Virus record (IMG/VR): IMGVR_UViG_3300024317_000004
Coordinates: 1-64,000 of that record
Strand: one strand, 5' to 3'
DNA length: 64,000 bases
DNA from: a virus
In this document: positions 1 through 64,000 of the stretch, piece after piece
Layout of the letters: every line of letters begins with the position of its first letter
Position numbering within the stretch: position 1 is the stretch's first letter
Notes under the pieces: model-generated
Told to the model about the DNA's origin: nothing
Database searches by the model: none
The model's input: the letters and a program-made list of their open reading frames with translations, nothing else
Position numbers and translations under genes: made by a program

Positions 1-102
1 CAATCCCGCCACAATCCTCTGCGTGCTTCTCTTCGTATGTGACGTGCTTGTTAGGCACCTCATCGACGCACGTAGGGCACCACCATGGGATACGTGGTTC
101 GG

Positions 103-324
103 TCATACTGCCCTCACGCTCTTTGCTCGCACTCGCTTGTGCGGGTGGCTCGGGGCCTCGGTACCGCCGCAGGACGTCTGTTGCGCCACAATCCACCGCT
201 CGCTTTGCAGCTCAGCACGCAGACGGCGGACCTCGTTCACCAGGTCGCGCACGTCATCGAGATCAACGTTGTCGCATGCGTCGATCTTGGCCTCGATGTA
301 CCTGAGGGTGTCTTCGGTGATCAC
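103..324 (-). CDS. Hypothetical early protein (73 aa)
   Basis: GTG start overlaps the upstream stop (GTGA coupling); helical, protein-like sequence. Confidence 0.55.
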   Translation of the reverse strand: MITEDTLRYIEAKIDACDNVDLDDVRDLVNEVRRLRAELQSERWIVAQQTSCGGTEAPSHPHKRVRAKSVRAV

Positions 325-737
325 AACACACCCCGCAGATGTCCCACGGCCTTGCGTTTCATGCGCGTGGCGCGGGCATTGCGGACATGCTGAACGTGAT
401 CCACGCGCAGATGACATCTTTGACAAAAAGCCCACAGATTGAATTCGGCGCAGTTCGACGGCGTTGGATCCGGGTAGTGCGCAATCGTGAGCACTACCTT
501 GATCGAGCGGCACTCCGGATCGCCACCAAGGCACAGCGAGCAGCCGTGATGCTTCTGCCATTGCGCAGGGCTTGCCGGGTTGCGCTTGATAATGGCGCCG
601 TTCGGAGCATTGCAGCGCCCGCCGTCGTGGGTATCGCCGCATTGACCGACGCAAGCGCATCGGTTGCCGTCGCGGCATAGGATCGACTCGCGGATCTTGC
701 GCCAGTTCTTTGGGTAGAGCGAGTAGTCAACCGGCAC
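321..737 (-). CDS. HNH-like Zn-binding endonuclease
   Basis: YPKNW..IR..IL.RDGNRC, then VVLTIAH...NL.AFCQRCH motifs. Confidence 0.7.
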   Translation of the reverse strand: MPVDYSLYPKNWRKIRESILCRDGNRCACVGQCGDTHDGGRCNAPNGAIIKRNPASPAQWQKHHGCSLCLGGDPECRSIKVVLTIAHYPDPTPSNCAEFNLWAFCQRCHLRVDHVQHVRNARATRMKRKAVGHLRGVL

Positions 738-1224
738 GGTGCGCTCCATATTCGGCCGGGCACTCGACCCGCGTGATATGCTCGTCGTCGAATCCGCTGT
801 GCCGAGCCTGGCTCAGCGTGTGATCAGTTCCTGCCGTCTTGCTCCACGGTGCCACCAGGCCAAGCATGCGAACGTTCCAGTCCGAATCGCGAGCTTGCAC
901 GCACTGCCTTACCAAAAATCGATTGCGCTCAAGTGGATGCACCGAGCCAATTGGATCCCACCATCGTTCGGTTCGGCGCAGCATGCCGGTCGCGTCAAAG
1001 GCCCACGCCCATCCATCCGTTCGATGCTCTAGGCACTCGATGCCCAACGCGTGCGCCAAGGTCGTGCATTGGCGATCACCACGTTCCGCACCGCCGTTGA
1101 TGATCCTGTCCGGGGCGATCTCCTTGATGTGCTTCAGCAGCGTGCTGAACATCCAATCGCGCGCCGCGCTGGTGTCACACAACGCGCGGGACAAGGAGCA
1201 GAGTAGTAACGTCTTCGTGCTCAC
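727..1224 (-). CDS. SLOG-superfamily (YspA/DUF2493-like) protein
   Basis: IINGGAERGD, HPLERNRFLV, and AGTDHT..AR motifs. Confidence 0.6.
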   Translation of the reverse strand: MSTKTLLLCSLSRALCDTSAARDWMFSTLLKHIKEIAPDRIINGGAERGDRQCTTLAHALGIECLEHRTDGWAWAFDATGMLRRTERWWDPIGSVHPLERNRFLVRQCVQARDSDWNVRMLGLVAPWSKTAGTDHTLSQARHSGFDDEHITRVECPAEYGAHRAG

Positions 1225-1520
1225 GGTTTCCTCCGTATCGCCCCCGACTCCGCCATGTCTTGCAGCACGCGCTTGGTGATCTCCCGCTTTTCTGCCAACG
1301 TCGCGCCCCTCGGATCGGTCGCCAGTGAGACCAAGGCGGCCTGCTGCAGATTGCGTACATGCCGCGCAAGCATCTCCAGCGTGATCACGGGCGCTGGTGG
1401 TTCGCTCACAGCGCCTGACCTTCGCACTGAGCCGGTGCCACGGCATATGCCACACGGAGCGTCGCCCACCAGCGTACCGGCGCCCTTGCAGGAGAGGCAG
1501 ATAAGGGTCAGCGCGGTCAC
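1221..1520 (-). CDS. Small protein with a CxxCxGxG zinc finger
   Basis: CLSCKGAG...CGICRGTG; translationally coupled to neighbours. Confidence 0.6.
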   Translation of the reverse strand: MTALTLICLSCKGAGTLVGDAPCGICRGTGSVRRSGAVSEPPAPVITLEMLARHVRNLQQAALVSLATDPRGATLAEKREITKRVLQDMAESGAIRRKP

Positions 1521-1792
1521 TGGCTTCGCGCCTCCACGTCGGTCTGCAGGTCTGCGAACTGGCGCACGATCTGCTCCCGGCGCTCGCGTTCCTCGGGACT
1601 CACCAGAGCCGGCAGCGGCTGGTCCGCTTTCAGCTCGAGCAGCGCAATTAGCAGCGTCTCGAGGCGAGCAACGCGATCGGGCAGTCCTTGGATCGTGGCA
1701 GCGACCAGGGCGATCCTCGCCTGCGTTTCCTCGACCATCTTGTCGACGGAGGCCTTGATCGCAGCGAGGATGTCGGCGGGGGACTGGTTCAC
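1517..1792 (-). CDS. Hypothetical coiled-coil protein
   Basis: Coupled ORF with heptad-like helices. Confidence 0.55.
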   Translation of the reverse strand: MNQSPADILAAIKASVDKMVEETQARIALVAATIQGLPDRVARLETLLIALLELKADQPLPALVSPEERERREQIVRQFADLQTDVEARSQ

Positions 1793-2079
1793 CGGAAGTC
1801 CTCCATCTTGCACGCGGTCACGTGGATCTCGTCGAGCTTGCCAGCCTCGTGAATTTTCTGGGCCACGTCGGATGCGCCCAAGCCTCTCGCGATGCGCTCG
1901 CACTCGTAGTAGGCGTTCGCTTCGGTGACGCGTTGAAACCCCAGCACCTGCTGCATGCTGAACTCCGCAAGCAGTCGACGCAGCGTCGGCAAGATCGCTT
2001 CCGATGAGTCCGCATGCACCGGGACTGCCTCCAGAATGCGGCGGGCCATCGCGTCGATGGCATTCGGTGTACTGCTCAT
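1789..2079 (-). CDS. Hypothetical protein
   Basis: Coupled ORF (4-nt overlaps on both sides). Confidence 0.55.
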   Translation of the reverse strand: MSSTPNAIDAMARRILEAVPVHADSSEAILPTLRRLLAEFSMQQVLGFQRVTEANAYYECERIARGLGASDVAQKIHEAGKLDEIHVTACKMEDFR

Positions 2080-2267
2080 GCCGCTGCCCTCCCTCGCACG
2101 CGCGTTACCTCACGAGCCGGCCTTCGACACGTCTCACACACAAGATTCGGAGGCGTTGGTGCAATGTGGCCACATCGGCACGTACGCGTGGCACGGTCGC
2201 AGGACACGCAGGACCAGTAGACCGTGAACGTATCGTGCTTGCATCGGGGCTTCTCGGCGTCGGTCAC
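2076..2267 (-). CDS. Small Cys-rich protein
   Basis: CxH/CxxC/CxC/CxxC motifs; coupled. Confidence 0.45.
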   Translation of the reverse strand: MTDAEKPRCKHDTFTVYWSCVSCDRATRTCRCGHIAPTPPNLVCETCRRPAREVTRVRGRAAA

Positions 2268-2875
2268 GTGATGACCTCCGCGGGCTCGGCCGCCAACGCG
2301 GCATCCATGGCAGTCGCGAGCGAGTCGGCTCGTCCGGTTTTGGTGATCTTGTAGTGCATCGCGTCGAACTCTCGTCGGCCAGGCGGGCTTTTGAGCGTTT
2401 TGGTGCTCCATCCGACTTCGTCGTTGTTGAAGCGAAAAGGCGTCGACTCGAATTGATACCCGCGAGCTTCCCACCGAACCGTTTCGCCTGCGCGGAGCCG
2501 TGTTTCGACTTCCTTGGGCGTTTCCTGATGGTCGTACCCGTGCAGCTCGACGACGATGGCACTGTCGTCGCAGCGCGCATCCATCGTCTGCCCCCGGCGT
2601 ATCCAGGCGTCGAAATCGTCGTTGGGCGTGGTGGATCCCGTGAGGTAATGAGGCTTGCTCCCGCCGTAAACTTCCTTGTACGGCCTGCCGCCAGCTAGGT
2701 AGTCCTCGGCCGCGTGAGAGAGCGCGTCACATAGGTGCGGGTGTTCTCCGTAGCCCACCAGCGTGCCCGTTGGTCTCTCAAGACGCACCACGCGTAGGCC
2801 ACCGCCAGAGAGGAATGCGTGCAGGCGTGCGCCATCCCACAGGGCCTTGTCGAGCGTGTTGAGATAGTAGGTCAC
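2264..2875 (-). CDS. Hypothetical protein (203 aa)
   Basis: Long coupled ORF with globular composition. Confidence 0.65.
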   Translation of the reverse strand: MTYYLNTLDKALWDGARLHAFLSGGGLRVVRLERPTGTLVGYGEHPHLCDALSHAAEDYLAGGRPYKEVYGGSKPHYLTGSTTPNDDFDAWIRRGQTMDARCDDSAIVVELHGYDHQETPKEVETRLRAGETVRWEARGYQFESTPFRFNNDEVGWSTKTLKSPPGRREFDAMHYKITKTGRADSLATAMDAALAAEPAEVIT

Positions 2876-3264
2876 GCTGACACCTGCGTCCGCGTTTCGT
2901 TCACACCCTCAACCCGCTTCGGTGGTGGCACGTGTGTGATTTTGATGGACGACAACAGCGCTTCCACTTTCACATCAGGCCTGCCCTGTTCCAGGTACAT
3001 CTCCAGGACCGATCGCAATTGCCGAAGTGCTGCGTCTGCCTTCGGGTCTAAGGAACTCGGTACGTAAATCAGCACCGTTCGTGCTGCGTCACGAATGGCC
3101 ATCAGGGCCTTGATGCAGAGCGCGAGTTGCTCGACCCGTGCGAATACCTCCACCAACAGCGCGCGCGTTTCTGGGCTGTGGCGAACTTGCGAGGCGATCC
3201 CGCGCACCCATTCCCGGATGTACGCGACCTGCCCTGACGTGAGGATGTGTCCTGAGGTGATCAT
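2872..3264 (-). CDS. Hypothetical protein (130 aa)
   Basis: Coupled ORF; GGAGG ribosome-binding site upstream. Confidence 0.6.
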   Translation of the reverse strand: MITSGHILTSGQVAYIREWVRGIASQVRHSPETRALLVEVFARVEQLALCIKALMAIRDAARTVLIYVPSSLDPKADAALRQLRSVLEMYLEQGRPDVKVEALLSSIKITHVPPPKRVEGVNETRTQVSA

Positions 3265-3488
3265 GCTGCCTCCAGCCTGGTAAGCAATTCTCGCAGGGTC
3301 TTGATGACGGCCTGTCGCGGCAGATTGGAGCTAAACGCCACCTGGCGCCCTTCGAAGTCGAGGGCCAGAAGCCCGTAGCCAGTGTGCCTTGGCAGCGAAT
3401 GCGCAACGATCTTCCCGAGATCGTTGCAGAGGCGCTCCAGATCCTCGTGGCTCGTGGTTGTCACGCTGCCCTCCGCGATCGTTTCCAC
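3261..3488 (-). CDS. Hypothetical protein (75 aa)
   Basis: Coupled ORF with an alpha/beta pattern. Confidence 0.55.
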   Translation of the reverse strand: METIAEGSVTTTSHEDLERLCNDLGKIVAHSLPRHTGYGLLALDFEGRQVAFSSNLPRQAVIKTLRELLTRLEAA

Positions 3489-6193
3489 CCACGCCGGTCG
3501 ATCTCTTCTCGCACGGCCTTCAGAGCGCTCACCATGTGCGCTCCCGTTTCAACCATGCGCTCGGCACAGATCTGCGCGGCTTGCTCTTTGGTGACCAAGT
3601 CGGGGCCGTATTTGAAGAGCGTGTTGTACAGGTGCTTTGTGACCTTGCACTCCGCGAGCCTGGTCCGCAGTGCCTGCGCCGGCGGCATGGAGTCGGCCTG
3701 CTCGATTGCCGCTCTCTCGGGGTCCGCGCTGTCGTTGGCAGGAGTGCCGTTGGGCTTGGGTCCACCGCTCGGCGGCTCGGGATCCTTGGGCGCCAACGCA
3801 TTCTTGAGCCACCGAGATGCCTGTTTTGCGTCGGCCATGCCCGGCACGAGTTCCTGGACACGTCGGACCGCGACGTTGCGCAGTAGCTCGCGAACTTCTT
3901 CGGCTCGCAGATCAATGGCCGGCTTGTGCTTGCGCACGATCTCCGCCACGTCCTCGGCAGAATCAGCGAGCTCGAGCAAGTCCATGACGTCGGTGAAGAC
4001 GTTGTCGCGCGACGTCTCGCGGGTCTCGATGGCTTGAACGTGTTCATTGAGTTGGTTGCGAGTCGCGCTGGCTTTCGTGACATCGAGAACGAGCTTCTGA
4101 GCGCGATAGATGTACGTGTCGAGTCCGCCCGCTTCCTCGCCTACGGCATCCTTGTGCACGCGCCAGACACGCGCGGCTTGTAGGAGCTTGGTGTCAATGA
4201 GCTTGAGCGGCTCAAGATCCTCGCGCAAGGCGTCGAGCGCGGGGGCGTCGCTATCCCCAAGACCCGTGATGACCAACGTGTGGACTTCCTCGGGCGCGAT
4301 GTCATCACGGGCCACAGGCGGCTGCGCTGTCGTCGTGGCGTGGTTAAAAGGATCGTGCGAGCCAACGCGTGCGTCTTCTTCTGCAATGGCGCGCTTTAAC
4401 CACGCCTTGGCGTTCTTCATCTTGCCGACGTCTTCGCAGCGCTTGCATAGGACTTTCCAGGCCGCCTCGCGGTCAGCGGTCGACAGGGCCGATAGTTCTG
4501 CCCGGTGCTTGATCCAGAGCGCCACGGTCTCGCCGGGTAATTCAACCTGTTCAACGTCCGCGTAGAAGCTTGCGAGCGTGGGTGAGATCTCCGTCTCAGA
4601 AGGCGGGTCAGGCTCAACGAAGACCTCGTCAGGCTTCTGCGTAATCTTGATCGGCGCGCCCGCGCTCTTGAGATGAGCCGGGATGGTATCGAGCTCGCTT
4701 TCATCAAGCATGCCGAGCCCGAGAATGGACAACGTGGCGCGTCGCTTGGCCTTGGTGTTGCCGGTGATGGTGATACGTCCGTTCTGACGCATGACCCACG
4801 TGCCGTGCTTGGTGGTTGGGCACCAGACCGGCTCTTCGCCATCTGGCGTTAGAGACAGGTTGCTTCCGCGGACATAGGCACAATCCAAAGTCTGTTGGGT
4901 CGGGACTTCTCCCGTACTGGACATCCCCGGCTTACCAAGCGCGATTCCTTCAAGCGTGGCCAAAATGGCCCATGCCTCCATCACACCGGGCTTTCGCTTC
5001 TTCCCAAAGCGACCTTTGCTGTCCGCGTCTGCTGCCATCATTGCACTAAACATGGCGGCTCTTGCTTCCGCGGAAAGCTGGGTCACAAGAACAGGCATGT
5101 CCGCTGGCCCTTCAATGCCCGCACTCATGAGAACGAATCTCGACTCGTCAGCACTGAGATAGAACCAGTGCTGCGGCAAGCATTCGTACGAAGCCCCGCC
5201 CGGAAAGACCCGAACCGTTGGTTGGCCTACGTCCTCGCGAGCATGAAGGCCAGCACGAGCAAGCAATTCCCGAATCTCTGCAACTCGGCGAGGTTTGGAC
5301 TGACAGATCCCAAGCCGCACAAAGGTTCCTCGACGCTGAATCGTTCCATCGGTCATCACCCAACCAAGTACGGCGGCGAGTTCGGGTGTTAGTGGATGAC
5401 TACCGCCCTCCGCAGGCGCAGCCACAATTAGTCTGTGGCTTGTCCGGATCTCGTTGGCTTTAACCAGTTTTCGCTCTGGCCCTCTGTCCTTGCGAGGGCC
5501 ACGCGGAGCTGCTGCGCCTCTGCACGGCTTGTATGGTTCGGTACCAACTGCCCACGAATGGTCTTCGGTGCATCGGACCGAGAATAGGTTTTTCTCGGTC
5601 GACAGTTTGAAGACCTTTGCGTTTTCGTAAACGCTTACGTTCTCCAGCGGAACCCACTCAGAACGGCCGGTATTCACATCGTACGCAAGGACCGCTTCGC
5701 CGATCATGAGTTGATCGTGACGTTTGAATCCGCGGCGAGTCAGGATCTCACTGCCCAGCGGAACACATTCGACCTTCATCATCGCATTGAGCGGATCGCT
5801 GAGTGCAACCGTGGCCACGGCAGTCTCGGTTCTGCCATTCGGATGCGTAGCGCGACACACAGCGTAGAGAAGCTTGGTGCCTGCAAGATCGACAACGCGA
5901 GGGCCGTCAACGATCTCGCGATTGAGCCGGTGAATGGCCGCGAGCTGATCGGTCGCGCCGCGTGTGGGGTACAGAATTTCCTTGCCGTTGAGCCGTAGAA
6001 TCGCAAACGGCAATGCGGCAGGCGTGAGCCCAAGGCTTTCACAGATCTGCAGATAGAACCGCGATCGCTCCTCGGGATTGAGCGCGGATATGTCCCCGCG
6101 AAGCACAAGCGACTCGACAACCCGCGCCGTGGTCTGGGTGTCGATCTGAATGTCTGCCCGGTCACTCTTCTGGATCGACTTGACGTTACTCAT
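3461..6193 (-). CDS. Phage single-strand annealing/recombination protein (RecT/Red-beta-like) with intein and long C-terminal extension
   Basis: GDISAL...FY..ICESLGL.P...F..L.LNGK..LY; after splicing it reads NAMMKVE|TKAKRRATLSILGLGMLDESE. Located in the early-left operon. Confidence 0.7.
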   Translation of the reverse strand: MSNVKSIQKSDRADIQIDTQTTARVVESLVLRGDISALNPEERSRFYLQICESLGLTPAALPFAILRLNGKEILYPTRGATDQLAAIHRLNREIVDGPRVVDLAGTKLLYAVCRATHPNGRTETAVATVALSDPLNAMMKVECVPLGSEILTRRGFKRHDQLMIGEAVLAYDVNTGRSEWVPLENVSVYENAKVFKLSTEKNLFSVRCTEDHSWAVGTEPYKPCRGAAAPRGPRKDRGPERKLVKANEIRTSHRLIVAAPAEGGSHPLTPELAAVLGWVMTDGTIQRRGTFVRLGICQSKPRRVAEIRELLARAGLHAREDVGQPTVRVFPGGASYECLPQHWFYLSADESRFVLMSAGIEGPADMPVLVTQLSAEARAAMFSAMMAADADSKGRFGKKRKPGVMEAWAILATLEGIALGKPGMSSTGEVPTQQTLDCAYVRGSNLSLTPDGEEPVWCPTTKHGTWVMRQNGRITITGNTKAKRRATLSILGLGMLDESELDTIPAHLKSAGAPIKITQKPDEVFVEPDPPSETEISPTLASFYADVEQVELPGETVALWIKHRAELSALSTADREAAWKVLCKRCEDVGKMKNAKAWLKRAIAEEDARVGSHDPFNHATTTAQPPVARDDIAPEEVHTLVITGLGDSDAPALDALREDLEPLKLIDTKLLQAARVWRVHKDAVGEEAGGLDTYIYRAQKLVLDVTKASATRNQLNEHVQAIETRETSRDNVFTDVMDLLELADSAEDVAEIVRKHKPAIDLRAEEVRELLRNVAVRRVQELVPGMADAKQASRWLKNALAPKDPEPPSGGPKPNGTPANDSADPERAAIEQADSMPPAQALRTRLAECKVTKHLYNTLFKYGPDLVTKEQAAQICAERMVETGAHMVSALKAVREEIDRRGWKRSRRAA
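4757..5767 (-). mobile_element. Intein (337 aa) with LAGLIDADG-like homing endonuclease region
   Basis: Starts CVPLGSEILTRRGFK; block B CTEDHSW; VLGWVMTDG; block F PVWCPTT; ends ITITGN followed by T. Confidence 0.9.
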
Positions 6194-6371
6194 CGCTCCC
6201 ACCGCCCTCCTGCCTCGCCCAGTGCCTCAGTACTCGCTCCAGTGCTCTACATGCCTTGTTGCACCGCTCGCCCGCGTACTCGTCATCCTCGCTGTCGAGT
6301 AGATCCAGCGTGACCTTGTCCACAAGCTCGCGCGCCTGCAGGATTGCCTTCTTGCGCTCCTCGGGGCTCAT
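6186..6371 (-). CDS. Hypothetical protein (61 aa)
   Basis: MSPEERKKAIL...; its 3' end supplies the GGAGG RBS of the next gene. Confidence 0.5.
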   Translation of the reverse strand: MSPEERKKAILQARELVDKVTLDLLDSEDDEYAGERCNKACRALERVLRHWARQEGGGSDE

Positions 6372-6575
6372 GCGAACGCTCGTACCACCGCGCCCACCAC
6401 CCACAGCCGCAACACGCCCCGCGTGATCCGCAGACGCAGCTTGTTGCCTCCGAACATCTCCGCCCACGCACATCCTGCTTCCACCGCTTCGAGCCATTCG
6501 CTATGTGACATCGCCCACCTCCGTTGATACCGAGCGCGATCCCTGCGCAGAGATCGCCCACGCTACCGACGGCCC

Positions 6576-6791
6576 CTACGCGGCCCCGAGGACCTCGGAG
6601 ACCAACGCCATTCCAAGCGCCTCGTTTCGATCGCGGATCAATCGACGGACTGCACTAGGCGGCCAGCCGTGCTCTCTCGCGATTGCATAAGCGCGATCCG
6701 TGTTGTCCCGGTGAATCGCGGCGGCTAACGCGTGACGTACGCAGCATTCGTCCGCCACGGCGGCTTGCTGGCAGTGCTTGCAGCGGCTCAT
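6576..6791 (-). CDS. Small Cys-containing early protein
   Basis: CxxC...CCxxH; coupled to the upstream ORF. Confidence 0.5.
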   Translation of the reverse strand: MSRCKHCQQAAVADECCVRHALAAAIHRDNTDRAYAIAREHGWPPSAVRRLIRDRNEALGMALVSEVLGAA

Positions 6792-7048
6792 TGGCCCATC
6801 CTCGTGACTGCAGCGCGGTTCTGTTCAGCAGCCCACGTCACGTACTCCACGCACTCGCGGCCGATCTGGTCAGCACGCTCGCGGGTCAGCTCGCCGGCTT
6901 CGACCAGTGCATCGACCTCACCAGGTTCATCACGATCGAAGTGATAACGGGCATCGCACTCTGCACAACGCAACCGCCCGGACATGGAGGGCTCGTCGCA
7001 GCTGTCACACTTGGGATCAGGTGTACGAGGATCAATCGCGCTGCACAT
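6788..7048 (-). CDS. First gene of the leftward operon, Zn-ribbon protein
   Basis: CDSC...CAEC; lies about 45 nt downstream of the PL-like promoter. Confidence 0.55.
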   Translation of the reverse strand: MCSAIDPRTPDPKCDSCDEPSMSGRLRCAECDARYHFDRDEPGEVDALVEAGELTRERADQIGRECVEYVTWAAEQNRAAVTRMGQ

Positions 7049-7092
7049 GAGGACTCCGTCGCGACCGGCGTGAGGGCCGGGGGACAGAGACC

Positions 7093-7143
7093 ATCATACG
7101 AACCAATTGGTTCGTGTCAACTAGTACGAACCTTTTGGTTCTA
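7093..7143 (-). promoter_or_regulatory. PL-like sigma70 promoter with two operators
   Basis: Minus strand TTGACA(7120-7115)-16 nt-TATGAT(7098-7093). Perfect palindrome ACGAACCAATTGGTTCGT at 7098-7115; second site GAACCTTTTGGTTC at 7128-7141. Confidence 0.85.
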
Positions 7144-7572
7144 TTCCTCGATCGTTGTCGTAGAATGTGCGTATTCTACGAGCAGGAGCGTCAAACGCCC
7201 CGCATCTGCAGACGAGCATGCCGTCTTGCGTAGAAGCCAATGCGCGATCTCGTGACAAACCCTTAGCTTGATGCGCTGCGGGTCGGGGCTCGGGCGAAGC
7301 AGGATGGTGCCGCTCGGTAACAACGCCGACTCCAGTTCCGATGGCAGGTCAGGCTTGTAGCGAATGGTGCACCCCGCGGCTTTTGCCAGTGATTCCGCAG
7401 TCATTTGCTGTGCGGAGTGGTGCAGTTCGGTCGCAATGCGCTGGATCTCCTCTTCTTCAACAAGTAGCGGTCCGCGTTGAATCTCGTCGCGTATTGCGAC
7501 TTCAAGTGAATCACCCACCGCCCCTGAATTCCCCATATATGGAAAGATGGCCGACGAGCTGGGTGCATGCAA
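7141..7572 (-). CDS. ImmA/IrrE-like Zn metallopeptidase (true start probably downstream of 7572)
   Basis: LAKAAGCTI.Y...ILL...RIKLRVCHEIAHWLL (HExxH); located in the immunity region. Confidence 0.7.
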   Translation of the reverse strand: MHAPSSSAIFPYMGNSGAVGDSLEVAIRDEIQRGPLLVEEEEIQRIATELHHSAQQMTAESLAKAAGCTIRYKPDLPSELESALLPSGTILLRPSPDPQRIKLRVCHEIAHWLLRKTACSSADAGRLTLLLVEYAHSTTTIEE

Positions 7573-7702
7573 GTCGCTGTCGAGAACACGAAGACTACGA
7601 AAGGAACCTGTGAACGCTGTAACCGCTGCCTGCGACTAAGGGCGCGTCGAATGCAAGGCATGCATTGCGCCATTCATCGCTTGCGTAGCGCTCAATCGCC
7701 GC

Positions 7703-7975
7703 GTGGCGAAACGGCGGCCTTACCGTCAATATCAAGTCCGCACTGCAACGTATCGAAGGATCCAGGGTCGCTTCACGAGCAACCTGCGGCGCCTTCGAAA
7801 CGAACATGAACTCACGCAAGAGCAAGCAGCGCTTGAGTGCGGCATGACCCGGCAGCAGTTTCAGCAACTGGAGTCGGGCACGCAGAATCTTACGTTCACG
7901 ACCGTGGCTCGTATTGTCGAAGGCCTTCGTGTTGACGTGGCTGAACTATTCGCGCCACTGAAGAAGGGCCGCTAG
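7703..7975 (+). CDS. XRE-family HTH regulator
   Basis: NLRRLRNEHELTQEQAALECGMTRQQFQQLESG..NLT. Confidence 0.9.
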   Translation: MAKRRPYRQYQVRTATYRRIQGRFTSNLRRLRNEHELTQEQAALECGMTRQQFQQLESGTQNLTFTTVARIVEGLRVDVAELFAPLKKGR

Positions 7976-8567
7976 GGCTGCGGATACACTCCACCCAATA
8001 GCCCCTGCACCCAGGACTCTGGGCCGGCTCTTCGGTTGAGCCGGGTACTCCCCATTCGGGGCAGTCTCATCGAGGTATTCGTCACACGACGCCGGTTGGG
8101 TGCTTTGGGCCGGCTTGCGTTTCGGTACCCTGTGTACCCAGCTTTGGACTCAGGGATTGCCACAATGGGGTGGGAGTCATTGTGCCCCTGCGTCACCGAG
8201 TGCTCCGCCAGCGCCCTTCGCTTGCTATCGCTGCCCGCTGGAAGACACCGAGCCCACATGGGCCCGGAGGACCTAGCCGCTACAGTGGCCAGGAACTGAG
8301 GTCGGTTCGGAGCACGACGAGAGCGTCAAGTTCCACCCGGCAGCGAGTGTAGCAGCTCGCACCAGTCTTAACGCTCTTGTCGTATTCCGAAACGCCACAC
8401 ACTCGAGACTGCTTTCCTTTGTCCAAAATGAGCATCGGCTACTTGGTTCGTTGCCCGGTTTTGAGGCCGGGTCGGGAGTTGCCTCCAACGTCGCCACCGA
8501 AGGGCTACAGCCGACTACATAGCATCCAAGCTGGGAAATACGCAAACGCAGGGCTTCGGCTGGCCGA

Positions 8568-9125
8568 CTAGACGTTCTTGCTATCGTGAGAAGCCAGAAG
8601 CGGTGGCCGTTCCGCGATCTGTCGGTCTTCGATCACCATCTCCGCGAGCTTGACGAGCGTCCTCGGCGTCGGGAGCCTCCTGGGGAGGGTGAGGTGAGTT
8701 TCGCCGACCTCCTCCCAGACGTCTTCCTCGACACTAGGCGCTAAGATCTTTGCATACCTGAGCAACTGGGGCCATTGAGGCAACTGATTGAGCTTGCGAG
8801 AGCCCTGATCGGAGCCAGAAGGGCTCGGTGAGATCGGCTCGGGCGGTAGGCGTTCGCCCGCAGGTACCTCGGCGCGTCCCTTGATGGCCGCTGCTAGCTG
8901 CTCGGGCGCGAGCCCTCCGTCAATCAGCTCCTCAATCTCCTGAGTGGTTGCGCCGAATCCAAAGGCGAGACCCTTCCTCATATTTGCGCTTCTGGCCTGA
9001 CTCCTGCCTTTTTCCAGCTTGAGAACGCCTTGGCGCCGCAGAAGTCCTTTTGATCGCTCTGCAACTTGGTCCTGAGTCAGCCCAAGCTCGGTTCGCAGCG
9101 TCTTGATCTTGTCCTTCAGTGCCAC
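8568..9125 (-). CDS. CI-like repressor (N-terminal XRE HTH, no S24 peptidase domain)
   Basis: KIKTLRTELGLTQDQVAERS...LEKG; divergent from the cro-like gene. Confidence 0.8.
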   Translation of the reverse strand: MALKDKIKTLRTELGLTQDQVAERSKGLLRRQGVLKLEKGRSQARSANMRKGLAFGFGATTQEIEELIDGGLAPEQLAAAIKGRAEVPAGERLPPEPISPSPSGSDQGSRKLNQLPQWPQLLRYAKILAPSVEEDVWEEVGETHLTLPRRLPTPRTLVKLAEMVIEDRQIAERPPLLASHDSKNV

Positions 9126-9210
9126 GTGCCAATTGGTACCTAACCTAGCTCTCATCGCAACGAACCTCATGGCACGAACCTTTTGACACGAACCACTTGG
9201 TTCTTATACT
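9126..9210 (+). promoter_or_regulatory. PR-like promoter with operator array
   Basis: TTGACA(9183-9188)-16 nt-TATACT(9205-9210). GAACCACTTGGTTC at 9190-9203; degenerate copies at 9176, 9162 and 9126. Confidence 0.85.
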
Positions 9211-9218
9211 TAGGGACC

Positions 9219-9512
9219 ATGAGTGACCCGTTGCCTTCGGACGGCGCGCGACTGCTGCGTATATATCTGATCAAAGTCGACCAAAGCGTTCCGGTCTTCT
9301 GCGAGATTCACCGGCTCGATCGCGTGCAGGTTCAGCGCTACCTCAAGGGTGAGCGGGCGCGCATCTCGGTCGATTTCGCGGCCGCCATCCAAGACGCCAC
9401 GAACGGCGAGGTCCCCTGGTATTCGTGGTGCTCGAAGACCCGGCGCGCCAACGACCCCGTTGCTGAGCACAACGCAGCTCGCCGGCCACGCCGCTCTCAC
9501 GTCGCAGCCTAG
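9219..9512 (+). CDS. Cro-like HTH protein
   Basis: VQVQRYLKGERARISVDFAAAIQDATNGEVP; first gene after PR. Confidence 0.75.
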   Translation: MSDPLPSDGARLLRIYLIKVDQSVPVFCEIHRLDRVQVQRYLKGERARISVDFAAAIQDATNGEVPWYSWCSKTRRANDPVAEHNAARRPRRSHVAA

Positions 9513-9809
9513 TCGAGTGGGGGCAGTCCGATGACAGCGTCCAAAGCGCAGCATGCGCATCATGCCAGCACAGCACGCACGGCCGAGCTCGGCAAGCCAC
9601 AGGGGCGTGGCCAGCGCCACCAACGGGCGCGGTTCATTGCGACACTTCGCGCGCCTATCGAAAACGTGGGCGCGAGAACGGGGCATTCGCACGCCTGCGG
9701 TGCCTACATTTCCATGCAACTGGGTTGCAGTAGCACGAGTCTGGAGGCGTCATGATGGACTACGCCGATTTTCTGCAAAGAAAGCCGTGCCCTACCACGG
9801 ACATTACAA

Positions 9810-10301
9810 ATGCAAAGAAAACCACGCGTAGACCTTATCTGCGCAGAGTGCGGGCTCGAGTTCCAGAGACTCGAGTGCCAATTGGGTCGTGGGCGAGGTC
9901 GGTTTTGCTCGAAGGCCTGCCTAGGAATGTCGAAGCGGCACGGAGATATCTTTCAGTGCGCGCTTTGCGACTCGGCGTTTTACCGAGCGCTGGGCGAGGC
10001 GGACGCGGAGATGAAGTTTTGCTCTCGCGAGTGCTACATGGACTGGCGGGCGCTCTATCGAAGCAAGAGCACCTATCCAAAGATAGGCGGCAGGCACGTG
10101 CATCGTATCGTAGCAGAAGCCGTGCTTGGCCGAAGTCTGACCTCAGACGAAGTGGTTCACCATATCGACGAGGACAGACACAACAATCATCCATCAAACC
10201 TGGCCGTCTTCCCCGATCACGCAACGCATATGCGTTGTCACGCCGGGAGGATGTCCAATGCTGAGTTATCAAGCTTTTCTCTCCAGAAAGTCACAGCTTG
10301 A
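9810..10301 (+). CDS. HNH homing endonuclease with Zn-ribbon repeats
   Basis: Two CxxC...FCSxxC repeats; HRIVAE..LGR.L...EVVHHIDED..NN...NL. Confidence 0.9.
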   Translation: MQRKPRVDLICAECGLEFQRLECQLGRGRGRFCSKACLGMSKRHGDIFQCALCDSAFYRALGEADAEMKFCSRECYMDWRALYRSKSTYPKIGGRHVHRIVAEAVLGRSLTSDEVVHHIDEDRHNNHPSNLAVFPDHATHMRCHAGRMSNAELSSFSLQKVTA

Positions 10302-11655
10302 TGGAGATTTCGGCTTTCCGCCGGCCTACTTGCCTGATCACCTCTTTGATTTTCAGAAGTCGATGGTGGAATGGGCGTGCCGAAAGGGACGAGCTGCGCT
10401 GTTCGAAGATTGCGGACTCGGAAAAACTCTCCAAGAGCTGGTCTGGGCCGAAAACGTCGTTCGGTACACCAATCGCCCGGTCCTTGTTCTCACGCCGCTC
10501 GCAGTTGCCGCGCAGACGGTGCAGGAGGGGGCCAAGTTCGGCATCGAAGTCCGTCGCACGCAGAACGTTTCGGACGCCGGCATCTACGTCACTAACTACG
10601 AGCGATTGCATCACTACGACCCAGCCGACTTCGCAGGGGTCGTTTGCGACGAATCGAGCTGTCTGAAGAACTTCGACGGCAAGACCAAGGCTGCGGTCAC
10701 CGAGTTCATGCGCACGCTGCCCTACCGCTTGCTGTGCACAGCCACGGCCGCGCCGAACGACTACGTTGAGCTTGGCACCTCCTCCGAGGCCCTCGGGTAT
10801 CTGGGGCATCTGGACATGCTCAATCGGTTCTTTGTGAACCAGAACAACACCTCGGATACCAAGGGTCGGTGGCGTGGAATGAGTGCGCCGCGCGCCTACG
10901 AACAGAAGCAGTGGCGTTTCAAAGGGCACGCCGAGCAACCCTTCTGGCGGTGGGTGTGCTCCTGGGCGCGCGCGATTCGCAAGCCCAGTGACTTGGGGTT
11001 CGACGATGCCCAGTTTGCGTTACCTGACCTGGTCGAGCGAGAGCACATCGTCAAGGCACGAGCGCCGCGCGAAGACCCGATCTTCCAGTTCGATCGCGGC
11101 TTGGCCGTCCAGCGCAAGGAGCGCCGGCACACCCTTGAAGAGCGATGCGAGCGGGCCGCCAAGCTGGTCAAAAAGACAGGCCAGCCGGCGGTCTGCTGGG
11201 CCCATCTGAACGATGAAGCAGACCGGCTCGAGGCCCTGATTCCGGACGCGGTGCAGGTCAGCGGCAAGGACTCGGACGGGTCGAAAGAAGAAAAGTTCAC
11301 CGCGTTCGCTTCGGGCCAAGCGCGGGTCATGGTGATCAAGCCGGTTGTCGGAGCCTGGGGATTGAACTGGCAGCACTGCGCGCACGTGGTCGTGTTCGCA
11401 AGCTACAGCTTTGAGCAGTACTACCAGTGCATTCGTCGATGCTGGCGCTTTGGCCAGAAGCGTCCTGTTGTCGTCGGTCACGTGGTTTCGGACGGAGAGG
11501 GCGATGTGCTCGCGGCTCGTCAGCGCAAGGCCGCACAGACCGACGTGATGTTCGGCGAGCTATTGCGCCACATGCGCGAGGGCATGGGCGTTGCGCGCAG
11601 CGCGTACGGAAACAAACACGAGGAGGTGCCACCATGGCTGTGTTCGATCAGGTAA
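10258..11655 (+). CDS. SF2 (SNF2-like) helicase
   Basis: DCGLGKT, TNYE, DESS, TATAAPND, GLNWQH, Q..RRCWRFGQ motifs. Confidence 0.9.
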   Translation: MLSYQAFLSRKSQLDGDFGFPPAYLPDHLFDFQKSMVEWACRKGRAALFEDCGLGKTLQELVWAENVVRYTNRPVLVLTPLAVAAQTVQEGAKFGIEVRRTQNVSDAGIYVTNYERLHHYDPADFAGVVCDESSCLKNFDGKTKAAVTEFMRTLPYRLLCTATAAPNDYVELGTSSEALGYLGHLDMLNRFFVNQNNTSDTKGRWRGMSAPRAYEQKQWRFKGHAEQPFWRWVCSWARAIRKPSDLGFDDAQFALPDLVEREHIVKARAPREDPIFQFDRGLAVQRKERRHTLEERCERAAKLVKKTGQPAVCWAHLNDEADRLEALIPDAVQVSGKDSDGSKEEKFTAFASGQARVMVIKPVVGAWGLNWQHCAHVVVFASYSFEQYYQCIRRCWRFGQKRPVVVGHVVSDGEGDVLAARQRKAAQTDVMFGELLRHMREGMGVARSAYGNKHEEVPPWLCSIR

Positions 11656-12662
11656 TCACGGATCGTTATGGCCTCTATCACGGGGATTGCTGCGAGGTCA
11701 TGGCGCGCCTGCCAGACGCTTGCATTCACCTCTCGGTGTACTCTCCCCCATTTTGTGGGCTCTACCACTATTCGAGCTCGCCGCGCGATCTGTCCAACGC
11801 ACGTAACTACGACGAGTTCTTTGAACACTACGAGATCGTGGTTCGGGAGCTGTTCCGGCTGACCCTACCGGGCCGCATGACGGCCGTGCATTGCATGGAT
11901 GTGCCGAGCGGCAATACCGGCTGCGACCATCGGATCGACTTCCCGGGTGACATCATTCGCATGCACGAGCGGATCGGATTCCGCTACGTCGCACGTTACT
12001 GCATCTGGAAAGAACCGCTCGGGGTTCGCAATCGGACCATGGCCAAGAACTTGGCCCACAAGAGCATCGTCGAGGACAGCTCGCGATGCTCGAACGCGGC
12101 GGCGGATTACCTCCTGGTCTTTCGTCGAAAGGGAGAGAACAAGATCCCGATTGTCCACCCGAACGGACTGACCGAGTACGCGGGCGCACGGGAGATTCCG
12201 AAGGAGCTGCTCGAATACAAAGGCTGGACCGGCAAGCAAACCGAGAATCGGTACAGTCATTGGATTTGGCGACAGTACGCCAGTGCGTTCTGGGATGACG
12301 TTCGCCTTGACCGCGTGTTGCCCTACCGTGAAGCACGCGACTCGGACGATGAGAAGCACGTGCACCCTTTGCAGCTCGATGTGATCGAGCGATGCGTCGT
12401 GCTCTGGTCGAACCCGAAAGAACGTGTGCTCACACCATTCGCAGGCGTTGGGTCCGAAGTCTGCGTCCCTGTAGATCTGGATCGTTTCGCAATCGGGATC
12501 GAGCTGAAGGGCTCGTACTTCAAGCAATCGGTGCGGAATGCAGCCGACTTCTCTGGGCACGCTTCCAAGAAAGAAAAGAAGACCCCGGGCAAAGCACGGA
12601 CGGCTACTTCGCCCACCATCGGCCAACTCGATCTGCCCATCTTCGAAAAGAAAAGCGCGTAG
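11634..12662 (+). CDS. DNA amino-methyltransferase (N4-C/N6-A, beta class)
   Basis: Catalytic SPPF near the N-terminus; VLTPFAGVGS SAM-binding motif near the C-terminus; AGGAGG RBS. Confidence 0.9.
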   Translation: MAVFDQVITDRYGLYHGDCCEVMARLPDACIHLSVYSPPFCGLYHYSSSPRDLSNARNYDEFFEHYEIVVRELFRLTLPGRMTAVHCMDVPSGNTGCDHRIDFPGDIIRMHERIGFRYVARYCIWKEPLGVRNRTMAKNLAHKSIVEDSSRCSNAAADYLLVFRRKGENKIPIVHPNGLTEYAGAREIPKELLEYKGWTGKQTENRYSHWIWRQYASAFWDDVRLDRVLPYREARDSDDEKHVHPLQLDVIERCVVLWSNPKERVLTPFAGVGSEVCVPVDLDRFAIGIELKGSYFKQSVRNAADFSGHASKKEKKTPGKARTATSPTIGQLDLPIFEKKSA

Positions 12663-12666
12663 CCCG

Positions 12667-13080
12667 ATGCCCACCAAGTCCAAGTGGAAGCAACAGGACC
12701 TCTTCGCGCACAACCAGCCACCGGGGCACGCCGCGCCCAAGCCAGAGGTCAATGTTGCCAAATACGCTGGGCGTGCACTCGCGCTGTTCAAAGCCTTACG
12801 AGACCAGGCCTATCGCTCCGCGCTGACGCACCTCGGACACGAGGAAGCCTGGCGGATCACTCGGAAGGCGCACGAGGACTTCGCAACTGCTGTTCGGCGC
12901 ATTGCCAAGGCCTCGGACCTAAGGCTGCTACAAGGCTCGGTGCCGGCGTCTCTGAAAGAGAGTGCCGGCGATGAAATCGTACGCTGTCTGAAAGCCGCCG
13001 GCGGTGACGATCTTTCTGTGCAGGCTGCCAAGCGCGCGGTCGACACGCTGGACAAGCTCGCGTGGAGGAAGCTCGCGTGA
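12667..13080 (+). CDS. Hypothetical protein
   Basis: ORF directly after the methylase; QQDLF resembles a beta-clamp-binding motif. Confidence 0.55.
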   Translation: MPTKSKWKQQDLFAHNQPPGHAAPKPEVNVAKYAGRALALFKALRDQAYRSALTHLGHEEAWRITRKAHEDFATAVRRIAKASDLRLLQGSVPASLKESAGDEIVRCLKAAGGDDLSVQAAKRAVDTLDKLAWRKLA

Positions 13081-13281
13081 CCCGCCTCTGGCTCACCCTC
13101 TCACTCTGGTTCGGCCGCGCGAAAGCCTGGTGCTCACGCAAGTCGCGGGAGGTGTCGCGATGAAGCCGCCGCTCTGGCAATTCGTCATCGTGGTGATCGC
13201 GGGCCTCGTGATCGGCTGGAAGCTCGATGACTGCCGCCATGTTCGCGATCCGCAGCCGGCGATCATGCCGGGAGGGTTGCC

Positions 13282-13527
13282 GTGAGGAAGCCGTCGGATC
13301 CAAACTGGGAGCAGTCACTGCGGTACACTGTCCGTCTTCGCTGGTCCGAAGAGGACGGCGAGTTCATCGCAACCTGCGAGGAATTCCCGAGCCTGTCGTT
13401 TCTTCACACAGATCAGTGGTACGCGCTGAGTGGCCTGCGCAAGCTGATCTGCGACGTATTGCGAGATATGCGGACCGCGGGAGAAACGCCGCCACAACCG
13501 GCGATCGCGCCAGGGGGGCTGCCATGA
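13282..13527 (+). CDS. HicB-like protein (orphan)
   Basis: YTVRLRWSEEDGEFIATCEEFPSLS...AL.GL......GE.PPQP; no adjacent hicA. Confidence 0.75.
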   Translation: MRKPSDPNWEQSLRYTVRLRWSEEDGEFIATCEEFPSLSFLHTDQWYALSGLRKLICDVLRDMRTAGETPPQPAIAPGGLP

Positions 13528-13659
13528 AGTTCGCGCTCAACCTGCTCCACCACCTCGCGTACCGCGGCTACCGGCTGTGTCGGTACAGGCCGTCGCGAGA
13601 GATCTTCTTACGCGTCATGCAGTGGGTCTGGCTTGAGCAGATCCGTAGAGCGAGCCGCC

Positions 13660-13857
13660 ATGACTAACCGCGAACTCCGCATCGTCGCCATCCAAGTCGA
13701 CGGCCTCGCGCACTACGACGTGCGGTACTGGCGCCGCCGTGGCCCGCTGTTTGTGCCGGAGAAACGCTACGTCGTGATCGACGGGCGGGACCTGGACGCG
13801 TTGGTGCACGGCCTGTGGCAGGTGCAGCGAGCGATGGCGGCACTCGGGAGGCGCTAA
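13660..13857 (+). CDS. Hypothetical protein
   Basis: Coupled small ORF. Confidence 0.5.
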   Translation: MTNRELRIVAIQVDGLAHYDVRYWRRRGPLFVPEKRYVVIDGRDLDALVHGLWQVQRAMAALGRR

Positions 13858-14063
13858 TGATTGACGCGCCTGTAATCAAACTTCGTTGCGGGAACGACAT
13901 CGCGAGACCTGATCCGAGTGCCGGACATCTTCGCGTGGACATTGGACAGCCGATTGCTCCGGGCGTTCTGAGTCGCCTGCTCCGGGTGCTCGACAAGTGC
14001 CCATGCGGTTGCGTGATGGCCTTCCTGCGCGACGGCGAGCGCGATCCGTGGGGGCAGACGTAA
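13857..14063 (+). CDS. Hypothetical protein
   Basis: TAATG coupling on both sides. Confidence 0.5.
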   Translation: MIDAPVIKLRCGNDIARPDPSAGHLRVDIGQPIAPGVLSRLLRVLDKCPCGCVMAFLRDGERDPWGQT

Positions 14064-14299
14064 TGGCCGGCTGGAATCGCTACATCCCTGGTAGCAGGGC
14101 ACGGCATCCGGCGCTGACGAATCGCGAGGAGCTACTCCGCGTGCTCGACCGATACGACTGGCAACCGACGCTTGCCGCGAAGTCCATGGGTATCTCCAGG
14201 GTCACGGTGGTGCGCCGGCTCAAGGAACTCGCGCCCGATGTGGTCGCAGCGAAACAAGCGCAGGGCCTGCTGCTTGGAAGGGATGGCAAGGCGCTGTGA
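14063..14299 (+). CDS. Fis-type HTH protein
   Basis: LLRVLDRYDWQPTLAAKSMGISRVTVVRRLKE. Confidence 0.75.
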   Translation: MAGWNRYIPGSRARHPALTNREELLRVLDRYDWQPTLAAKSMGISRVTVVRRLKELAPDVVAAKQAQGLLLGRDGKAL

Positions 14300-14658
14300 G
14301 CTGGCGTGTGGACATCGATGGCATGCGGTTGCGCTCGCTTAATGAACTCTTACGCATGAACCCCAAGGCTCGCGCACGGCTGGTGGCCAAGGAGCGTGAG
14401 CAAGTGTGCGTCATGCTGCTGGGCAAGATCGGGCTGACACCGCCGCGGTTGCCGCTTGTGGTGACGATCGTGCGCATCGGGCCCAAGGCGCTCGATGGCG
14501 ACAATCTGCAGGGTAGCGCGAAGGGTGTGCGGGACGAAGTCGCGAGGTACTTGGGTGTCGACGATGCGGACACTGAGACGCGCGTGACGTGGCGGTACGC
14601 GCAGGAGAAGTCGCGAGGGTACGGGGTGCGGGTGGAGATTGCGGAGGAGGGTCGTTAA
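14296..14658 (+). CDS. RusA-like Holliday junction resolvase
   Basis: LDGDNL...AKGVRD....LGVDD catalytic Asp pattern. Confidence 0.7.
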   Translation: MSWRVDIDGMRLRSLNELLRMNPKARARLVAKEREQVCVMLLGKIGLTPPRLPLVVTIVRIGPKALDGDNLQGSAKGVRDEVARYLGVDDADTETRVTWRYAQEKSRGYGVRVEIAEEGR

Positions 14659-15494
14659 TGAAACACAGGAATCGTTTCTCTCAACCCAGGCCAGTGTCGT
14701 CGCCAACGAACGCCATGAAGGCAATGCTTCTGGATGCGCGAGAGGCCATGCAGAAGTACTACGAAGCCGAGATTGATCGCGGGAATCGTAACGAATGGAT
14801 CGCGTTTATCATCGCGCAGAACGACGCTTGTACCAGGCTCTGTATGCCCATTGAGAAGGCGCCACCAGAATTGAGGGGGAGTCTCATCAAAACGAAGCAC
14901 GGAGACGCGCTGGTTGCCTCAATCCCATCGCTAGTCTTCGACAATCCAGCCGTTCTTGAGCATCCATACTTTTCGCCGATCAGGAAGCTCAATCGGAGCG
15001 CAATCGGCAACGACCTTCTGGTTTGTGTCTACGCATTCGGCCAGGTGTTCGCTGGAGCGCTCAAACGAGACTTCGGAATCATGTTGCTCCGACTCGGAAT
15101 GGACCAACGGCAGGCAGATATGATGGAGGAATTCCACCAAAAGATGATCCCCAATCTCCGTCAGATGCTAGTGATTGATTCCAGAGAGCTTGGCATTCCG
15201 CCAAATCAGGTCGCCTACTACATCGGCGTGGCTCGGAGTCGCGACGGGAGAATCTCTCTCACTCGGACCGACTTTGAAACCTCGTCAGGAGAGATCCTGA
15301 CCTTTGCCGATACCTATTCGCTAGACCGACTCAGAAAGGTGTTTTCGGAGGAATTCCCCGTGACGCGCGAAGCTTTGGAGTTACCGGTCGAGAGTGGATA
15401 CTTTCGAGTATTCGCCCAGTTCCTGGGCATGCTGAACGTCTGCGACTTCCCGATTGTCGAGATTCCGCCGCATCGAGGCGCACGTGCACATTGA
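14658..15494 (+). CDS. Hypothetical protein (278 aa), locally lower GC
   Basis: Long ORF with TAATG coupling; no recognisable motif. Confidence 0.65.
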   Translation: MKHRNRFSQPRPVSSPTNAMKAMLLDAREAMQKYYEAEIDRGNRNEWIAFIIAQNDACTRLCMPIEKAPPELRGSLIKTKHGDALVASIPSLVFDNPAVLEHPYFSPIRKLNRSAIGNDLLVCVYAFGQVFAGALKRDFGIMLLRLGMDQRQADMMEEFHQKMIPNLRQMLVIDSRELGIPPNQVAYYIGVARSRDGRISLTRTDFETSSGEILTFADTYSLDRLRKVFSEEFPVTREALELPVESGYFRVFAQFLGMLNVCDFPIVEIPPHRGARAH

Positions 15495-15616
15495 TTGCGC
15501 GACCACAGAAACAAACGGCCCGGATGCAGGAACATCCGAGCCGCTACACGAGGAACAGTGAGTCGAATGGATAGCAGTGAGAGGCCTGAGAAGCAAGTGC
15601 GGAGGGCAAGCGAGCC

Positions 15617-16042
15617 GTGAACCGAAGGAAGCATGTAGATCCGATTCGAGCTCGCGCAATGCCTCTGGAGCGGTTCCCGAGTGACATGCGCGAGAGAATC
15701 ATGGATCTCGTCGCGCTCCCGTACCCTCCAGCGCGCTGGATCTACGTATGCGACGGACTCGCCGCGTTGCCGTCTCGTGCCTGGTACGAATGGTACTGGC
15801 AACGTGGCCTTCGTCCAGAGCGCGAAAGAATCCCGGAGACGCTACGAATCGCTGTCATCGAGCGCGATGGGACCGTGTGTGGCATCTGCAATGGACGTGT
15901 CCCGCGCGATGACGTTCACATTGATCACATTACGCCGGTAGTTCGCGGTGGCCCAACGACACTCAAGAATCTTCGAGTCACGCACTCGCGCTGCAACCTC
16001 CGCAAGGGAGCGCGCGCTCCAGAGGAGTGTGAGCGCCCGTGA
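15617..16042 (+). CDS. HNH endonuclease
   Basis: RDG..CGIC...HIDHITPVVRGG.T...NL...H..CNLRKG. Confidence 0.9.
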   Translation: MNRRKHVDPIRARAMPLERFPSDMRERIMDLVALPYPPARWIYVCDGLAALPSRAWYEWYWQRGLRPERERIPETLRIAVIERDGTVCGICNGRVPRDDVHIDHITPVVRGGPTTLKNLRVTHSRCNLRKGARAPEECERP

Positions 16043-17187
16043 AGTACAAGCATCAAACTTGGCGTAAATTGTACATCAAGGAAGAGGGTGCTTTTGCGAA
16101 GCTCCCGTTCACCGCACGTGCCTACGCGAAACAGCTCATGCTTCTCTGTGATGGTGCGGGTCGGATTCATGTGGGCAATGGAGACGACTGCGTCAAGCTA
16201 CTCGTAGAGACGGCTGGATTCCGTATCGGTGCCACGCGTGGAGACCGTCGGATGATGAGCACGATGTTCCCTATGCTCTTCGAAGAGGGCTACCTGGTTC
16301 ATCGAAGTCCTTACGTTGTCATTCGAAACTTTGTAGCAGCTCAGCGCAAGTGGTCCGACGACGAAGAACAACCCCCCGGCTCTGACGATTCGTCCACGAT
16401 CGTTCCACCATCCAGCAATGAAGCTGCAGCGAACCCACCACGAACCGGTAATGAAGCTGCAACGACCGAGCAACGACCGAGCAATGACGGTGCAACGAAC
16501 GGGGAACGAACGGGGAACGAACCGACCACTGAACAAGAGCTAAGTACGCTAAATCATTCAGATGACGTTGCTAGCGCGCACACGCGCGCGCTCAGTTCTG
16601 ATCTGAGTAGTTCTGATCTGAGTAGTTTTGAGATGAAGGGGGTGCAGGGGGAACAACAGCAGCCGATCGATAAGCCAGAGACCGATCCGGCAATCACTCC
16701 GGCATCTGGCGATGCCTCCGCGCCGCACAAAAAAACAAAGCGCCGAAAGCCCAAAGCCCCTGCCCCGGAAGTCCCGATCCCTGAACCGGGCACGGTTGCC
16801 AGGTCAGTCTACGACGCGATCGTTAACGACCCGATCCTGGGACCGATCACGGCAGGCCCTGCTGACTTCGCCGTACGCATCACTCACCCGGACGCATACC
16901 CAGGCGTCAACGTGCTGGCGGAAGTCCTACGCGCCGCAGAGCACTACGCTCGCGGCAAGCGGGTCTACACCGATGGCCGCAGAACGCTTGCCAACTGGCT
17001 TCGCGGCGAGGCCGAAAAAGAAGCCAGTCGGCCCAAGCCAACTCCGAACCAACTAGCGCTTGGAGCCAAGAAAACCAAAGGCCCGCTTGATCCAGCACCC
17101 GCGAGCAAGTTCACGCGACCCGGCGAATCGTACGACCCGTTCAGTTTGTACAACGCCGATGGCAGCCCGAAGGGAGCGACGCAGTGA
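16039..17187 (+). CDS. Phage replication initiator (O/DnaD-like)
   Basis: Upstream of a DnaC-like ATPase; central low-complexity linker with DNA repeats; C-terminal ...RRTLANWL. Confidence 0.65.
   Translation: MKYKHQTWRKLYIKEEGAFAKLPFTARAYAKQLMLLCDGAGRIHVGNGDDCVKLLVETAGFRIGATRGDRRMMSTMFPMLFEEGYLVHRSPYVVIRNFVAAQRKWSDDEEQPPGSDDSSTIVPPSSNEAAANPPRTGNEAATTEQRPSNDGATNGERTGNEPTTEQELSTLNHSDDVASAHTRALSSDLSSSDLSSFEMKGVQGEQQQPIDKPETDPAITPASGDASAPHKKTKRRKPKAPAPEVPIPEPGTVARSVYDAIVNDPILGPITAGPADFAVRITHPDAYPGVNVLAEVLRAAEHYARGKRVYTDGRRTLANWLRGEAEKEASRPKPTPNQLALGAKKTKGPLDPAPASKFTRPGESYDPFSLYNADGSPKGATQ
16414..16635 (+). repeat. Iteron-like repeats, candidate replication origin
   Basis: AATGAAGCTGCA x2, CAACGACCGAG x2, AACGAACGGGG x2, AGTTCTGATCTGAGT x2 (16594-16623) plus a partial third copy. 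Confidence 0.6.
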
Positions 17188-17945
17188 GCGACCCCAAGCC
17201 CCTCTCGGAACTAATCGCCCTGATGGAACGTGTGTTTCAGAAGGCCGCGGAGTTGGACCAGACGCCAGAGGGTCAGGCCCATCGCGCTACGTACTTCGCC
17301 GGCGAAACACGACGACGTCAGCAGCAGTTGATTACAGCAGCGGAAGAGCGGGGCATTCCCTGCGAGGCTAGCATTCGGAACGTACTGCTTCAGGAACAAC
17401 CCTTCCCGACGCAAGCCATGACTGCAGTTCAGCGAGCACTGCAGTGGCGTCTTGACCAACCAACAGCCGCCGGATCCCGTCAGCCAGTCTGTATTGTGCT
17501 GGGTGGACCTCCGGGGAACGGGAAAACCACGGCGCTGTCATGGGCCGTGGCACGTCACGACAGACCCGCGACCTATGTCACCTCTGCGGTGATTGCATCC
17601 ACCCTGCGCAACGGATGGAGTGAGAACGAAGAGCGCTGGCGACGTTGGGGATCAGTAGATCTTCTCGCCGTCGACGAGTTGGGTCTGGAGGACGGCAGCG
17701 AAGGGGCGGCACGAGTAGGCGCGCTCATCGCCCAGCGCAATGACCATGGCCGCGCGACGTTCTGCGCTGGCAATCTCGACGCGCCGACCTTCATCGCACG
17801 CTACGGAAACACCCGGCTCAACTCACGACTGCGCTACGGACAGTCCCGCAACGGAGACGCGAACGGTCTTCCGTGGTGGACCGATCTTAGCGACTGCGAT
17901 CTACGCAACCCTGCCAACCGATCCGCTTTCATGGAGCAACCGTGA
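17184..17945 (+). CDS. DnaC/IstB-like AAA+ helicase loader
   Basis: Walker A GPPGNGKT, Walker B LLAVDELG, and SRL motif. Confidence 0.85.
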   Translation: MSDPKPLSELIALMERVFQKAAELDQTPEGQAHRATYFAGETRRRQQQLITAAEERGIPCEASIRNVLLQEQPFPTQAMTAVQRALQWRLDQPTAAGSRQPVCIVLGGPPGNGKTTALSWAVARHDRPATYVTSAVIASTLRNGWSENEERWRRWGSVDLLAVDELGLEDGSEGAARVGALIAQRNDHGRATFCAGNLDAPTFIARYGNTRLNSRLRYGQSRNGDANGLPWWTDLSDCDLRNPANRSAFMEQP

Positions 17946-18172
17946 CCCGCGCCGAACCCAGCACCGTCCAAGTTCGCCTGAACATCCCGCTCGACCAGTT
18001 GTGTCGTGACCTGATGGCACAGCGCGACGAGTGCCAGATCACCAACAGCTTGCTGTGGGAGGCCGTCGTGGCCGCGCGCGAGTACGTTGATGGCTTGAGC
18101 GGTTGTCGAGATAACGTTAACGCGCGCTTCGATGCGCTCTGTGCGGCCCTCAAGCGACTGGAGGCGCTGTGA
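17942..18172 (+). CDS. Hypothetical protein
   Basis: Coupled ORF. Confidence 0.5.
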   Translation: MTRAEPSTVQVRLNIPLDQLCRDLMAQRDECQITNSLLWEAVVAAREYVDGLSGCRDNVNARFDALCAALKRLEAL

Positions 18173-18438
18173 CCCCCGCCGAGTTCTGCGCCATCCGCGA
18201 GACCCGTTACGTCAAACCCGTGGCCATGGCCGTTGACCTGGGCATCTCAGAGACCACGGTGCTGAACTACGAGCGTGGGAAATTCCCCGTGCCCGAGCGC
18301 ATCGAAGAGCGGCTGCGGTACGGCGTGGGTGGCCCTTGCCCTCGGTGCAGACGAACGATCACCACCGCGTGGCACGACGGGTTGTGCGGGGGATGCAGCG
18401 CCCTCGTGTTGCCGGAGGCATGCGACCATGCTCGCTGA
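18169..18438 (+). CDS. HTH plus Zn-ribbon protein
   Basis: MAVDLGISETTVLNYERG; CPRC...CGGC. Confidence 0.65.
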   Translation: MTPAEFCAIRETRYVKPVAMAVDLGISETTVLNYERGKFPVPERIEERLRYGVGGPCPRCRRTITTAWHDGLCGGCSALVLPEACDHAR

Positions 18439-18645
18439 CCTCATGCCGTTTATCCCCCGTGACCCAGCGTTCGATGGCCTGAGACGTGTCTGGGACAAGT
18501 ACCGGCGCTACGGCAAAACGGCACCGCCAGGGCCTTCCTTGGGCCAAGGACAGGGGTCTGTGGCTACCGAGGCAGATGAAGGCCGTAGCGGGGCGGCTGG
18601 GCCTGTTTCCTTGCCGGTTGACGAAACGCGAAAGCGGGGGCAGTC

Positions 18646-19191
18646 GTGATCGTCACCGCCCCCACCCTGCCTGTGACCCCACAGGTCACCGCGTTCGTGT
18701 ACGAGCTATTTGCTTACCATTTGTCGGAAGCCCGGGCCGAAACGTCAGCGACTCGGTCACTGCCCTCCACGGCCTTGCCAGCAATCTTCGCGGCGGAACT
18801 CGGTTGCGTTGGCAGCGGCAACGATGGCACCAAGCCCGTCATCGGCATCGTGAACGACCCGGAGCTACGCCAGCGCATCGAGCGCGATCCCTTGGGCCAT
18901 CGGCGCTACCAGAGCCTCACGGGGCGTGATCGACTCACCGCGGATGCTGTACACTTCGACGGCAAGGGCGTGGTCATCGCCGACGTCACGTTCGACAAGC
19001 GCGTGATCTCGTGCACCTTGGCACAGCGTGTTGCGTTCCAGGTGGCCGAGACGATGGATGCCAAGCGTTACTGCCGATGGTTGGGCAAGATCGCCGCGAA
19101 GGACTCAGCGCCCGCGTTGATCGACTCCGAGGCCTTCGGGAGCGAGTGCCTTACGAGTGCGGCCAAGGCGTGGTTTGCGATTAGCGCTTGA
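18646..19191 (+). CDS. Hypothetical protein, last gene of the early-right operon (possible late regulator)
   Basis: 181-aa ORF; function suggested by position only. Confidence 0.5.
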   Translation: MIVTAPTLPVTPQVTAFVYELFAYHLSEARAETSATRSLPSTALPAIFAAELGCVGSGNDGTKPVIGIVNDPELRQRIERDPLGHRRYQSLTGRDRLTADAVHFDGKGVVIADVTFDKRVISCTLAQRVAFQVAETMDAKRYCRWLGKIAAKDSAPALIDSEAFGSECLTSAAKAWFAISA

Positions 19192-19531
19192 GGGGACGAA
19201 CAGGCGCCTTAGAACCAGGGACCATCGGCCGCAATGGCATTGGCACCGAGCCCGGCGAGGGGCGCATGTACAGGTCTTGCAGCGAAACGCATTGATCGTC
19301 TTCGCTCACTGTGAAATACACGGTCACAGCTGGAAAGGCGCCAAGTGGCTGCGTGGGAAGAGCGCGCAAGATGCCCGCCTGCGTCGGGCGGATCGCCGGA
19401 TAGCGTGATAGGTCACGATCGTGGGCCAATGCCCACTTCACAGCCTCAAGCCTGGCATCGGAACGTTCTGTTGAGCCAAAGAAACGTTCGGCTACCGCGG
19501 CGAACCATGGCTCTTCGCGCAGAGTGCGCAT
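19181..19531 (-). CDS. Putative toxin (RelE/ParE-like pattern) paired with the Panacea antitoxin
   Basis: Starts 3 nt after the antitoxin stop; strand-helix-helix then VTVYFTV...VSL strands. Confidence 0.5.
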   Translation of the reverse strand: MRTLREEPWFAAVAERFFGSTERSDARLEAVKWALAHDRDLSRYPAIRPTQAGILRALPTQPLGAFPAVTVYFTVSEDDQCVSLQDLYMRPSPGSVPMPLRPMVPGSKAPVRPLKR

Positions 19532-19534
19532 GAG

Positions 19535-20086
19535 CTAGCGCGCTGCGTCCAATCGAGCGGCGACCTGCTGGCCAAACTCCATCTCTTCCGGCGATAGCGG
19601 GAGCGGTTCATCCGGAATGCACACCGTGAAGTACGGAATCTCCTCGCCCATGGCTGCTAACCGCCACCCAGCAAACTGATGCGACAGCTCGCTTACTGCG
19701 CTGCCGTCGTGATCGCGAAGCATCTCGATGACCTCATCCACGACCGCAATGTCGCTCGCGATGAAGCAATCGAGATCCGGATCGCGCAGCGGCACCAGAC
19801 GATATCCTTGGTGCAACCCGCGGGTGAAGGGCTGCTCGACTGCGGCACCAGACGCTTTGAGTTCTTCGCGGACCGCCTGCGACTCGCTCGGTACAGGACC
19901 TTGCGCCATCTTCTGGTACGTTGCGCCGGTGATGGGTCGCCCCCGTCGACCGTAGGCAATGAAGTCCGCGTAGAACAGGATCTTGTTGAGCTTGGTACGA
20001 CCGAAGGCAGCATCCTGCGAGGAACGCTGCGCGACGTACAGCATCAACTCCGCGAACTTCTGCGCGTCGTAGACGATCGGTTCCAT
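19535..20086 (-). CDS. Panacea-domain (DUF4065/SocA-like) antitoxin
   Basis: TKLNKILFYADF..Y...GRPITG..Y......GPVP...SELSH...W......IPY. Confidence 0.9.
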   Translation of the reverse strand: MEPIVYDAQKFAELMLYVAQRSSQDAAFGRTKLNKILFYADFIAYGRRGRPITGATYQKMAQGPVPSESQAVREELKASGAAVEQPFTRGLHQGYRLVPLRDPDLDCFIASDIAVVDEVIEMLRDHDGSAVSELSHQFAGWRLAAMGEEIPYFTVCIPDEPLPLSPEEMEFGQQVAARLDAAR

Positions 20087-20257
20087 GGCTGCATCCCAGG
20101 GAGAAGTAAACAGAATACGCTATACCTGTTCACTTGTCCAGCTCGGCCCGCAGGATCGCATGGCCTGACGCACCCACACAACCGCCGAGGTGCGCGAGGC
20201 ATACGCGCTTCTTTCTTGCATTCCGCGTTTTCTCATGATCGATTTTGTGGCGGCTCA

Positions 20258-20485
20258 TTGCGCCCGCAGGTCGAGCAGAGCCCGCTCAATGCGGGCGCTC
20301 TGGCGACGGCGCTGAAAAAACCCGCGTCTACGGTGTACCGCTGGCTCAACGCTTGGTACACGCTGGGCATACCGGGCATTCAGCGCGTTCCCAGTGATGG
20401 ACGCACGGGATGGCGTTACGCCATCGAACCCGGCTTTGTGGACGAATGGCGCGCGTGCAGGATCCCTGCCCCACGGCTGGCATAA
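20258..20485 (+). CDS. Small winged-HTH protein
   Basis: AGALATALKKPASTVYRWL...GWRY. Confidence 0.55.
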   Translation: MRPQVEQSPLNAGALATALKKPASTVYRWLNAWYTLGIPGIQRVPSDGRTGWRYAIEPGFVDEWRACRIPAPRLA

Positions 20486-20728
20486 CCTCCCGCCCGCTAG
20501 CTCTGGAAGCGGTGCGATCCCCCCGACGCCGACGCGAGGCAGCTGGCGAGGCGGGACCTCTCACGATGCAGCACGACACACTCCCGCCGCCCTCACCCGA
20601 AACGTGGCAGTCGACTGAGCCGGTGGACCGGTGGACCCGCAACACACGGGGGTTCGAGCAGCCGAGCGAGGAGCGGGTGCCTGACTTCGACGAGGTGATG
20701 GAGCAGGCGATGAGGGACGCGGGGTGAC

Positions 20729-20810
20729 GAAGTGGTGCCCGAGCGGTTCAAGGGGTCGCGCTGTAAACGCGATGGCTACGCCGACGTGAGTTCGAATCTC
20801 ACCCACTTCA
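20729..20810 (+). tRNA. tRNA-Tyr(GTA), long variable arm, CCA not encoded
   Basis: Acceptor GAAGTGG/CCACTTC+A; anticodon stem TCGCG/CGCGA with loop CTGTAAA; T-arm GTGAG-TTCGAAT-CTCAC. Confidence 0.92.
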
Positions 20811-21086
20811 CTGCTAGTCTTTGCCGAACATGTTCGTCGTATCGCCCGACCACTACGAGCGCCTGTCCGCGTCGTTCGAGCGGGTCTTCGGTCGTCCACT
20901 GCCTGTTGTGTCCAGCGTGCCACCGCCGTCGCACTCGTTCTCCACGGAGGAGATCACGAGGATGCTGGCGGATCCTGATCTGTTCGCTGGGATTGAGTGT
21001 GACAGTGGTGCTGTCTGGGACGAACTCCCCGCTTGCCAGCAGGCCCCTCGCCTAGCATGAAAAGTTGTAGGTTCACAAGGTGACGT

Positions 21087-21533
21087 GTGGGTGACCGAGG
21101 GCCCAAGATCGATCCGGACTTCGTTGCGCAGGTTCTGGTGGACGCCGCAATGCTGGGCGACGATGCCGCGGCCAAGCGGCATAACGTGTCCATCAAAACC
21201 GTGTCTCGTTACCGCGGGTTGGCTGACTCTGACGAAAACTTGTCCAAACTTGTCTCCCTAAAAAAGAAGGCCGCCGAGAGCCAGTGGGCTGACGGATTGG
21301 CTGGTGCCATCAAGGGACAGATCGAGTTCTTACAGCGCGCGTCCCAAGCTGCCGAGGCGTCGGACCCGGATGCCATCCACGCCGTCGCCGGGTCGCTCAA
21401 GATCCTGGCGGATATCGCGCTGACCTCACGGATGATTGATGCTCGACTTGCTAACCGGGCTGGACCGCAGGGAGCGGCAGATCGACAGGTTTCTGGACCC
21501 GCAGCCGAAGCAACGCCCGGCACCGTCCACTGA
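21087..21533 (+). CDS. Terminase small subunit (probable)
   Basis: N-terminal HTH (AAAKRHNVSIKTVSRYR); immediately precedes TerL. Confidence 0.65.
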   Translation: MGDRGPKIDPDFVAQVLVDAAMLGDDAAAKRHNVSIKTVSRYRGLADSDENLSKLVSLKKKAAESQWADGLAGAIKGQIEFLQRASQAAEASDPDAIHAVAGSLKILADIALTSRMIDARLANRAGPQGAADRQVSGPAAEATPGTVH

Positions 21534-23181
21534 CTCCGCGACATCCAAAGCCCTTGCGGCGGCCATATCGCTCGCGGCCAGTGACCCAGCTGAGTCGTTT
21601 CGCTTGTTCTGCGCGGAATGCATTCGCATCTCGACGAAAACGCCGGGCGAGGTCAAGTCACTCCAGTTCAACGCGATCCAGGCGAAGTTCTGCGAGCGCC
21701 GGACGGGCCGCGACGTTGTCCTAAAAGCTCGCCAGGTGGGATTCACGACCCTGGAGTTGGCCCGTGACCTTTGGTTTGCTCTCGCGAAGCCACACACCGC
21801 TGTTTCCGTAGTCACTCAACCGCACAAGACAAGCGAGCCGACACGAAAGGTGGTTCGACAGCTTGCGTTCATGCTCGGCTGGATCGGCGAAAGCGTTGGC
21901 GCTCACTGGTCTGGCGGAACATGCACGTTTGCTAACGGGTCAAGCATCACCGTCTTTGATGCCGGCGGCTCCGAGGAAGCTGCAGACAAGCAGGGCCGCG
22001 GTGGCACCTACCACCGGGTTCACGTCACCGAAGTCGCGTTCTTTCCGTATGCGGCCAAGGTGATGAACGCCTTGTTCAAGGCGATTCCGTCGGTCAAGCA
22101 AGGCGGCGAGTACGTCGAGGAGAGCACGCCGAATGGAGCAGGCGGACTTTTCTACGAGCACTACCAAGGCGCGATCGCCGGCACCAATGGGCTGTCAGGT
22201 CACTTCTTTCCGTGGTTTCTGCAGCCAGAATACCGACTCGGTGAGGATGAAGGTCCGGCAGCGCCTGCGGATCCAGAAGAGGTCAAGGTTGCTGAAGCGG
22301 CCAAGGCGGCGGGAGAAACGCTGTCCGAGGCGCAGCTTGGCTGGTGGCGTCAGCAACGAGCGCGCGATGGGCTCGACCGAACGCTTCAGGAGTATCCACA
22401 CGACGCTGATCGATGCTTTCTACTCTCGGGTACGTGCTACTTCGATCGCGATGCGTTGGTACGACTCGAGGCCAAACGTGCCGCGCCCCTTTCGGTCGAA
22501 AGCATCCTTCGGGATCCACCAGACAGTACCGCTAGGCCGTTTCAGGGGCTTCTGTCAGCGTTTTGGCACCAGGTTAACCGCGCCCATGGATCGCTGCTGC
22601 GGGTCTGGGTGCCGCCCTCTGTCGGATGCGGCTATCTGATCGTGGTCGACTCCGCGGGCGGCAAGTCCGACGGAGACTGGCTTGTCGCACCGGTTTTTGA
22701 GCGCAAGAGTCGTCGACACGTCGCAACGCTGCGCGCGCAGATCCAGACCAGCGAGTTCGCTCGTTGGGCTGCCAAGCTCGGGTACGCCTACGGAAAAGCC
22801 GTCATCGTGGTCGAGCGAAACAATCACGGCGGCACCGTGCTTCATGTGCTCGACGAAGAGCTGCACTACCCGGCGATCTGGAGAGAGGATCCGAGCAGGC
22901 CGGATCTTGGATTCTGGACGGGCCCCAGTAACCGCCAAGCCATCATTGATGATCTGGTGGACGCGGTTACGCAGAACGAATTCGAGACCGCGGATCCGCT
23001 GTTTTGTGCCGAGGCCCGAACGTTTATCAAAACGGACAGCGGCAAGGTCGAAGCACAGCCCGGCGCGCACGACGACGTGATCATGGCTTCGGCCATTGGC
23101 TGGCGAGTGCTGACCGGCCCTCGGCATCTACCCGGGCAGCCCCGCGTGATCGACGGTCGCCCCATCGCCCCGTTTGGCTGA
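21436..23181 (+). CDS. terL: Terminase large subunit (start uncertain)
   Basis: LKARQVGFTT, HVTEVAF, ESTPNG, VDSAGG...D, VERNNHG, HDDVIMA motifs. Confidence 0.93.
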   Translation: MMLDLLTGLDRRERQIDRFLDPQPKQRPAPSTDSATSKALAAAISLAASDPAESFRLFCAECIRISTKTPGEVKSLQFNAIQAKFCERRTGRDVVLKARQVGFTTLELARDLWFALAKPHTAVSVVTQPHKTSEPTRKVVRQLAFMLGWIGESVGAHWSGGTCTFANGSSITVFDAGGSEEAADKQGRGGTYHRVHVTEVAFFPYAAKVMNALFKAIPSVKQGGEYVEESTPNGAGGLFYEHYQGAIAGTNGLSGHFFPWFLQPEYRLGEDEGPAAPADPEEVKVAEAAKAAGETLSEAQLGWWRQQRARDGLDRTLQEYPHDADRCFLLSGTCYFDRDALVRLEAKRAAPLSVESILRDPPDSTARPFQGLLSAFWHQVNRAHGSLLRVWVPPSVGCGYLIVVDSAGGKSDGDWLVAPVFERKSRRHVATLRAQIQTSEFARWAAKLGYAYGKAVIVVERNNHGGTVLHVLDEELHYPAIWREDPSRPDLGFWTGPSNRQAIIDDLVDAVTQNEFETADPLFCAEARTFIKTDSGKVEAQPGAHDDVIMASAIGWRVLTGPRHLPGQPRVIDGRPIAPFG

Positions 23182-23184
23182 TTC

Positions 23185-24759
23185 GTGAAGTACAAGAGCC
23201 TTACAGCCAAGTCCCCCGAGTACTCGGCGAGCTACTGGGAGGAGTGCCGGGCGTTCTACCGTGGGGGTCGTGATCTACTTGAGAACAAGTCACTTCTCAC
23301 GCGGGTGTTCCCGCAGCATGCGAACGAAGCCCCCGATATCTATCAGGACCGATGCAGGCGCGCGACATACCTAGCGTATGCCGGCGAGCTGCTTGATTAC
23401 ATCGTTGCGTCTCTTGCGATGGAGCCGCTGACGCTCACCGCAGAGCCCAAGCCGCCCGCGTTCTACCAGGACTTCGTAAACTCGACAGACGGCAAGTCTC
23501 TTACGCTCAACGATCTGATTCAGCAGCAGGTGCTCACCGCGCTGATCTGCAAGACAGCGTGGACGCTGGTGGACTTGCCGCCGTTGGATTCCGGTGCTGT
23601 CATCGAGTCCGAGGCGGATGAAGAGGAATATGGGTTACTGCGGGCGATGGCGTTCCCCGTCGAGCCCGAGTGCGTTTACGACTGGGACTGTACCCCCTCT
23701 GGTGATCTAGAGTGGGCGCTGATCTGCATGCGTTCGAGCCCTCGCAAGAGGCTTGAAGACGACCGTAACGAGATCGTCGAGCGATATACCTACTACACAC
23801 GCGACGGCTGGGAGCGCTACGACGTCACGTACAAGCGGGATAAGCCGCCCGTGCCGAACGACGATATTCCCCTCACGCTATCCGGATCGCATTCGTTCGG
23901 GCAAGTCCCGCTGGTACGACTCGAAGTGCCGGCCGGCATGTGGGCGATGGACAAGATCCACTGCCTGTGTCGTGACATTTTCAACAAGCGATCGGGCATC
24001 TCGTTTTCGCAGTTGCGGCATCTATTCCCGATTCTCACGGCGTACCTTGGTCCAGAGATCGGGCCTGGCAATGAGATCCCCGCGCCCATCGCCCAGGATC
24101 CGGACCGCGCCACCAACCAGGTTTATGGGATCGGTCGGATCGTTAAGTTTGGCGACAAGGATCGCCTCGAATACACCTCGCCCGACTGCGCGATTTACAC
24201 GACGTCACTGGAAGATCTCAACGGCTTGCGCGACGAGCTGCATCGAGTCCTGCATCAGATGGCGCTGGCGGCAAACAACTCCGCTGCAGCGCTGAAACGA
24301 TCGGGCGACAGCAAGGCACAGGACAAAGCCGCTGCCAGCGTCGTGCTAAAAAAGCTCGGGGAGTACGGCAGAAAGCACGCGATCGACATTCACAACCTTG
24401 CTAGAGCCGGACGCATGGATCAGCCCATGACCTGGTCTGCGCACGGCATGCAAGACTTCGACGAGCAAGCGCTTGGCGACATGATCAACGAGGCTGCGGT
24501 TGTTCAGACGCTCACGATCCCAAGCCCGACGTTCCACCAGATCTACCGCTACTCGATCGCGAGCAAGGCGGTGTCTGGTATGGCCACGCCTGAGCAACTC
24601 GAACAAATTCGTGATGAAATCGAAGCCGCCACGACGGCCGAAGAATTTGACCCCCAACGCAAGATGGACTTGGAGACCGCAGCGGTGATGGGCCCGCCAG
24701 AGCCTGATGGCGACGAGATCCCGGACGACACGGGTCGCGACAAGTACAACGAAGCATGA
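23185..24759 (+). CDS. Portal protein
   Basis: 524 aa following TerL; HSFGQVPLV and SGDSKAQD motifs; acidic tail. Confidence 0.8.
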   Translation: MKYKSLTAKSPEYSASYWEECRAFYRGGRDLLENKSLLTRVFPQHANEAPDIYQDRCRRATYLAYAGELLDYIVASLAMEPLTLTAEPKPPAFYQDFVNSTDGKSLTLNDLIQQQVLTALICKTAWTLVDLPPLDSGAVIESEADEEEYGLLRAMAFPVEPECVYDWDCTPSGDLEWALICMRSSPRKRLEDDRNEIVERYTYYTRDGWERYDVTYKRDKPPVPNDDIPLTLSGSHSFGQVPLVRLEVPAGMWAMDKIHCLCRDIFNKRSGISFSQLRHLFPILTAYLGPEIGPGNEIPAPIAQDPDRATNQVYGIGRIVKFGDKDRLEYTSPDCAIYTTSLEDLNGLRDELHRVLHQMALAANNSAAALKRSGDSKAQDKAAASVVLKKLGEYGRKHAIDIHNLARAGRMDQPMTWSAHGMQDFDEQALGDMINEAAVVQTLTIPSPTFHQIYRYSIASKAVSGMATPEQLEQIRDEIEAATTAEEFDPQRKMDLETAAVMGPPEPDGDEIPDDTGRDKYNEA

Positions 24760-25655
24760 CGGGGCTGTTCCAGTCGTTACACCGTCGCGGTGTTGAGCAA
24801 GACGCGCTCTTCGTGGCCCAACAGGTCGCCGCGTTGCCTGGCCCGGTCCTGGCTCAGGTTGCACCGCTCATAGCGCAAGCAGAGCGCGAGACTGCAGAAG
24901 CGCTGCGTCACTGGATCGCTACGGCGCCCGATGCAAGTGACCGGTACACGGCCTACGAGCGCAGAAGGCTGCTAGTCCAACTGCGGGCAGCGTTCGACGC
25001 CATCAAGCGAGTCTCCCCTGCCCTCGCCTCTGCGCTGGGAGAAGGCTCCAAACGAGCCGGCGTCCTATCGCACCAGCACCTACTCTCACAGATTACTCGC
25101 AACTCAGCACGGTACGGGACATCTCTGGAAGCGCCCATCCGGCTCGACCTCGCGCGCATCTTGGCAACTGGCCAAGGGCTCATCCCAAGGTTTCGTGCCA
25201 GTGCGGCTCGTTACAGCGTGAACGTGAGAGAGCAGATCAAACGAGAGTTGGCCGTCGGCGTACTTCGCGGCCAGACGTACCAGGGACTCGTAGAGCGACT
25301 TGCCACACGTTCCATGCCCCATGCCATGCCGACTGTAGAGAACGCCGCCGGCGCGCTGATGAAGCCCGCCAAGTGGCAACTGGAGCGCTTGGTACGCACA
25401 GAGATGGCACACGCCAGCGAAGTGCAGGCCATGGAAGCGTTTCGGCAGGCAAGGCAGCAGATGCCGGACTTGCGTAGGCGTTGGGTCGCTGCGCTCGACC
25501 TCAGAATTTGCAAGCAATGCGCTGACATGGATGGTGCTGTATCGGACCGCCGCGGATCATTCAGTGGCGACGTGCAGCCGCCGCTTCACCCGAATTGCAG
25601 ATGCGTCGCAGTGCCCTGGCGTGAAGCCTGGGATGAAATGGACATGGCCGCGTGA
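24756..25655 (+). CDS. MuF/SPP1 gp7-like minor head protein
   Basis: ERLVRTEMA...CKQC...DG...PPLHPNCRC. Confidence 0.9.
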   Translation: MTGLFQSLHRRGVEQDALFVAQQVAALPGPVLAQVAPLIAQAERETAEALRHWIATAPDASDRYTAYERRRLLVQLRAAFDAIKRVSPALASALGEGSKRAGVLSHQHLLSQITRNSARYGTSLEAPIRLDLARILATGQGLIPRFRASAARYSVNVREQIKRELAVGVLRGQTYQGLVERLATRSMPHAMPTVENAAGALMKPAKWQLERLVRTEMAHASEVQAMEAFRQARQQMPDLRRRWVAALDLRICKQCADMDGAVSDRRGSFSGDVQPPLHPNCRCVAVPWREAWDEMDMAA

Positions 25656-26002
25656 GAATCCAGACCTACAGGCAAACCGATACGGACAAGTCGTTTGCGG
25701 CCACGACCGCGACCGATGTCTTGCCTGCGGTAGGCGTCGATCTCTCGCAGGTCGATCGATTCTCGTTGATCCTGAAAAACACCGGAGCCAACTCCGTTGC
25801 GATCACGATCACGTACACCCTTGGCGCGCTCACCGTGACGGACACCACGACGATTGGCACGATCAACGCGGGCGCCACCAAGAGCCTCAACCTTGCGCCC
25901 GGATCGACGGATCCTGCTTACCAAAACGTCAAGATCAGCGGTACCAGCGCAAGCGGAACCACGGTGTCCATTGAAGCGATCGCTGTGAGAAACACGCTGT
26001 AA
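25652..26002 (+). CDS. Small beta-rich virion protein (putative)
   Basis: Thr/Val-rich ORF in the head operon. Confidence 0.55.
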   Translation: MRIQTYRQTDTDKSFAATTATDVLPAVGVDLSQVDRFSLILKNTGANSVAITITYTLGALTVTDTTTIGTINAGATKSLNLAPGSTDPAYQNVKISGTSASGTTVSIEAIAVRNTL

Positions 26003-26100
26003 CGCAAACACCTCTCCGAGGTGCACGTCCCTGCGAGCCACACGGCGAGGACGCAGGGCGAATCCCACGCCGCACGTCACCCGACGTTAAAGGGAGATCC

Positions 26101-26814
26101 ATGGCCACCGAGAACGAGAATCCCGCAGGCGACAAGCCCGAGGGAGAGAGCGCAACGACGCCCGAGAAGCCGTCTTTTATGACGGCAGCCGATTTCAACA
26201 AAGCTTCGACGGCACGCGAGAAGAAGCTTCTCGATCGCATCGACAAGCTTCTGGAAGAGAGGCTTTCTGCGAAACAGAAGGCTGCCGAGGAAGTCGACGA
26301 GAACGATGCTGACGACGAGCCTGAAGACAAAGGCGACGACAAGGTTGCCGCGAAGAGCCCATCCGACGCGACGGCCAAACAGATTGCCAGTCTTCAGCGG
26401 CAACTAACTCGAGAGCGCAACGAGCGAGAGAAGCGAGAAGCCGCGGACCGGGAGAAGGACGCCAAGATCGCTCGGGACGAGGAGCGCGCCAAGCTCTCCG
26501 AGGCCCTCACGACAGCTGGCGTTGACCCCAAGCGAATTCGTGGCGCGATTGCGCTACTGCACACCGAGGACAAGCGGGTACGTCGCAGCGCAGAGGGCAA
26601 GATCGTGTTCGTCGACGAGAACGACGACGAGTTCGATCTTGCTGCAGGCATCAAGCAATGGATCGCGAGTGACGAGGGCAAGGGCTACATGCCTGCCCGT
26701 GGTGCGCAAGGATCTGGCGCCGAGCCCGGTCGCAACCACAACCGAATCGGAACGAAGAATCAGAAGATCACCAAGCACGAAGCTGGGGTCGCTCTGATGA
26801 GTCTATTGAAATAA
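26101..26814 (+). CDS. Capsid scaffolding protein
   Basis: Charged coiled coil just before the capsid gene; GGGAG RBS. Confidence 0.75.
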   Translation: MATENENPAGDKPEGESATTPEKPSFMTAADFNKASTAREKKLLDRIDKLLEERLSAKQKAAEEVDENDADDEPEDKGDDKVAAKSPSDATAKQIASLQRQLTRERNEREKREAADREKDAKIARDEERAKLSEALTTAGVDPKRIRGAIALLHTEDKRVRRSAEGKIVFVDENDDEFDLAAGIKQWIASDEGKGYMPARGAQGSGAEPGRNHNRIGTKNQKITKHEAGVALMSLLK

Positions 26815-26859
26815 GCCGGGCAGCATGCCGCGGCGATTGATGACATCGAGGAGAAAGAC

Positions 26860-27909
26860 ATGGCCGCCGTAGCATTTTTGGACATTCAAACCGCGCTCAA
26901 CACGATCTTCGAGGACGATCTCGCTTCGCAGATCAACCGCGCTACGGTGGGGGCGAAGATCCTGCCGAAGAAAACCGTTCAAGGGAAGAGTATCAACTGG
27001 GATGCTCGTCTCGGCACCGCTGTCGGCACGGCTGAGTCTGACGGCGCGGTGATCTCGACGTACAATTCGGACACCAAGGCTCCCGCCACGCTGTATGTGG
27101 CGACGTACCAGGACTCTTTCAAGCTCGATGGCCGTGCCGTGGCGTCGGCTGCGAACTCCGGAGGCCCCGCCGCCCTGGTCGACCTTTTTGGCGAGCATGT
27201 GATGGAGTCTTCGGAGCGCGTCGCGAGCAAGGTCAACATTGATCTATACAGCGGGACCGGCGCGACGACCGAGCCCATCACGATAGCAGGTTTAAGTACC
27301 GTGGCCCTGCTCGCAGACACAGGCACCTACGCCAACATCTCGCGCAACACCTACTCGCAGTGGAAGAGCAACGTGCTGGGCAATAGCTCGGTGCCACGCC
27401 CGCTCACCATTCAGCTCATGCGTGACATGATGCGCACGATCTATATTGCCTCGGGGCACAAGCCGGACCTGATCCTAGCCGATCCGTTCCAGCACGAGCA
27501 ATACGGCCTGACCTTCGGTCCGTTCCGTCGGTACATCAAAGACTCGATGTACGTCGCCGGCGACAAGATCGAGCTGGACGGCGGCTACTCGGTGCTGGAA
27601 TTCGATGGCATCCCCGTGATCGAGGACAAGGACGCGGTTGCCGGAGAGATGTTGTTTCTGAACACCAAGAGCGTATCGATTCGCCCGCTGCCTCACGCTG
27701 CGATGCAGCTGGCTGCATCCAGCGGCCAGCTCGAGATCACCGGCTCTGAAGAAGCGAACGAAGGCCCCGGCAACACCGGACTGCGTGCGCGGATTCAGCA
27801 GTTGGCTAACGATGGGGATTATATGGTATTTCAAGTTGTCGTGTACCTGCAGACGCAGGTTCGGCACCCGAACCGATGCGGGAAACTAACAGATCTCGCG
27901 ACGTCGTAA
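26860..27909 (+). CDS. Major capsid protein
   Basis: 349 aa after the scaffold; LYSGTG...IAGL and FDGIPVIED HK97-fold patterns. Confidence 0.85.
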   Translation: MAAVAFLDIQTALNTIFEDDLASQINRATVGAKILPKKTVQGKSINWDARLGTAVGTAESDGAVISTYNSDTKAPATLYVATYQDSFKLDGRAVASAANSGGPAALVDLFGEHVMESSERVASKVNIDLYSGTGATTEPITIAGLSTVALLADTGTYANISRNTYSQWKSNVLGNSSVPRPLTIQLMRDMMRTIYIASGHKPDLILADPFQHEQYGLTFGPFRRYIKDSMYVAGDKIELDGGYSVLEFDGIPVIEDKDAVAGEMLFLNTKSVSIRPLPHAAMQLAASSGQLEITGSEEANEGPGNTGLRARIQQLANDGDYMVFQVVVYLQTQVRHPNRCGKLTDLATS

Positions 27910-27941
27910 TCGGCCGGCCCGACACTTCGAAGAGAGGCTCC

Positions 27942-28316
27942 ATGGACTTTCAGCGTCTTGTTTCGACGACCAAAGTCGTCAACGCATCCACTCATTCCAT
28001 TCGTGGACTCATCATCGGAAGCCCGAACGGACGGCATCAGATCAACGTCGAGCCGCTCGGCGTGCTTGAAGTGCCTGTCGAATGGACACAGAAAGGGCTG
28101 GACCATCGTGGCCAACCGAAGGTGAAGTCCACCCTCGATCAGTACGCGCCCTTCCTCGTGTCCGAGAAAGACCCTCGCGTCAAAGAGGCTCGGGACGTAC
28201 TCGAGAAGGGGCAGTACACACCCGCGGGAGCTCGGGAGCCGATCAAGACCGCTGTCTACCCGCTTCCTCCTGCCCCACCCCAAGCGCCGGTCTATCTACA
28301 GCCCACGAATCAGTAA
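27942..28316 (+). CDS. Hypothetical head-associated protein
   Basis: GAGG RBS; position after the capsid gene. Confidence 0.55.
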   Translation: MDFQRLVSTTKVVNASTHSIRGLIIGSPNGRHQINVEPLGVLEVPVEWTQKGLDHRGQPKVKSTLDQYAPFLVSEKDPRVKEARDVLEKGQYTPAGAREPIKTAVYPLPPAPPQAPVYLQPTNQ

Positions 28317-28319
28317 GCC

Positions 28320-28697
28320 ATGGCCTTTAGCGACCCAGACCAGGCGCGAATCTTCTCGCGAATGGGGAGAGCGCGTCGCTACCTCCAGATAGATTCTGCA
28401 TTGGTCCACGCTATCAACGCGGTCGGTGATGACGCAGAAGTCTCGGCACTCATCGTGTCCTATTTGGACCGCTGCGACGAGATCGATGAGAAGCTCGTTG
28501 ATGCCGAAGACCGACAGGCCCTGATGAGTGCAGACCAAGGCGACGTTGTGTTCGCACAGTACCGAGAGCTGGCCGCGCTGCGTTCCCAAGGGCGCATGTA
28601 CATAGGACGCATCGGTCGACTGCTTGGCGTCGAGCCGCTAGGCGACGGCTTCTCTGCGTCCATTGGCATCATCAACAACATGATCAAGTACGGCTAA
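28320..28697 (+). CDS. Head-tail adaptor (putative)
   Basis: 125-aa helical protein; synteny. Confidence 0.55.
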   Translation: MAFSDPDQARIFSRMGRARRYLQIDSALVHAINAVGDDAEVSALIVSYLDRCDEIDEKLVDAEDRQALMSADQGDVVFAQYRELAALRSQGRMYIGRIGRLLGVEPLGDGFSASIGIINNMIKYG

Positions 28698-28725
28698 CGC
28701 GGCCCAGTGCCGTTGGAGATGAATT

Positions 28726-29247
28726 ATGGCTGGCGTTCAAGCACGAAGAGTCCACTCTGGCGACGTAACCGGCATGCAAGCCGCGATGGTCGCGAGCATC
28801 AACGAACTCATCAAGACGCAGGTCGCCTCTTTGTTCCACTATGCGATGAGTGAGGACATCCTCACGTTCGCGGATCTATCGGGCACCGGTGCGGCGAATA
28901 CGGCTCTGGCAGTCGCCGCGGCAAATGAGCTCATGGTGAAGTACTTGGCGCACATCGCTGACACCGTTGCTCATAAGGTTGCCGGAACGCCGCCGTCGTT
29001 GACCTTGGCGACGGACCTAACTTCAGCCTGCACGCTCGTTGAAGCCATTCGAACCGATTACACCTCTCATATCGGCTCAACCACGTACCATTCGGCAGCC
29101 GACTCCACGAACACGATCGCGGCAGCCGCAGCTACGACCTTGTCGACGCTCCAGGGCGCACTGAACGAGCTCAAAAACACGACCGGTTTCAACCAGCACG
29201 TAGCCTCAGCTCCTGCTGCCGGCGCTTTGCATATCGTCCCGCTGTGA
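28726..29247 (+). CDS. Virion protein with internal helical repeat
   Basis: NEL..KY.AH.A, EAIR.DY.SHI and NELK....FNQHVA repeats. Confidence 0.55.
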   Translation: MAGVQARRVHSGDVTGMQAAMVASINELIKTQVASLFHYAMSEDILTFADLSGTGAANTALAVAAANELMVKYLAHIADTVAHKVAGTPPSLTLATDLTSACTLVEAIRTDYTSHIGSTTYHSAADSTNTIAAAAATTLSTLQGALNELKNTTGFNQHVASAPAAGALHIVPL

Positions 29248-29257
29248 TCCACCTACG

Positions 29258-29986
29258 ATGACCCAAACGCTTCGCGACAAGGTCTTGCCGCCGATCAACC
29301 AGGCGCGCGGGATCATGGGGCGTCTGGGCTTCCGCCCGTATACCTTCGCCGTCATTCGCCGCGTCTGGTCCGGCCGCTCGGTTGGCACTGGATCCGCCCA
29401 GGACACACGCCTCGCGATTGCGCCGGACTACAAGATCCGGCTGGTGTCATTGCAAGAGGTTACCTCGGACGCAGGTACGCTCCGTGATGGTGACTGGCGC
29501 ATTGGGCCCTTGACCCCAGCCGTCGCCGTCATCAAGGGCCACGTCAAGCAGATCGGCACCGGGACGGGCACCGTAGCGGTCAGCCAGAGCGTGCTGCCCA
29601 CTGGCGTGACGCAAGGCAAGTGGCGGCTCGTGGTGGAGATCACGACGTCGGGCCCCGTGGGCACCGGAGCCTTCCGCTACAGCGCCGATGGCGGCACGAC
29701 GTTCTCGACGCCAGCGGCCATTGCAGCGACCTTCCAGATTGCCAGCATCGGTGTCCTGCTGACCTTCAGTGGCACGTTTGTGCTTGGTGACACCTACTCG
29801 GTCAAGGGTGTCAGCGTGGGCTACACGCCTCAGCAACTGCGCCCCTCGACGGTCTTAGATAACATCCAGACCTTCTACGAACTCGTCGGACCCGAAGGCA
29901 CCCTGCTCTGCACGCTGGTACGGTACGACACGGATAGGGCATTGCGGAACACGCTGTACGTACGGCGCACCAGACTCACACCGTGA
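29258..29986 (+). CDS. Head-closure-like protein with inserted beta domain
   Basis: Synteny; central VEITTSG.VGTG.FRYS.DGG.TFS...TF..GDTY module. Confidence 0.5.
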   Translation: MTQTLRDKVLPPINQARGIMGRLGFRPYTFAVIRRVWSGRSVGTGSAQDTRLAIAPDYKIRLVSLQEVTSDAGTLRDGDWRIGPLTPAVAVIKGHVKQIGTGTGTVAVSQSVLPTGVTQGKWRLVVEITTSGPVGTGAFRYSADGGTTFSTPAAIAATFQIASIGVLLTFSGTFVLGDTYSVKGVSVGYTPQQLRPSTVLDNIQTFYELVGPEGTLLCTLVRYDTDRALRNTLYVRRTRLTP

Positions 29987-30513
29987 CCGTCCACAACGTA
30001 ACCGCCGCCGAGTTGCCAGCGCTCTTCAGGCGGCTGGAGATGGAGCGGCTCGAGCGGGTGCAGAATTCGTTCTTCGAAGCAGCACAAGCCGGCGTGGCGG
30101 TGATCGCTCGCGCTGCGCCAACGGATATGGGTGAGCTGCGCCGCAGCGTCCACGCCACTCGTGTCAGTCAGGGCGAGAGCCGTGTCGTTATCGATGCCCC
30201 TCATGCTGGAATCGTCGAGGCAGGCAGCAGGCCGCACACGCCGCCATTGGCACCGCTCATCGCTTGGGTACGACGGCATCGCATGGTCTTCGCGAAGTCC
30301 ATCAAGAACCGGGTGATGCTGCGTAAGCAGATCAACAAAAACCTCGCTCTATCTGGCAGACACCTCAAAGCCGCCGCGCAGGCTCGTTGGGGCCGAAAGA
30401 AACCGGCGTTTGGCCTGGGCAGGCACGAGATCTTCGACGCTCACATTGGCAGAGCGCAGCAGTTGCGGGCTTATACAAAGTCCCTGCGTCGTCAGTACCG
30501 CTGGCGTTACTAA
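29983..30513 (+). CDS. HK97 gp10-like neck protein, N-terminal part
   Basis: APTDMGELRRS...APHA.IVE.G.RPH.PP...L..WV. Confidence 0.75.
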   Translation: MTVHNVTAAELPALFRRLEMERLERVQNSFFEAAQAGVAVIARAAPTDMGELRRSVHATRVSQGESRVVIDAPHAGIVEAGSRPHTPPLAPLIAWVRRHRMVFAKSIKNRVMLRKQINKNLALSGRHLKAAAQARWGRKKPAFGLGRHEIFDAHIGRAQQLRAYTKSLRRQYRWRY

Positions 30514-30674
30514 TGTCCAAGCTGGCAGACCAGGAGATCGAGCGTATCGCGCGCATGATCCAGGCCAAGATCGCCAAGTACGGCACACGCCCTCGTTGGT
30601 TCGTGCGCAGCTCGTTGCCTCGGTTACGCAAGATCCTAGGCGCCCAAGTCAAGAGGGCGATTCGGGACCCTTAG
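30513..30674 (+). CDS. gp10-like C-terminal fragment as a separate 53-aa ORF
   Basis: IARMIQAKIAKYGTRPRWFVR; TAATG coupling. Confidence 0.6.
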   Translation: MSKLADQEIERIARMIQAKIAKYGTRPRWFVRSSLPRLRKILGAQVKRAIRDP

Positions 30675-30677
30675 CAC

Positions 30678-31313
30678 GTGCCAACAGATTACGTCGAAGC
30701 CGCCCGCTCCGAGCTGGCCACATGGCTCACGGGGCAGCTCCATGACGCCGGCTTCGTGGGCATAAACGTTCTGGACCAGTGGCCTGCGCCGAGTCGAAAG
30801 CTGGAGTTGCCAGTCATCGCAGTGCTCGCCGTCGGCGAGATGGACCGTGACCCCCACAGCCCGATGCTTCACAGCGTCACGGAGCTAACGGGCGTCCAGG
30901 GCCTGGTGACCTACAGCTACGGGCGCATCACGCTAGGCTTTCAGTTGGACGTCTGGGGCAGCACGCCGCGAGAGCGATCTGCGCTCACGAAAGCCGTCAG
31001 CGACGCCACGAACGTCAACCCGATCTACTCGCTCAACTTGACCAACGCACTTCCAGACTACCGACGTGCGCCAGGCTTGGTACTGCGGCTGAACGACTTC
31101 TACGGCGTGCTCTGCTCGTACCGCTTCGAGCAAGAGGCCGTGCCCGAGGAAGACAGCGACTCCGCGCAAACGATGGAGTTCAGAGCGATGTTTTCCGGGG
31201 AATCGCTGCTGCATGCAGCCAACGTTGAGCAAGTGGCGCTATTGAAGCGCATTCACCTAAGCCGGTTCGTCAACGGCGGCACGACGCCCGACGAAACCGT
31301 GATCACCGGCTAA
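30678..31313 (+). CDS. Tail terminator/completion protein (putative)
   Basis: Lies before the sheath; FQLDVW.....ER pattern. Confidence 0.6.
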   Translation: MPTDYVEAARSELATWLTGQLHDAGFVGINVLDQWPAPSRKLELPVIAVLAVGEMDRDPHSPMLHSVTELTGVQGLVTYSYGRITLGFQLDVWGSTPRERSALTKAVSDATNVNPIYSLNLTNALPDYRRAPGLVLRLNDFYGVLCSYRFEQEAVPEEDSDSAQTMEFRAMFSGESLLHAANVEQVALLKRIHLSRFVNGGTTPDETVITG

Positions 31314-31376
31314 TCGCCTTCGTACTCGCAACCGATTGTTGTCGTTTCGGCTCAGGCCGCAGCGAAAGGCACCGTA

Positions 31377-32891
31377 ATGTCTCTACCGCTTTTCATCGAT
31401 AGCGTCTCATCGACCTCGCCCGGCAGCCCCGGTGTCTTCGGAGTCGAGATTCCGGTCCCCAGCAAGATCGACGAGGTTAGCAGCGGATACATTGGCTACG
31501 TTGCAGCCTTCGCGTGGGGGCCTGTTCAGCAAGTCGTAACGCCAACGTCTTCGCAGAACTTCTTCGATATTTTCGAGCCTGCAGGGTCGCCGCGTAGCAG
31601 CACGGGCTATCTCGGGATCAAGGGACGCCGCGGCTTCACCTGCAAGATCATCCGCGCTCTAGCGAGTGATGCTGTTGCAGCGACCGGTACCATGACGGGG
31701 ACTGGCGGCAATACCGTTGCGACTGCGAAGTACAAGGGCACGCTTGGCAACAGCATCACGATTACGCAAGCGGCTGCGACCTCGGGGTCATCGACCAAGC
31801 GCAAGTACACCATCACGCTGACCAACTCGGTGACCGGAACGACGACCGAGGTTTACGATGAGGTCGTCCTACCTACCGGCACCACGGTCACGGTGGACGT
31901 CACCGGCAGTAAGCTACTCGCCTCGCTGACCCTCGCGAGCTCGATGACCGCGTTCCCGACGAACGCGACCGTGAGCTTCACGAGCGGCAGCAACGGCAGC
32001 GCGCTGGCGGCCTCGGACTACACCGGGACAGCGGGCGCGAATGACAAAGGCGTGGCCCTGTTCGAGGCCGACACCGACATCCGCGCCATCTGCCACGACG
32101 ACTGCGGCAACTCGCTCCGAGCGGCCGTCAACCTCGCGTTTGCAACGCAGTGTACGACCGATCGTGACCGACGCGCGTTCCTCGATGGCAACCCGGACGC
32201 TGCCGACTTCTCGACCGTCCAGGGATACGTGGTGAGCGGACTCACGACCGACCGAGTCACGTTCTTCGGGGCGTGGGTGACCATCCTCGACGATGCGGGT
32301 ACCACGCAGACGGTGCCGTTCAGCACGTTCGTCGCAAGCGCGTTTTTGAACCTCGAACCGCAGCAGTCCTACTCGTGGCACGATGATCGTGCGCTCAAGT
32401 ACTACGACGCCATCACGGGCGTGGTGGCCAACTTCGCCTGGCAAGCGAGCGCTGTGACGGACCTGGCCACCAGGAAAGGCACCACGTCCATCTGCCTGCC
32501 CGCCAAGACCGCGAAGGGTAAGTTCGTGGCGCTGCATGACCGGTCGACGGATAAGTCGTTCTCGGTCACGCGCAAGATCAAGGACTTCTTCGGGCTGTCG
32601 ATCCAGCCGGCCATGGACCCGTTCGTCAACGGGCCGAACCTCGCGAGCGAGAACCTGTCCCTGAAGGCGATGGCCGACAACTTCTTCCAGGACCAGGAGC
32701 GCAAGGGGCGCATTCAGTCGCCCGTCAATGGTGTGCGCCAGTGGAACACGAGCGTGGCCGCGAACGATACGAACGCGCTCGGTGCGGGTGACTTCTTCCT
32801 CGACGTCACGGCGATTACGCCTGCGCCTCGTGAGCGAATCTTCCTCCGGTACTCCGTTGGCTCAAGCGGCATCACGCTGATCCAGAGCTAG
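31377..32891 (+). CDS. Contractile tail sheath protein
   Basis: PGV..VE, F.WGPV, AKYKGTLGN.I and GSNG motifs; C-terminal P.ERI. Confidence 0.88.
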   Translation: MSLPLFIDSVSSTSPGSPGVFGVEIPVPSKIDEVSSGYIGYVAAFAWGPVQQVVTPTSSQNFFDIFEPAGSPRSSTGYLGIKGRRGFTCKIIRALASDAVAATGTMTGTGGNTVATAKYKGTLGNSITITQAAATSGSSTKRKYTITLTNSVTGTTTEVYDEVVLPTGTTVTVDVTGSKLLASLTLASSMTAFPTNATVSFTSGSNGSALAASDYTGTAGANDKGVALFEADTDIRAICHDDCGNSLRAAVNLAFATQCTTDRDRRAFLDGNPDAADFSTVQGYVVSGLTTDRVTFFGAWVTILDDAGTTQTVPFSTFVASAFLNLEPQQSYSWHDDRALKYYDAITGVVANFAWQASAVTDLATRKGTTSICLPAKTAKGKFVALHDRSTDKSFSVTRKIKDFFGLSIQPAMDPFVNGPNLASENLSLKAMADNFFQDQERKGRIQSPVNGVRQWNTSVAANDTNALGAGDFFLDVTAITPAPRERIFLRYSVGSSGITLIQS

Positions 32892-32937
32892 CCAGCCCCT
32901 CGCGTCTTTCAACTCACTCACAACTTGGTGAACTTCG

Positions 32938-33378
32938 ATGGCTGACCCAGAGTTGCCGCTAAACGGTGAGAACACGCCAATTCGCGTGTACGTTAACAAC
33001 CAACCGTTTGGGATATCCGACACGGTCGACAGTTGGAATATCAACGAGGACGCCGTGATCCACACTGACCAATATATCGGTCGGGATCGCGCGCGTTTCG
33101 ACAAGCAAGTGAACGGCTATGACATGGCGCTGAGCGCAGATATGACCAACACAACGCTGTTGGCGGCCCTGCTGGCTCAAGATGCTGCTCGGGAAGCGAA
33201 TCAGCCGATCCCCGAGATCGCCATCGAAGTGCAAGCGAAGCAGCGCAACGGGCCGATCAAGGCGTTTGTGCTCAGCAAGGTCGTGGCCAAATGGAACATC
33301 AAGTCCGGAAGCCGTGTTGAGCGGGTGAAAAAGGGGCTCGACCTCAAAGGCGAGCGAATCATCCCGGTGGCGCTGTAA
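32938..33378 (+). CDS. Tail tube protein
   Basis: 146-aa beta-rich protein directly after the sheath. Confidence 0.75.
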   Translation: MADPELPLNGENTPIRVYVNNQPFGISDTVDSWNINEDAVIHTDQYIGRDRARFDKQVNGYDMALSADMTNTTLLAALLAQDAAREANQPIPEIAIEVQAKQRNGPIKAFVLSKVVAKWNIKSGSRVERVKKGLDLKGERIIPVAL

Positions 33379-33816
33379 ATGCCTCAGTTTTACGAGAAGA
33401 TCCTGCCGTCTGGCATGGCGATCCGCGTACGCCCCTTGCGCACACGTGACAAGCTCGACATCGACCGAGACATCGCGGCGAAGGACGGCGATCAGATCGC
33501 TACCATGGTTGCCACGATGGCCCGATGCCTTGTGGCTCACGCCCCACCACAGTCGTGGCAATTCAAGAACGACGACGAGGGCAAGCCAACCGAGGCGCCA
33601 GACACCGACGCCATGCTACGGGACATTCCGCCTAACGCATGGGTTCAGGATAGCCCACTGAGCCTGATTGCTGAGGGCACGTCTGTGGTGGACGTTCTTG
33701 CGCACCTGCCTGACTTCGATTGCGCATACGACACGATCAACCAAGCAAGCGGTTTTGGTGACGTCAAAGCCCCTTTAGTCAAAGCGGCGCCGGCAAGAAA
33801 AGTGACGATCGCGTAG
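33379..33816 (+). CDS. Tail assembly chaperone
   Basis: Between tube and tape measure genes; slippery heptamer near the 3' end. Confidence 0.75.
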   Translation: MPQFYEKILPSGMAIRVRPLRTRDKLDIDRDIAAKDGDQIATMVATMARCLVAHAPPQSWQFKNDDEGKPTEAPDTDAMLRDIPPNAWVQDSPLSLIAEGTSVVDVLAHLPDFDCAYDTINQASGFGDVKAPLVKAAPARKVTIA

Positions 33817-34001
33817 AGGACCTGCCGCAGATGCCGGAAGGGCTCTGGACGCTCGCGTGCGCCGCTCGGTACGGCAGGCAAGCGGTATGGGGCGAGTCGG
33901 GGCTACTGGAAGCGCCGTGGGCAGAGGTTCGCGACTTCGTTGACGCCGTGATGGCGATTGCGTCGATGGAGACCAGGATACCCGGACAAGAAGACGACTA
34001 A
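33771..34001 (+). other. Programmed -1 frameshift site and extension ORF of the chaperone
   Basis: C CCT TTA at 33771-33777 is in the correct phase; the -1 frame is open to TAA at 33999-34001 (..GLWTLACAARYGRQ..PGQEDD). Confidence 0.8.
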
Positions 34002-34004
34002 GCC

Positions 34005-35753
34005 GTGGCAGACACACAGTACAACGTCCTCGTAAATTACGTTACGAAGACGGGGCAGGCTAAGTCGGAGGTCGACTCCATCTCGAAGTCGTTCACTGGC
34101 CTGTCCGACATGGCCGGTGGCATTGCCAGACGCATCGATGGCGCTTTCATGTCGATTGCGCGTATGGGCGTCGCTGCGGTCACGGCAGCGGGGGCAGCAG
34201 GCATCGGCGCGCTGGTCTACGGCGTCACTAGGCTCAATGCGGAGGCCGAATCGGCCACCATCTCGATCGCTGGGATGATTCAGGCGGGCCACGGGGCAGA
34301 GACCTTCTCTCAGGCGATGAGCATGAGCCAATCGGTCATTGCAGCCATGCGTCGCGATGCAGCCGCGCTGCCAGGCGAATTCGAAGATCTCCAGCGCGTG
34401 TTCCAGGGCTCGCTGTCAGGTGGCTTGAACGCAGGCAAGAGCGTCGAGCAGATTGAGCAGTTCTCTGGCCGCATGATGGCCGTGAGTCAGATGCTCAACG
34501 TCGACAGCCAGACGGCCGGCAGAGAGCTGGCCATGATGCTCGACGGCAGAGCGGGAGCACACGTTGTCCTGTTCTCTCGCCTTCGGGCACAGATCGGGAT
34601 GACGGCCCGCGAGTTCAATGAAGCCACGCCGCAAGAGCGCTTCCGGAGGTTAAGCCAAGCACTCAACGGGTTCGATCCAGCAATACGAGCGTTTGGCAAT
34701 TCGTGGTCGGCTATCTCGTCGACGACGATGGACATTCTCAAGAACACGCTCCGCATCGCGTCCGGGCCCCTGTTCACCCGCGTCAAGAACGAGCTGAACG
34801 AGATCAACAACTACCTACAGTCCCACCAAGAACGCCTCAACGAGATCGTCACGAACGTCGGACAACGCCTCGCAGGCGCATTCGACGCAGTCAAAGAAAA
34901 GACCCTGTTCATCAAGGACCACTTCGGCGAGATCGTTGGCCAGGCCCGCGAGATGGGCGAGCGCTTCGGTGGCGCTGCGCTGGTTGGCCGCGGCGCGCTT
35001 GGGCTCATTGCAAACCGTGGTGTGGCAGGTGCCGTAGGTGGTGCGCTGGGTGGCGGGGCCGGCGTTGGCGGCATCGCGATCGCGGCGCTCATGACGCCGC
35101 TTGTCGTAGCGGTCGCCGATGGATCCGTATCGCTACGAAGGTTCAAAGCAGACGTCGACTCTCTACTCACGCCGCTGGAGAATAGCCTCAAGCAGCTAAC
35201 CACCGCATTGGAGCCGCTGATCTCAAAAGCCGGGCAGTTGCAATTCAGCTGGTTTGAGAGGCTGGTCGATAACGCCAAGAAAGTCGCAGACGCATTCGGT
35301 CTCGTGACGTCTGCGTTGACCTACGCGAAGGATCATATCCCCGAAGGCATGACCCATTACATGGACACGTTCTGGGAAGAGTTCAGGCACGGGATGGGGA
35401 TGGCCATCCAAAGCCTGATCTACCTAATCCCGGGCATTGGTCAGGTCATCGGAGCGGTCGATTTGTATAGGTCATGGCGAGCTGGGCGCAATGGGATGAG
35501 CGGCCGAATGATGGCCGACGAGCCAGATGAGCGAGTCGATGCCATCGCGCCGTTTGTGCAGCATGCGTTGGCACGCAACGAACGTAGACAGCAGCAGGTT
35601 CCCCCTCGGGGGAACCTAAACGTTAACGTTCGCATTGAGCAGACTGTGAACGACGCGTCGGATCCGCAAAGGCTATACCTTGTGACGAACCGTGCGATTT
35701 GGGACGCTGTGTATCGGCCGACCGAGATGCCGAAGAATCAAGTCATGCGATGA
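34005..35753 (+). CDS. Tape measure protein (short, 582 aa)
   Basis: Ala/Gly-rich helical protein after the chaperone. Confidence 0.85.
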   Translation: MADTQYNVLVNYVTKTGQAKSEVDSISKSFTGLSDMAGGIARRIDGAFMSIARMGVAAVTAAGAAGIGALVYGVTRLNAEAESATISIAGMIQAGHGAETFSQAMSMSQSVIAAMRRDAAALPGEFEDLQRVFQGSLSGGLNAGKSVEQIEQFSGRMMAVSQMLNVDSQTAGRELAMMLDGRAGAHVVLFSRLRAQIGMTAREFNEATPQERFRRLSQALNGFDPAIRAFGNSWSAISSTTMDILKNTLRIASGPLFTRVKNELNEINNYLQSHQERLNEIVTNVGQRLAGAFDAVKEKTLFIKDHFGEIVGQAREMGERFGGAALVGRGALGLIANRGVAGAVGGALGGGAGVGGIAIAALMTPLVVAVADGSVSLRRFKADVDSLLTPLENSLKQLTTALEPLISKAGQLQFSWFERLVDNAKKVADAFGLVTSALTYAKDHIPEGMTHYMDTFWEEFRHGMGMAIQSLIYLIPGIGQVIGAVDLYRSWRAGRNGMSGRMMADEPDERVDAIAPFVQHALARNERRQQQVPPRGNLNVNVRIEQTVNDASDPQRLYLVTNRAIWDAVYRPTEMPKNQVMR

Positions 35754-37342
35754 CCGTAGATTCGTCGTTTCTTGGTTCTCGTGGCCAAGGCGATGCTAGG
35801 CCTCCGCGTGTCGACTATCCGCGCGCCTTCGTTGATATCGCTGTAGCGCTTGTCACGAGACCTCCGGTGCCCCTGCCGGACGAAGAGCAACGCGTTATTC
35901 GTGTCAACGCGCAAGGCGAGAAGTCAGCAGCGACCGAGCTGACCATTCCAGAGCGTACGGATCAAGTACACACCGGCATCGTGCCTACGCGTGCAACGTA
36001 TACGCGACGAACGTTCAAACAAGCCGGAGAATGCGACGTAACGGTGCACGGCAGCGTGCTTCCGTTCAACCCGTTGGTTGTGATGGGAGCCTTTCTCCGA
36101 TTGTACGTCGGCGTAGTGGATAAGGTTGACGCGGAGTCAGAAGATGCCGAGTCCCAGATCAGGCAGCAGGGCAATCTTCGATTCGTCGGCTATGCGGACC
36201 AATTCGAAGACTCGATGGATGACAAAGGGCCGGCTGTCACGTTCAAATGTCGCGACCTTAGCGCGCTCTTCATGGATGCGCGACCGGTGCCCAAGAGCGT
36301 TGTCCCGCTATATTCCGACACGCTCGGCGAAGCGCTGCAAAAGCTCGTTGACTATGTCTGCCAGCCGTTTGTCGACGCGGGCGAAGACGCGCCCATCACA
36401 CTGCGTAAAATCGATTCGAGATTCGATGCCAAGCTCAGCAGCGCAGCGCATGCGAGATCGCAGACCGCGCCGATCCTCATCGACCCCAATGCGACTGTTT
36501 GGTCTGTTCTGACGCATGCCTGCGGTCTGGTGTCGACGACGCCCTATGTCATTCTCGATGAGCTGGTAATCACCTCGGCGACGCAAGCCTATGGGACCGA
36601 GAGCGAGACCAAGTACAGCTTCATCTTTGGGTCCGAGAGTAGCAACCTTCTCAGTCTGAATCGCGTTCGCAAGTACTCCAGAAACAGGCGCGGAGTCAGG
36701 CTTGTCTCATATAGCCCAGCGCTGAGGCAGGTTATCGAGGCACAGTGGCCGCAGAAGGGGCAGGAGCCTGCCCATACGCGCCCCGTGACAGGCCTGGGCA
36801 ACCGAGTACCGCCGCACCAGCGGCACGACAGAAAGACCCAGTCTTCCACATCGTCTCATAGCCACAACACGGGCCGCCCGCGCTCTCGTACTGTCACTCA
36901 GCCCAAAGACGAGTACGAGCTGCTGGAATGCCCTCCGGGCATTCACGACAGAGACGCATTAGAGGCAGCCGCGAAAGCCGCATACCTCGAACGTTCATTG
37001 GGCGATCTTGAAGGCAGGCTAGAAACCATCGACCTCACGAACGACGTGCTTGACATCAAGCACTCGGATCGCGTGTCGATTATGGTCAATCCCTCACTCG
37101 AAGCAGAGCTGCTGAACACGACGAGCGATCGACGGGCCGCAAAGCTTCTCTCGACGCGTCTCGGTATGGACCTCGACACACTGTCGACGCTGGTCCAGGC
37201 CACACGGTTGTTTCCGTTGGCGCAATACTTCGTGCGGTCCAGCTCGGTGAGCTACTCATCGGAAGGCCGCTCCTCTGCCACGATGGAGTTCATCAAGCTT
37301 ATTGATGCTCGCCCGGCGAGCCAAGGCGGCACAGGGCTGTGA
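35750..37342 (+). CDS. Baseplate hub protein (putative)
   Basis: RFVGYAD......VTFKCRD.SA.F.D pattern; synteny. Confidence 0.65.
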   Translation: MTVDSSFLGSRGQGDARPPRVDYPRAFVDIAVALVTRPPVPLPDEEQRVIRVNAQGEKSAATELTIPERTDQVHTGIVPTRATYTRRTFKQAGECDVTVHGSVLPFNPLVVMGAFLRLYVGVVDKVDAESEDAESQIRQQGNLRFVGYADQFEDSMDDKGPAVTFKCRDLSALFMDARPVPKSVVPLYSDTLGEALQKLVDYVCQPFVDAGEDAPITLRKIDSRFDAKLSSAAHARSQTAPILIDPNATVWSVLTHACGLVSTTPYVILDELVITSATQAYGTESETKYSFIFGSESSNLLSLNRVRKYSRNRRGVRLVSYSPALRQVIEAQWPQKGQEPAHTRPVTGLGNRVPPHQRHDRKTQSSTSSHSHNTGRPRSRTVTQPKDEYELLECPPGIHDRDALEAAAKAAYLERSLGDLEGRLETIDLTNDVLDIKHSDRVSIMVNPSLEAELLNTTSDRRAAKLLSTRLGMDLDTLSTLVQATRLFPLAQYFVRSSSVSYSSEGRSSATMEFIKLIDARPASQGGTGL

Positions 37343-37980
37343 GGCTACCTGGCCACGTCGGGCATGCGATGCGCGAGATGTTCTCGGGCGCGACATTCCG
37401 CGCGCTGATGGACATCCGTGACGCAGGCGAGGCCTTTCTAGCGGAATTCGGCGCCGACCATTCAGAGGTCGACGATACTACCGGTGGCGCAGACATTCAT
37501 TCACCGTACACCGACGAATTGACTGGCCATGAAGGTACAGCACGCACCCATATCCCAGGCGGAATCCTGTTCTCCATCAAAGAGAAGGGCGACAAGTGCT
37601 TCGTGATTCACCCGCGGGGCTTGCGGGTCCCAGGCGCAGGCATCCTGCTGCATAGCTTGGGTGGCGTCGCGGATAGGGTGCCAGCGTGGCTCGGGCAGAA
37701 GGTTGGACTGTTCGTCAAAAAGTACGTTCTGCGGCTCGAATCGAAAGACGAAGCCGTCGAGATCCAAGCCGGTAGCGGAAAAGACATCGTGCTCAACGCC
37801 GGCACGGCAAAGGTTGGACGGGTGGGCGATACCGTTGACTGCGGCACGCTCTATCTCACGATCGTAAGTGGCGCGGTATCGGCGATCACACACGTTCCGC
37901 CGGGCGGCGCGCCGGCACCTGGTACGCCCGTCCCGCTGAGTGGCAAGATTGCCGCTGGCGCGAACAACGTGAAGGCTTAG
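37339..37980 (+). CDS. Baseplate spike protein (putative)
   Basis: OB-like N-terminus; C-terminal VGRVGDTV...GKI..G..NVKA. Confidence 0.7.
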   Translation: MRLPGHVGHAMREMFSGATFRALMDIRDAGEAFLAEFGADHSEVDDTTGGADIHSPYTDELTGHEGTARTHIPGGILFSIKEKGDKCFVIHPRGLRVPGAGILLHSLGGVADRVPAWLGQKVGLFVKKYVLRLESKDEAVEIQAGSGKDIVLNAGTAKVGRVGDTVDCGTLYLTIVSGAVSAITHVPPGGAPAPGTPVPLSGKIAAGANNVKA

Positions 37981-38378
37981 TGCGTCTGCGCCGCGTTGGC
38001 GGTCTTCCTTGCCGCAACTTCTGGCCCGCCAATGTCCCACACGTCCGTTTCTGCTTTGCCAGTCCCTTCTGATTCTTCGGCTGTAGCTGTCCTTCTCTCG
38101 AATTGCTCTAGCTTCCTGGCGTACTCGCGTCTGCCGACTCGTTCCGTCCTTTGCCTGGCCATAGCCCTGCGATCGTACGCATCGGCCGCCGCTCTCTCTG
38201 TAGACGACACAGGCGGGCCTGCGACCGTCTGGCAGCGTGGTCCGTTGATTGTCGCCTCTCCGAAACACACGCGGTGCGTTTCGACCGGATGAAGCCTAAC
38301 CGTGACGTTGACGTCTTGGGCCGACGCAGCGCTGGCAAGTAAGCAGGCGACAGCGAAGACGTAGAGTCTTGAGCGCAT
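37977..38378 (-). CDS. Secreted moron protein
   Basis: Signal peptide ending ASA-Q; antisense to the tail operon. Confidence 0.6.
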   Translation of the reverse strand: MRSRLYVFAVACLLASAASAQDVNVTVRLHPVETHRVCFGEATINGPRCQTVAGPPVSSTERAAADAYDRRAMARQRTERVGRREYARKLEQFERRTATAEESEGTGKAETDVWDIGGPEVAARKTANAAQTH

Positions 38379-38388
38379 GGGTTGACTT

Positions 38389-39048
38389 CTAGGGCCTATA
38401 TGCGTGCGGAGCGGTTAGGTAGTGAGCCGTTGGGTCGCTCGAGCGCATGACCACGTTGGTATAGACGAAGGCTCCGCTGTACGTGCTTATGGACGGAGCG
38501 CGTATCTCGACCTGAGTGTCCGTTAGGGTCGTGATTGTGTAGTTGTCGAGTCTGCCGTCCTGGCCAACGCAACTCAGTCTAGAGTCGATTCCGTTCAAAT
38601 CTTTGAACAGGGTGCAGGCAAGCGTTTGCAGGTTATCGTTGATTCTAGAGATGGATTTTGCCTGAAAAGTAATACTCGTTTGTAGCTTTCCGTTTGCCCA
38701 TATAACGCCCCCAGAAACGCTCATATCCGAATAGTCTTCTCGTGGCGCTTGCGCAGCAGACCCGCCGACGCTGATGTTGAACGAGAACGAGTAATCTGGT
38801 CGCGGCGGCGGTGCTGGCACAGGGCAAGAGCAAGTTGGCAGCGCTCCGCCATCGTCCGCATGAGCATCCCGTGTTTCCATCCCAAGAACATCGGCCGCCG
38901 CGTCCCGCATCGCCTCAAGCATGTAGCTCATTGGTCCAGCGTCCGCGCCGGCTTCGACGGACTGCATCGAGGGCACGCCACAAGCGAGAAACACACAATG
39001 AATGGATACGGCCCCGAGTAGCGACCAGCCCACGATCTTCCCTCGCAT
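38389..39048 (-). CDS. Lipoprotein-like moron
   Basis: MRGK + hydrophobic stretch + FLAC-G; DAG/DA-rich linker; beta-rich C-domain. Confidence 0.6.
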   Translation of the reverse strand: MRGKIVGWSLLGAVSIHCVFLACGVPSMQSVEAGADAGPMSYMLEAMRDAAADVLGMETRDAHADDGGALPTCSCPVPAPPPRPDYSFSFNISVGGSAAQAPREDYSDMSVSGGVIWANGKLQTSITFQAKSISRINDNLQTLACTLFKDLNGIDSRLSCVGQDGRLDNYTITTLTDTQVEIRAPSISTYSGAFVYTNVVMRSSDPTAHYLTAPHAYRP

Positions 39049-39127
39049 ATTGACCCCGCTAGCTACTGCCGCCCCACATTGGCAGTGTTCCAATCGTTAT
39101 ACGGCGCCACTCGCGAAACCTTGACCC

Positions 39128-40195
39128 ATGGCCGTAGGCCCTAATTCACTCAAGTCCTTCACGATCACCGAAGACGTGCCCGACGGCCTTTCGGTGGTCC
39201 TAGAAGGTAGCGGTATTCCGTTCGGAAGGCCGCGTGAGATCACGGGTTTTGAGACAGGCGGGCAACTACAGCACGAGAAGATCTACCTGCCTGGACGCAC
39301 CTCACCGATCTATCAGGTACAACAGGCGCGCCAGCGCGACCTTGAGTTCAACGGTGCGTTCAGAGACCACCTTAGGGCCCAGGACAGAGACGCCGCACAA
39401 GTCGGATGGGCGCGGGAGATGGTTAGGTCCATCGAACAGGTCCGCAAACGGGCGAACCTCGTCAAGATCGAGTGGGGCAAAGACAGCTGGCTCGGGCTAC
39501 TCACCGAGACGAAGTTCGGCTGGGAATCCGAAAGCGACGTTACGTATCACCTGATTTTTGCCATCGCATCCACTGCCGACACGGAGACGCAGGAAGCACC
39601 GCAGGCCACCGAGCCACAGCGAACGCCAGTCGATATCGCCGCACTGATCCAACGAGATCTTGCAGAGGCTAGAGCACAGTTGGCCGCGTTAGCAGTCAGA
39701 GCGAGTGCTTTGCAAACCATGGTGACCATCCTCAACGCTGTCGACACCGCGCAACAGGCCGCCCGTGACCTCGCCGAAGCTGTGACCACGTCCGCTACCG
39801 TATCCCGCGCCGCAGCGAATGCTGCAGCAGCCAGAGTGGATGGCGCGGGGCGTGCCACGCAGGATGCTTCGAGGGCCATCATCAAGATGCTGTCCGGCAC
39901 AAAGACGCTGGCGATTGTACCCGACGGTGACCCATCGCTGACGCTGTCGTGGCTCTCGGCGAGCACCGCGACGCTCATTGCAGCCGATGGCGCCATTGAT
40001 CGAGCGCGGTCACTGCGTGCCTCGGCTCGCTCGAGCGTGACGAAGACGGCGCGTGTTTACGTCGTTCGAAGCGGTGACACGCTGGAGTCGATAGCCCGGA
40101 GCGAGATGGGCGATGCGTCGCGTTCGGGCGAACTTGGCGTCAGGTCCGATGAACTCCGCCCTGGCTTGAACATTCGCATACCCGAATCAGCCTAA
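39128..40195 (+). CDS. Tail tube initiator/baseplate protein with C-terminal LysM
   Basis: YVVRSGDTLESIA......L.PG..I.IP. Confidence 0.8.
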   Translation: MAVGPNSLKSFTITEDVPDGLSVVLEGSGIPFGRPREITGFETGGQLQHEKIYLPGRTSPIYQVQQARQRDLEFNGAFRDHLRAQDRDAAQVGWAREMVRSIEQVRKRANLVKIEWGKDSWLGLLTETKFGWESESDVTYHLIFAIASTADTETQEAPQATEPQRTPVDIAALIQRDLAEARAQLAALAVRASALQTMVTILNAVDTAQQAARDLAEAVTTSATVSRAAANAAAARVDGAGRATQDASRAIIKMLSGTKTLAIVPDGDPSLTLSWLSASTATLIAADGAIDRARSLRASARSSVTKTARVYVVRSGDTLESIARSEMGDASRSGELGVRSDELRPGLNIRIPESA

Positions 40196-40878
40196 TGTCC
40201 TTCGTCCAGCTACTTGCAACGTCGCCCTACCGCGTCAGGGTGACCCTGGGCCAGTCCGTCTCTACGTACACGCCCGGCATCCTGGTCGCCACGAACTGGT
40301 CGATTGCCCGCGTCGACGGTGCTGGCGGCGTTCCGGTCTCGGTCACGTTCGCGTTTCAGACGGATGTTACGTCGCTGGAACTCGCGCTCTCCTCCCCGCT
40401 CCTCGACGGCATCCAGTACACGCTGTCCGAGTCACCGGCGGGCTCTGGCGTTGTGGCATGGCGCGCGCCGGTTACGCAGTCGACGCAGCAGCAGGGCGTT
40501 GCCAGTGATCCGGAAGCAGAAGCATTAGGAGTGGACATTGATTTTCTTGCAGCCTCTCTCGACGCCACCGGAGACATGCCCGAGATTCGCGGCAAGAACT
40601 GCCTCGCCAACGATCTCATATGCATCGCCCTCACCTCGCCCAGCGAGCTGTTCCATCGGCCCGCCGAGGGCGGCGACATGCTCAGCGAAGTCAACGCACC
40701 GGGCAACGATCCGGATGCCGTAGGACGCCGATTGCGGGCCACGTGGTCCAAAGACCGCAGGGTGAAGAGCATCGGTCCGATTGAGATCACAGACGACGGT
40801 CAAGGCAGCCTCACCGCGAGCACGGCCGTACAGACCGTGCCACTCCCTGAGCCGCTCACGATTCGAGTCACCACGTAA
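40195..40878 (+). CDS. Baseplate wedge protein (gp25/GpW-like C-domain)
   Basis: T.P.EL.HRP.EG...DRRVKSI motifs. Confidence 0.65.
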   Translation: MSFVQLLATSPYRVRVTLGQSVSTYTPGILVATNWSIARVDGAGGVPVSVTFAFQTDVTSLELALSSPLLDGIQYTLSESPAGSGVVAWRAPVTQSTQQQGVASDPEAEALGVDIDFLAASLDATGDMPEIRGKNCLANDLICIALTSPSELFHRPAEGGDMLSEVNAPGNDPDAVGRRLRATWSKDRRVKSIGPIEITDDGQGSLTASTAVQTVPLPEPLTIRVTT

Positions 40879-42041
40879 TGTCCGTAGCACTCCCAACGGT
40901 TGATGAACTCGCCGCCGCAGGTCGCGCAGCCTTCCGCAAGTCCATCGACCCCGATGGCACCGGTGCGGTCGACCTCGCTGCCGGCAGTCGTAACGATACG
41001 GCAATCAGCGCGCTCACGGCGATTGCCAACCGGATCCTGGCCTACGTCCTGGACCGCGTCGCAGCGGCCCGTATTGCCAGCGCTACCGGCGATGACCTCG
41101 ATGCCGCGGCACTGGACTGGTACGGCGAGTTCCGCAAGCAAGACGTCGCTGCTACGGGTTTCGTCGAGCTAACACGTCCTGGCACTGGCCTCACGTCCAT
41201 CCCGCTCGGGTCCAGGTTCGCGATACCCGCATCCGCAGGCCAGCCTGCCATCACGTTTCAGGCTTCCCAAGACGTCTCGGTTGAATTTGCGTCCCTCACG
41301 GCCGTAGTGCCCATCGAGTGCACGCAGACGGGCACGCAGGGCAACATCGGGACGCCGCTCAAGATCACGGCGGTCCTGGACACGTTGCCTGACAGCACGT
41401 GGACGCCGAACACGGCCTACAGCGCCGTCATCGGTGGCGGCGGTGACCGCGAGAACGATGACCAGTTCAAAGCGCGCCTACGCCTCACCACGCCTCAGGC
41501 CGAACGGCAGCGAGGCACCAAGGCCGCCATTGACACCGGTGCCTTTCGGGTCGCAGGCGTGACCTTCGAGACAGCTATAGAGCCCAACGACGGCACGGTG
41601 GTTTTGTACGCTGGCGATAGCGCGTTCAATCTGCCGACGGCACTGAAGCAAGCTATCGACACCGAGCTGCTCAACTGGCGCTGCTTCGGCGTGCCGGTCA
41701 TTGCCCGCTCGTACAACGTACAGACGGTGCAGGTCACTGCAGTCGTGCACATGGCTCGCTCGCTTGCGAATTACGACCAAGCTGCGGTCGTGAGTGACGC
41801 CGTGCAGCGGGTGATTGATTACTTCGAAGCGCGGCCGAATCCCGATGAGTATTGGCGTGACGCCGTAATCGGCGCGCTCTTCAAGGCTCATGCAGAGGTA
41901 CAGCACGTCATCCTTTCAGCGCCATCGTCTGATCAGCCTCGCCCGACCGACGCTGGTTATGGGTCGGTAACAGCGCTCGATCGATTCAAAGCCGATGCGT
42001 CGTCCATCGCGATCACCATACTCGGCCCGCAGACTTCGTAG
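40878..42041 (+). CDS. Baseplate J-like protein
   Basis: ATGDDLD, A.G.V, C...GT.GN, GGGDRE.D..F..R, GTKAAI motifs. Confidence 0.9.
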   Translation: MSVALPTVDELAAAGRAAFRKSIDPDGTGAVDLAAGSRNDTAISALTAIANRILAYVLDRVAAARIASATGDDLDAAALDWYGEFRKQDVAATGFVELTRPGTGLTSIPLGSRFAIPASAGQPAITFQASQDVSVEFASLTAVVPIECTQTGTQGNIGTPLKITAVLDTLPDSTWTPNTAYSAVIGGGGDRENDDQFKARLRLTTPQAERQRGTKAAIDTGAFRVAGVTFETAIEPNDGTVVLYAGDSAFNLPTALKQAIDTELLNWRCFGVPVIARSYNVQTVQVTAVVHMARSLANYDQAAVVSDAVQRVIDYFEARPNPDEYWRDAVIGALFKAHAEVQHVILSAPSSDQPRPTDAGYGSVTALDRFKADASSIAITILGPQTS

Positions 42042-42046
42042 GAACC

Positions 42047-42589
42047 ATGGCCTCTTATCCCGACACGCTTCTGCGGAATAGCCCGCCCACTCAGGACCCC
42101 GACTACGGCGGCGCATCTGCTTCGAAGTGGGGCAAGCTCTCGATCGCTTGGGTCAACAGCGTTCTGCAGTTCTTCGAGGGTGTTTACCTAAACATCATCT
42201 ACCAGCCGAATGGGCGAATCTTCGTTGTCGTCCAGCAGGCTGTTGCCGCTGGGGATGTTGTGTGTTTGTTTCCTGACGTCCCCATCAGCAATGCTCGTTA
42301 CTGGGCGCAGCGGTATGCCGCTACCATCGGCGGCAACGCGACAACCAACGTTCAGATCCTCGGTGTAGCTATGAAGCCGGCATCGTCGGGTGTGGCTGCA
42401 GAGGTCGCTCCGTATGGAATCATTCCAGCTTCTGTAACAGGGCTCATTGCAACGTCCGGCACATCGTTTGATGTAGGGCTGAATGCTGCTAATGGGCGCA
42501 TGCGCAGCGCGCAGGCTGGTGACGTGATCCTGGGTCGCTGCGACGGACAGTCGAACATGTTGTTCAGTGGCCATGGCGAGGCCGTATGA
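42047..42589 (+). CDS. Virion structural protein (putative)
   Basis: Located in the baseplate cluster. Confidence 0.55.
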   Translation: MASYPDTLLRNSPPTQDPDYGGASASKWGKLSIAWVNSVLQFFEGVYLNIIYQPNGRIFVVVQQAVAAGDVVCLFPDVPISNARYWAQRYAATIGGNATTNVQILGVAMKPASSGVAAEVAPYGIIPASVTGLIATSGTSFDVGLNAANGRMRSAQAGDVILGRCDGQSNMLFSGHGEAV

Positions 42590-43413
42590 ACCTCGATGCG
42601 GACGTCGATCTGCCCGATGAGTACGATCTCTGCCCTGACCGCAACGACCAGATTCTACCCACGCTCGACGACGCAATGGCGCTGCTGCCAGGCTGGGCGC
42701 AGCGGCTGGATAGCCCCGTTCGCGACGCATTGCTCGAAGCGTGGCGCGCGATGGCGAACATGCTGCAGGCGAAGCTTGGGCAGTTCATTGCGCAGACCTA
42801 TTCGCCACGCACCGCAGAAGACACGTGGCTCGACGAATTCGGGCAACTGCTACATCAGCCCAAAACGGGCAACGAGAGCGAAGGCGAGTACCGCGCGCGC
42901 TTGCTGGCACGTGGTGACGTCGTCAGCCCCAATGCCATCAAGGCTGCTGTGGACGCGCTCGTCGCGAAGGTCTCGCCCATCGCTCCGGTGTACCTAGAGC
43001 CAGCCACGGACGCGATCTTCTGGTCGGACCTCGGTAGCCCATGGACAGCCTTCTGGCAGCCCGTAGACCACAGGCTGTGGGCCGACTACCCGGATAACAT
43101 CAACCCCCACGTCGGCGTCTATTGGGTACCCGACGTTGAGTACGCGCTGTTTTGGATCGTGCTGCCGGGCGACTCTGGCGCCTCGGAGCCACAGGTCTAC
43201 TGCCAGCCAAACGATGAAGGCGCGCCAGGAACGCAGTGGATCAACCTGTTCAATGACCCCTCGTTCGTGATGCCGGTCAACACCGAGGTCGGCTTTGTGT
43301 TCGCAAACGACACGCCGCTGCTTGAGCAGATCGCATCGAGCGTGAACACGATTCGCGGTGGCGGCGTGACCTGGATGGCCTTCAGCGATTTCGGAATCGC
43401 CTCAGCGCTCTAG
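42586..43413 (+). CDS. Baseplate wedge (gpI-like) protein
   Basis: TA...WLD.FG.......NE....YRARL. Confidence 0.7.
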   Translation: MNLDADVDLPDEYDLCPDRNDQILPTLDDAMALLPGWAQRLDSPVRDALLEAWRAMANMLQAKLGQFIAQTYSPRTAEDTWLDEFGQLLHQPKTGNESEGEYRARLLARGDVVSPNAIKAAVDALVAKVSPIAPVYLEPATDAIFWSDLGSPWTAFWQPVDHRLWADYPDNINPHVGVYWVPDVEYALFWIVLPGDSGASEPQVYCQPNDEGAPGTQWINLFNDPSFVMPVNTEVGFVFANDTPLLEQIASSVNTIRGGGVTWMAFSDFGIASAL

Positions 43414-43425
43414 CGAAAGAAACAT

Positions 43426-44613
43426 ATGGGCAATCGAATTGTCATCACGCCTGGCGCTGCGGCCACGGCCGTCGATATGCAGCGTCTTGCAGACGTGGCA
43501 TGCACGGCCGAGGACCGTGTCTCGGACACGTTATTCACCCCCGCGTGGGCCGGCGATGGCGTCTTCGACAAAAAAGTCTTCCCCCTGGTCCCAGAGCCTA
43601 GCCTCTCGCCATACGTACGCCCTCGCCTGGTGTACCCAGGTACGATTACCGGTGGCGTAGACATCCTGCCAGCGTTCTACGAGGTGGGCGCGCCGGGTGC
43701 CGTTTCTGCGAACGCGAACACTATAAGGCAATCCGCTTCGAAGCAGACGCTCTACTCGCTGCCGGCTACGGCATTCCCATCATCGGTTGGCCCGCGTATC
43801 GACCTCGTATACGCGAAGGTCGAACTTGTCGATACGGTCGAGTCACGCAAGTACAAAGATCCGAACACGGGCGCGGTAACGACGTCGCCCGTGACGCTCT
43901 ATAGCACGCCGACGGTCACGTTTGGCGTGGTCACTGGCGCCGACGATGGGTCGCTCACCGTCGGTGATGTGCCTGCTGACACGGCATCTGCGTGGCATTT
44001 CCCGCTCGCGTTCCTTTTCTTGGACAACGGCAGCGGTGGCGCTTGGACGCAAGGCACCGCGATTGCGCAGACTCGCATCAACCAGTTTTGGGACAGCGGG
44101 TGGATACGTCGGCACAGGGTGCAGCTCGCCGAGGCCGCGAGCATCATGTCCGATGCGTATGTACCCAGCGTCAACGGCCGCGCATCAACGCCTCTTAGCA
44201 ACCGGTGGGGTGCCAGCATCGCCGTATCCGGGATTCTGCAGAACTACGCCGCAGACCCCGGTGTATTCAAGGTCTTCGACAACCAGCACGATTGGTCACG
44301 ACGGTTCGCCAAGATCTATGCGGGCTACCTTGCCGACAGCATTGGCAACGCAGCCACACCCGACGGCACATCGCCAGCGCCTGCCCGGTTCGACCCGACC
44401 ACGAACGTCATGAGCACGTTCCAGTTCATTGGCGCAACCGCAGGCTCTCGCTACCTGCTGCAAGATTGGAACGTCGGCTCGACCGAGCACCTCAAGTTTT
44501 ATCTGAGCACAACCGGTGCCATCGAGGTGGAGTTCATAGGTGGCCCGCTCGGCGGCGGCGGTTCCTCTGTCTACGTCATCCTGATCGAAGCTTCGGACCA
44601 GTTCAAGCTCTAG
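43426..44613 (+). CDS. Tail fibre-proximal protein, paralog A1
   Basis: RIDLVYA, YSTPTVT, FDNQHDW motifs shared with the next gene. Confidence 0.7.
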   Translation: MGNRIVITPGAAATAVDMQRLADVACTAEDRVSDTLFTPAWAGDGVFDKKVFPLVPEPSLSPYVRPRLVYPGTITGGVDILPAFYEVGAPGAVSANANTIRQSASKQTLYSLPATAFPSSVGPRIDLVYAKVELVDTVESRKYKDPNTGAVTTSPVTLYSTPTVTFGVVTGADDGSLTVGDVPADTASAWHFPLAFLFLDNGSGGAWTQGTAIAQTRINQFWDSGWIRRHRVQLAEAASIMSDAYVPSVNGRASTPLSNRWGASIAVSGILQNYAADPGVFKVFDNQHDWSRRFAKIYAGYLADSIGNAATPDGTSPAPARFDPTTNVMSTFQFIGATAGSRYLLQDWNVGSTEHLKFYLSTTGAIEVEFIGGPLGGGGSSVYVILIEASDQFKL

Positions 44614-44619
44614 GAAGCC

Positions 44620-45834
44620 ATGGGAACCCGCAAAGTTTGGAACGACGGCGAGGCATTCTCGACAGTCGAAGCGCAGCGTGCTGCCGATGCTGCAGCGACC
44701 GCTGAAGAGCGCGCTTGGCAACTGCTGGCTACGCCAGAGTTCCAGGGCTCCAGCACGTACGACAAGCGTGTCTTCCCGCTCATCCACGAGCCTCAGGACA
44801 CGTCGTACAACTACGGCAGGTCCTTAGTCTACCCAGGTGCCATTACTGGCGGCGTTACCATCCTGCCGGCCGTCTACACCGTCGGTGCGACGGGCAACGA
44901 CACGAGTGACGCGAGCGAGATGATCTTCTCGGCAACGCGTCTGACAACAGTCGATTTGCCGGCGTCGTCCTTCCCGACCTCAGTAACCAATGGCCGCACC
45001 GACCTCGTCTACGCGTTGATTCAACGAACCGCGACGACTGCCAACCGTAGAATCAAGGACACAACGACCGGCAACGTTTCGACGCAGACCGTTACGGTTT
45101 ACAGCACACCGACGGTTACCATCGACGTGGCACACGGTCCCGCAGACGGCACGTTTGACCCGCCCGCGTTGCCGGCGGATAGCTCAACGGCTTGGTACGT
45201 CCCGCTTGCTTTTCTGACCCTGGACGACGGCGCGGGCGGACCCTGGACGCAAGGGAACACGATCTCGCGATTCCGCATCTTCGAGGCGTGGCCAGCCGGC
45301 TGGATCAAACGCAGCCGCATTCAGGTGACTGCCGCTGCGTCGTTGATGACGGACGTCGTCTACAACCCAAGCGCGAACGGCAGGTCATCCGCAGGACTCA
45401 CGAATCAGTGGGGATCCAATCTTCGGAAATGCGCCGTTCTGCAGCGCAAGACCGCTGGCTCTGGCACTTATGCTGTGTTTGACAACAAGCACGACTGGCG
45501 ACGTCGTTATGCGAAGATCTCCATCGGTAGGGTTGTGACAACCGTCGGCGGGTCCACATCGATACCACCCGAGACCGACGGCGGCTCAACAACTGGCAAA
45601 GCGTTCAATGAGACGTCGACCGGGTTCTACTGGATCAACTCCGACGAAACAGGCACCAGTGGCGGCGCCTACGCTGCGGTGCTCGATTGGTCGGTCGGTG
45701 GCGACGCACAGAAGCGATTGCTCATCGGCGTGAACAATCAGACAGGCGCACTGGGCTTCGCATTCGCGGGCACCGACGCGACCGAGTCTCACTTTATCGT
45801 CGAAATCGAAGCAAGCGACCCGTTCAAGTTCTGA
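44620..45834 (+). CDS. Tail fibre-proximal protein, paralog A2
   Basis: Colinear with A1 from MG.R to IEASD.FK. Confidence 0.7.
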   Translation: MGTRKVWNDGEAFSTVEAQRAADAAATAEERAWQLLATPEFQGSSTYDKRVFPLIHEPQDTSYNYGRSLVYPGAITGGVTILPAVYTVGATGNDTSDASEMIFSATRLTTVDLPASSFPTSVTNGRTDLVYALIQRTATTANRRIKDTTTGNVSTQTVTVYSTPTVTIDVAHGPADGTFDPPALPADSSTAWYVPLAFLTLDDGAGGPWTQGNTISRFRIFEAWPAGWIKRSRIQVTAAASLMTDVVYNPSANGRSSAGLTNQWGSNLRKCAVLQRKTAGSGTYAVFDNKHDWRRRYAKISIGRVVTTVGGSTSIPPETDGGSTTGKAFNETSTGFYWINSDETGTSGGAYAAVLDWSVGGDAQKRLLIGVNNQTGALGFAFAGTDATESHFIVEIEASDPFKF

Positions 45835-45840
45835 ACCAAC

Positions 45841-46812
45841 ATGGGATTTATCAGCCTTATACGCACGGCCGCTGGACGCATGGCGGTCAAGCTCGATGCG
45901 CTCCGTATTACGGGCGGGTCCAACTCGCTCAACCTCCTTGTCTACGATTCGTCAGAGAACGCGTACATCCCAACGAATCCGTCCGCGATTAACGTCCACA
46001 CGCCTGGATACTCCGGAGACGGCCGTGACGGTGCGGTTCACTACACCACGAATACCACGCTCACGCAGGATATTCGAGCAACCACGCTGCTTGTCGACGT
46101 GGGCGTGTCGCTCAACGTTGCAGGCTTTGAGATCAGCGCAACCACGTCCATCACGAACAACGGCACGATTCACGACAACGGCGCCAATGCGTCCGGGGCT
46201 ACACCAGGCACGAATCGAGACCCCACGACGTGCAGTGTCGCCCTGGCTGGCGGAGATGGCGGAGCGCGAACGGCAGCCGGCGGAGTCACGAAGACGTCTC
46301 CGGTGCTTGGTGGTGGTCTACTTACTCCGGAGCCTTTTGGAGCGAGCGGCGGCGCGGGAGCTGGGACTGGTCACGGAGCAGGCGGCAACAATAGCACCTC
46401 GTTCACGTTCGACGTGAACGTGCGTAGTCCATTCTCCGGCCCAAGCCCGATGAGCATCGGGCTTATCTTGGGTTCCGCGGGTCAGTTTGAGGTCGTAACG
46501 CTTGGCTGCGGCGGCGGCGGCGGGAATGCCTCGACCGGCGGTACTGGAGGTGGCGGCGGCGGAGTCGTAAGACTCGGATCCCCGTTGATCATCAACAACG
46601 GCACAATCTCTGCCAAGGGCGGCAACGGCAGCGCTGGCACGGCATCTGGTGGCTCAGGCGGTGGAGGCGGTGGGGGCGGTCGCATCATCATCGTTGGCAA
46701 TCTAACTGTGGCCGGCACGCTCAACGTCTCCGGTGGCACCGGCGGCGCGGGCAACGGTTCCGGGACAGCTGGCACCAATGGGCAAGCTGGATCCGTTCAC
46801 CTGTTCAACTGA
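45841..46812 (+). CDS. Gly-rich tail/fibre protein, paralog B1
   Basis: GDG.DGAVHYTTNTTL; GGGGGGGRI repeats. Confidence 0.7.
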   Translation: MGFISLIRTAAGRMAVKLDALRITGGSNSLNLLVYDSSENAYIPTNPSAINVHTPGYSGDGRDGAVHYTTNTTLTQDIRATTLLVDVGVSLNVAGFEISATTSITNNGTIHDNGANASGATPGTNRDPTTCSVALAGGDGGARTAAGGVTKTSPVLGGGLLTPEPFGASGGAGAGTGHGAGGNNSTSFTFDVNVRSPFSGPSPMSIGLILGSAGQFEVVTLGCGGGGGNASTGGTGGGGGGVVRLGSPLIINNGTISAKGGNGSAGTASGGSGGGGGGGGRIIIVGNLTVAGTLNVSGGTGGAGNGSGTAGTNGQAGSVHLFN

Positions 46813-47810
46813 TGCGTCTCGTAAAACTTGTTCGTACTGCAGCAGGCAGACTCGCTGCGGTTGTTGGAGCGGTCCGTATATCCGACGCGTCGTCGGATCT
46901 GAGTCTTCCGATCTACGATCCGTCCGAAGACGCTTTCGTTCCTGGGAAGCCTGACTCGGTCGTGCGTATCCCTGGGTTCTTCGGAGACGGCAAAGATGGC
47001 GCAGTTCACTACACTACCAACACGACGCTCGCCCAAGACGTCAGGGCCGTCACGGTCCTTGTGGACCAAGGCGTTGTCGTCAATCAAAACGGCTTCGAAA
47101 TCAGCGCAAACTTTTCGATTGTGAACAACGGCACGATTCACGACAACGGCGCAGACGCTTTTGGTGGTGCCCGCGGAGAACAAAGATCTCTGCTTAACTC
47201 GTGCGGGCTCGCTGGTGGGCAAGGCGGGTTCCCGGGAGTGATAGGGAACCCCTCGCGAAGCCTATTCGTAGAGACTGCCGGGAGCGGTTATTATTTTACC
47301 TCCGAATCTCTTGGCGCCAGTGGAGGCGATGGCGGCGGTCCATCGGGCGGTGGCGGTGGAGACAATTCAACTTCCTGGGCCTCGTCGACGATCGGGAGCG
47401 GCCCATTCGTTGGACTGGATCCTACAAGCTGCACATTTTTATTCGACCCCACCGCGCTTGATAGTCCAGCCGCAGGCATTGGCAGCTTGTCGCTTGGAGC
47501 CGGAGGCGGTGGCGGCACGGATCCGGATGGTGGTGGTGGTGGCGCTGGTGGTGGCATCGTCCGCCTGCGCTCATTGCGCTTTACCAACAACGGCCTCATC
47601 TCTGCGCGCGGCGGCAATGGCGGAAACGCGGTTGCAGGCAATAGCGGCGGAGGTGGAGGCGGTGGGGGCGGTCGCATTGTGATCGTTTCCTCGCAGCTCG
47701 TTCAAGGCACGCTCAGTGTATCCGGCGGCATCGGCGGCTCTGGTCTTGGGACCGGCACTTCTGGGGCAAGTGGCCAAAGCGGCACGATTCACATCTTTGG
47801 TAATAACTGA
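46812..47810 (+). CDS. Gly-rich tail/fibre protein, paralog B2
   Basis: Colinear with B1; variable middle region. Confidence 0.7.
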   Translation: MRLVKLVRTAAGRLAAVVGAVRISDASSDLSLPIYDPSEDAFVPGKPDSVVRIPGFFGDGKDGAVHYTTNTTLAQDVRAVTVLVDQGVVVNQNGFEISANFSIVNNGTIHDNGADAFGGARGEQRSLLNSCGLAGGQGGFPGVIGNPSRSLFVETAGSGYYFTSESLGASGGDGGGPSGGGGGDNSTSWASSTIGSGPFVGLDPTSCTFLFDPTALDSPAAGIGSLSLGAGGGGGTDPDGGGGGAGGGIVRLRSLRFTNNGLISARGGNGGNAVAGNSGGGGGGGGGRIVIVSSQLVQGTLSVSGGIGGSGLGTGTSGASGQSGTIHIFGNN

Positions 47811-48173
47811 ATGCTAGCAAAACGTGATGACGTGATCGTGCCGCAAGGCGCGACCTATCGACGCGTGTACCAGCTTTTGGACACGGATCTGACGGGCTAT
47901 GCGGTGCATTCGCAGTTCCGCGATAGGCCGAACGGCACCGTACTCCTCGATCTGTCGCATCCGCCCGTGAACGGATCCGGAATCACGGTCGACGTTCAGC
48001 AAACCGATGACGGCCGTCCGATCACGATTTTGACCGTGCTCGCGCTGCAGGATCTGACCACGCCACTTGCGCCAGGGACTGCCGTTCATGACATTAAGAT
48101 CACGAGCCCTGGCGGCGAAGCGGATCGCATCGTCGAAGGCATCGTCATGATCACCGCAGAGGTCACGCAGTGA
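47811..48173 (+). CDS. Fibre adaptor-like beta-sandwich protein
   Basis: QGATY...DLTGY....Q.R...HDI........RIVEG. Confidence 0.65.
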   Translation: MLAKRDDVIVPQGATYRRVYQLLDTDLTGYAVHSQFRDRPNGTVLLDLSHPPVNGSGITVDVQQTDDGRPITILTVLALQDLTTPLAPGTAVHDIKITSPGGEADRIVEGIVMITAEVTQ

Positions 48174-50362
48174 GTGACGTCATCGTCTCCGCGGCGGATG
48201 AGGTCATCACGGTCGCTGCTTATCAGGGCACGCCCGGCCCCCCGATGCCTGCCGTGCGTCTAGCAACCGCTTCGGCATTGCCCGCGTTCACTGCAGACGT
48301 CAGCGGTATTACGTTCAATGCCAATGGACCCGTGACCCTCGATGGTCAAGCAACCGTCGCGGGCACCGATGTGCTGTCCAAGAACGAAGGCGGCGGGACC
48401 TCGATCTACAACCGAATCTTTACGGTGAAGACCGTCGGCGACTCGGGCACCCAGGAGCGATGGCTTTACAAGCAGAACGTCGCCTACAAGATCGGTTTCC
48501 CGGTTGTCGTCGGTCTTGGTGGTATCAATGCTGGGACATTTTGGCAGGTAGCCGTCGATGGCGCGATTACGCCCGGCACGACACCGCTCGCCTGGCAAGC
48601 GCCGATCAGCGGCAGTGGCGGAGGCGTATCGGACGGTACAACGATCCAGGGCAACGGGTCGCCTGGTAGTCCGTTTGCCGTCAAGGATGGCGGGATTCCT
48701 GACGCCAAGCTCACGAGCGCCTTCCTCAAGGCAGACGGCTCCGTTACGTTGGCCGCAAACTGGGCCGTTGGAAGTCATAAGATCACTGGTCTTGCCGATC
48801 CAACGTCTGCACAGGATGCTGCCACCAAGGCGTATGTCGATGCGGCCGCACAGGGCTTCGATCTCAAAGCCTCGGTCCGTTTCGCGACAACCACGAACGA
48901 CACATTAAGCGGGCTTGCAGCCAGAGATGGTGTGACGCCCGTTGCGGGCGACCGCGTCCTCGTCAAGAATCAGAGCGCCGCCTCCCAGAACGGGATCTAT
49001 GTCGCAGCTTCCGGAGCCTGGTCCCGCTCGACAGACGCCGACACAAGTGCAGAGGTCACCTCGGGCCTATTCACCTTCGTCTCCGAAGGCACGATCAACG
49101 GCGGCACTTCTTGGGCACTGACAACTGCGGATCCGATCACGCTTGGCAGCACAGCGCTTGCGTTCACGCAGACCCACGGGCCTGGAACGTACACGGCGGG
49201 TACCGGCCTTCAGTTGACGGGCACGCAGTTCGCAATTGACAGCACGGTCGTCACGCTCGCTGGCTCACAAGCACTCACCAACAAGACACTCACCTCGCCC
49301 ACGATCAACGGGTCGGCTCTAAGCGGAACGTTTTCAGGCAATCACACGGTTTCCGGACAAGCCTCGTTCACGGAGGCAACCGCGCCCATCATCAGCGCCA
49401 AGATCGGCCCCTCCTCCGGCCAGCAACACACCATCCCCACGGTCACCAGCAGCACGCTCGCAGTGCTCGGCGCCGCGCAGACCTGGACGGCAGTCCAGAC
49501 GCACTCGATCGACGATGGCGTACAAAACGACATTACCGATGTCGTCTTGGTGCGGCACACGTACAACGCGGGTAATGGCGCAAGCAACATTGCCGCGGGT
49601 ATGCTGTTTCAAACGGAGGACAGCGCCGGCAACGTTCAGGACACGGCACGCATCGCCGGCATTCTGACCAACGCAACATCGGGCAGCGAGACGAGCGCGA
49701 TCGACTTCTGGGCGTGGTCCTCGGGTGCGCTCACCCGCCGGATGCGTCTTGGTTCGGACGGCGGGCTGCTCGTTGGGAGCACCGCCGCACTCGGAGCGAT
49801 CGGTATTGGTATTCCGAACGCTACGTTCTTTTATGCACGCAACAATACGGACACCGGTTGGGTGCAGATGTTTCAGCTCAATGGCACGAGGCCGGAATTC
49901 GGCACGAACATTGGGTGCATGTTTCGAGGTCAACCGCTGCAGCTTCTGTCCGGGACAACGATTGATTTTTTCCCTGCGAACCAGACGGGACCTTCGATGA
50001 GTAACACCACCATGATGTGGGGGTGTAACGACGCAACGGCATCGGCTACAGACTTTACGCATCGTGGTGCGAACATCACGGGTACGAACGCGGCCGGTAA
50101 GACACTTGCAATACAGGCGCCTCTAGGCACAGGCACTGGCACCAACGGAATCCTCCGGTTCACGGGCGGCAAAGTCGGCTCCACCGGCACAACTGCACAC
50201 GCTCTAACCACCCTGATGGATCTTCAGCACAGTGCCGTGGATAACGACACGGTGATGTGGCTGACGATCCGCAAAGGCGGCGTCGACACGACCGAACGGG
50301 TCACTCTGGTAGCCGCCGCAAGCGTAGCGGGCTCCGGCCGCAACTTTCTGAGCGTTTCGTAA
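48170..50362 (+). CDS. Tail fibre protein (730 aa)
   Basis: Two VR.AT...DG.....G..VL.KN.....N.I modules; DAATKAYVD; LTNKTLTSPTI. Confidence 0.85.
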   Translation: MSDVIVSAADEVITVAAYQGTPGPPMPAVRLATASALPAFTADVSGITFNANGPVTLDGQATVAGTDVLSKNEGGGTSIYNRIFTVKTVGDSGTQERWLYKQNVAYKIGFPVVVGLGGINAGTFWQVAVDGAITPGTTPLAWQAPISGSGGGVSDGTTIQGNGSPGSPFAVKDGGIPDAKLTSAFLKADGSVTLAANWAVGSHKITGLADPTSAQDAATKAYVDAAAQGFDLKASVRFATTTNDTLSGLAARDGVTPVAGDRVLVKNQSAASQNGIYVAASGAWSRSTDADTSAEVTSGLFTFVSEGTINGGTSWALTTADPITLGSTALAFTQTHGPGTYTAGTGLQLTGTQFAIDSTVVTLAGSQALTNKTLTSPTINGSALSGTFSGNHTVSGQASFTEATAPIISAKIGPSSGQQHTIPTVTSSTLAVLGAAQTWTAVQTHSIDDGVQNDITDVVLVRHTYNAGNGASNIAAGMLFQTEDSAGNVQDTARIAGILTNATSGSETSAIDFWAWSSGALTRRMRLGSDGGLLVGSTAALGAIGIGIPNATFFYARNNTDTGWVQMFQLNGTRPEFGTNIGCMFRGQPLQLLSGTTIDFFPANQTGPSMSNTTMMWGCNDATASATDFTHRGANITGTNAAGKTLAIQAPLGTGTGTNGILRFTGGKVGSTGTTAHALTTLMDLQHSAVDNDTVMWLTIRKGGVDTTERVTLVAAASVAGSGRNFLSVS

Positions 50363-50372
50363 AGGAACCAAC

Positions 50373-50705
50373 ATGGCAACGCTGAAGCAGGTTTTTGACC
50401 TGGGAACGGACATTCCGATCCAGGATCGGTTGATTGCGTCCATGCGCCACCTGGCGAACTACATTCTGACGGCGGAGTCCTCGCCGGCCGACGCACGCGA
50501 GAATCTCGCAAGGGCCGTCTTGCGGGATGCGACCACCCATCGGCCGGCATTCCAGGTGCAGATCGCAGACAACGTTACAGCGCAAACGTCAGCCTATTCT
50601 GGCGGGACGTTGCATTCTGAGAATATTGTCGATTCGGACATTGATTACATCATTGGCGTGAGTTGGGACTTGGTTGCGAGTCTGTACTTCGCGCCCGCGG
50701 AGTGA
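50373..50705 (+). CDS. Fibre-associated protein/chaperone (putative)
   Basis: AAGGA RBS; follows the fibre gene. Confidence 0.55.
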   Translation: MATLKQVFDLGTDIPIQDRLIASMRHLANYILTAESSPADARENLARAVLRDATTHRPAFQVQIADNVTAQTSAYSGGTLHSENIVDSDIDYIIGVSWDLVASLYFAPAE

Positions 50706-50710
50706 CTCGT

Positions 50711-51025
50711 ATGAAGCAAATTCCAGAAAACGACGCCTTGCGCATTCTGGCGCATGGCCAAGAGCGGCGAGCGTGCAGTGCCGAGATGGACTTACTCGCG
50801 GAGCGTCACAGGCAACTGTCTCTGCGGCGTGACAAGGCGCAAGCCAGTATCCGCGAGATCATGAAACGAAACGGCCTTGATCCGGATGCACACGCCGTTG
50901 TGACCAGCGACGACGCATCGCAGCCACTTGGGGTCGTGGTGAACGCCAACACTGGCCAGCCGATCGCCGAAGAGCCACCGCCCGCGACCGATCAGTCTGT
51001 TTCCGCAGCCGATCAACCATCATGA
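50711..51025 (+). CDS. Small coiled-coil protein
   Basis: Coupled ORF. Confidence 0.5.
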   Translation: MKQIPENDALRILAHGQERRACSAEMDLLAERHRQLSLRRDKAQASIREIMKRNGLDPDAHAVVTSDDASQPLGVVVNANTGQPIAEEPPPATDQSVSAADQPS

Positions 51026-51588
51026 CACGAGTCCTCAGCGGTCTCTTCGCGCTCGCTTTGCTAGTGGCCTGCGGCGGCACGGGCGCGGACATGCCCCTTG
51101 GCGGGCGTGATGTCGCGGTGGCCATCGTGGACTGCGTGAGCCCACAGCGAGAGTGGATCACGGCTGAAGTGCAGTCGTTTGGCTGGCATGTCTCCGAAGC
51201 GGGTGAGGTCTCGGTCCGATGCGCGGACACGGGTGATCGAGGTGGCGCCGGCGAGTATCGCCTGGGCGCGAGCGAGGTGCTTCTCGATCCCACCAAGGCC
51301 GCAGGCGAGTTCGCAGCCAGGGCCGTCGCAGGTCACGAGTTGGTGCATTACCTACTTAGCAAGGGACCGCACCCAGAGACCGGCAGAATGCACGTGTGCA
51401 CCTGGCCGATCAACGATCCAGTGCCACCCAACTGCTACCCGTATGCGACCCCAAGCCGCGTCCTGATGTCCCCCTCGGGGCCTATGGAGTGGGATGATGA
51501 CCAGGAGATGTTCAGCCTGGACGTGGTGCCAGAGTACCGCGTGACGGAAGTGGATCGGCAATTCATCGAGTGGGCATTGCGGCCATGA
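51022..51588 (+). CDS. Lipoprotein with HExxH zincin motif
   Basis: Lipobox LVAC-G; VAGHELVHYL; Met-turn-like VLMSP. Confidence 0.7.
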   Translation: MTRVLSGLFALALLVACGGTGADMPLGGRDVAVAIVDCVSPQREWITAEVQSFGWHVSEAGEVSVRCADTGDRGGAGEYRLGASEVLLDPTKAAGEFAARAVAGHELVHYLLSKGPHPETGRMHVCTWPINDPVPPNCYPYATPSRVLMSPSGPMEWDDDQEMFSLDVVPEYRVTEVDRQFIEWALRP

Positions 51589-52025
51589 CCTTCGCGCAAT
51601 TCTTCGCCCTACTCGCAACGTTCGGCACGGTGGCGCTCGTGGTCATTCCGGTCGTGCGCCCGTACGTCAAAGACGCGCGTTACGCAAAGGCTCTGGAGAT
51701 CCTCGAAAAGCTAGCGTCGGCCGCGGTGGGCAGTCGAGTCCAGCGAGTCGTTGATTTGAAAGACCCTGCCAAGCCAGGCTATTGGTCGCCTGCTGCCGCG
51801 CTCTCAACCAAGCAGTCTGCGGTCGATGACGTTGTCGTGCAAGGGCAGCGCGCGGTTGACACGCTCAGAAAGCTCGGCGTCGAGCGACCCGAGTACCTGA
51901 TTGCGCAGATGATCGAGAGCGCGGTGACCGCACAGAAAGCCGCTCGGCCGGCAGGAGCCACTGCTGTGGCCGTCGCGCCCGCGATGCCTGCGTCGGTGAT
52001 TCAGACAGGAGGGAATGAACCGTGA
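51585..52025 (+). CDS. Holin-like membrane protein
   Basis: One N-terminal TM segment; C-terminal IESAV as in LL-H-type holins. Confidence 0.5.
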   Translation: MTFAQFFALLATFGTVALVVIPVVRPYVKDARYAKALEILEKLASAAVGSRVQRVVDLKDPAKPGYWSPAAALSTKQSAVDDVVVQGQRAVDTLRKLGVERPEYLIAQMIESAVTAQKAARPAGATAVAVAPAMPASVIQTGGNEP

Positions 52026-52210
52026 GTCTCATCCAGGTGATCATCATTCTGATCGTCATCGGCGTGCTGCTCTGGGCCATCAATTCCGTCATCCCGATGG
52101 ATCCCAGGATTCGGCAGATCATCAGCGCCGTGGTCATCGTGGCCGTGGTGCTGTGGCTACTGGCGGCGTTCTTCCCGGGCCTGGGGCTGTCAACGATTCG
52201 AGTGCGGTGA
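52022..52210 (+). CDS. Two-TM membrane protein (Thivi_2564-like)
   Basis: LIVIGVLLWAIN..IPMDP.I..II..VV...VVLWLL. Confidence 0.7.
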   Translation: MSLIQVIIILIVIGVLLWAINSVIPMDPRIRQIISAVVIVAVVLWLLAAFFPGLGLSTIRVR

Positions 52211-52214
52211 CCCC

Positions 52215-52487
52215 ATGCGAACCCTATGGATCATACCCGCGATCGGGCTGGTGGTTGCAGGTTGCCCCGCGATGCCAAAACCAGACGGCTGCACTCCTGG
52301 TGCCCAACGCTGCCACAACGACGTGCCCCAGGTCTGCTCGCCAAGCGGGCGATGGTCGAGCACGAGCCGGCCTTGCAGCCAGGTTGGCGCTCAATGCTGC
52401 AACACGCCCTCCGTCTACGATGGCCGGCCGATCTACACCTGTGCCACGCCGGCACGCTGTCTTGATGCCGACGGGGGTACGCCATGA
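52215..52487 (+). CDS. Cys-rich lipoprotein
   Basis: Lipobox VAGC; CTPGAQRC....QVC...G.W.....C. Confidence 0.65.
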   Translation: MRTLWIIPAIGLVVAGCPAMPKPDGCTPGAQRCHNDVPQVCSPSGRWSSTSRPCSQVGAQCCNTPSVYDGRPIYTCATPARCLDADGGTP

Positions 52488-53041
52488 AGAACGCCGATCC
52501 GGGCACCGCGGCAGCCTTTGCAAGCTTTATGCTGTCGCGATTCCGCGGTCTGCTGCTTCCCGAAGGCGCGGTATCGGCCCTCTTCAGCACGACCATCGGC
52601 TTTGATCCCACGAGGCTTCTCAGCGCTCGCGCGATGACGCTGGGCCCTGTCGTTTGGATGCGCGACGGCCTCTCGCCCGACGAGCAGATGGTCACGATCG
52701 TGCACGAGTGCGACCACTTGATCGCCTGGTGGGACAAGCCCGCGGAAGTCTCGTGGCTCTACCTGGCCAACGAGGAGTTCCGTGTCGAGCAGGAGGTACG
52801 TGCCTACCTCGCGGGGCTAGAGTTCACCTTCGCGCGCACCAAGCAGATTCCCGCCACGCTCGATGACGTGGTCGAGCCGATGCACCACGGCTACGCGTTG
52901 AGCAGTCGAGTCATCGCGTTTGCGCGTGCCAAGCTCGAGCAGGGCGCCACGATGGTGGCACAGGGGCTTGTGACCACGGATTCGGCACGCGTGGGGATTG
53001 ACTGGCTTGAGCATAACGCCAGCGAGTTGCTCGCCACGTGA
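52484..53041 (+). CDS. HExxH metallopeptidase-like protein
   Basis: AMTLG..V...VHECDH...EQEVRAY. Confidence 0.65.
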   Translation: MKNADPGTAAAFASFMLSRFRGLLLPEGAVSALFSTTIGFDPTRLLSARAMTLGPVVWMRDGLSPDEQMVTIVHECDHLIAWWDKPAEVSWLYLANEEFRVEQEVRAYLAGLEFTFARTKQIPATLDDVVEPMHHGYALSSRVIAFARAKLEQGATMVAQGLVTTDSARVGIDWLEHNASELLAT

Positions 53042-53514
53042 TACCGCTTCTGGCTCTGATCGCAGACAGCGAGGGCTCGGTTAGCTACCCGGTTTTCGCG
53101 GCGGCAATCGTTGGCATCTTCACGACGCTCGGAAGCGTCATTGCGATGCTTTACAGACGCGTCGAGCGCGACGCGCAAAAGTGCTTTGAGGACCGCGCGA
53201 ACGATCAGAAAGAACGCGCCTCGGAAAACAAGACGTGGGCGGATCGTATCGAAGCGCTGCACAAGGAGCGCGCGGCCGAGAACCAAGCGTGGTTTGGCAA
53301 GGCCGAGGCCCTGCATCGAGAGCACGAGACCAAGACCGAAAAGATGCTCGAGCAGGTCATCAAGATGGCTGATCGCAGCAAAGAGGTCGAATACGCCACG
53401 ATCGGCGCGATCACCGACTCCAGCAAGTCCATGCTCGGTGTGGGGCAAGCGGTGAACACTCTCGCCGAAAAGCTTAATGAGCGCAGAGCCGAGTCGCATT
53501 CTGCTCGTGGATGA
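53038..53514 (+). CDS. Membrane-anchored coiled-coil protein (holin/spanin-like candidate)
   Basis: One TM segment then the repeat ERA.EN..W....EALH x2. Confidence 0.55.
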   Translation: MIPLLALIADSEGSVSYPVFAAAIVGIFTTLGSVIAMLYRRVERDAQKCFEDRANDQKERASENKTWADRIEALHKERAAENQAWFGKAEALHREHETKTEKMLEQVIKMADRSKEVEYATIGAITDSSKSMLGVGQAVNTLAEKLNERRAESHSARG

Positions 53515-53866
53515 CAACCCCTTGATGCTGGACCATCACGCCGTGATGCTTCGGGTCGCTGGGTTCTCGGTGCGAGCAGAAAATAATCGTCGCGATGCGA
53601 TGCGTGCTCTCGCGAGCTATCGTCCGCACTTGATTGCGTCCGATATCCGCATGGAGCGCATGGACGACGGGTACGTGCTGTGCCGGCAAGTCCGAAGCGA
53701 TCCAGACATCGAGGACATTCCGATCATTCTGTATTCGGCGCAAGACGTCACCACCGAAACGAGAAACCAGGCCCAATCCGCGGGCGCGACGGCCATCCTG
53801 ATGACCCTGCCCGGTATTGATTGGCTCGTCAGAGAGATTCGATCGGTTCTGTCTTTGCCGCAGTAA
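53477..53866 (+). CDS. Single-domain response regulator receiver (CheY-like)
   Basis: ILLVDD, P.LI.SDI.M..MD.GY.LC, IPII.YSA motifs; the conserved KP is replaced by LP. Confidence 0.88.
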   Translation: MSAEPSRILLVDDNPLMLDHHAVMLRVAGFSVRAENNRRDAMRALASYRPHLIASDIRMERMDDGYVLCRQVRSDPDIEDIPIILYSAQDVTTETRNQAQSAGATAILMTLPGIDWLVREIRSVLSLPQ

Positions 53867-53962
53867 TTCCTGGCATTGCCACTGTCACGAGCTAGTCTCT
53901 AACAACAAACTGGCCCTCTGAACGCGCGAACGTTCGAGGGCCTTACCGACGCACGATAGGAG

Positions 53963-54664
53963 GTGCAGTCGATGGACACACGCAAGCATGCCCTGCCGCC
54001 CAGAGCAAGGGACCTTACGAAAGAGTCTCCGTTCGGTCGTTTGACCGTTATCGAGTACGCTGGCCTTACAGCAACCGGCAAACACAGAAGACCGCTTTGG
54101 CGGTGTCGATGCGAATGCGGAAAGATCTGCATCATACGGGCCAGCAGTCTGGTGAAAGGCGCCACTACATCCTGCGGATGCCTGCACAAGGAAGTTATTC
54201 TAAAGGCCGTCACGAAACACGGGCATCTCATCGGAGGAATGCCCCCAGAATACAGAAGCTGGGCAAAAGCCAAGTCTCGTTGCCACACGAAGAGTGACCA
54301 TTCCTTTGCCGAGTATGGCGCACGCGGCATCTGCATGTGTAGCCGTTGGCGCGATAGCTTCGCGGCATTCTACGAAGACATGGGGACGCGGCCGTCCGCG
54401 AAGCATTCCATTGATCGAAAGAATGGCGATCTTGGATACTGGTGCGGCCGCTGCGAAGAGTGCACAAGGAACGGCTGGATTGCCAACTGTCGCTGGGCAA
54501 CTCCGACACAGCAAAGTCGCAACCGGGCTCATGTTCGAAAGATCGCTTACAAAGGGCAGGAGTTGCTTCTGCCTGAATGGGCCGAGAAGCTAGGCATTCC
54601 CTACCGGACTCTGTACGACCGCCTCAAAAGAGGCTGGTCCGTTGACCGGGCTCTTAAAAAGTAG
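53963..54664 (+). CDS. HNH-type homing endonuclease
   Basis: FGRLTV, W.CRCECG, SCGC, YGARGI..C.RW, SIDR, NCRWAT..QQ.RN motifs. Confidence 0.9.
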   Translation: MQSMDTRKHALPPRARDLTKESPFGRLTVIEYAGLTATGKHRRPLWRCRCECGKICIIRASSLVKGATTSCGCLHKEVILKAVTKHGHLIGGMPPEYRSWAKAKSRCHTKSDHSFAEYGARGICMCSRWRDSFAAFYEDMGTRPSAKHSIDRKNGDLGYWCGRCEECTRNGWIANCRWATPTQQSRNRAHVRKIAYKGQELLLPEWAEKLGIPYRTLYDRLKRGWSVDRALKK

Positions 54665-54691
54665 TCGCGCTGGAACAAAGGATCCATTGCT

Positions 54692-56932
54692 ATGACCACA
54701 GCACCGAAGATTATTGCCCTGCAGTCTGCGGGCCCCGGAGTCCTGACGGCCGTTCTTGAGACCATCAACCAAGAGCCCAAGGGCTCTCAGCCAGACGTCC
54801 TCGACCTGGATCCGGCGCACTGGACGGTCAATGGCGCGCACCCAGTTGCGATCCACCGGTACTCATTGCCATGGTACGAGCAACCCAAAGCCGCAGACGG
54901 AACCTACGAGATCACGGTTCGTCACTCGGTGTTCTTAACGCTTGGGCAGCCTTTCGTAGACGCGACGTCCTACGCGGTTGCGTGCCCTTATGGGAACGCT
55001 GGGCTTGTGTTTGGCAATAGGACGACGTTCGCGTCGTGCATCAAGACCAACCAGTCTGCGTATGCAAAAGCATCCACCGCGCGGTTCGCGAACCTCGGGG
55101 TGTGGCTCGGCGACGGGGGCCCGATGGCCCTCAGTCCTTTGCCGGCGTACGAAGTCATTCGCGAGTCGGATGGCGCGGTCATCTACAAAGGAACCGCCGC
55201 GGCGGGCATCGATGACACTGGGTTAGCGGGGCCTAAGAGCGGGGAAATTGTCCATCGCCTGGATCTGAGCGCAGTCCCCGAGGGCGGCGCTTATTTTGTG
55301 AGTGTTCCGGGTATCGGCAGAAGCCGATCGTTTTGGGTTGGCGGCGACGTTGAGCGCAGGACCGCCATCGTTGCACTGCACAGCTTGACGATCGCTCGGT
55401 GTGGGCAGGAACTCAAGGAACCGTGGTCGCCATGGGCAAGGCCTGCGTGCCACCCACGCGTTACGGACGCGCGGTCACCCTATCCGGGCAGCGGGTTTAT
55501 TCAGGTACCCAGTGGCGCGCAGACATTCGAGATGCGCGGCATGCGGCACGACGCCGGGGACTTTGACAGAAACCCCAACCACGCCATCATTCCAATCTTA
55601 CTGCTTACCTACTTCGAAGCGTGGCCCAGTCACTTCACCGATCGGCAGTATGACATTCCGGAGTCTGGAAACGGCACGCCGGACCTGCTGGACGAGGCCC
55701 TTTGGGATGTCCTGGGGCTTGAGCATCTCCAGATTACCGATGCGAATGACCCGCTCAATGGCGGAGTTCGCAGCGGTACCGAGCAAGCGCGCCATCCAGA
55801 CTACGGAATTGATAACGCGGTACTCGACAAGGGTGTGTACTCCACGTGGGGGGTGGACGGTCAGGCTGATTCGCCCGGCGAAGGCTTTACCGCCTTTGCG
55901 GCCGGGATCTTTGCTCAGGCAAGTCGATTGGTTCGCCCCTACGACGCGGCACATGCAGACGATCTGCTCGGAAGAGCACGTCTCGCGTGGGGCTATCACG
56001 CCAGCCACAACACCGCGACGGCGATCAAGGCATACAATCTTTACGCCTCGCTTCAGCTCTATCTGACGACGGGCGAAAGCCCGTTCCATGATCTGTTCAA
56101 GGCGCAAGCGAACGCGATTCTCGTAAAGGATGGCAGTTGGCCCGTTCAGTATCGAGGCGGCAATCTGGCCGCGAAAGTGCAGACCGTGCACTTTGCCTCG
56201 TACACGCTACCCACATCACGCGCTGTCGATGCGACGTTGGTCGATGCGATCAAGGCACGCGTGATTCGGGAGGCCGACCAGGGCGGGTATCACGGAATTC
56301 ATCCGCTCACCGACCCATATCCCGTGGGTGCAACGAAGTTCCTGGGATACGGAGCACTGACCGCACCGGGCCGGAACGACGCAGATGCGTTTGCGAGTCT
56401 CTACGAGACCGACCCCGCCAAGAAGCAGCAGCGCATCAACAAGATGAGCCTGCTTGCTGACGGCATCCTTGGACTCAATGCCATGGGCATGAGCTATGTG
56501 GTCGGCATCGGGACCGATCAACCGAATTGCCCGGGGCACCTGGATAGCTTCTTCGCGGAGAAAGACACGCTCCACCCCATCCCAGGTGTCATGGTGTACG
56601 GGCCGAGCGAAGGACGCAGCGGCTACGACTACCAGATGACCATCACGAACAAGCTCGTTCCCTCCTACGAGCAACTGCCAATTGGCAGGCGTTTCGTGCA
56701 TGCCTGGGCATCGATTTTAAACGCGGAAGACACCATATGGGAGGTGCGCGTCTGGTTCGCCGTCCTGATGGCCTTCCTCCACGACGCCTCCAAAGACCCT
56801 GCACCCACGCTCCCGCCTCCGCCACAGCCGAGTACCGGCGTCACGCTCACAGCAGACCAATGCGATCGGTTTACACGTGCTGTTAGCGACCTCAACGCGA
56901 TCCGCGACGAGCTGGGCTTGAAAGCCAGCTAA
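54692..56932 (+). CDS. Glycoside hydrolase family 9 with N-terminal Ig-like domain
   Basis: HDAGDFDR, PESGNG.PDLLDEA.W, LG.N..GMSYVVGIG, E.TI motifs. Confidence 0.88.
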   Translation: MTTAPKIIALQSAGPGVLTAVLETINQEPKGSQPDVLDLDPAHWTVNGAHPVAIHRYSLPWYEQPKAADGTYEITVRHSVFLTLGQPFVDATSYAVACPYGNAGLVFGNRTTFASCIKTNQSAYAKASTARFANLGVWLGDGGPMALSPLPAYEVIRESDGAVIYKGTAAAGIDDTGLAGPKSGEIVHRLDLSAVPEGGAYFVSVPGIGRSRSFWVGGDVERRTAIVALHSLTIARCGQELKEPWSPWARPACHPRVTDARSPYPGSGFIQVPSGAQTFEMRGMRHDAGDFDRNPNHAIIPILLLTYFEAWPSHFTDRQYDIPESGNGTPDLLDEALWDVLGLEHLQITDANDPLNGGVRSGTEQARHPDYGIDNAVLDKGVYSTWGVDGQADSPGEGFTAFAAGIFAQASRLVRPYDAAHADDLLGRARLAWGYHASHNTATAIKAYNLYASLQLYLTTGESPFHDLFKAQANAILVKDGSWPVQYRGGNLAAKVQTVHFASYTLPTSRAVDATLVDAIKARVIREADQGGYHGIHPLTDPYPVGATKFLGYGALTAPGRNDADAFASLYETDPAKKQQRINKMSLLADGILGLNAMGMSYVVGIGTDQPNCPGHLDSFFAEKDTLHPIPGVMVYGPSEGRSGYDYQMTITNKLVPSYEQLPIGRRFVHAWASILNAEDTIWEVRVWFAVLMAFLHDASKDPAPTLPPPPQPSTGVTLTADQCDRFTRAVSDLNAIRDELGLKAS

Positions 56933-56949
56933 ACAAACAGGAGATTTTC

Positions 56950-57978
56950 TTGACGACTTCGATTGCGATTTTCCACAAAGACCTGAGCCAAGCGAGCGCG
57001 CGCTATTCACACATTGCGCTTGGCGTCGGCGCCATGCACACCGCAAAGGTCCTGCGGGCACACGGCATTCGCGCGCGGGTGTTTGCCGTGAAGACCCCGG
57101 AGCAGATCGCCGAGATTCTCTCGACACACGGTCCAGTCAAGTTCGCAGTGCTCGAAGCGCCGTGGATCAAAACAAAGGCCATCGAAGAGCTAATCAGCCT
57201 GTTCCCGTCCACCGAGTTTCTGCTGCGCTGCCATTCACAAGTGGCATTTTTGCAGGTCGATCAAAACGCGGTCCGCCTGGTCCGGGAAGCGTTGCGCTTG
57301 CAAGAGATCAGCACGAACTTCCGCGTCTGTGGCAATTCCAAGCGGCTCTGCGATTTCCTTCGGGTCGCGTACGGATCACAGTGCCTCTTGCTGCCAAACC
57401 TGTACGACATTCATCGCGAAAAGCGACGGCACCGACCCTTGCCACGCGTCGGTCCCATCAAGATCGGATCGTTTGGCGCGAGCCGAATCCTCAAGTTCCA
57501 TTCGACGGCTGCTGCCGCCGCCCTGATGGTCGCAAGAAACCGCGGCACGGACCTAAGCTTCTATCTCAACGTCGGACGCGATGACCCTGGCGAGTGGATC
57601 CTCAACGCGATCCGCCAGATGTTTGCAGACGTGCCGTGGGCCAAGCTCATCGAGATTCCGTGGTGCCCATGGCCAGAGTTCCGTCATCAGATTGCGACGA
57701 TGGACGTGTGTCTACAGCTCTCGGCGACCGAGAGTTTCAACATCGTGACCGCTGATGCGGTTGCGGAAGGTGTCCCGAGCGTCGTAGGCCCTGCGATCGA
57801 CTGGGTGCCATCCTATTGGCAGGCGCCCATTGATGATCCTGCGGCCGTCGCACGCACCGCAGAGGTCCTGCTCGACGATCGCTATGCGCCCGAAGATGGG
57901 TTCAAGGCGCTCACAGAGTACGACGAGATGAGCGTGGCGGTGTGGAAGAAGACCCTCGCCACAGCGCTCGAGGACTAA
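56950..57978 (+). CDS. GT-B (GT4-like) glycosyltransferase
   Basis: IG.FG..R..K; MDV.LQ.S.TESFNIV.ADA...GVP.V. Confidence 0.85.
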   Translation: MTTSIAIFHKDLSQASARYSHIALGVGAMHTAKVLRAHGIRARVFAVKTPEQIAEILSTHGPVKFAVLEAPWIKTKAIEELISLFPSTEFLLRCHSQVAFLQVDQNAVRLVREALRLQEISTNFRVCGNSKRLCDFLRVAYGSQCLLLPNLYDIHREKRRHRPLPRVGPIKIGSFGASRILKFHSTAAAAALMVARNRGTDLSFYLNVGRDDPGEWILNAIRQMFADVPWAKLIEIPWCPWPEFRHQIATMDVCLQLSATESFNIVTADAVAEGVPSVVGPAIDWVPSYWQAPIDDPAAVARTAEVLLDDRYAPEDGFKALTEYDEMSVAVWKKTLATALED

Positions 57979-57996
57979 CCAAACGAAAGCAGGTGC

Positions 57997-58197
57997 ATGA
58001 TGGTACGAGCGAAGTTCAAGTGCGAGTCGGCCCACGAGAACGGTTACGCGATGCTGCGTGCCGTGTACGGACCGGAAAACGAACCGTGGTCCACCGCAAC
58101 GCCACACGGCGAGCTGCAAATCACGATCAGCAATCCCACTGCTCCCAAGTTCGAGGTGGGCAAGTGCTACTACCTGGACTTTTCGCCGGCGGAGTGA
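57997..58197 (+). CDS. Small conserved-type phage protein
   Basis: RAKF.C...EN..W..ATP.G......NP...F..G..YYLDF. Confidence 0.7.
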   Translation: MMVRAKFKCESAHENGYAMLRAVYGPENEPWSTATPHGELQITISNPTAPKFEVGKCYYLDFSPAE

Positions 58198-58363
58198 AGA
58201 AGACATTCGATGCCAAGTATCTGCGCGCTGGCGATAAAGTCCGCGTGTTCTCGTCCGGCCGATTCGGCTGCGTGATAAAGACAGCGTACCGGGAATGCCT
58301 TGTGACGCTGGACGGGGAACATGAGCCCGTTTGGGTGCCAACGCTTTACTTGGATGGTGTCTA

Positions 58364-58624
58364 TTGAAGCCCTCACTCGCCGAAGCCGAGGCCTTCCGCC
58401 GCGTGATCGAAACCGCTCGAGCGCTTGTTCGGTGTGCAGACGAGTTTCTGCCGGAGTCCCCCGAAGCCTGTCAGGAGTATCTCGAGGCCCACGAAAGCGC
58501 GCTCGAAACCTTCGGCAAGGTCTGCGAGGAGCAGGACGAAACGCGGCGGCTGGCGATCCTCAAGGAAGCCAGTGACCTTGCCGAAAGGCAGCGGTCATGG
58601 GAAGCGTGGATGCACAACTCCTAG
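58364..58624 (+). CDS. Hypothetical protein
   Basis: Helical ORF coupled to a small upstream ORF (58194-58367). Confidence 0.4.
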   Translation: MKPSLAEAEAFRRVIETARALVRCADEFLPESPEACQEYLEAHESALETFGKVCEEQDETRRLAILKEASDLAERQRSWEAWMHNS

Positions 58625-58650
58625 AAGCGGTCTGTGGGACCGGTTCGGTG

Positions 58651-58705
58651 GCTAGTAAAGGATCGTTTACTAGCGCATTCTGTTGGTAAAGGAAGCTTTA
58701 CTAGC
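58651..58705. repeat. Two tandem 24-bp palindromic sites
   Basis: GCTAGTAAA-GGATCG-TTTACTAGC (58651-58674) and GTTGGTAAA-GGAAGC-TTTACTAGC (58682-58705). Confidence 0.7.
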
Positions 58706-58796
58706 CTCGATGCCACGCCATATTCAACGAAACGGCCCGATCGTTTAATAAGCCCGCTGCCCTCGGTGGCTTGTTCAAGCGAGGCGAAACACGCGC

Positions 58797-59594
58797 ATGG
58801 AAAAGTGGAGTGAACCGAAAGGGCCACCACCGCGATGGCTCGACCTTGCCGACGAAGTCACGGCCGACGAGCCGAAGCCGCCTCGTGACCAGTTCGTCGT
58901 GGCGTGCATGGAGGCGTGCTTGCGACTCGATTGCAACCCGATGCAAGCGGCAGGCGTCACGGCCAACGTGATGAACGAGAGTGCGTGGGGGCAGTCGTAT
59001 CGCGGCAATAACTTGGGTGGCTGGAAGATCTACGAGCACTACGCGATCGCGTATCGCAAGGCTCATGGCAAAGGACCACGCTGGTGGCGCGGTCCCGGCA
59101 ACAAAGCGCCTGGGGCCACACCGAAAGACCTCAAAGGGGGCGATCCGCCGTGGTGCTTCTACAGAGCGTTCGAGTCCATCGAGGACTTTCTCGCGAGCTG
59201 GCTCAAGACGTTCGTTCCAGAGCCGCCCCTTGGTACGCCCTCTCGCGAGAGCAAAGGCGATCCCGCAACGGGTGATTACCGACTTGCGGGTGAACGATTT
59301 TGGGGCCGTCGGGCCAATTGGTTCGATGCCATGGTTGCGGCCGGGTACAAGGGCTCGCGCACCGAAGCGAGTCCCGAGCAAGCGATTGCCGAACATCACA
59401 GTTTGGTGCAGTCCGCCTTAACTCGCTGGGGGCAATCACGTTTAGGCGTGACGGCTGACGGAGCCTGGGGGCCCAAAAGCAAAACGGCCTGCGCCGCGTT
59501 TCAGGCTTGGCACGGACTGTCGGTCACGAACATTCTAGACGACGAGACGCTGGTTGCTTTGGTGCACAGCAAACAACAGCCCCAACCAGAGTGA
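58797..59594 (+). CDS. Endolysin: lysozyme-like (GH73-type) domain plus peptidoglycan-binding domain
   Basis: ESAWG....NNL.G.K...YRAF.S...AGY; LGV.ADG.WGP.S......FQ..HGL. Confidence 0.8.
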   Translation: MEKWSEPKGPPPRWLDLADEVTADEPKPPRDQFVVACMEACLRLDCNPMQAAGVTANVMNESAWGQSYRGNNLGGWKIYEHYAIAYRKAHGKGPRWWRGPGNKAPGATPKDLKGGDPPWCFYRAFESIEDFLASWLKTFVPEPPLGTPSRESKGDPATGDYRLAGERFWGRRANWFDAMVAAGYKGSRTEASPEQAIAEHHSLVQSALTRWGQSRLGVTADGAWGPKSKTACAAFQAWHGLSVTNILDDETLVALVHSKQQPQPE

Positions 59595-59605
59595 CCTGGT
59601 TGGGG
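59580..59605. terminator. Hairpin at the convergence of the late operon and the array transcript
   Basis: CCCCAACCAG-agtgac-CTGGTTGGGG. Confidence 0.55.
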
Positions 59606-60374
59606 CCATTCCCTGTCCCTTCCGCTCCTTTGCAGTCCTGCCCCATCCGCTCCATTGCCATCGGTTGCAATGAGGCCCGTTCCTCTCGTAGCCCCTCCCG
59701 TCCTATCCATTCCACTCGGTTGCTGTCGCTTGCTCTCCCCTCCGTCCCCCTGCTTTGCCCGAGCCTTCGCCCGGCTCCGATGCAGCACGCTGCACCCGAG
59801 TCGAGCCACCGGCGAACCGGCGAACTCGGGGCCTTTGCGATCCTTTCCCCTGCTGTCCTGACCTGTCCGCATCCCATCGGCTCCCCTCCCCTCCCCAACG
59901 CTCCCCATTAGCGCTCGGGACGAGGCCCGGATTGCTCCGGGCGCCGTTGGGCTCCACTCCTGTCCGGTTCACTCCGTTGCCGCCCTTGCCTCTGCTTTCC
60001 GCTCCCCTCTGCCCCAATGCAGTCCGTCGTTTCCAACGCACTCGCTTGAATGCGCTCGAAACGGCGCTCGCGCGAACGCGATGCCGGCCATTCCGTTCCT
60101 CCCCGGCCCAATCATGTCATTCCCAGGCCGCTCCCATGCTCTGCAGTCGGCCCCCCTCCATCGCGTTCCGCTTCACCCCAGTACACATCCACTCCTCTCC
60201 CCTCTCCAAAGCACCTGAATGCTCTCGAGACGGGACCCGATCTCTCGGGACACGTCGCCTTTCCTCTGCGGTCCGTTCACTTGCTCTCCGGTGCCGTCCC
60301 ATCACTTCCTTTGCAGCCAACTCTCGTCCTGCCCACTCCCCGCTTTTCCTCTCCGCTCCACCCCTCTGCCGTCC
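59606..60374 (-). ncRNA. Array of about five 5-nt-periodic tracts (GGA/GCA + NN)n separated by hairpin linkers; putative guide RNA array
   Basis: Plus-strand NNTCC/NNTGC phase is held over 59609-59803, 59834-59904, 59946-60035, 60090-60205 and 60260-60374. Linkers carry stems; three share GCnCTCGrrACG. Confidence 0.75.
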
Positions 60375-60389
60375 GAAGTCTAAAAAGAA

Positions 60390-60986
60390 TTATGCGGCTT
60401 TCTTTGCTAGGTCGCCGTCCCAGCAAACGACCGCGAAAATCCCGAACGGACCACCACGCTGAACTCTGTAGTCGCCGAGACCGTTTCCGATGCCGGCCTC
60501 TTCGAGCAAGAGCCTGATAGTTGCTTCATCCAAGATCTCCGTACGCAACCGAAGATTGAACTTAGCGCTCCATTCGTCGAGCCGCGCACGATGTCTCATG
60601 ACGCGGCCTTTTGTTGCGGGAATTACGACCGCTCGGCTGTCAACCTCGAAGTCCTTTGCGCGAGTTTTTCGGTCCTTGAGATACAAGGGCACCATGTCTT
60701 CGCAAACCACGCACGCAGCGGGCACGAGATACTTTAAGGACTTGCGAGATCCTCGCTGTTTGTGTCCAGCGCCCATTTCGGCGATTGCGCGGCTAATCCC
60801 AGTACCTGCGATGCATAGTCCGCCCTTAGAGTCGCGATGCGTGCCTTTCTCGGCAATGTCTCGCGGCAACTCTGTGGTGATCTGCACGCGACGTGTTGAT
60901 TTTCCACTGTCCGCCTGCGCCTGATCGCCAAACTTGTGAATCAGCAACGGCGAAACGCCCTCGATCCAGACCTCAATCGTTTTCAC
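60390..60986 (-). CDS. Stand-alone RAMP/Cas7-like (RRM-fold) protein, putative RNA-guided effector
   Basis: N-terminal strand IEVWIEGVSPLLIH and C-terminal Gly-rich loop AGIGNGLGDYRVQRGGPFG; GGAGG RBS; flanked by pentamer arrays. Confidence 0.65.
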   Translation of the reverse strand: MKTIEVWIEGVSPLLIHKFGDQAQADSGKSTRRVQITTELPRDIAEKGTHRDSKGGLCIAGTGISRAIAEMGAGHKQRGSRKSLKYLVPAACVVCEDMVPLYLKDRKTRAKDFEVDSRAVVIPATKGRVMRHRARLDEWSAKFNLRLRTEILDEATIRLLLEEAGIGNGLGDYRVQRGGPFGIFAVVCWDGDLAKKAA

Positions 60987-61000
60987 TTTGCCTCCATTAA

Positions 61001-61074
61001 GCCCTTTCGGGCCCCTTCCATTCCCCCGCTCTCCATCCCCACCACTTGCTCTCCTTCGTGTTCCAGTCCAACGC
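61001..61074 (-). ncRNA. Leader pentamer tract (13 units) ending in a GCCC-GAAA-GGGC hairpin
   Basis: Minus strand GCGTT GGACT GGAAC ACGAA GGAGA GCAAG TGGTG GGGAT GGAGA GCGGG GGAAT GGAAG GGGCC. Confidence 0.7.
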
Positions 61075-61078
61075 GCAC

Positions 61079-61106
61079 ACTATACGTACTTTGTACGTAC
61101 AAGCAA
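61079..61106 (-). promoter_or_regulatory. Promoter of the RAMP-like/array unit with palindromic operator
   Basis: TTGCTT-16 nt-TATAGT; spacer holds TACGTAC-TTT-GTACGTA. Confidence 0.7.
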
Positions 61107-61107
61107 G

Positions 61108-61272
61108 TTACTTCTTTACTTCTCGTAGCAATCGTCTTGCTTCGAACAACGCAATGCGTCTGACGAACGACGACACATCTTCACCTGATAATTCTGCGGC
61201 TTTCGCGAGATCTCGCTTTTCCGCTTCCGTGAGACGCAACTCGAGACGCGCCGACCGACCGGACTCAACCAT
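61108..61272 (-). CDS. Ribbon-helix-helix (DUF1778-like) regulator, 54 aa, absent from the ORF track
   Basis: MVESGRSARLELRLTEAEKRDLAKAAELSGEDVSSFVRRIALFEARRLLREVKK. Confidence 0.75.
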   Translation of the reverse strand: MVESGRSARLELRLTEAEKRDLAKAAELSGEDVSSFVRRIALFEARRLLREVKK

Positions 61273-61971
61273 AGGCCAATCATACGGCTACCATACGTAC
61301 ATGGCCACGGCGATATCACGGAAGGTTACAGAAGCACGTAAAACGACGGCGCGGCTCAAGGAGCTTGGCTACAAGCTAGGGCAGTGGGTAGACGCCCCGC
61401 CAGCCGACGTGCCATAGTTCGACCGTTCGGCACGACGTTGTCCGTGACGTGTTGAGCTCCTGAGACGGCCTGGTCACCCGCCAGGCCGTTTTGCTTTTGC
61501 GCTAGACATCCCGCCGTCACGCTGGCACAGTCCCCATCAGAAGCGTTTCTCGCAAGAGGAACTACCGCACGATTCGCCCTGGCCCTCACCGGCTAGGGCG
61601 TTTTGCTATTTCTGGCACGCCGTGCGACGGTCCATCGTACACTTTCACACGTAGATGGGACTGATACGAGGCCTTGGCATGGTGCTGAGGCCTTTTGTTT
61701 TTGTGGCACACTGGAGCCAAGGGATCCGCTGCTCTGGATTATCCCGGGGATAGCAGGTCGCTTACCTAAGGCACGCCGGTCCGTGGCACAGAACCGCGGG
61801 CCGGGGTGTTATGCTTGCGTCAATCCGTTTGCCTGGGCGATGGGCCCGCGCACGTAACAGGCGTAGGGCCACACGGAGTGGGATCCGCGTTACGCGGGTC
61901 GTGCACAGACCCGGAGGCGAAAGCAGCCGGGTGCTTGTGCATGCGAGTTTGCGGGGAGTTTGAGGGAGCCT

Positions 61972-62850
61972 TCACATCTCGCCCAACGCTCGTGCCATGG
62001 CCTCGGCGACGCGTTTCCAGTCGTATCCCTGCACGTGAATCGTCACGCTCGCTTCGACGGTCGAGCCGTACGTAATCTGGATCTCTTGCCGCCGCTCAGT
62101 CGCATCGACGGTAACGACGCGACCGTTGATCAGTGCGCTGTACCGTCCCCCGTTCAGATCTTCCCATACGACATCGCTCATAGTTTTTGTGTCCCCTTCC
62201 CCTTCCAACAACCTCGTTTGCAGTTCTGCCGTCTCGGCATACATGAGGCATTTGCCGGTAAACTTACCATTGCTATAGATTGGCAAATCGTGGAATGGGT
62301 ATTGTTCCAAGGATCGCCTTACCATCTCATTGGTCTCGGCAGCATTGAGGTACTGTCTCGTCTTATTCAACCACACGTACTCGTCATCCGTAGTTGCCGA
62401 TGGGCCAGAAACAAAAGCATACGCTTGTCCGTAGGCTATAGCGTTAACGAGGACGCTGCTTACGCCAAACATTTTGCCAATCTTCTTCGTGGATAGGCTG
62501 TGTGTTCTGTAGATTTTTCTAATCTCTCTTACCTCATCGTCACTCAGCTTCCTGTATTGCCTCCCCTTCTCGATCATGTCCTTTGTGTTGGCTTTAGAGT
62601 CGCCTACGAATAGGTGGCCCCAGTTGCAGCAGGGCGGGTTGTCGCATGAATGGCAGATGAACATTCCGTCGGGAATAGGACCAACAGCGAGTTCCCACGC
62701 GGCCCTGTGAGCCGCGTATTGTTTCTTGCGATCTTCCCAGTAAACGCGGCCGTACCCGTTTCTATTTGTAGGCCCAGTCCACACGATGCACCCGCTATCG
62801 TTGTCGTGGGTGCACTTCGCATAAAGATCGCTGATCGTTTTCAGCATCAT
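61972..62850 (-). CDS. HNH homing endonuclease with HTH and extra C-terminal region
   Basis: CIVWTG...GYG...AHR.AW....G.IP.G..ICH.CDNP.CCN..HL..G....N..D...KGR. Confidence 0.9.
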   Translation of the reverse strand: MMLKTISDLYAKCTHDNDSGCIVWTGPTNRNGYGRVYWEDRKKQYAAHRAAWELAVGPIPDGMFICHSCDNPPCCNWGHLFVGDSKANTKDMIEKGRQYRKLSDDEVREIRKIYRTHSLSTKKIGKMFGVSSVLVNAIAYGQAYAFVSGPSATTDDEYVWLNKTRQYLNAAETNEMVRRSLEQYPFHDLPIYSNGKFTGKCLMYAETAELQTRLLEGEGDTKTMSDVVWEDLNGGRYSALINGRVVTVDATERRQEIQITYGSTVEASVTIHVQGYDWKRVAEAMARALGEM

Positions 62851-62858
62851 CTTGGCCT

Positions 62859-63110
62859 CTAACTTCCTGCCCGTTTCTTTGATTTCTTCTCCTGACCCCA
62901 TCCTGGCTTGCGCAACGTAAGCCCCTCGGCAAGCTCGGGCTGTTCTTGCACCCACGTCTGCAGAGTGCGCCTGCCGATCCCGAGCCTCTCGGCGGCTTTG
63001 GGCACGCTGCCTTCGGCCTTCAGCGCCCTGCTGATCTTCAGCCTGAACGCCTCGGGGTCCGTTGCTCGCAGGGCTAGTAAAGCGTGCGTGGCGGGATGGG
63101 TGATAGCCAT
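62859..63110 (-). CDS. Fis-type HTH regulator
   Basis: ALKAEGSVPKAAERLGIGRRTLQTW. Confidence 0.8.
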   Translation of the reverse strand: MAITHPATHALLALRATDPEAFRLKISRALKAEGSVPKAAERLGIGRRTLQTWVQEQPELAEGLTLRKPGWGQEKKSKKRAGS

Positions 63111-63116
63111 TCCGCT

Positions 63117-63208
63117 ATTATGATGCCGTCACGGCACGTACGCAAGCCTACACTTTACCACGAAAACAAAACCGTTACCTCGACATGATGCCGTCACGGC
63201 ACCATACT
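63117..63208. promoter_or_regulatory. Divergent promoter pair with identical 18-bp operators
   Basis: ATGATGCCGTCACGGCAC at 63120-63137 and 63185-63202. Leftward TTGCGT-17-CATAAT; rightward TCGACA-17-CATACT. Confidence 0.8.
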
Positions 63209-63215
63209 GTTTTGT

Positions 63216-63515
63216 ATGGACACAGCGACGATGGCAACCGGCACCGAGCAGTGGGAAATCGAGCATGACGAACTCGTTCAGGTCTTCGAAGAGATCGCCA
63301 ACGAACACGCTGCCCACTGGGAGAGCATTGTGGACGGCCTCGCTTCCGACGAGATCCCTCCCCCGCCCGCCTCGCCCTGGCCCTCGCTCGAAGCTGCCAT
63401 GCGTGAGTGCGAGTACGTCGCCCTGCTGGCCGTCGCGGTCACCCCGAGCGAGCGGTACGTGGTGCGTGGCGACGATGTCACCTGCACGGTCCGACCGGCC
63501 GCGAGGGCATCATGA
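63216..63515 (+). CDS. Acidic hypothetical protein
   Basis: First ORF after the rightward promoter; ATGA-coupled to the next ORF. Confidence 0.55.
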   Translation: MDTATMATGTEQWEIEHDELVQVFEEIANEHAAHWESIVDGLASDEIPPPPASPWPSLEAAMRECEYVALLAVAVTPSERYVVRGDDVTCTVRPAARAS

Positions 63516-64000
63516 GTTACGAAGCAGCCCCCGCTACCGCCCTTGTCGCAACCCACTGCTGTCTCTGCGGGCGCCCGCTGGTCGATGCAGAATCCGTCGA
63601 GTGTGGCGTTGGCCCGGTCTGCCGTCGCAAGTACGGCTACGTGGACGGCCCAGACTGTAACCGCACCGAGGCAAACCGGCTGGTGTACGAAATTGCGGCT
63701 GCCCCGGCTGCCAATGATGTGCCCGGCAAAGTTACAGCCATTCGCCTGCTTGGGTACTACAAGCTCGCTGAGAGGCTAACCGAGCGGCTCCTATCGAACA
63801 TGGGCACAGTCCTGGTTACCTATGAAGCCGACACGATGGTGATTGAATCCGACGGGCTCACAGATGACGGTTTTAAGGTCCTGCTAGCCATTCTGCGCTC
63901 GGTGCCGGGTCGTCGTTGGGATGCTAACCGCCGGGTCAATACCGTTCCCGTGAGCCAGAAGCGCGCACTGTGGGATGCGCTCCGCAGCAAGATGCCGGCG
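63512..64000 (+). CDS. DUF6011-like Zn-finger protein with HARP-like domain (runs off the window)
   Basis: CCLCGRPLVDAESVECGVGPVC; later LRSVPGRRWD.....VP; frame open to the window end. Confidence 0.65.
   Translation, partial: MSYEAAPATALVATHCCLCGRPLVDAESVECGVGPVCRRKYGYVDGPDCNRTEANRLVYEIAAAPAANDVPGKVTAIRLLGYYKLAERLTERLLSNMGTVLVTYEADTMVIESDGLTDDGFKVLLAILRSVPGRRWDANRRVNTVPVSQKRALWDALRSKMPA

Follow-up and report, generated by a model that had tools for sequence, protein, structure and literature searches.

Does the lone RAMP/Cas7-like gene on the minus strand of an uncultivated phage genome, together with the period-5 arrays around it, make up an RNA-guided system, and if so, of which kind? The window, which is the whole stretch of DNA analyzed, comprises 64,000 nucleotides (positions 1 to 64,000 of IMG/VR record IMGVR_UViG_3300024317_000004). 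The initial annotation had read the locus as such a gene set among guide arrays, and this was essentially right, with its elements either tested here or matching published homologues. The locus is very probably a VIPR (Viral Interference Programmable Repeat) system, carried by a soil phage that is temperate and myovirus-like. VIPR is a relative of CRISPR first described in 2026 (bioRxiv 10.64898/2026.04.26.720920). The annotation had named VIPR correctly, and the locus is therefore no new kind of system; it is a further example of one already published in that paper and its companions. It differs from the published examples in the fixed letters of its arrays, which are GGA/GCA as opposed to GGY.

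The full virus record is 72,417 bp long, was rated 100% complete by CheckV and encodes a terminase, portal, major head, sheath and baseplate proteins and an integrase. The phage is called temperate because of the integrase. Three studies of soil metagenomes, one of which may be the source of the record, had runs with near-identical pieces, and contigs of two further soil runs contained near-identical fragments that gave no comparative information on the variability of the dinucleotides. Homologues of the major capsid protein were metagenome proteins nearly throughout, with one named match in a Kofleriaceae MAG (46% identity). The annotated lack of CRISPR repeats and cas genes was borne out, since no 20-mer was repeated at CRISPR-like spacing in the 72 kb and searches with Pfam, NCBIfam and PADLOC matched no cas or defence model.

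The vipr gene (60390..60986, minus strand) encodes a 198-aa protein with a GTG start at 60986 and a GGAGG ribosome site at 60991-60995. No Pfam, NCBIfam or PADLOC family matched the protein. A 40-sequence profile matched PDB chain 36pp_D, the "SUSP1 Vipr protein," over the full length (residues 1-184 vs 1-187; E 4.1e-9), and this chain was the only PDB sequence at E <= 1. It was also found with the single sequence by phmmer (E 7.3e-4). SUSP1 Vipr was absent from the BLAST matches listed, its identity being too low for detection at that level. The residues of SUSP1 Vipr that bind GG, as given in the structural paper, are H17, R138, D177, W178 and R179 (10.64898/2026.04.26.720927). In the profile alignment these correspond to H17, R133, D172, Y173 and R174 of the window protein, so that the aromatic character of W178 is retained in Y173, and each of the five is invariant or nearly so across the family alignment. 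The structure model of the protein has an RRM core, a long β-hairpin at residues 114-136 (the thumb) and a glycine-rich loop at 168-183, which are the elements expected from the RAMP/Cas7-like fold that had been proposed.

The exemplar systems are the type II VIPR of Escherichia phage SUSP1 and that of a Pseudomonas fulva prophage (10.64898/2026.04.26.720920; 10.64898/2026.04.26.720927; PDB 36pp). The window locus shares with them a stand-alone RAMP protein of about 200 aa with full-length, profile-level homology and conserved GG-contacting residues, one vrRNA 5' of the gene and an array 3' of it, pentamers of three fixed and two variable bases with a tail after each run, and a phage-borne setting without a CRISPR array or cas genes. 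It differs in its fixed triplet (G-G/C-A vs GGY), in the size of its units (up to 23 vs 9-16 pentamers), in its tails, in a four-residue insertion in the G-loop and in having no conserved accessory gene; the VIPR types I-VII are assigned by such genes (vap1-6). The locus also differs from Csm3/Cas7 of type III CRISPR, with no match to a Cas model in Pfam or NCBIfam, no CRISPR repeats and no other cas genes. In addition, Csm3/Cas7 advances in steps of 6 nt with five pairing bases, whereas VIPR uses 5-nt steps with two pairing bases and its published target, unlike that of type III, is dsDNA read with gaps.

A lag-5 signal had been predicted for the arrays, and it was found at 59600-60389, where same-base autocorrelation peaked at lags 5, 10, 15 and 20 (0.40-0.43; z 6.6-8.1 against 200 shuffles), all remaining lags to 20 giving 0.24-0.33. 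The 94-nt leader alone was too short to reach significance. The vipr gene itself (60390-60986) showed no period-5 peak, and a scan sliding along all 64 kb found strong period 5 only at about 59500-60400. Tandem Repeats Finder did not report the array, as expected because the copies are less than 70% alike. Among 106 curated pentamers the triplets were GGA in 51, GCA in 18, GGG in 13 and others in 24. The first three positions have an information content of 1.19, 1.08 and 1.05 bits; for positions 4 and 5, where all 16 dinucleotides were present, it drops to 0.10 and 0.03 bits. Positions 1-3 are thus fixed as G, G/C and A/G, and positions 4-5 are free. The pattern G-[GC]-[AG] fits 84 of the 106 pentamers, and 22 deviate. 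Position 3 is A in 78%, G in 17% and C or T in 5%, so that 101 of 106 pentamers carry a purine there.

Seven vrRNA units were resolved on the minus strand, one upstream and six downstream of vipr, with 8-23 pentamers each and a hairpin at the end of every unit; all seven were delimited by HMM segmentation together with the pentamer list. The array criterion for VIPR is at least four units of flanking tandem pentamers that combine a fixed trinucleotide with a hypervariable dinucleotide, and the seven units at the window locus are of this form. Unit U1 (61015..61069; 11 pentamers) lies in the 5' leader and is followed by hairpin T1 (60999..61014; GGGCCC-GAAA-GGGCUU) and then by the GGAGG site. 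The T1 fold is weak by itself (-9.9 kcal/mol, z -1.45). The leader had been annotated with 13 pentamers; 11 are clean, and counts of 13-15 are reached when flanking ones are included, the periodic HMM placing 15 in the 94 nt. Downstream of the gene, U2 (60260..60374) has 23 pentamers, and its tail T2 (60205..60259) folds into two hairpins, of which the second lies in the shared motif GUCUCGAGAGC...GCUUUGG (-25.2 kcal/mol, z -2.9). U3 (60090..60204) is divided into 3 + 19 pentamers by a slip of one base at 60185, and T3 (60030..60089) again has two hairpins (GUUUCGAGCGC...GCGUUGG; -30.5 kcal/mol, z -3.2). U4 (59956..60025; 14 pentamers) is followed by T4 (59895..59955), also with two hairpins (GUCCCGAGCGC...GCGUUGG; -25.6 kcal/mol, z -1.6). 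U5 (59834..59894) is likewise interrupted by a one-base slip, at 59869, and has 5 + 7 pentamers, and its tail T5 (59759..59833) forms a larger branched structure (-45.2 kcal/mol, z -2.25). U6 (59679..59758; 16 pentamers) ends in the single hairpin T6 (59649..59678; CAUUGC...GCAAUG; -10.8 kcal/mol, z -1.6), and U7 (59609..59648) has 8 pentamers. About five downstream tracts of 15-39 pentamers had been claimed, which did not hold against the six units of 8-23 found here.

The annotated terminal hairpin was recovered by a terminator scan as an intrinsic terminator that also serves as the tail of U7 (59566..59610, minus strand). Its stem of 16 pairs (59575-59610) is followed by a T-rich run, and its fold (-27 kcal/mol, z -4.7) was equaled in stability by none of 200 shuffles. 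In SUSP1 one invariant pseudoknot serves as the tail; the tails in the window, in contrast, are long, GC-rich hairpins of 16-75 nt that differ from unit to unit. The motif G-U-Y-Y-C-G-A-G ... U-U-G-G is common to T2-T4 only, and a YYTCGAG-like word also occurs in the tails of a relative, L001. No hammerhead was found when the spacers were searched against Rfam; the only match, to a model of a eukaryotic lncRNA, was sub-threshold and due to chance.

A promoter for the unit had been proposed at 61106-61079. A -35/-10-like sequence is legible there on the minus strand (61079..61106; TTGCTT, 16 nt, TATAGT), with 8 of 12 consensus matches, which is under the scan threshold of 9; it is a candidate vipr promoter. 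The only sigma-70-like call in 59300-61500 was a promoter-like site at 61279..61307 (minus strand; TGGCCA, 17 nt, TATGAT; 9 of 12 matches). This site is upstream of a 54-aa ribbon-helix-helix gene (61108..61272, minus strand), which directly precedes the locus and matches Pfam TacA1 (E 1.1e-7) and NikA-like (E 1.1e-6) models; its NCBIfam matches were of MobA/RelB type only and sub-threshold. The 96 related loci contained no homologue of it at E < 0.1 (tblastn). The RHH protein is possibly a local regulator, and not a conserved partner. The spacer of the candidate vipr promoter holds GTACGTAC and GTACGTAT (61100-61083), which may form an operator, and one GTACGTAT copy (61300-61293) is inside the promoter-like site. 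GTACGTA sites cluster at the candidate vipr promoter and at 61300.

The protein belongs to the same family as a metagenomic Vipr clade (40-59% identity, E 1e-49 to 1e-67), whose members come from IMG/VR contigs and from MAGs of Phycisphaerae, Chthoniobacterales, Hyphomicrobium and others and appear in nr as "hypothetical proteins" (e.g., OHD23807.1, MBN1632134.1 and NQY92277.1). An accession look-up gave no link between the three nr relatives and the five founding UniProt entries. Like the window locus, those of the clade consist of a single gene, with arrays upstream of it, downstream or both, among varied phage genes. It had been expected that homologues would be flanked by period-5 tracts, and a GG period-5 tract was present within 400 nt of the gene and on its strand in 69 of 77 distinct related loci. 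GG tracts covered 35.5% of the flanks in these 77 loci, compared to 0.2% on the opposite strand and 0.28% at a distance from the gene. Two relatives, L001 and L081, have textbook arrays with one upstream and 6-7 downstream units and a tail after each.

These associations bear on whether the tracts are guides at all. They could instead be low-complexity coding sequence or G-rich structural DNA, prone to G-quadruplexes and acting as a packaging or replication signal, that happens to lie beside a RAMP-like gene. Long ORFs do overlap the tracts on both strands, and GG every five bases could form G-quadruplexes. However, a 5-nt period rules out a reading frame, and none of the four tract-overlapping ORFs matched a PHROG family, in agreement with their earlier dismissal as noise. 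The tracts are strand-specific and track the Vipr family across phages with otherwise unrelated neighbours, and the homologous SUSP1 tracts are protein-bound RNAs by experiment (10.64898/2026.04.26.720920; 10.64898/2026.04.26.720927). We therefore give next to no credence to this explanation.

The fixed triplet is where the window departs from its relatives. In related arrays it was GGY in 67 of 73, with GCC, GCM or an unclear triplet in the rest and GGA in none; the tails of these arrays are also short and invariant, unlike those of the window. The consensus of VIPR may, according to the founding paper, also be "a related consensus" such as NNNGG, YNNNG or NNNNG (10.64898/2026.04.26.720920), and a non-GGY triplet is, therefore, a variant feature and not an exclusion from VIPR. 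Arrays found with a genomic language model likewise have period 5 and a non-GGY triplet and adjoin Vipr-like folds, although the motifs named in the accessible part of that report are GAC, CAC, WGT and TGH, and not GGA/GCA (10.64898/2026.10.21.760802). Alternatively, the locus may have decayed or been orphaned, with a gene that is perhaps intact and drifted arrays that no longer load onto the protein. The 22 off-pattern pentamers, the two one-base slips, the heterogeneous tails and the lack of GGA in the 73 related arrays would fit with this. The drift is not random, though, as position 3 is A in most pentamers and a purine in 95% of them while positions 4-5 are free, a pattern suggesting that another fixed triplet has been selected for. 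In addition, the gene is intact with its key residues kept, GGA/NN arrays with clean invariant tails adjoin other Vipr-profile matches (L205 and L138), and vrRNAs are often internally degenerate, as stated in the VIPR paper (10.64898/2026.04.26.720920). Decay is thus highly improbable, and a working VIPR locus is the reading that we follow.

In such a locus, a single minus-strand transcription unit would give rise to Vipr and to seven vrRNAs, of which one is in the 5' leader and six are past the stop codon. Each vrRNA, once processed, would comprise 8-23 pentamers with a hairpin tail behind them. Cryo-EM and reporter assays on SUSP1 show one subunit per pentamer, a bound triplet, displayed variable dinucleotides (NN) and silencing in place of cutting (10.64898/2026.04.26.720927; 10.64898/2026.04.26.720920). 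By homology with SUSP1 Vipr, protomers in the window would polymerise along the RNA, one per pentamer, burying the fixed trinucleotide (G-G/C-A; GGY in SUSP1) and leaving the two variable bases exposed. The exposed bases would pair with dsDNA bearing the same dinucleotides with one skipped base between them, if the 1-nt skip rule also applies in this clade. The filament would then block transcription of the bound gene, silencing it without cutting, and the gene would most likely lie in a competing mobile element of the same host.

A VIPR that cuts is nonetheless conceivable, since a 327-aa HNH endonuclease gene lies about 700 nt upstream of the locus (61972-62955, minus strand) and could be a nuclease accessory (vap), as in types III-V. 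The gene is oriented like the locus, its product has an HNH_3 domain (E 4.3e-12), and HNH-containing vap proteins and nuclease-associated types are described in the VIPR paper (10.64898/2026.04.26.720920). However, this protein resembles ordinary phage homing endonucleases (PHROG HNH, E down to 4e-31; PADLOC "HEase"), and a second such gene is present at 53963-54664. The 700-nt gap and the RHH gene separate it from the locus. Furthermore, no neighbouring gene family occurred in more than 4 of the 44 related loci with full flanks, and the families scanned there (DNA polymerase A, portal, ERF, ssDNA-binding, DUF3310 and methyltransferase) included no HNH. We consider cutting very unlikely.

Searches for targets of the guides gave the following. 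In the phage's own genome (72 kb), no site reached an NN match of at least 80% at skips of 0, 1 or 2, and the best values (0.57-0.79) equaled those of shuffled-guide controls; the sole perfect NN matches were the arrays themselves at skip 3. Such self-avoidance counts in favor of the VIPR reading. With a 1-nt skip, the 72 kb and the 96 related loci together had no site of at least 80% NN beyond the shuffled-guide level, and the full U1 pattern with up to three mismatches had no match in the own genome. In viral contigs, there were no exact matches to the 11-NN pattern of U1 or to the 3'-proximal 10 NN of U4, U6, U2 or U3b, and in metagenome contigs none to the 10 NN of U4; these were exact-seed searches and the published method allows 20% mismatches, so the blanks say little. 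Shorter seeds gave matches that were rejected as chance: one in viral contigs for the 8-NN seed of U4, with 2 of 12 further bases on extension, and five in metagenome contigs for the 9-NN seed of U6, with 2-5 of 14.

The guides could also be directed at the phage itself or its host, regulating genes such as those of the lysis-lysogeny decision or host genes, and not at rivals. The phage is temperate, the vrRNAs of the P. fulva clade often target lysogeny-switch regulators according to the VIPR paper (10.64898/2026.04.26.720920), and no rival target was found in the searches run. The lack of a site with at least 80% NN at skips 0-2 in the own 72 kb argues against self-regulation. Overall, we judge regulation of this sort unlikely, and silencing of a competing element is preferred.

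The SUSP1 pocket for base 3 excludes purines sterically, as described in the structural paper (10.64898/2026.04.26.720927); since position 3 in the window is a purine, the mode of binding this base must differ. The window protein and its 86% twin P0002 are off-consensus at 8 of the 62 alignment columns in which at least 85% of the other sequences agree, and five of the eight are in helix-1 or adjoining the G-loop. These substitutions (A60, G63, A69, V175 and Q176) sit in helix-1 and beside the G-loop, and G63 aligns with the purine-excluding M72 of SUSP1. They might re-tune the base-3 pocket for adenine. We suggest, tentatively and with more doubt than confidence, that the change from GGY to GGA/GCA is a deliberate switch of the "handle" code, by which this Vipr would accept no guides but its own and ignore the GGY guides of rivals. 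Decoy or orphan vrRNAs of satellites and VIPR-null phages are reported to hijack Vipr (10.64898/2026.10.15.759431), and if the switch is real, these would be ignored as well.

VIPR is a newly described relative, and possibly an ancestor, of CRISPR that reads dsDNA by a gapped two-in-three code. The locus provides an example that is complete and intact; it comes from a temperate soil phage that is uncultivated, and the large clade it belongs to has no cultured member. Its main value is comparative, as it uses GGA/GCA among GGY relatives and the changes in its protein map to the elements making up the third-base pocket of the solved structure, which together make it a natural test case for the choice of the fixed triplet. 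If the handle switch is real, an arms race would diversify the fixed triplet and result in naturally orthogonal Vipr/vrRNA pairs. The locus could thereby reveal whether orthogonal protein/guide pairs exist, with consequences for phage-phage conflict and for the use of parallel VIPR silencers as tools.

The 198-aa protein was assigned to phrog_4652, a family of unknown function (E 2.2e-17), and had no match in Pfam, NCBIfam or PADLOC. Among the matches listed, 360 relatives were found at E <= 1e-3 in a collection clustered at 90%, and almost all of them were metagenome proteins without a name; a profile search for the family reached 6,136 clusters at 50% identity (1,980 at E <= 1e-10). Cultured phages provided only distant homologues (23-29% identity), labeled hypothetical throughout; they came from Pseudomonas LESphi2, the Gordonia phages UmaThurman, Pipp, Trine, Ecliptus and ODay, and Listonella phiHSIC. 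When PDB was searched by sequence, the protein on its own matched chain 36pp_D (E 7.3e-4), which is named "SUSP1 Vipr protein" and comes from an Escherichia phage. A 40-sequence profile matched this chain end to end (E 4.1e-9), the sole PDB-sequence match at E <= 1. The text of the structure preprint names H17, R138, D177, W178 and R179 of SUSP1 Vipr as holding two guanines (10.64898/2026.04.26.720927). These align in the profile alignment with H17, R133, D172, Y173 and R174 of the window protein, which are conserved in its family. The AlphaFold model (pLDDT 86.2, pTM 0.81) showed an RRM core, a long beta-hairpin (114-136) and a glycine-rich loop (168-183), as expected of the RAMP/Cas7-like gene proposed in the initial annotation. 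Judged by profile match and predicted fold, the protein is a Vipr, the RAMP protein of VIPR (Viral Interference Programmable Repeat).

The VIPR unit was compact and lay on the minus strand (59566-61307). In it, a ribbon-helix-helix (RHH) gene (61272-61108) was followed by a promoter-like stretch and the leader guide RNA (vrRNA) unit, U1, with 11 clean pentamers (61069-61015) and a small hairpin at its end. After this hairpin came a ribosome site and the vipr gene (60986-60390), and downstream of the gene were U2 to U7, with 23, 3+19, 14, 5+7, 16 and 8 pentamers, respectively. Each run was followed by a hairpin or hairpin cluster, the last being a strong intrinsic terminator after U7 (59610-59575). 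The leader and downstream tracts had been recognized before, but as 13 pentamers and about five tracts rather than 11 and six; the promoter call was also amended. Folding gave two hairpins with a common G-U-Y-Y-C-G-A-G ... U-U-G-G in each of the tails of U2, U3 and U4, a branched tail for U5, single hairpins for U1 and U6, and the terminator for U7. The word YYTCGAG was also seen in the invariant tails of a related locus, L001, and this shared word hints at common descent. No known RNA family was found in the spacers of the locus with Rfam.

Same-base autocorrelation of 59600-60389 peaked at lags 5, 10, 15 and 20 (z 6.6-8.1), bearing out the proposed 5-nt periodicity. The vipr gene had no such peak, and a scan of the 64-kb window limited strong period 5 to 59500-60300. 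In 106 curated pentamers, positions 1-3 carried 1.19, 1.08 and 1.05 bits (G 86%; G 77% or C 20%; A 78% or G 17%), compared to 0.10 and 0.03 bits at positions 4 and 5, where 16 of 16 dinucleotides were present. The repeat is thus a semi-constant triplet plus a freely variable dinucleotide (NN), as had been described. None of the four ORFs overlapping the tracts, previously dismissed as noise, matched a family of phage proteins.

The relatives comprised 96 loci (80 viral contigs and 16 genome contigs) with 77 distinct gene sequences. Of the 77, 69 were flanked on the gene's strand, at a distance of no more than 400 nt, by a GG period-5 tract 50 nt or longer, so the expectation that homologues are flanked by period-5 tracts was upheld. 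Tract coverage was 35.5% in the gene-strand flanks, compared to 0.2% on the opposite strand and 0.28% in DNA beyond 1.6 kb from the gene. Of the eight misses, L063, L088 and L089 were cut loci or partial genes, and L015, L065 and L067 had GC-type arrays overlooked by the GG criterion. The other two, L091 and L093, were 30%-identical genes on Planctomycetota MAG contigs with no recognizable period-5 array in the DNA examined; these could be array-less copies or have guides located elsewhere. L001 and L081 followed the same plan more cleanly, with one upstream unit, 6-7 downstream units of 11-21 pentamers and short invariant tails between them. We conclude that the locus is a real, intact VIPR.

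No counterpart of the RHH gene was found beside the relatives in the 96 loci searched. GTACGTA(C/T) occurred at three minus-strand places within 218 nt: the promoter-like site ahead of the RHH gene has one copy (61293-61300), and the candidate vipr promoter has the other two in its spacer (61083-61100). When both strands were scored and overlapping copies of the palindrome were each counted, the 72-kb genome had 13 GTACGTA starts; the observed clustering was reached by 0 of 20,000 random placements of 13 starts, although the palindrome inflates the count. A reasonable guess is that GTACGTA is an operator for the RHH protein, which would repress the locus locally.

The window takes in the first 64 kb of the record, a 72,417-bp virus rated complete by CheckV. 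Since the virus has genes for the terminase, portal, major head, tail sheath and baseplate as well as for a 419-aa tyrosine-type integrase beyond the window (69255-70514, minus strand; phrog_1, E 2.4e-41), it was taken to be a temperate, contractile-tailed phage. A NUDIX hydrolase and a phosphatase-like gene lie near the integrase. Soil metagenome runs from three studies contained near-identical pieces, and one of the three may be the source itself. An endolysin gene is convergent on the VIPR locus, and just upstream of the lysis region a 342-aa protein (56950-57978, plus strand) matched "GT4 glycosyltransferase in conflict systems" weakly and below the threshold (E 0.003). Two HNH genes of the homing-endonuclease type were seen, at 53963-54664 (plus strand) and at 61972-62955 (minus strand); the latter is on the strand of the VIPR unit, about 700 nt upstream, and is preceded by an HTH gene (62859-63110). 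The window's largest ORF (913 aa; 3461-6202, minus strand) had no PHROG match at E <= 1e-5. No CRISPR-like repeats were found in the phage genome, as the initial annotation had stated for the window.

That annotation also mentioned phage systems named VIPR, and these are in print (10.64898/2026.04.26.720920). As described in the preprint texts, SUSP1 has one upstream and three downstream positions that give rise to ~100-nt RNAs, each consisting of 9-16 GGY/NN repeats and a 3' tail; these RNAs co-purify with Vipr, each repeat bound by one protomer with GGY buried and NN presented, and the complex binds dsDNA with one skipped base between NN pairs (10.64898/2026.04.26.720920, 10.64898/2026.04.26.720927). 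Binding silences transcription, with natural targets in satellites and rival prophages (10.64898/2026.04.26.720920, 10.64898/2026.04.26.720927, 10.64898/2026.10.15.759431). By homology, a SUSP1-like mechanism is the best account of our locus: Vipr would load the vrRNAs, one protomer per repeat, with the fixed triplet buried and NN exposed to pair with dsDNA at one skipped base, and the bound gene would be silenced. Silencing fits the layout of the locus, the conservation of the guanine-binding residues and the absence of a conserved nuclease partner among the neighbors of the related loci. The phage's own genome had no site with at least 80% NN match at skips of 0-2 bases, and the arrays matched themselves at skip 3 only; therefore, the gapped rule would spare the guide genes. 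No natural targets were found in the phage's own genome, in the 96 related loci or by exact-seed searches of viral and metagenome contigs.

The fixed triplet differs from that of SUSP1. Purines occupied position 3 in 101 of 106 pentamers, whereas the third-base pocket of SUSP1, formed by helix-1 (E71, M72) and the G-loop, is described as excluding purines (10.64898/2026.04.26.720927). Among 73 related arrays of at least 25 pentamers, 67 were GGY and none was GGA; the rest were of GCC or GCM type (L065, L067; L015 by eye), unclear or absent. The GCC/NN or GCM/NN arrays belong to the same Vipr clade (L067:2810-2915, L065:3640-3760, L015:2925-2985); H17 is replaced by Q in the L067 protein and D172 by A in the L015 protein. 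The window protein and its 86%-identical relative depart from the others at 8 of 62 columns conserved in at least 85% of 38 aligned sequences (K18, H50, A60, G63, A69, A164, V175, Q176). Five map to helix-1 or to positions next to the G-loop, with G63 opposite M72 of SUSP1 in the alignment, which suggests that the changes may re-tune the third-base pocket. GGA/NN arrays also occur beyond this phage, as seen among 119 viral loci with six consecutive GGANN. In three, a Vipr-profile match adjoins an extended array: L138 (1100-1380 and 1995-2040), L145 (1800-2140) and L205 (300-648), the last with clean units and an invariant inter-unit tail of ~32 nt; L193 (295-510) is a further array on a short locus. 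The Vipr-like proteins of L205 and L138 have a short, SUSP1-like G-loop, GLSD[WY]RP.[FY]GRF. The discovery preprint admits "a related consensus" beyond GGY (NNNGG and others; 10.64898/2026.04.26.720920) and the language-model preprint names other non-canonical triplets (10.64898/2026.10.21.760802); GGA/GCA was not seen among the triplets named in these texts, and the figures and data files may list more. VIPR being already in print, this locus adds a further example with a GGA/GCA repeat variant, and, on the boldest reading, the triplet switch would make its Vipr orthogonal to the guides of rivals.

What the first reader, a model, noticed from the sequence alone, without database searches (positions are those of the whole stretch)
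60310..60863. The variable dinucleotides spell a gapped target: first downstream tract matches codon positions 1-2 of the RAMP-like gene
Minus-strand pentamers 60374-60310 are GGACG GCAGA GGGGT GGAGC GGAGA GGAAA AGCGG GGAGT GGGCA GGACG AGAGT TGGCT GCAAA. Their NN string is CG GA GT GC GA AA GG GT CA CG GT CT AA. Codons 42-54 of the gene (60863-60825, RDIAEKGTHRDSK) begin CG GA AT GC GA AA GG AC CA CG GA TC AA. That is 9 of 13 exact dinucleotides (8 of the first 10) when every third target base is skipped; a rough hand binomial at 1/16 each gives about 1e-8 per site. Inference: the code is NN-x-NN-x, with the skipped base on the wobble position, so synonymous mutation gives no escape. The RNA has mRNA sense, so it would pair with the template DNA strand. 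The mismatches read as plausible substitutions (R-D/E-V-A-E-K-G-V-H-R), suggesting the real target is the homologous gene of a competing phage.
Basis: partly seen in the sequence, partly recalled or inferred. Interest (0 to 1): 0.95.

Follow-up and report, generated by a model that had tools for sequence, protein, structure and literature searches.

The report
Phage VIPR guide matching own gene
This soil phage carries a VIPR system, a CRISPR-like RNA-guided DNA silencer first described in 2026, and one of its guide RNAs spells most of a stretch of the system's own protein gene, probably because it is aimed at the same gene in rival phages.

Summary
The 13 pentamers at 60374-60310 (minus strand) and codons 42-54 of the 198-aa gene read as written, with 9 of 13 dinucleotides identical. 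It is the only site with 7 or more matches in the 72,417-base phage genome. Shuffled NN orders reach 9 or more in 10 of 2000 trials.

The locus is a VIPR system: a Cas7/Csm3-like Vipr protein flanked by pentamer-repeat guide RNAs with hairpin tails. Guides aimed at relatives' vipr genes, with weaker self-match, are also in print (10.64898/2026.10.15.759431).

So this is a new member of a known kind. This scan has already noted VIPR on other DNA: 516 notes in at least 386 genomes.

Two local points stand out:
- Of 61 related loci tested, only this one has a guide resembling its own vipr gene.
- Its repeats are GGR-NN, whereas all 60 relatives with arrays use GGY-NN.

No better-matching external target was found, so "aimed at a rival's homologue" remains an inference.

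The parts
61108..61272 (-). 54-aa ribbon-helix-helix gene directly upstream of the leader tract. It is a candidate regulator or vap-like accessory gene; this was not tested.
   Evidence: ORF. Pfam TacA1 1.1e-7 and NikA-like 1.1e-6. A promoter-like site lies upstream of it at 61307-61279.
61010..61074 (-). Leader pentamer tract (upstream vrRNA candidate), 13 units. Its NN string matches codons 1-13 of vipr at 7 of 13.
   Evidence: It is the only site in the genome with 7 or more matches. Gene-restricted shuffle p = 0.0026 (5000 shuffles). Nucleotide identity is 17/26 = 0.65.
60987..61016 (-). Short GNRA-type hairpin and ribosome-binding stretch between the leader tract and the start codon.
   Evidence: Fold of -9.9 kcal/mol, z = -1.45, which is not exceptional.
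60390..60986 (-). vipr gene: 198 aa, RAMP/Cas7-like.
   Evidence: ORF. No Pfam family. phrog_4652 at 2.2e-17. AlphaFold2 pLDDT 83.7. Foldseek to Csm3/Cas7 chains from E = 9.2e-6. 360 homologues at E <= 1e-3.
60825..60863 (-). Codons 42-54 (RDIAEKGTHRDSK): the site that the first downstream tract spells at 9 of 13 dinucleotides.
60948..60986 (-). Codons 1-13: the site that the leader tract spells at 7 of 13.
60255..60374 (-). Downstream unit 1 tract: 24 in-phase pentamers. Units 1-13 (60374-60310) are the finding.
60205..60254 (-). Unit 1 tail with two hairpins.
   Evidence: -24.1 kcal/mol, z = -2.96. It shares a motif with the tails of units 2 and 3 (families D6 and D11; consensus fold).
60085..60179 (-). 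Unit 2 tract, 19 pentamers.
   Evidence: No site in the genome reaches 7 of 10.
60030..60084 (-). Unit 2 tail with two hairpins.
   Evidence: -30.5 kcal/mol, z = -3.20.
59951..60025 (-). Unit 3 tract, 15 pentamers.
59895..59950 (-). Unit 3 tail.
   Evidence: The first hairpin is clear; overall z = -1.07. Aligned with the tails of units 1 and 2.
59829..59904 (-). Unit 4: two short tracts of 7 and 8 pentamers.
59609..59748 (-). Unit 5: tracts of 15 and 9 pentamers.
59575..59610 (-). Intrinsic terminator that ends the array.
   Evidence: 16-pair stem followed by a T-run. -27 kcal/mol, z = -5.41.

Best explanation
The locus 59,575-61,272 is a VIPR system of a complete 72-kb soil phage. By analogy with the published systems, Vipr protomers would bind each G-G-R scaffold of the pentamer-repeat RNAs, one protomer per repeat. 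They would display the two variable bases, which pair with a DNA strand in which every third base is skipped, and binding would silence transcription.

The first 10-13 units of the first downstream RNA, and more weakly the leader RNA, are guide segments directed at vipr genes of this phage's own clade. They spell codons 42-54 and 1-13, with the skip on the wobble base. The phage's own gene differs at 2 of the first 10 units (4 of 13), which keeps self-match at or below the level counted as a target. The intended target would then be the vipr gene of a closely related rival.

What is shown here: the anatomy, the fold, the conserved gene-array association, and the statistical excess of the self-resemblance. 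What is inferred: RNA ends, binding, silencing, and the identity of the target.
For: Evidence that this is a VIPR system:
- Cas7/Csm3-like fold.
- 5-nt periodicity of GG next to the gene.
- The same gene is accompanied by pentamer tracts in 60 of 63 distinct IMG/VR relatives.
- One upstream tract plus a downstream array of units with conserved two-hairpin tails and a terminator.
- The record is a virus, complete by CheckV.
- The published description matches (10.64898/2026.04.26.720920: Results, Discussion and methods sections 18, 20, 26, 27 read).

Evidence that the guide is vipr-directed:
- It has the unique best hit in the genome, in frame, with the skip on the wobble base.
- Shuffles reach it in 10 of 2000 window-wide and 0 of 2000 within the gene.
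- Only register 4-5 with skip 1 gives it.
- Of 61 loci tested against their own vipr gene, only the window exceeds its shuffles (8/10; the others reach at most 6/10).
- A second tract, the leader, has its only hit of 7 or more in the same gene, at codon 1.
- My own arithmetic: the gene holds 0.41% of start sites, so two of eight tracts landing there by chance has a probability of about 5e-4.

Evidence for a clade-specific target:
- The guide reads CA at codon 50 (His). His is shared only by the window and P0002; 34 of the 35 other aligned relatives have Tyr.
- P0002 has Val49 where the guide reads GT.

Precedent: vrRNAs that target relatives' vipr genes, including the early codons, with lower self-match (10.64898/2026.10.15.759431, sections 8, 17, 25, 26 read).
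Against: - No better-matching vipr gene was found. Of 37 IMG/VR hits to the 8 self-matching units, none lies in a vipr gene. The exact 10-unit pattern gave 2 JGI hits and 6 GTDB hits, none in vipr.
- Among 64 distinct vipr genes, cross-matches of 8/10 or more number 3, against 0-8 in ten shuffles, so vipr-directed guides are not general in this family.
- The tract runs on for 24 units in phase before its tail, and identity over all 24 is only 0.54. The 5' segment may therefore not be a guide of its own.
- Published guides have 9-16 units and cleaner scaffolds. Here only 54 of 82 tract pentamers begin with GG.
- With looser windows the window-wide shuffle rate rises to 9 of 200.
- The leader's 7/13 is equalled in 5 of the other 8 variable-register controls; only its position is unusual.
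- The other six tracts match nothing in the genome.
- The first 10 units score 0.85 against the phage's own gene. That is above the 0.8 cut-off the papers use, which fits self-targeting as well as it fits avoidance.
Confidence: 0.55

Rival explanations
1. Autoregulation. The same VIPR system, but the partial match is the real target. The complex would bind its own vipr coding region (codons 42-51, perhaps also 1-13) weakly and damp its own expression.
For: - The first 10 units score 8/10 dinucleotides and 17/20 = 0.85 nucleotides against the own gene. That is above the 0.8 threshold used for natural targets in 10.64898/2026.04.26.720920 (methods section 27 read).
- Both tracts that flank the gene resemble it.
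- No external target was found.
Against: - The papers report no self-targeting hits at 0.8 or more in the clades they checked, and lower self-match scores where guides resemble self (sections named above).
- 60 relatives show nothing similar, so this is not a family habit.
- Identity falls to 0.77 over 13 units and 0.54 over 24 units.
Confidence: 0.2
2. Relic. The 5' part of unit 1 and the leader are decayed remains of former guides, or of the process that makes guides, and no longer act on anything.
For: - The array is degenerate. Only 66% of its pentamers begin with GG, against 89% in relatives.
- The match covers only the first 13 of 24 units.
- The leader reaches only 0.65.
Against: - The scaffold shift to a purine is uniform across all tracts.
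- The tails keep their folds.
- The gene is intact, and near-identical copies occur in other soil runs.
Together these argue for a maintained system.
Confidence: 0.12
3. Chance. The locus is a VIPR system, but the 9/13 match is a coincidence found by looking at many tracts and sites.
For: - With sliding windows, 9 of 200 shuffles reach 8/10.
- Codon positions 1-2 and the NN bases share a purine- and GC-rich make-up.
Against: - 10 of 2000 shuffles window-wide and 0 of 2000 within the gene.
- 60 relatives never exceed 6/10 on their own gene.
- A second tract points to the same gene.
- Only the published register and skip give the match.
Confidence: 0.08

Closest known systems
VIPR systems (Vipr + vrRNA). 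Reference: type II of Escherichia phage SUSP1 and the Pseudomonas fulva prophage (bioRxiv 10.64898/2026.04.26.720920 and 10.64898/2026.04.26.720927).
   Same: - A small stand-alone RAMP protein.
- One upstream RNA plus a downstream array of pentamer-repeat RNAs with structured 3' tails.
- A phage-borne locus.
- The variable dinucleotides read with a one-base skip that falls on the wobble position.
   Different: - The scaffold is G-G-R (A 67%, G 24%, C 9%, T 0%) rather than G-G-Y. The cryo-EM paper says the position-3 pocket excludes purines.
- Tracts are longer (up to 24 units) and more degenerate.
- Tails are two plain hairpins rather than a pseudoknot, by prediction only.
- tblastn from this protein does not reach SUSP1 in the phage collection: 10 records matched, none of them SUSP1.
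- The VIPR type (I-VII) could not be assigned because the figures and tables were not visible.
vrRNAs that target relatives' vipr genes (solo vrRNAs of SUSP1-family phages, and such guides on VIPR-positive phages; bioRxiv 10.64898/2026.10.15.759431, section 8).
   Same: - Guides that spell vipr coding sequence, including its first codons.
- The skip falls on the wobble base.
- Self-match is lower than a target-grade match.
   Different: - The carrier here has an intact vipr gene.
- It is a soil phage far from the Enterobacteriaceae phages.
- No matching rival gene is at hand, so targeting is inferred from self-resemblance alone.
Non-canonical VIPR repeat units (GAC/NN, CAC/NN, WGT/NN, TGH/NN; bioRxiv 10.64898/2026.10.21.760802, passages found with 'VIPR' read). 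The first paper also names NNNGG, YNNNG and NNNNG (methods section 20).
   Same: A Vipr-like protein beside 5-nt arrays whose fixed trinucleotide is not GGY.
   Different: GGA/GGR-NN is not named in the text I could read; figures S17 and S10 were not visible. Here the switch lies inside a clade whose 60 other array-bearing members are all GGY.
Class 1 CRISPR backbone (Cas7/Csm3 filament on crRNA).
   Same: - The fold matches.
- One protomer per repeat of the guide, with a thumb that breaks the duplex periodically (cryo-EM paper).
   Different: - No CRISPR array near the gene; cas genes were not searched for.
- 5-nt units with 2 read bases, rather than 6-nt units with 5.
- Binding and silencing rather than cleavage in the studied types.

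Membership tests
VIPR system | Vipr protein: a small RAMP with RRM core, glycine-rich loop and thumb. | tested here: met
   AlphaFold2 model with pLDDT 83.7 and pTM 0.78. Foldseek PDB top hits are Csm3/Cas7 chains: 8do6_E at E = 9.2e-6, 78 hits at E <= 0.001. The G-rich C-terminal loop G..GDYR..RGGPFG is conserved.
VIPR system | Tandem pentanucleotide repeats beside the gene, with a fixed trinucleotide and two variable bases. | tested here: met
   Autocorrelation peaks at lags 5, 10, 15 and 20. Logo: G 85%, G 80%, A 74%, then two variable positions. 60 of 63 distinct relatives carry such tracts.
VIPR system | Canonical GGY scaffold (pyrimidine at position 3). | tested here: not met
   Position 3 in the window is A 67%, G 24%, C 9%, T 0% over 54 GG units. 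In relatives it is C 48%, T 46% over 3,967 units. The papers allow 'a related consensus' and non-canonical units, so this is a variant, not an exclusion.
VIPR system | Repeat tract followed by a conserved structured 3' tail, with units in an array. | tested here: met
   Three linkers share sequence (D6 and D11) and a two-hairpin fold. RNA ends are unknown.
VIPR system | Carried by a virus, outside any CRISPR-cas locus. | tested here: met
   Virus record of 72,417 bases, CheckV 100%. TRF on 55,000-64,000 shows no CRISPR-like array. The rest of the genome was not searched for cas genes.
VIPR system | Targets obey the 1-nt skip rule, with the skip on the wobble base. | tested here: inconclusive
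   Only the self-resemblance is available. It appears only at register 4-5 with skip 1, in frame. No external target was found.
VIPR system | vrRNAs are expressed and co-purify with Vipr, and the complex binds DNA and represses. | not testable with these tools
   No RNA data are available for this phage. This needs bench work.
VIPR system | Sequence homology to the published Vipr proteins (X1U2U4 and others; SUSP1). | not tested
   Those sequences were not at hand. tblastn against the phage collection gave 10 records (Pseudomonas LESphi2, Gordonia phages, Listonella phiHSIC), none of them SUSP1. The link rests on fold, arrays and GGY-bearing relatives.
VIPR system | Accessory vap gene beside vipr. 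| tested here: inconclusive
   A 54-aa RHH gene lies directly upstream. No neighbour family is shared by more than 9 of 64 loci at BLAST 1e-5, and none of the 12 largest neighbour families, the only ones listed, includes the window.
CRISPR-Cas class 1 | Repeat-spacer array and further cas genes. | tested here: not met
   TRF lists only 7 short arrays of period 5-11 in 55,000-64,000. The neighbours identified are an RHH gene, an HNH endonuclease and an endolysin.

The most novel reading that the evidence does not exclude
The window and its one close relative (P0002) may be a lineage that switched the vrRNA scaffold from G-G-pyrimidine to G-G-purine. The switch would have come through changes in the helix-1 and G-loop pocket: P60A, A63G, R69A, A71M, G164A, P175V and E176Q, at positions held by 30-35 of the 35 other aligned relatives.

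Such a switch would give a Vipr/vrRNA pair orthogonal to GGY systems. It would be deaf to rivals' or satellites' decoy guides, yet armed with guides against vipr genes of its own clade.
Probability: 0.25. Interest if true: 0.65.

Novelty: new member of a known kind. Interest (0 to 1): 0.35.

Why it matters

The example has some use:
- It puts vipr-on-vipr guide resemblance in a soil phage lineage far from the enterobacterial phages where it was described.
- It is a natural case where the position-3 scaffold base changed from pyrimidine to purine inside a GGY clade. The accompanying substitutions lie where the cryo-EM work places the pocket that excludes purines. That gives testable candidate specificity residues and, if it holds, orthogonal Vipr/guide pairs for tools.

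Tried and rejected
Early ideas, dropped once the relatives and the papers identified the system: a CsrA or Shine-Dalgarno sponge, two-tier G-quadruplex RNA, and a TRAP-like ring-protein site. None of these was tested.

RNA families:
- The Rfam gathering search of the window gave only a tRNA.
- The E-value search of 59,500-61,200 gave one sub-threshold HOTTIP_1 hit (25.4 bits against a cut-off of 50). I take it as spurious. No hammerhead was found.

Search for the closest relative's DNA (P0002):
- The look-up of sequencing runs listed 5 soil DNA runs; no RNA holder was listed.
- Laying X2-X5 gave only pieces at 99% or more from X2 and X4, plus one unrelated 36-nt piece in each of X2, X4 and X5. 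X3 laid nothing. No divergent relative appeared.

External targets:
- IMG/VR scan with the 8 self-matching units: 37 hits, 0 in a vipr gene. Many hits lie in non-coding-looking frames.
- Exact 10-unit pattern in JGI metagenomes: 2 hits, 0 in vipr.
- The same pattern in GTDB genomes: 6 hits. Four lie in long ORFs of differing sequence, and none is in vipr.
- Exact patterns from unit 5b (9 units) and unit 3 (last 10 units) in IMG/VR: 0 hits each. These scans need perfect matches, so 80%-type targets would be missed.

Other checks:
- A single-protein scan of IMG/VR found no close relative.
- Cross-matching of all guides against 64 vipr genes gave 0 hits at 9/10 and 3 at 8/10, against 0-8 in shuffles.
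- Neighbour-gene clustering found no shared accessory gene.
- The listing of cluster members gave no UniProt accession linking relatives to the published Vipr list.
- Supplementary tables and all figures of the four preprints were not visible. They may show GGA-type logos (fig. S17; fig. S10), the type of this clade, and mismatch tolerance.
Full report
**Observation.** Their last two bases give the stated NN string. Codons 42-54 of the 198-aa ORF (60986-60390) are RDIAEKGTHRDSK, and the first two bases of these codons equal the NN string at 9 of 13 places. The alignment is in frame on the sense strand, so the skipped base is the wobble base. Eight of the 13 pentamers begin with GG.

**Is it more than chance?**
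- The site is the only one in the 64-kb window above 6 matches. It is the only one with 7 or more in the full 72,417-base genome.
- Shuffling the order of the 13 dinucleotides and rescanning the window gives 9 or more in 10 of 2000 trials. It gives 20 or more matching nucleotides in 54 of 2000. For the first ten units alone, 8 or more occurs in 17 of 2000.
- A looser test that slides 10-unit windows over the whole 24-unit tract reaches 8/10 in 9 of 200 shuffles.
- Restricted to the vipr gene, 0 of 2000 shuffles reach the observed value.
- Among the variable registers (pentamer positions 3-4, 4-5, 5-6) and skips of 0, 1 or 2 bases, only positions 4-5 with skip 1 reach 9; the other eight combinations reach 6-7.
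- As an empirical null, I tested 61 related loci against their own gene. Sixty never exceed 6/10, and only the window reaches 8/10, with 0 of 100 shuffles matching it.
This is the only site in the genome with 7 or more, and the gene-restricted shuffle p is 0.0026. Its size is unremarkable, since 5 of the other 8 variable-register controls also reach 7. Only its place is unusual.
- The gene holds about 0.41% of start sites. By my own arithmetic, two of eight tracts pointing into it by chance has a probability of about 5e-4.

I conclude that the resemblance is real.

**Anatomy.**
- A 54-aa ribbon-helix-helix gene lies at 61272-61108.
- It is followed by the leader tract, a small hairpin, the 198-aa gene, and then about 800 nt of purine-rich pentamer tracts (60374-59609).
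- The tracts are broken by structured linkers and closed by a strong terminator at 59610-59575.
- GG recurs with peaks at lags 5, 10, 15 and 20.
- Three linkers share sequence and a two-hairpin fold. Two of them fold well beyond shuffles, with z of about -3.
- No Rfam family fits.

**The protein.** It has no Pfam family and matches phrog_4652, of unknown function. A model built from 37 relatives has pLDDT 83.7. Its best PDB matches are Csm3/Cas7 chains of type III and type VII CRISPR complexes: E from 9.2e-6, with 78 hits at E <= 0.001.

**Relatives.**
- The family is large: 360 proteins at E <= 1e-3. Only one is close, P0002 at 86% identity; the next are at 59% or less.
- Of 161 IMG/VR matches, 80 loci were kept, giving 63 distinct genes besides the window's.
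- Sixty of these 63 carry pentamer tracts beside the gene, upstream, downstream or both. Their sequences show clean GGT/GGC-NN repeats followed by short tails.

- It describes VIPR systems: a phage-borne ancestral RAMP (Vipr) and vrRNAs of 9-16 GGY-NN repeats with a structured tail.
- The NN bases specify double-stranded DNA, with one skipped base per unit.
- The skip generally falls on the wobble position, so synonymous change gives no escape.
- This was shown by competitive binding, GFP repression and phage defence assays.

The companion cryo-EM paper (10.64898/2026.04.26.720927, Results part 1 read) adds three points:
- One protomer sits on each repeat.
- The complex forms a gapped RNA-DNA hybrid with the target strand.
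- The pocket for base 3 "sterically excludes purines".

A third preprint (10.64898/2026.10.15.759431, sections 8, 17, 25, 26 read) reports vrRNAs that target relatives' vipr genes, including the early codons, with self-match scores lower than match scores to other phages.

The idea of a homologous gene in a rival phage has direct precedent. This scan has itself noted VIPR on other DNA many times: 516 notes in at least 386 genomes.

**Reading of the self-resemblance.** By the papers' identity score, the match is 0.85 over the first 10 units, 0.77 over 13 and 0.54 over all 24. Their cut-off is 0.8. Whether it counts as self-targeting therefore depends on RNA ends that I cannot see.

Two details point to a target within the phage's own narrow clade:
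- The guide reads CA at codon 50 (His). His is found only in the window and P0002; 34 of the 35 other aligned relatives have Tyr.
- At codon 49 the guide reads GT (Val). The own gene has ACG (Thr), while P0002 has Val. If P0002's two Arg codons are CGN, its gene would match 9 of the first 10 units. This is a prediction from protein sequence only.

I rank the readings as follows:
1. A guide against rival clade members.
2. Weak autoregulation.
3. A decayed relic.
4. Chance.

- Scans for a better target found none in a vipr gene: 37 IMG/VR hits, 2 JGI hits and 6 GTDB hits.
- Other soil runs hold only near-identical copies of this phage.
- Vipr-directed guides are not general in the family: 3 cross-matches at 8/10, against 0-8 in shuffles.
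- The other six tracts match nothing in the genome.

**A variant scaffold.**
- In the window, base 3 of the unit is A in 67%, G in 24%, C in 9% and T in 0% of 54 GG units. In the 60 relatives with tracts it is C or T in 94% of 3,967 units, and in at least 74% in every locus.
- The window's tracts are also less regular: 54 of 82 units begin with GG, against 3,967 of 4,466 in relatives.
- The window and P0002 share substitutions at positions that 30-35 of the 35 other aligned relatives keep: Y50H, P60A, A63G, R69A, A71M, G164A, P175V and E176Q.
- Seven of these lie in the helix after strand 57-60 or in or next to the G-rich loop of the model. These are the elements that form the base-3 pocket in SUSP1 according to the cryo-EM paper. 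The mapping is by motif analogy (H17; D-aromatic-R), not by an alignment with SUSP1.
- GGA-NN arrays are not unique to this phage. Four of them have such arrays beside distant Vipr homologues (26-32% identity). In runs of at least four GGNNN units, base 3 is A in 33 of 39, 50 of 53, 24 of 28 and 30 of 35 units.
- Non-canonical units are also in print: GAC/NN and others (10.64898/2026.10.21.760802, passages read), and "a related consensus" in the first paper. I could not see the figures that would show whether GGA-NN is among them.

**Verdict.** The interpretation matches a published mechanism, apart from the unproven target. I file it as a new member of a known kind, with two local features worth a bench test.

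Noticed in passing
L216, L228, L161, L238 (IMG/VR loci): Clean GGA-NN pentamer arrays with their own tails lie beside distant Vipr homologues (26-32% identity to family members). A purine-scaffold class of VIPR arrays therefore exists in other phages. In runs of at least four GGNNN units, base 3 is A in 33/39, 50/53, 24/28 and 30/35 units.
   Followed up: partly
window 61108-61272 (-): A 54-aa ribbon-helix-helix gene (Pfam TacA1, NikA-like) lies directly upstream of the leader tract, with a promoter-like site before it. It may be the accessory or regulatory gene of the module.
   Followed up: partly
window 61972-62955 (-): A 327-aa HNH endonuclease with an HTH region lies on the same strand about 700 nt upstream of the module. 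Other notes of this scan describe VIPR cassettes that travel with HNH genes.
   Followed up: no
window 59609-60374 (-): Five copies of a roughly 30-nt motif mark the starts of tracts (family D1; minus-strand starts at 60374, 60149, 60025, 59663, 59638). This suggests a shared 5' element or processing site, so the first one or two 'units' of a tract may be partly fixed rather than variable.
   Followed up: no
window 58797-59594 (+): An endolysin-like gene with a PG_binding_1 domain converges on the array's terminator.
   Followed up: no
window 59550-61320: Contigs of two other soil metagenome runs from different studies (X2, X4) carry pieces of this locus at 99% identity or more. Two single-base differences were listed, at 59677 and 60737.
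   Followed up: partly
window 20729-20810 (+): One tRNA gene in the phage genome (Rfam, 59.3 bits).
   Followed up: no
phage collection, hits H1-H10: Cultured phages with a distant homologue (23-29% identity) annotated as hypothetical: Pseudomonas phage vB_Pae_LESphi2; Gordonia phages UmaThurman, Pipp, Trine, Ecliptus and ODay; and Listonella phage phiHSIC.
   Followed up: no

Follow-up and report, generated by a model that had tools for sequence, protein, structure and literature searches.

A probable VIPR guide-RNA array with hairpin tails beside the vipr gene of an uncultured soil phage

Described VIPR systems and the phage locus

VIPR (Viral Interference Programmable Repeat), a CRISPR-like system for RNA-guided silencing of DNA, was first published in 2026 (10.64898/2026.04.26.720920). 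As set out in the passages that treat its architecture, a VIPR module comprises a small phage RAMP protein flanked by vrRNAs that are built of GGY-NN units (10.64898/2026.04.26.720920), each vrRNA consisting of a repeat tract and, after it, a conserved structured 3′ tail (10.64898/2026.04.26.720920, 10.64898/2026.10.15.759431) and extending over 9–16 units and under 100 nt (10.64898/2026.04.26.720920). One protomer is described for each unit, with the NN bases reading DNA and skipping every third base (10.64898/2026.04.26.720920, 10.64898/2026.04.26.720927). Guides directed at vipr genes are described for relatives of SUSP1 (10.64898/2026.10.15.759431), and “staggered” arrays are reported in which vrRNAs abut without linkers (10.64898/2026.04.26.720920). 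The Vipr protein of these systems is a minimal, stand-alone RAMP with an RRM core, a G-loop, and a thumb. Arrays interspersed with hammerhead ribozymes are described as a sub-architecture, and some of the published systems are said to be minimal.

The window, by which we mean the whole 64-kb stretch of DNA that was analyzed, is the first part of a 72,417-bp IMG/VR virus record that is rated complete and belongs to an uncultured 72-kb soil phage; a terminase, portal, and major head protein were recognized, as in a tailed phage. A non-coding gap of ∼0.8 kb (59579–60389), here assigned to the minus strand, lies between the last late gene, an endolysin gene with a peptidoglycan-binding domain (58797–59594, plus strand), and a minus-strand open reading frame (60390–60986) that is oriented towards it. 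Pyrimidines make up 67% of the plus strand of the gap; the minus strand contains 43.5% G and 23.7% A and carries 56 GGA and 25 GGAG motifs in 796 nt. An initial annotation had described plus-strand stems here that divide an array into unit RNAs. These stems lie in the gap between both genes, and we consider it very probable that the region represents a VIPR guide-RNA array, in which the stems would form the 3′ tails that follow the repeat tracts. VIPR as a kind of system is already known, and what is new in the window is GGA in place of GGY, two-hairpin tails, and very long tracts. The sequencing runs listed for the locus include none of RNA, and DNA contigs from three soil runs carry it; the X2 and X3 contigs are near-identical fragments, differing in the array solely by C>T at 59677, and therefore hold no covariation information. 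A blastn search of 59400–61100 against deposited phages gave no match.

The locus shares much of its layout with the published description of SUSP1, a type II VIPR system composed of Vipr, vap1, and vrRNAs (10.64898/2026.04.26.720920; structures in 10.64898/2026.04.26.720927; PDB 36pp): a stand-alone RAMP protein with the contact residues kept, one vrRNA upstream of vipr and an array downstream on the strand of the gene, five-base units in which a triplet is fixed and two bases vary, tracts that each lead into a structured 3′ tail, a one-base skip in codon register, and guides against vipr genes. The fixed triplet, however, is GGY in SUSP1 and G-[G/C]-A in the window (A ∼0.70, Y ∼0.10); the SUSP1 tail is a pseudoknot, whereas the window tails, read as hairpin folds only, each stack two hairpins whose loops are GNRA or UUCG; and SUSP1 has vap1, whereas none was recognized beside the window vipr.

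The minus-strand reading frame starts with GTG and encodes a 198-aa RAMP (Cas7-like) protein of phrog_4652 (unknown function), which we identify from sequence relationships as a Vipr protein. A profile of 28 homologs matched the “SUSP1 Vipr protein” (PDB 36pp_D) with an E-value of 1e-8, aligning residues 1–186 to 1–187, and the window protein as a single sequence matched SUSP1 Vipr with an E-value of 7e-4, a distant relation. Its AlphaFold model (pLDDT 83) recovered Csm3/Cas7 chains by Foldseek (E ∼7e-6, TM ∼0.5), which suggests a Cas7/Csm3-type fold; Pfam and NCBIfam gave no name for the protein. The residues described as contacting RNA and DNA in SUSP1 Vipr, namely H17, K33, R138, D177, W178, and R179 (10.64898/2026.04.26.720927), are retained in the alignment as H17, R32, R133, D172, Y173, and R174, respectively, and the protein would polymerize along the repeat tracts. 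The closest relative, P0002, is encoded on an assembly contig and is 86% identical to the window Vipr; besides P0002, the identities of relatives reached no more than about 55% among viral contigs and 54% among metagenome contigs, and single-protein queries of viral contigs with Vipr and with the endolysin returned no close relative.

The alignment of the 28 homologs led to 160 loci, 80 of them viral and 80 metagenomic. Among the viral ones, 78 of 80 carry a period-5 G array on the vipr sense strand, usually abutting the gene, and the two viral loci without one are L039 and L087, the contig of the latter stopping 4 nt past the gene; a second caller found arrays in 150 of all 160 loci. No vap gene was recognized next to the window vipr, where the small neighboring reading frames belong to no family, and when the neighbors were compared with the 160 related loci the only one held in common was an HNH endonuclease, in 2 loci.

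A candidate promoter of the VIPR unit (61079–61106, minus strand) combines a −35-like TTGCTT (61106–61101) with a −10-like TATAGT (61084–61079), and the 16-nt spacer holds a 17-nt palindrome (61099–61083). These hexamers were located by script and are absent from the output of a consensus scan that requires 4/6 matches per hexamer. Minus-strand transcription from ∼61080 would probably run through a leader vrRNA, vipr, and five tracts to a terminator at 59579–59606. At that end, a 16-pair hairpin with a U-rich run (59575–59610, minus strand; −26.2 kcal/mol, z −5.1, equaled by 0/200 shuffles) is the best terminator-like site of the region and overlaps the endolysin stop codon on the opposite strand, and by analogy it would serve both as the tail of the last vrRNA and as the minus-strand terminator.

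Repeat tracts and hairpin tails

Over 796 nt of the minus strand, G recurs with a period-5 power of 3.47, compared with a mean of 0.25 and a maximum of 1.69 in 1000 shuffles, while period 3 is absent (power 0.01). The 25 segments of the 64-kb window with the strongest period-5 signal all fall within 59571–60281, and a period-5 signal elsewhere in the phage genome (L024, ∼5011) is ordinary sequence. In register, the repeat unit reads G-[G/C]-A-N-N, the last two positions being variable: in tract T5, for example, the first position is G in 24 of 29 units, the second G in 22 or C in 7, and the third A in 24, and position 3 of the array as a whole is A at a frequency of 0.69–0.71 and C or T at 0.10–0.11. 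A coding reading of the array was dropped, given the period-3 power and a 235-aa plus-strand reading frame that belongs to no family. A G-quadruplex, a Shine-Dalgarno decoy, and an R-loop origin were likewise considered and dropped. A CRISPR array does not fit either: in place of direct repeats of 24–40 nt between unique spacers, there are degenerate direct-repeat families (62–81% identity) and 18–19-nt linker motifs, and the neighbors include no cas genes.

All tracts lie on the minus strand. The leader tract, the putative upstream vrRNA (60990–61075), has ∼17 GGANN-type units, with a period-5 power matched by 1/500 shuffles, and ends in a GAAA-loop hairpin (61014–60999) immediately ahead of the ribosome-binding site and GTG of vipr. 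Downstream of the gene, tract T1 (60257–60389) has ∼23 units, with A at position 3 in 19/26, and ends in GGC; T2 (60087–60207) comprises a 4-unit stub, a shift of register, and ∼19 further units ending in GGC (1/500 shuffles); T3 (59943–60034) has ∼17 units and the same GGC end; T4 (59831–59896), with ∼14 units, starts with three GGGGA units, closes with GGC, and has the weakest periodicity of the tracts, period 5 being matched by 7/500 shuffles; and T5 (59607–59757), with ∼29 units, contains an internal 6-bp hairpin (59655–59675). In the fold of the region, the GGA motifs lie in these phased and largely unpaired tracts. Two degenerate units follow the first 10 units of T1, which seems to consist of two guide segments (T1a and T1b) parted only by them. 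The tracts of 14–29 units exceed the 9–16 units of published vrRNAs, and the predicted unit RNAs of ∼150–185 nt exceed the published length of <100 nt, both of which count against a standard VIPR array.

The four stems of the initial annotation were recovered in place from the sequence, in part also by an inverted-repeat scan: CCCGAGT/ACTCGGG at 59795–59830, GCCCGGA-ttgc-TCCGGGC at 59925–59942, which can be extended to 59920–59947, CGGC..CGCG-cgaa-CGCG..GCCG at 60062–60086, and GACG..CCCGA-tctc-TCGGG..CGTC at 60229–60256. The GCC that it reported after each stem on the plus strand is indeed seen at all four, the motif GCnCTCGrrACG that it placed before three of them reappeared as a repeat family, and the 18-mer that it found in two linkers lies at 60047 and 60216. 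Read on the minus strand, the first stem corresponds to tail D, the second to hairpin 1 of tail C, the third to tail B, and the fourth to tail A, and the GCnCTCGrrACG motif is the plus-strand image of a second hairpin.

Tails A, B, and C share one minus-strand order, in which the GGC tract end is followed by an imperfect 9–12-bp hairpin and then by a second, short hairpin. Tail A (60205–60256) contains hairpin 1 at 60256–60229 with a GAGA loop and hairpin 2 at 60228–60205 (−25.2 kcal/mol, z −2.39); tail B (60030–60086) contains hairpin 1 at 60086–60062 with a UUCG loop and hairpin 2 at 60061–60030 (−30.9 kcal/mol, z −2.77); and tail C (59893–59947) contains hairpin 1 at 59947–59920 with a GCAA loop and hairpin 2 at 59919–59893 (−33.2 kcal/mol, z −3.0). 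Tail D (59758–59830) is larger and different, with three hairpins (−45.5 kcal/mol, z −2.79), its stem at 59830–59795 surrounding an inner UUCG-capped stem. In hairpin 1, an outer stem of 4 bp is separated by a mismatch or internal loop from an inner stem of 5–7 bp, which carries a tetraloop. The five hairpin-1 loops, that of the leader included, are GAGA, UUCG, GCAA, UUCG, and GAAA, all of GNRA or UUCG type on the minus strand and none of them on the plus strand; with 9 such loops among 256, the chance of five running is ∼5e-8. Hairpin 2 has a stem of 6–9 bp, and its outer pairs (UC/GA, UUUC/GAAA, and CCC/GGG) include the GG(A) with which the next tract opens.

The stems also covary. When hairpin 1 of tails A, B, and C was aligned, 83.9% of 31 cells paired and 5 of 11 pairs were altered on both sides, a result equaled by 1–4/500 shuffles, with slid controls pairing at 17–53%; hairpin 2 shows compensatory change at 4 pairs. 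This covariation comes from three paralogous copies, and the alignment of tail B is imperfect. The inter-tract tails of the related loci L038, L083, and L181 likewise form a GNRA-capped hairpin, with compensatory change at 6 of 12 pairs and pairing in 90.5% of 95 cells (0/500 shuffles; slid controls 32–58%). On the minus strand, the fold energies of tails A, B, and C were equaled by 2–3/200 shuffles and are 7–9 kcal/mol better than those of the plus strand (−16.0, −22.3, and −25.8 kcal/mol, z −0.9 to −2.0), and the fold of the whole region has a z of −5.5 on the minus strand vs −1.8 on the plus strand. Fold scores, loops, the terminator, and the vipr-sense arrays of relatives all place the function on the minus strand, and the plus-strand description of the initial annotation has been replaced accordingly. 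That annotation makes no mention of the strict 5-nt period, the minus strand, or the second covarying hairpin of each linker.

Searches of Rfam at gathering thresholds returned only a tRNA, and a search of 59400–61300 for ribozyme families at E-values up to 10 returned none, the one hit being a spurious match of HOTTIP, a human lncRNA, to a G-rich run. A degenerate form of the linker 18-mer had 22 single matches in viral contigs, about the number expected by chance, in ordinary and mostly coding-looking contexts (pyrimidine 0.43–0.58), and no related linker was found among them.

GGY-type loci of the same Vipr clade in uncultured phages (for example, L038, L083, L181, and L174), whose Vipr proteins are about 45–59% identical to that of the window and whose arrays flank the gene directly, resemble the window in that their arrays have several tracts, parted by a hairpin tail that covaries and is GNRA-capped; unlike the window, they have a single-hairpin tail of a different sequence family and a pyrimidine at position 3. 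A further parallel is found in the crRNAs of class 1 CRISPR systems, in which a RAMP polymer also assembles on a guide RNA, the handle is structured and conserved, and units share one transcript; those systems, however, have 24–40-nt direct repeats, cas genes, contiguous spacers, and a period of 6, whereas the guide information of the window is dispersed over dinucleotides with a period of 5.

By analogy with the published systems, each five-base unit would be bound by one Vipr protomer, with the fixed G-[G/C]-A hidden and the two variable bases presented, and these would read double-stranded DNA in steps of two bases, every third being skipped, such that the target would be silenced. The tails would form a cap at the 3′ end of every Vipr filament and block 3′ exonucleases and so would define the unit RNAs, the last of them doubling as terminator. 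On how vrRNA arrays are divided into units, the available passages of the literature cover only ribozyme-interspersed and “staggered” arrays, and the locus supplies a natural case in which the tails are hairpins only, with three copies that covary along with a terminator form.

Guides directed at vipr genes

For guide scoring, the dinucleotide following each G-[G/C]-A was taken as informative and the one-base-skip rule was applied by script. The first 10 units of T1 (T1a, 60374–60325) match vipr codons 42–51 in frame, the skipped base being that at the wobble position, and these codons encode the conserved motif R-(D/E)-x-A-E-K-x-x-Y-R. T1a scores 19/20 in the vipr gene of L174 and 17/20 in that of the phage itself, and none of 300 shuffled guides reached 19 anywhere in ∼0.93 Mb. 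Sites scoring at least 16 numbered 17, compared with a mean of 1.18 and a maximum of 6 in 100 shuffles, and scoring of the homologous codons in 159 loci gave a mean of 13.06/20 vs 5.86 ± 1.45 for shuffled guides (0/1000 shuffles). In the leader, nine units from 61044 match vipr codons 7–15 (W-I-E-G-x-S-P-L-L), with a mean of 10.61/18 over 158 loci vs 4.46 ± 1.35 (0/1000 shuffles) and 13/18 in the phage’s own vipr. At least two guides are thus aimed at vipr genes, and the locus thereby offers two guides for study that target vipr itself. Because the matches arise under the skip rule, A holds the place of Y in the published unit.

The match of T1a to its own vipr amounts to 85% over 10 units and to 18–19/24 over 12 units. 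Self-targeting guides are reported as not observed in the passage that sets a self-targeting threshold of 80% (10.64898/2026.04.26.720920); at that threshold, the match over 10 units would count as self-targeting. The partial match could reflect self-regulation, or it could hold just enough mismatch to spare the phage itself. T1a encodes H at a position where only the window Vipr and P0002 have H (consensus Y, 25/26), and the intended target is therefore probably the vipr of a close relative. T1b and T2–T5 had no target above the shuffled null in the phage’s own 72 kb or in the 160 related loci, and two self matches of distal guides at 15/18 are out of frame. The proposal of the initial annotation that the tracts are guides accordingly holds for two tracts, with the four distal ones lacking a target in those sequences.

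These matches also bear on how the array is divided. Only the first 10 of the 23 units of T1 match vipr, and therefore the tails cannot be the sole boundaries. What stands of the earlier picture of guide tracts with structured 3′ handles is that this is a VIPR locus with its stems at the place of the published tails; the linkers as sole dividers did not survive the structure of T1. It is also conceivable, although unlikely, that the array is not cut at the linkers at all and that the RNA remains intact or is cleaved at other places, with the hairpins acting as filament insulators, stabilizers, or attenuators. Tracts far longer than published ones, a T1 whose guide segments, at least two in number, are not parted by any hairpin, and the precedent of the “staggered” arrays that abut without linkers (10.64898/2026.04.26.720920) would agree with this, and the pairing of hairpin 2 with the first GG of the next tract suits a boundary or insulator as well as a handle. 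The vrRNAs described in the available passages, however, end in a tail that is treated as needed for complex formation, and GGC plus a hairpin closes every tract, the last one at the terminator included.

That the plus strand is the functional one, as a 3′ UTR for the endolysin gene or the late operon or as an anti-Shine-Dalgarno RNA, or that the region is a DNA element such as an origin, packaging site, or R-loop/triplex, appears highly improbable. The region does lie directly after the last plus-strand late gene, its purine/pyrimidine asymmetry is strong, and the hairpin at the lysin stop lacks a U-run on the plus strand, so that late transcripts may read into it; yet the plus-strand folds are weaker (z −1.8 overall) and lack stable tetraloops as their loops, 78 of 80 relatives have an array that is G-rich on the vipr sense strand whatever the neighbors, and the guide-target matches come from the minus-strand register. 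We give scarcely any credence to a minus-strand RNA that acts as a sponge for 30S subunits or a GGA-binding protein of CsrA/RsmA type, with the hairpins as scaffolding. The 56 GGA and 25 GGAG motifs in 796 nt would suit such a role, but GGA here keeps a strict 5-nt register with two variable bases and does not sit in hairpin loops, no Rfam match of CsrB/RsmZ type was found, and the adjoining gene is vipr; a sponge would also leave unexplained that the variable bases spell vipr codons by the VIPR rule.

Position 3 of the repeat unit in related loci

The canonical GGY triplet is not what the window array contains, and its purine at position 3 runs contrary to the SUSP1 pocket, which counts against the VIPR assignment. 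In the 150 related loci with arrays, position 3 is mainly pyrimidine (median 0.925, minimum 0.63), with A at no more than 0.34. The lack of GGY does not exclude membership in VIPR, because non-canonical triplets occur in published members: non-canonical arrays with a Vipr-like protein beside 5-nt non-GGY repeats, as in the window, are described in 10.64898/2026.10.21.760802, where 21 clusters with such triplets are reported, and a non-GGY triplet is therefore not unprecedented. GAC, CAC, WGT, and TGH are named there, GGA is not among the motifs named in the passages available from that source, and the methods of 10.64898/2026.04.26.720920 list “NNNGG, YNNNG, NNNNG” repeats.

The window Vipr and P0002 have 17 departures in common at columns whose conservation among the other 26 sequences is ≥75%, and 11 of the 17 fall in helix 1 and the G-loop (positions 60–71 and 164–177). 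In SUSP1, helix 1 together with the G-loop makes up the base-3 pocket, which is described as one that “sterically excludes purines” (10.64898/2026.04.26.720927), and at the window locus a position-3 purine comes together with co-varying changes in that same pocket. In a midpoint-rooted FastTree phylogeny of 120 distinct sequences, from which 42 of the 160 loci were left out as short, stop-containing, or duplicate, the window and P0002 paired with a support of 1.0 and fell inside a 24-member clade (0.95), 21 other members of which carry GGC arrays.

It is possible, although we regard it as rather doubtful, that the lineage of the window and P0002 switched from GGC to GGA by remodeling of the base-3 pocket, which would have made its protein and guides unreadable to rivals or to decoy “solo” vrRNAs, with the two-hairpin tail setting where filaments start and stop. 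In this reading the guides aim at conserved vipr codons of rivals, and such a switch would therefore confer mutual unreadability. If true, it would represent an escape by scaffold code in an arms race of phage against phage, and if real, the GGC- and GGA-reading forms would be a natural orthogonal scaffold pair for the study and engineering of Vipr specificity.

GGA-rich arrays are also found beside two unrelated Vipr-like genes. A five-unit GGANN pattern returned at least 118 loci in viral contigs, mostly (GGAAT)n-like satellites or chance matches, and among them were the arrays of L271 and L284, in which A occupies position 3 at frequencies of 0.83 and 0.65, respectively.

Matches of the T5 guide to other repeat arrays

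The final portion of tract T5 (59607-59662, minus strand) contains a 9-unit guide starting at 59658, which, when the related loci were searched with one-base-skip scoring, matched 12 sites at 15 of 18 positions, against a null expectation of 0.5 sites on average and 2 at maximum. Ten of these 12 sites fall within the GGC repeat arrays of other phages (loci L025, L094, L100-L104, L117, and L174), and, judged from these matches, the guide may be directed at the vrRNA genes of rivals. Alternatively, the matches to arrays may be an artefact, as the repeats and the guide have a common period of 15 nt.

Inside the window's array, the sole variant observed was a C>T at 59677 in one low-depth contig from the soil run X2, altering the second G of one minus-strand repeat unit. 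The human lncRNA model HOTTIP_1 also matched the array (59858-59896, minus strand; 25.4 bits, gathering score 50); this was rejected as a spurious, low-complexity match caused by three GGGGA units in succession.

Arrays and tails of related loci

Vipr-like genes were also found in two other IMG/VR phages with GGA-type repeats, L271 (about 5250-6520; A1 profile E 1.4e-9) and L284 (about 2440-2730; E 7.4e-7), each on the minus strand of its locus and flanked by GGA-rich five-base arrays in which the fraction of A at position 3 was 0.83 and 0.65, respectively. The final tract of L271 closes with GGC and a terminator hairpin, as in the window, and L271 resembles the Escherichia phage SUSP1 in having a second gene positioned between arrays. 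A separate tail family was found in the GGC-type relatives L038 (4660-5212), L181 (1937-2246), and L083 (4760-4814), where the tails separate tracts of about 20 units; their outer stem is kept, their inner stem is variable and covarying, and their loop is of the GNRA type.

Surroundings of the VIPR unit and other phage genes

A 17-nt palindrome, TACGTAC-aaa-GTACGTA (61083-61099), lies in the spacer of a promoter-like site 5′ of the leader tract and is a possible operator for regulation of the VIPR unit. On the same strand as vipr, 1 kb upstream, is an ORF for a 327-aa HNH endonuclease (61972-62955, minus strand). HNH-type vap proteins are named in a figure legend (10.64898/2026.04.26.720920); because homologues of this ORF occur in only 2 of the 160 related loci, a role as a vap partner is less likely than one as a homing endonuclease. 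Past the VIPR unit, the early region encodes a small helix-turn-helix protein (62859-63110, minus strand) and a DUF6011 protein (63407-64000, plus strand).

Close to the end of the structural module, a 746-aa ORF (54692-56932, plus strand) carries glycoside hydrolase family 9 and CelD_N domains and may encode a tail-associated polysaccharide depolymerase. The phage also carries a tRNA gene (20729-20810, plus strand; Rfam 59.3 bits) directly upstream of the terminase gene.
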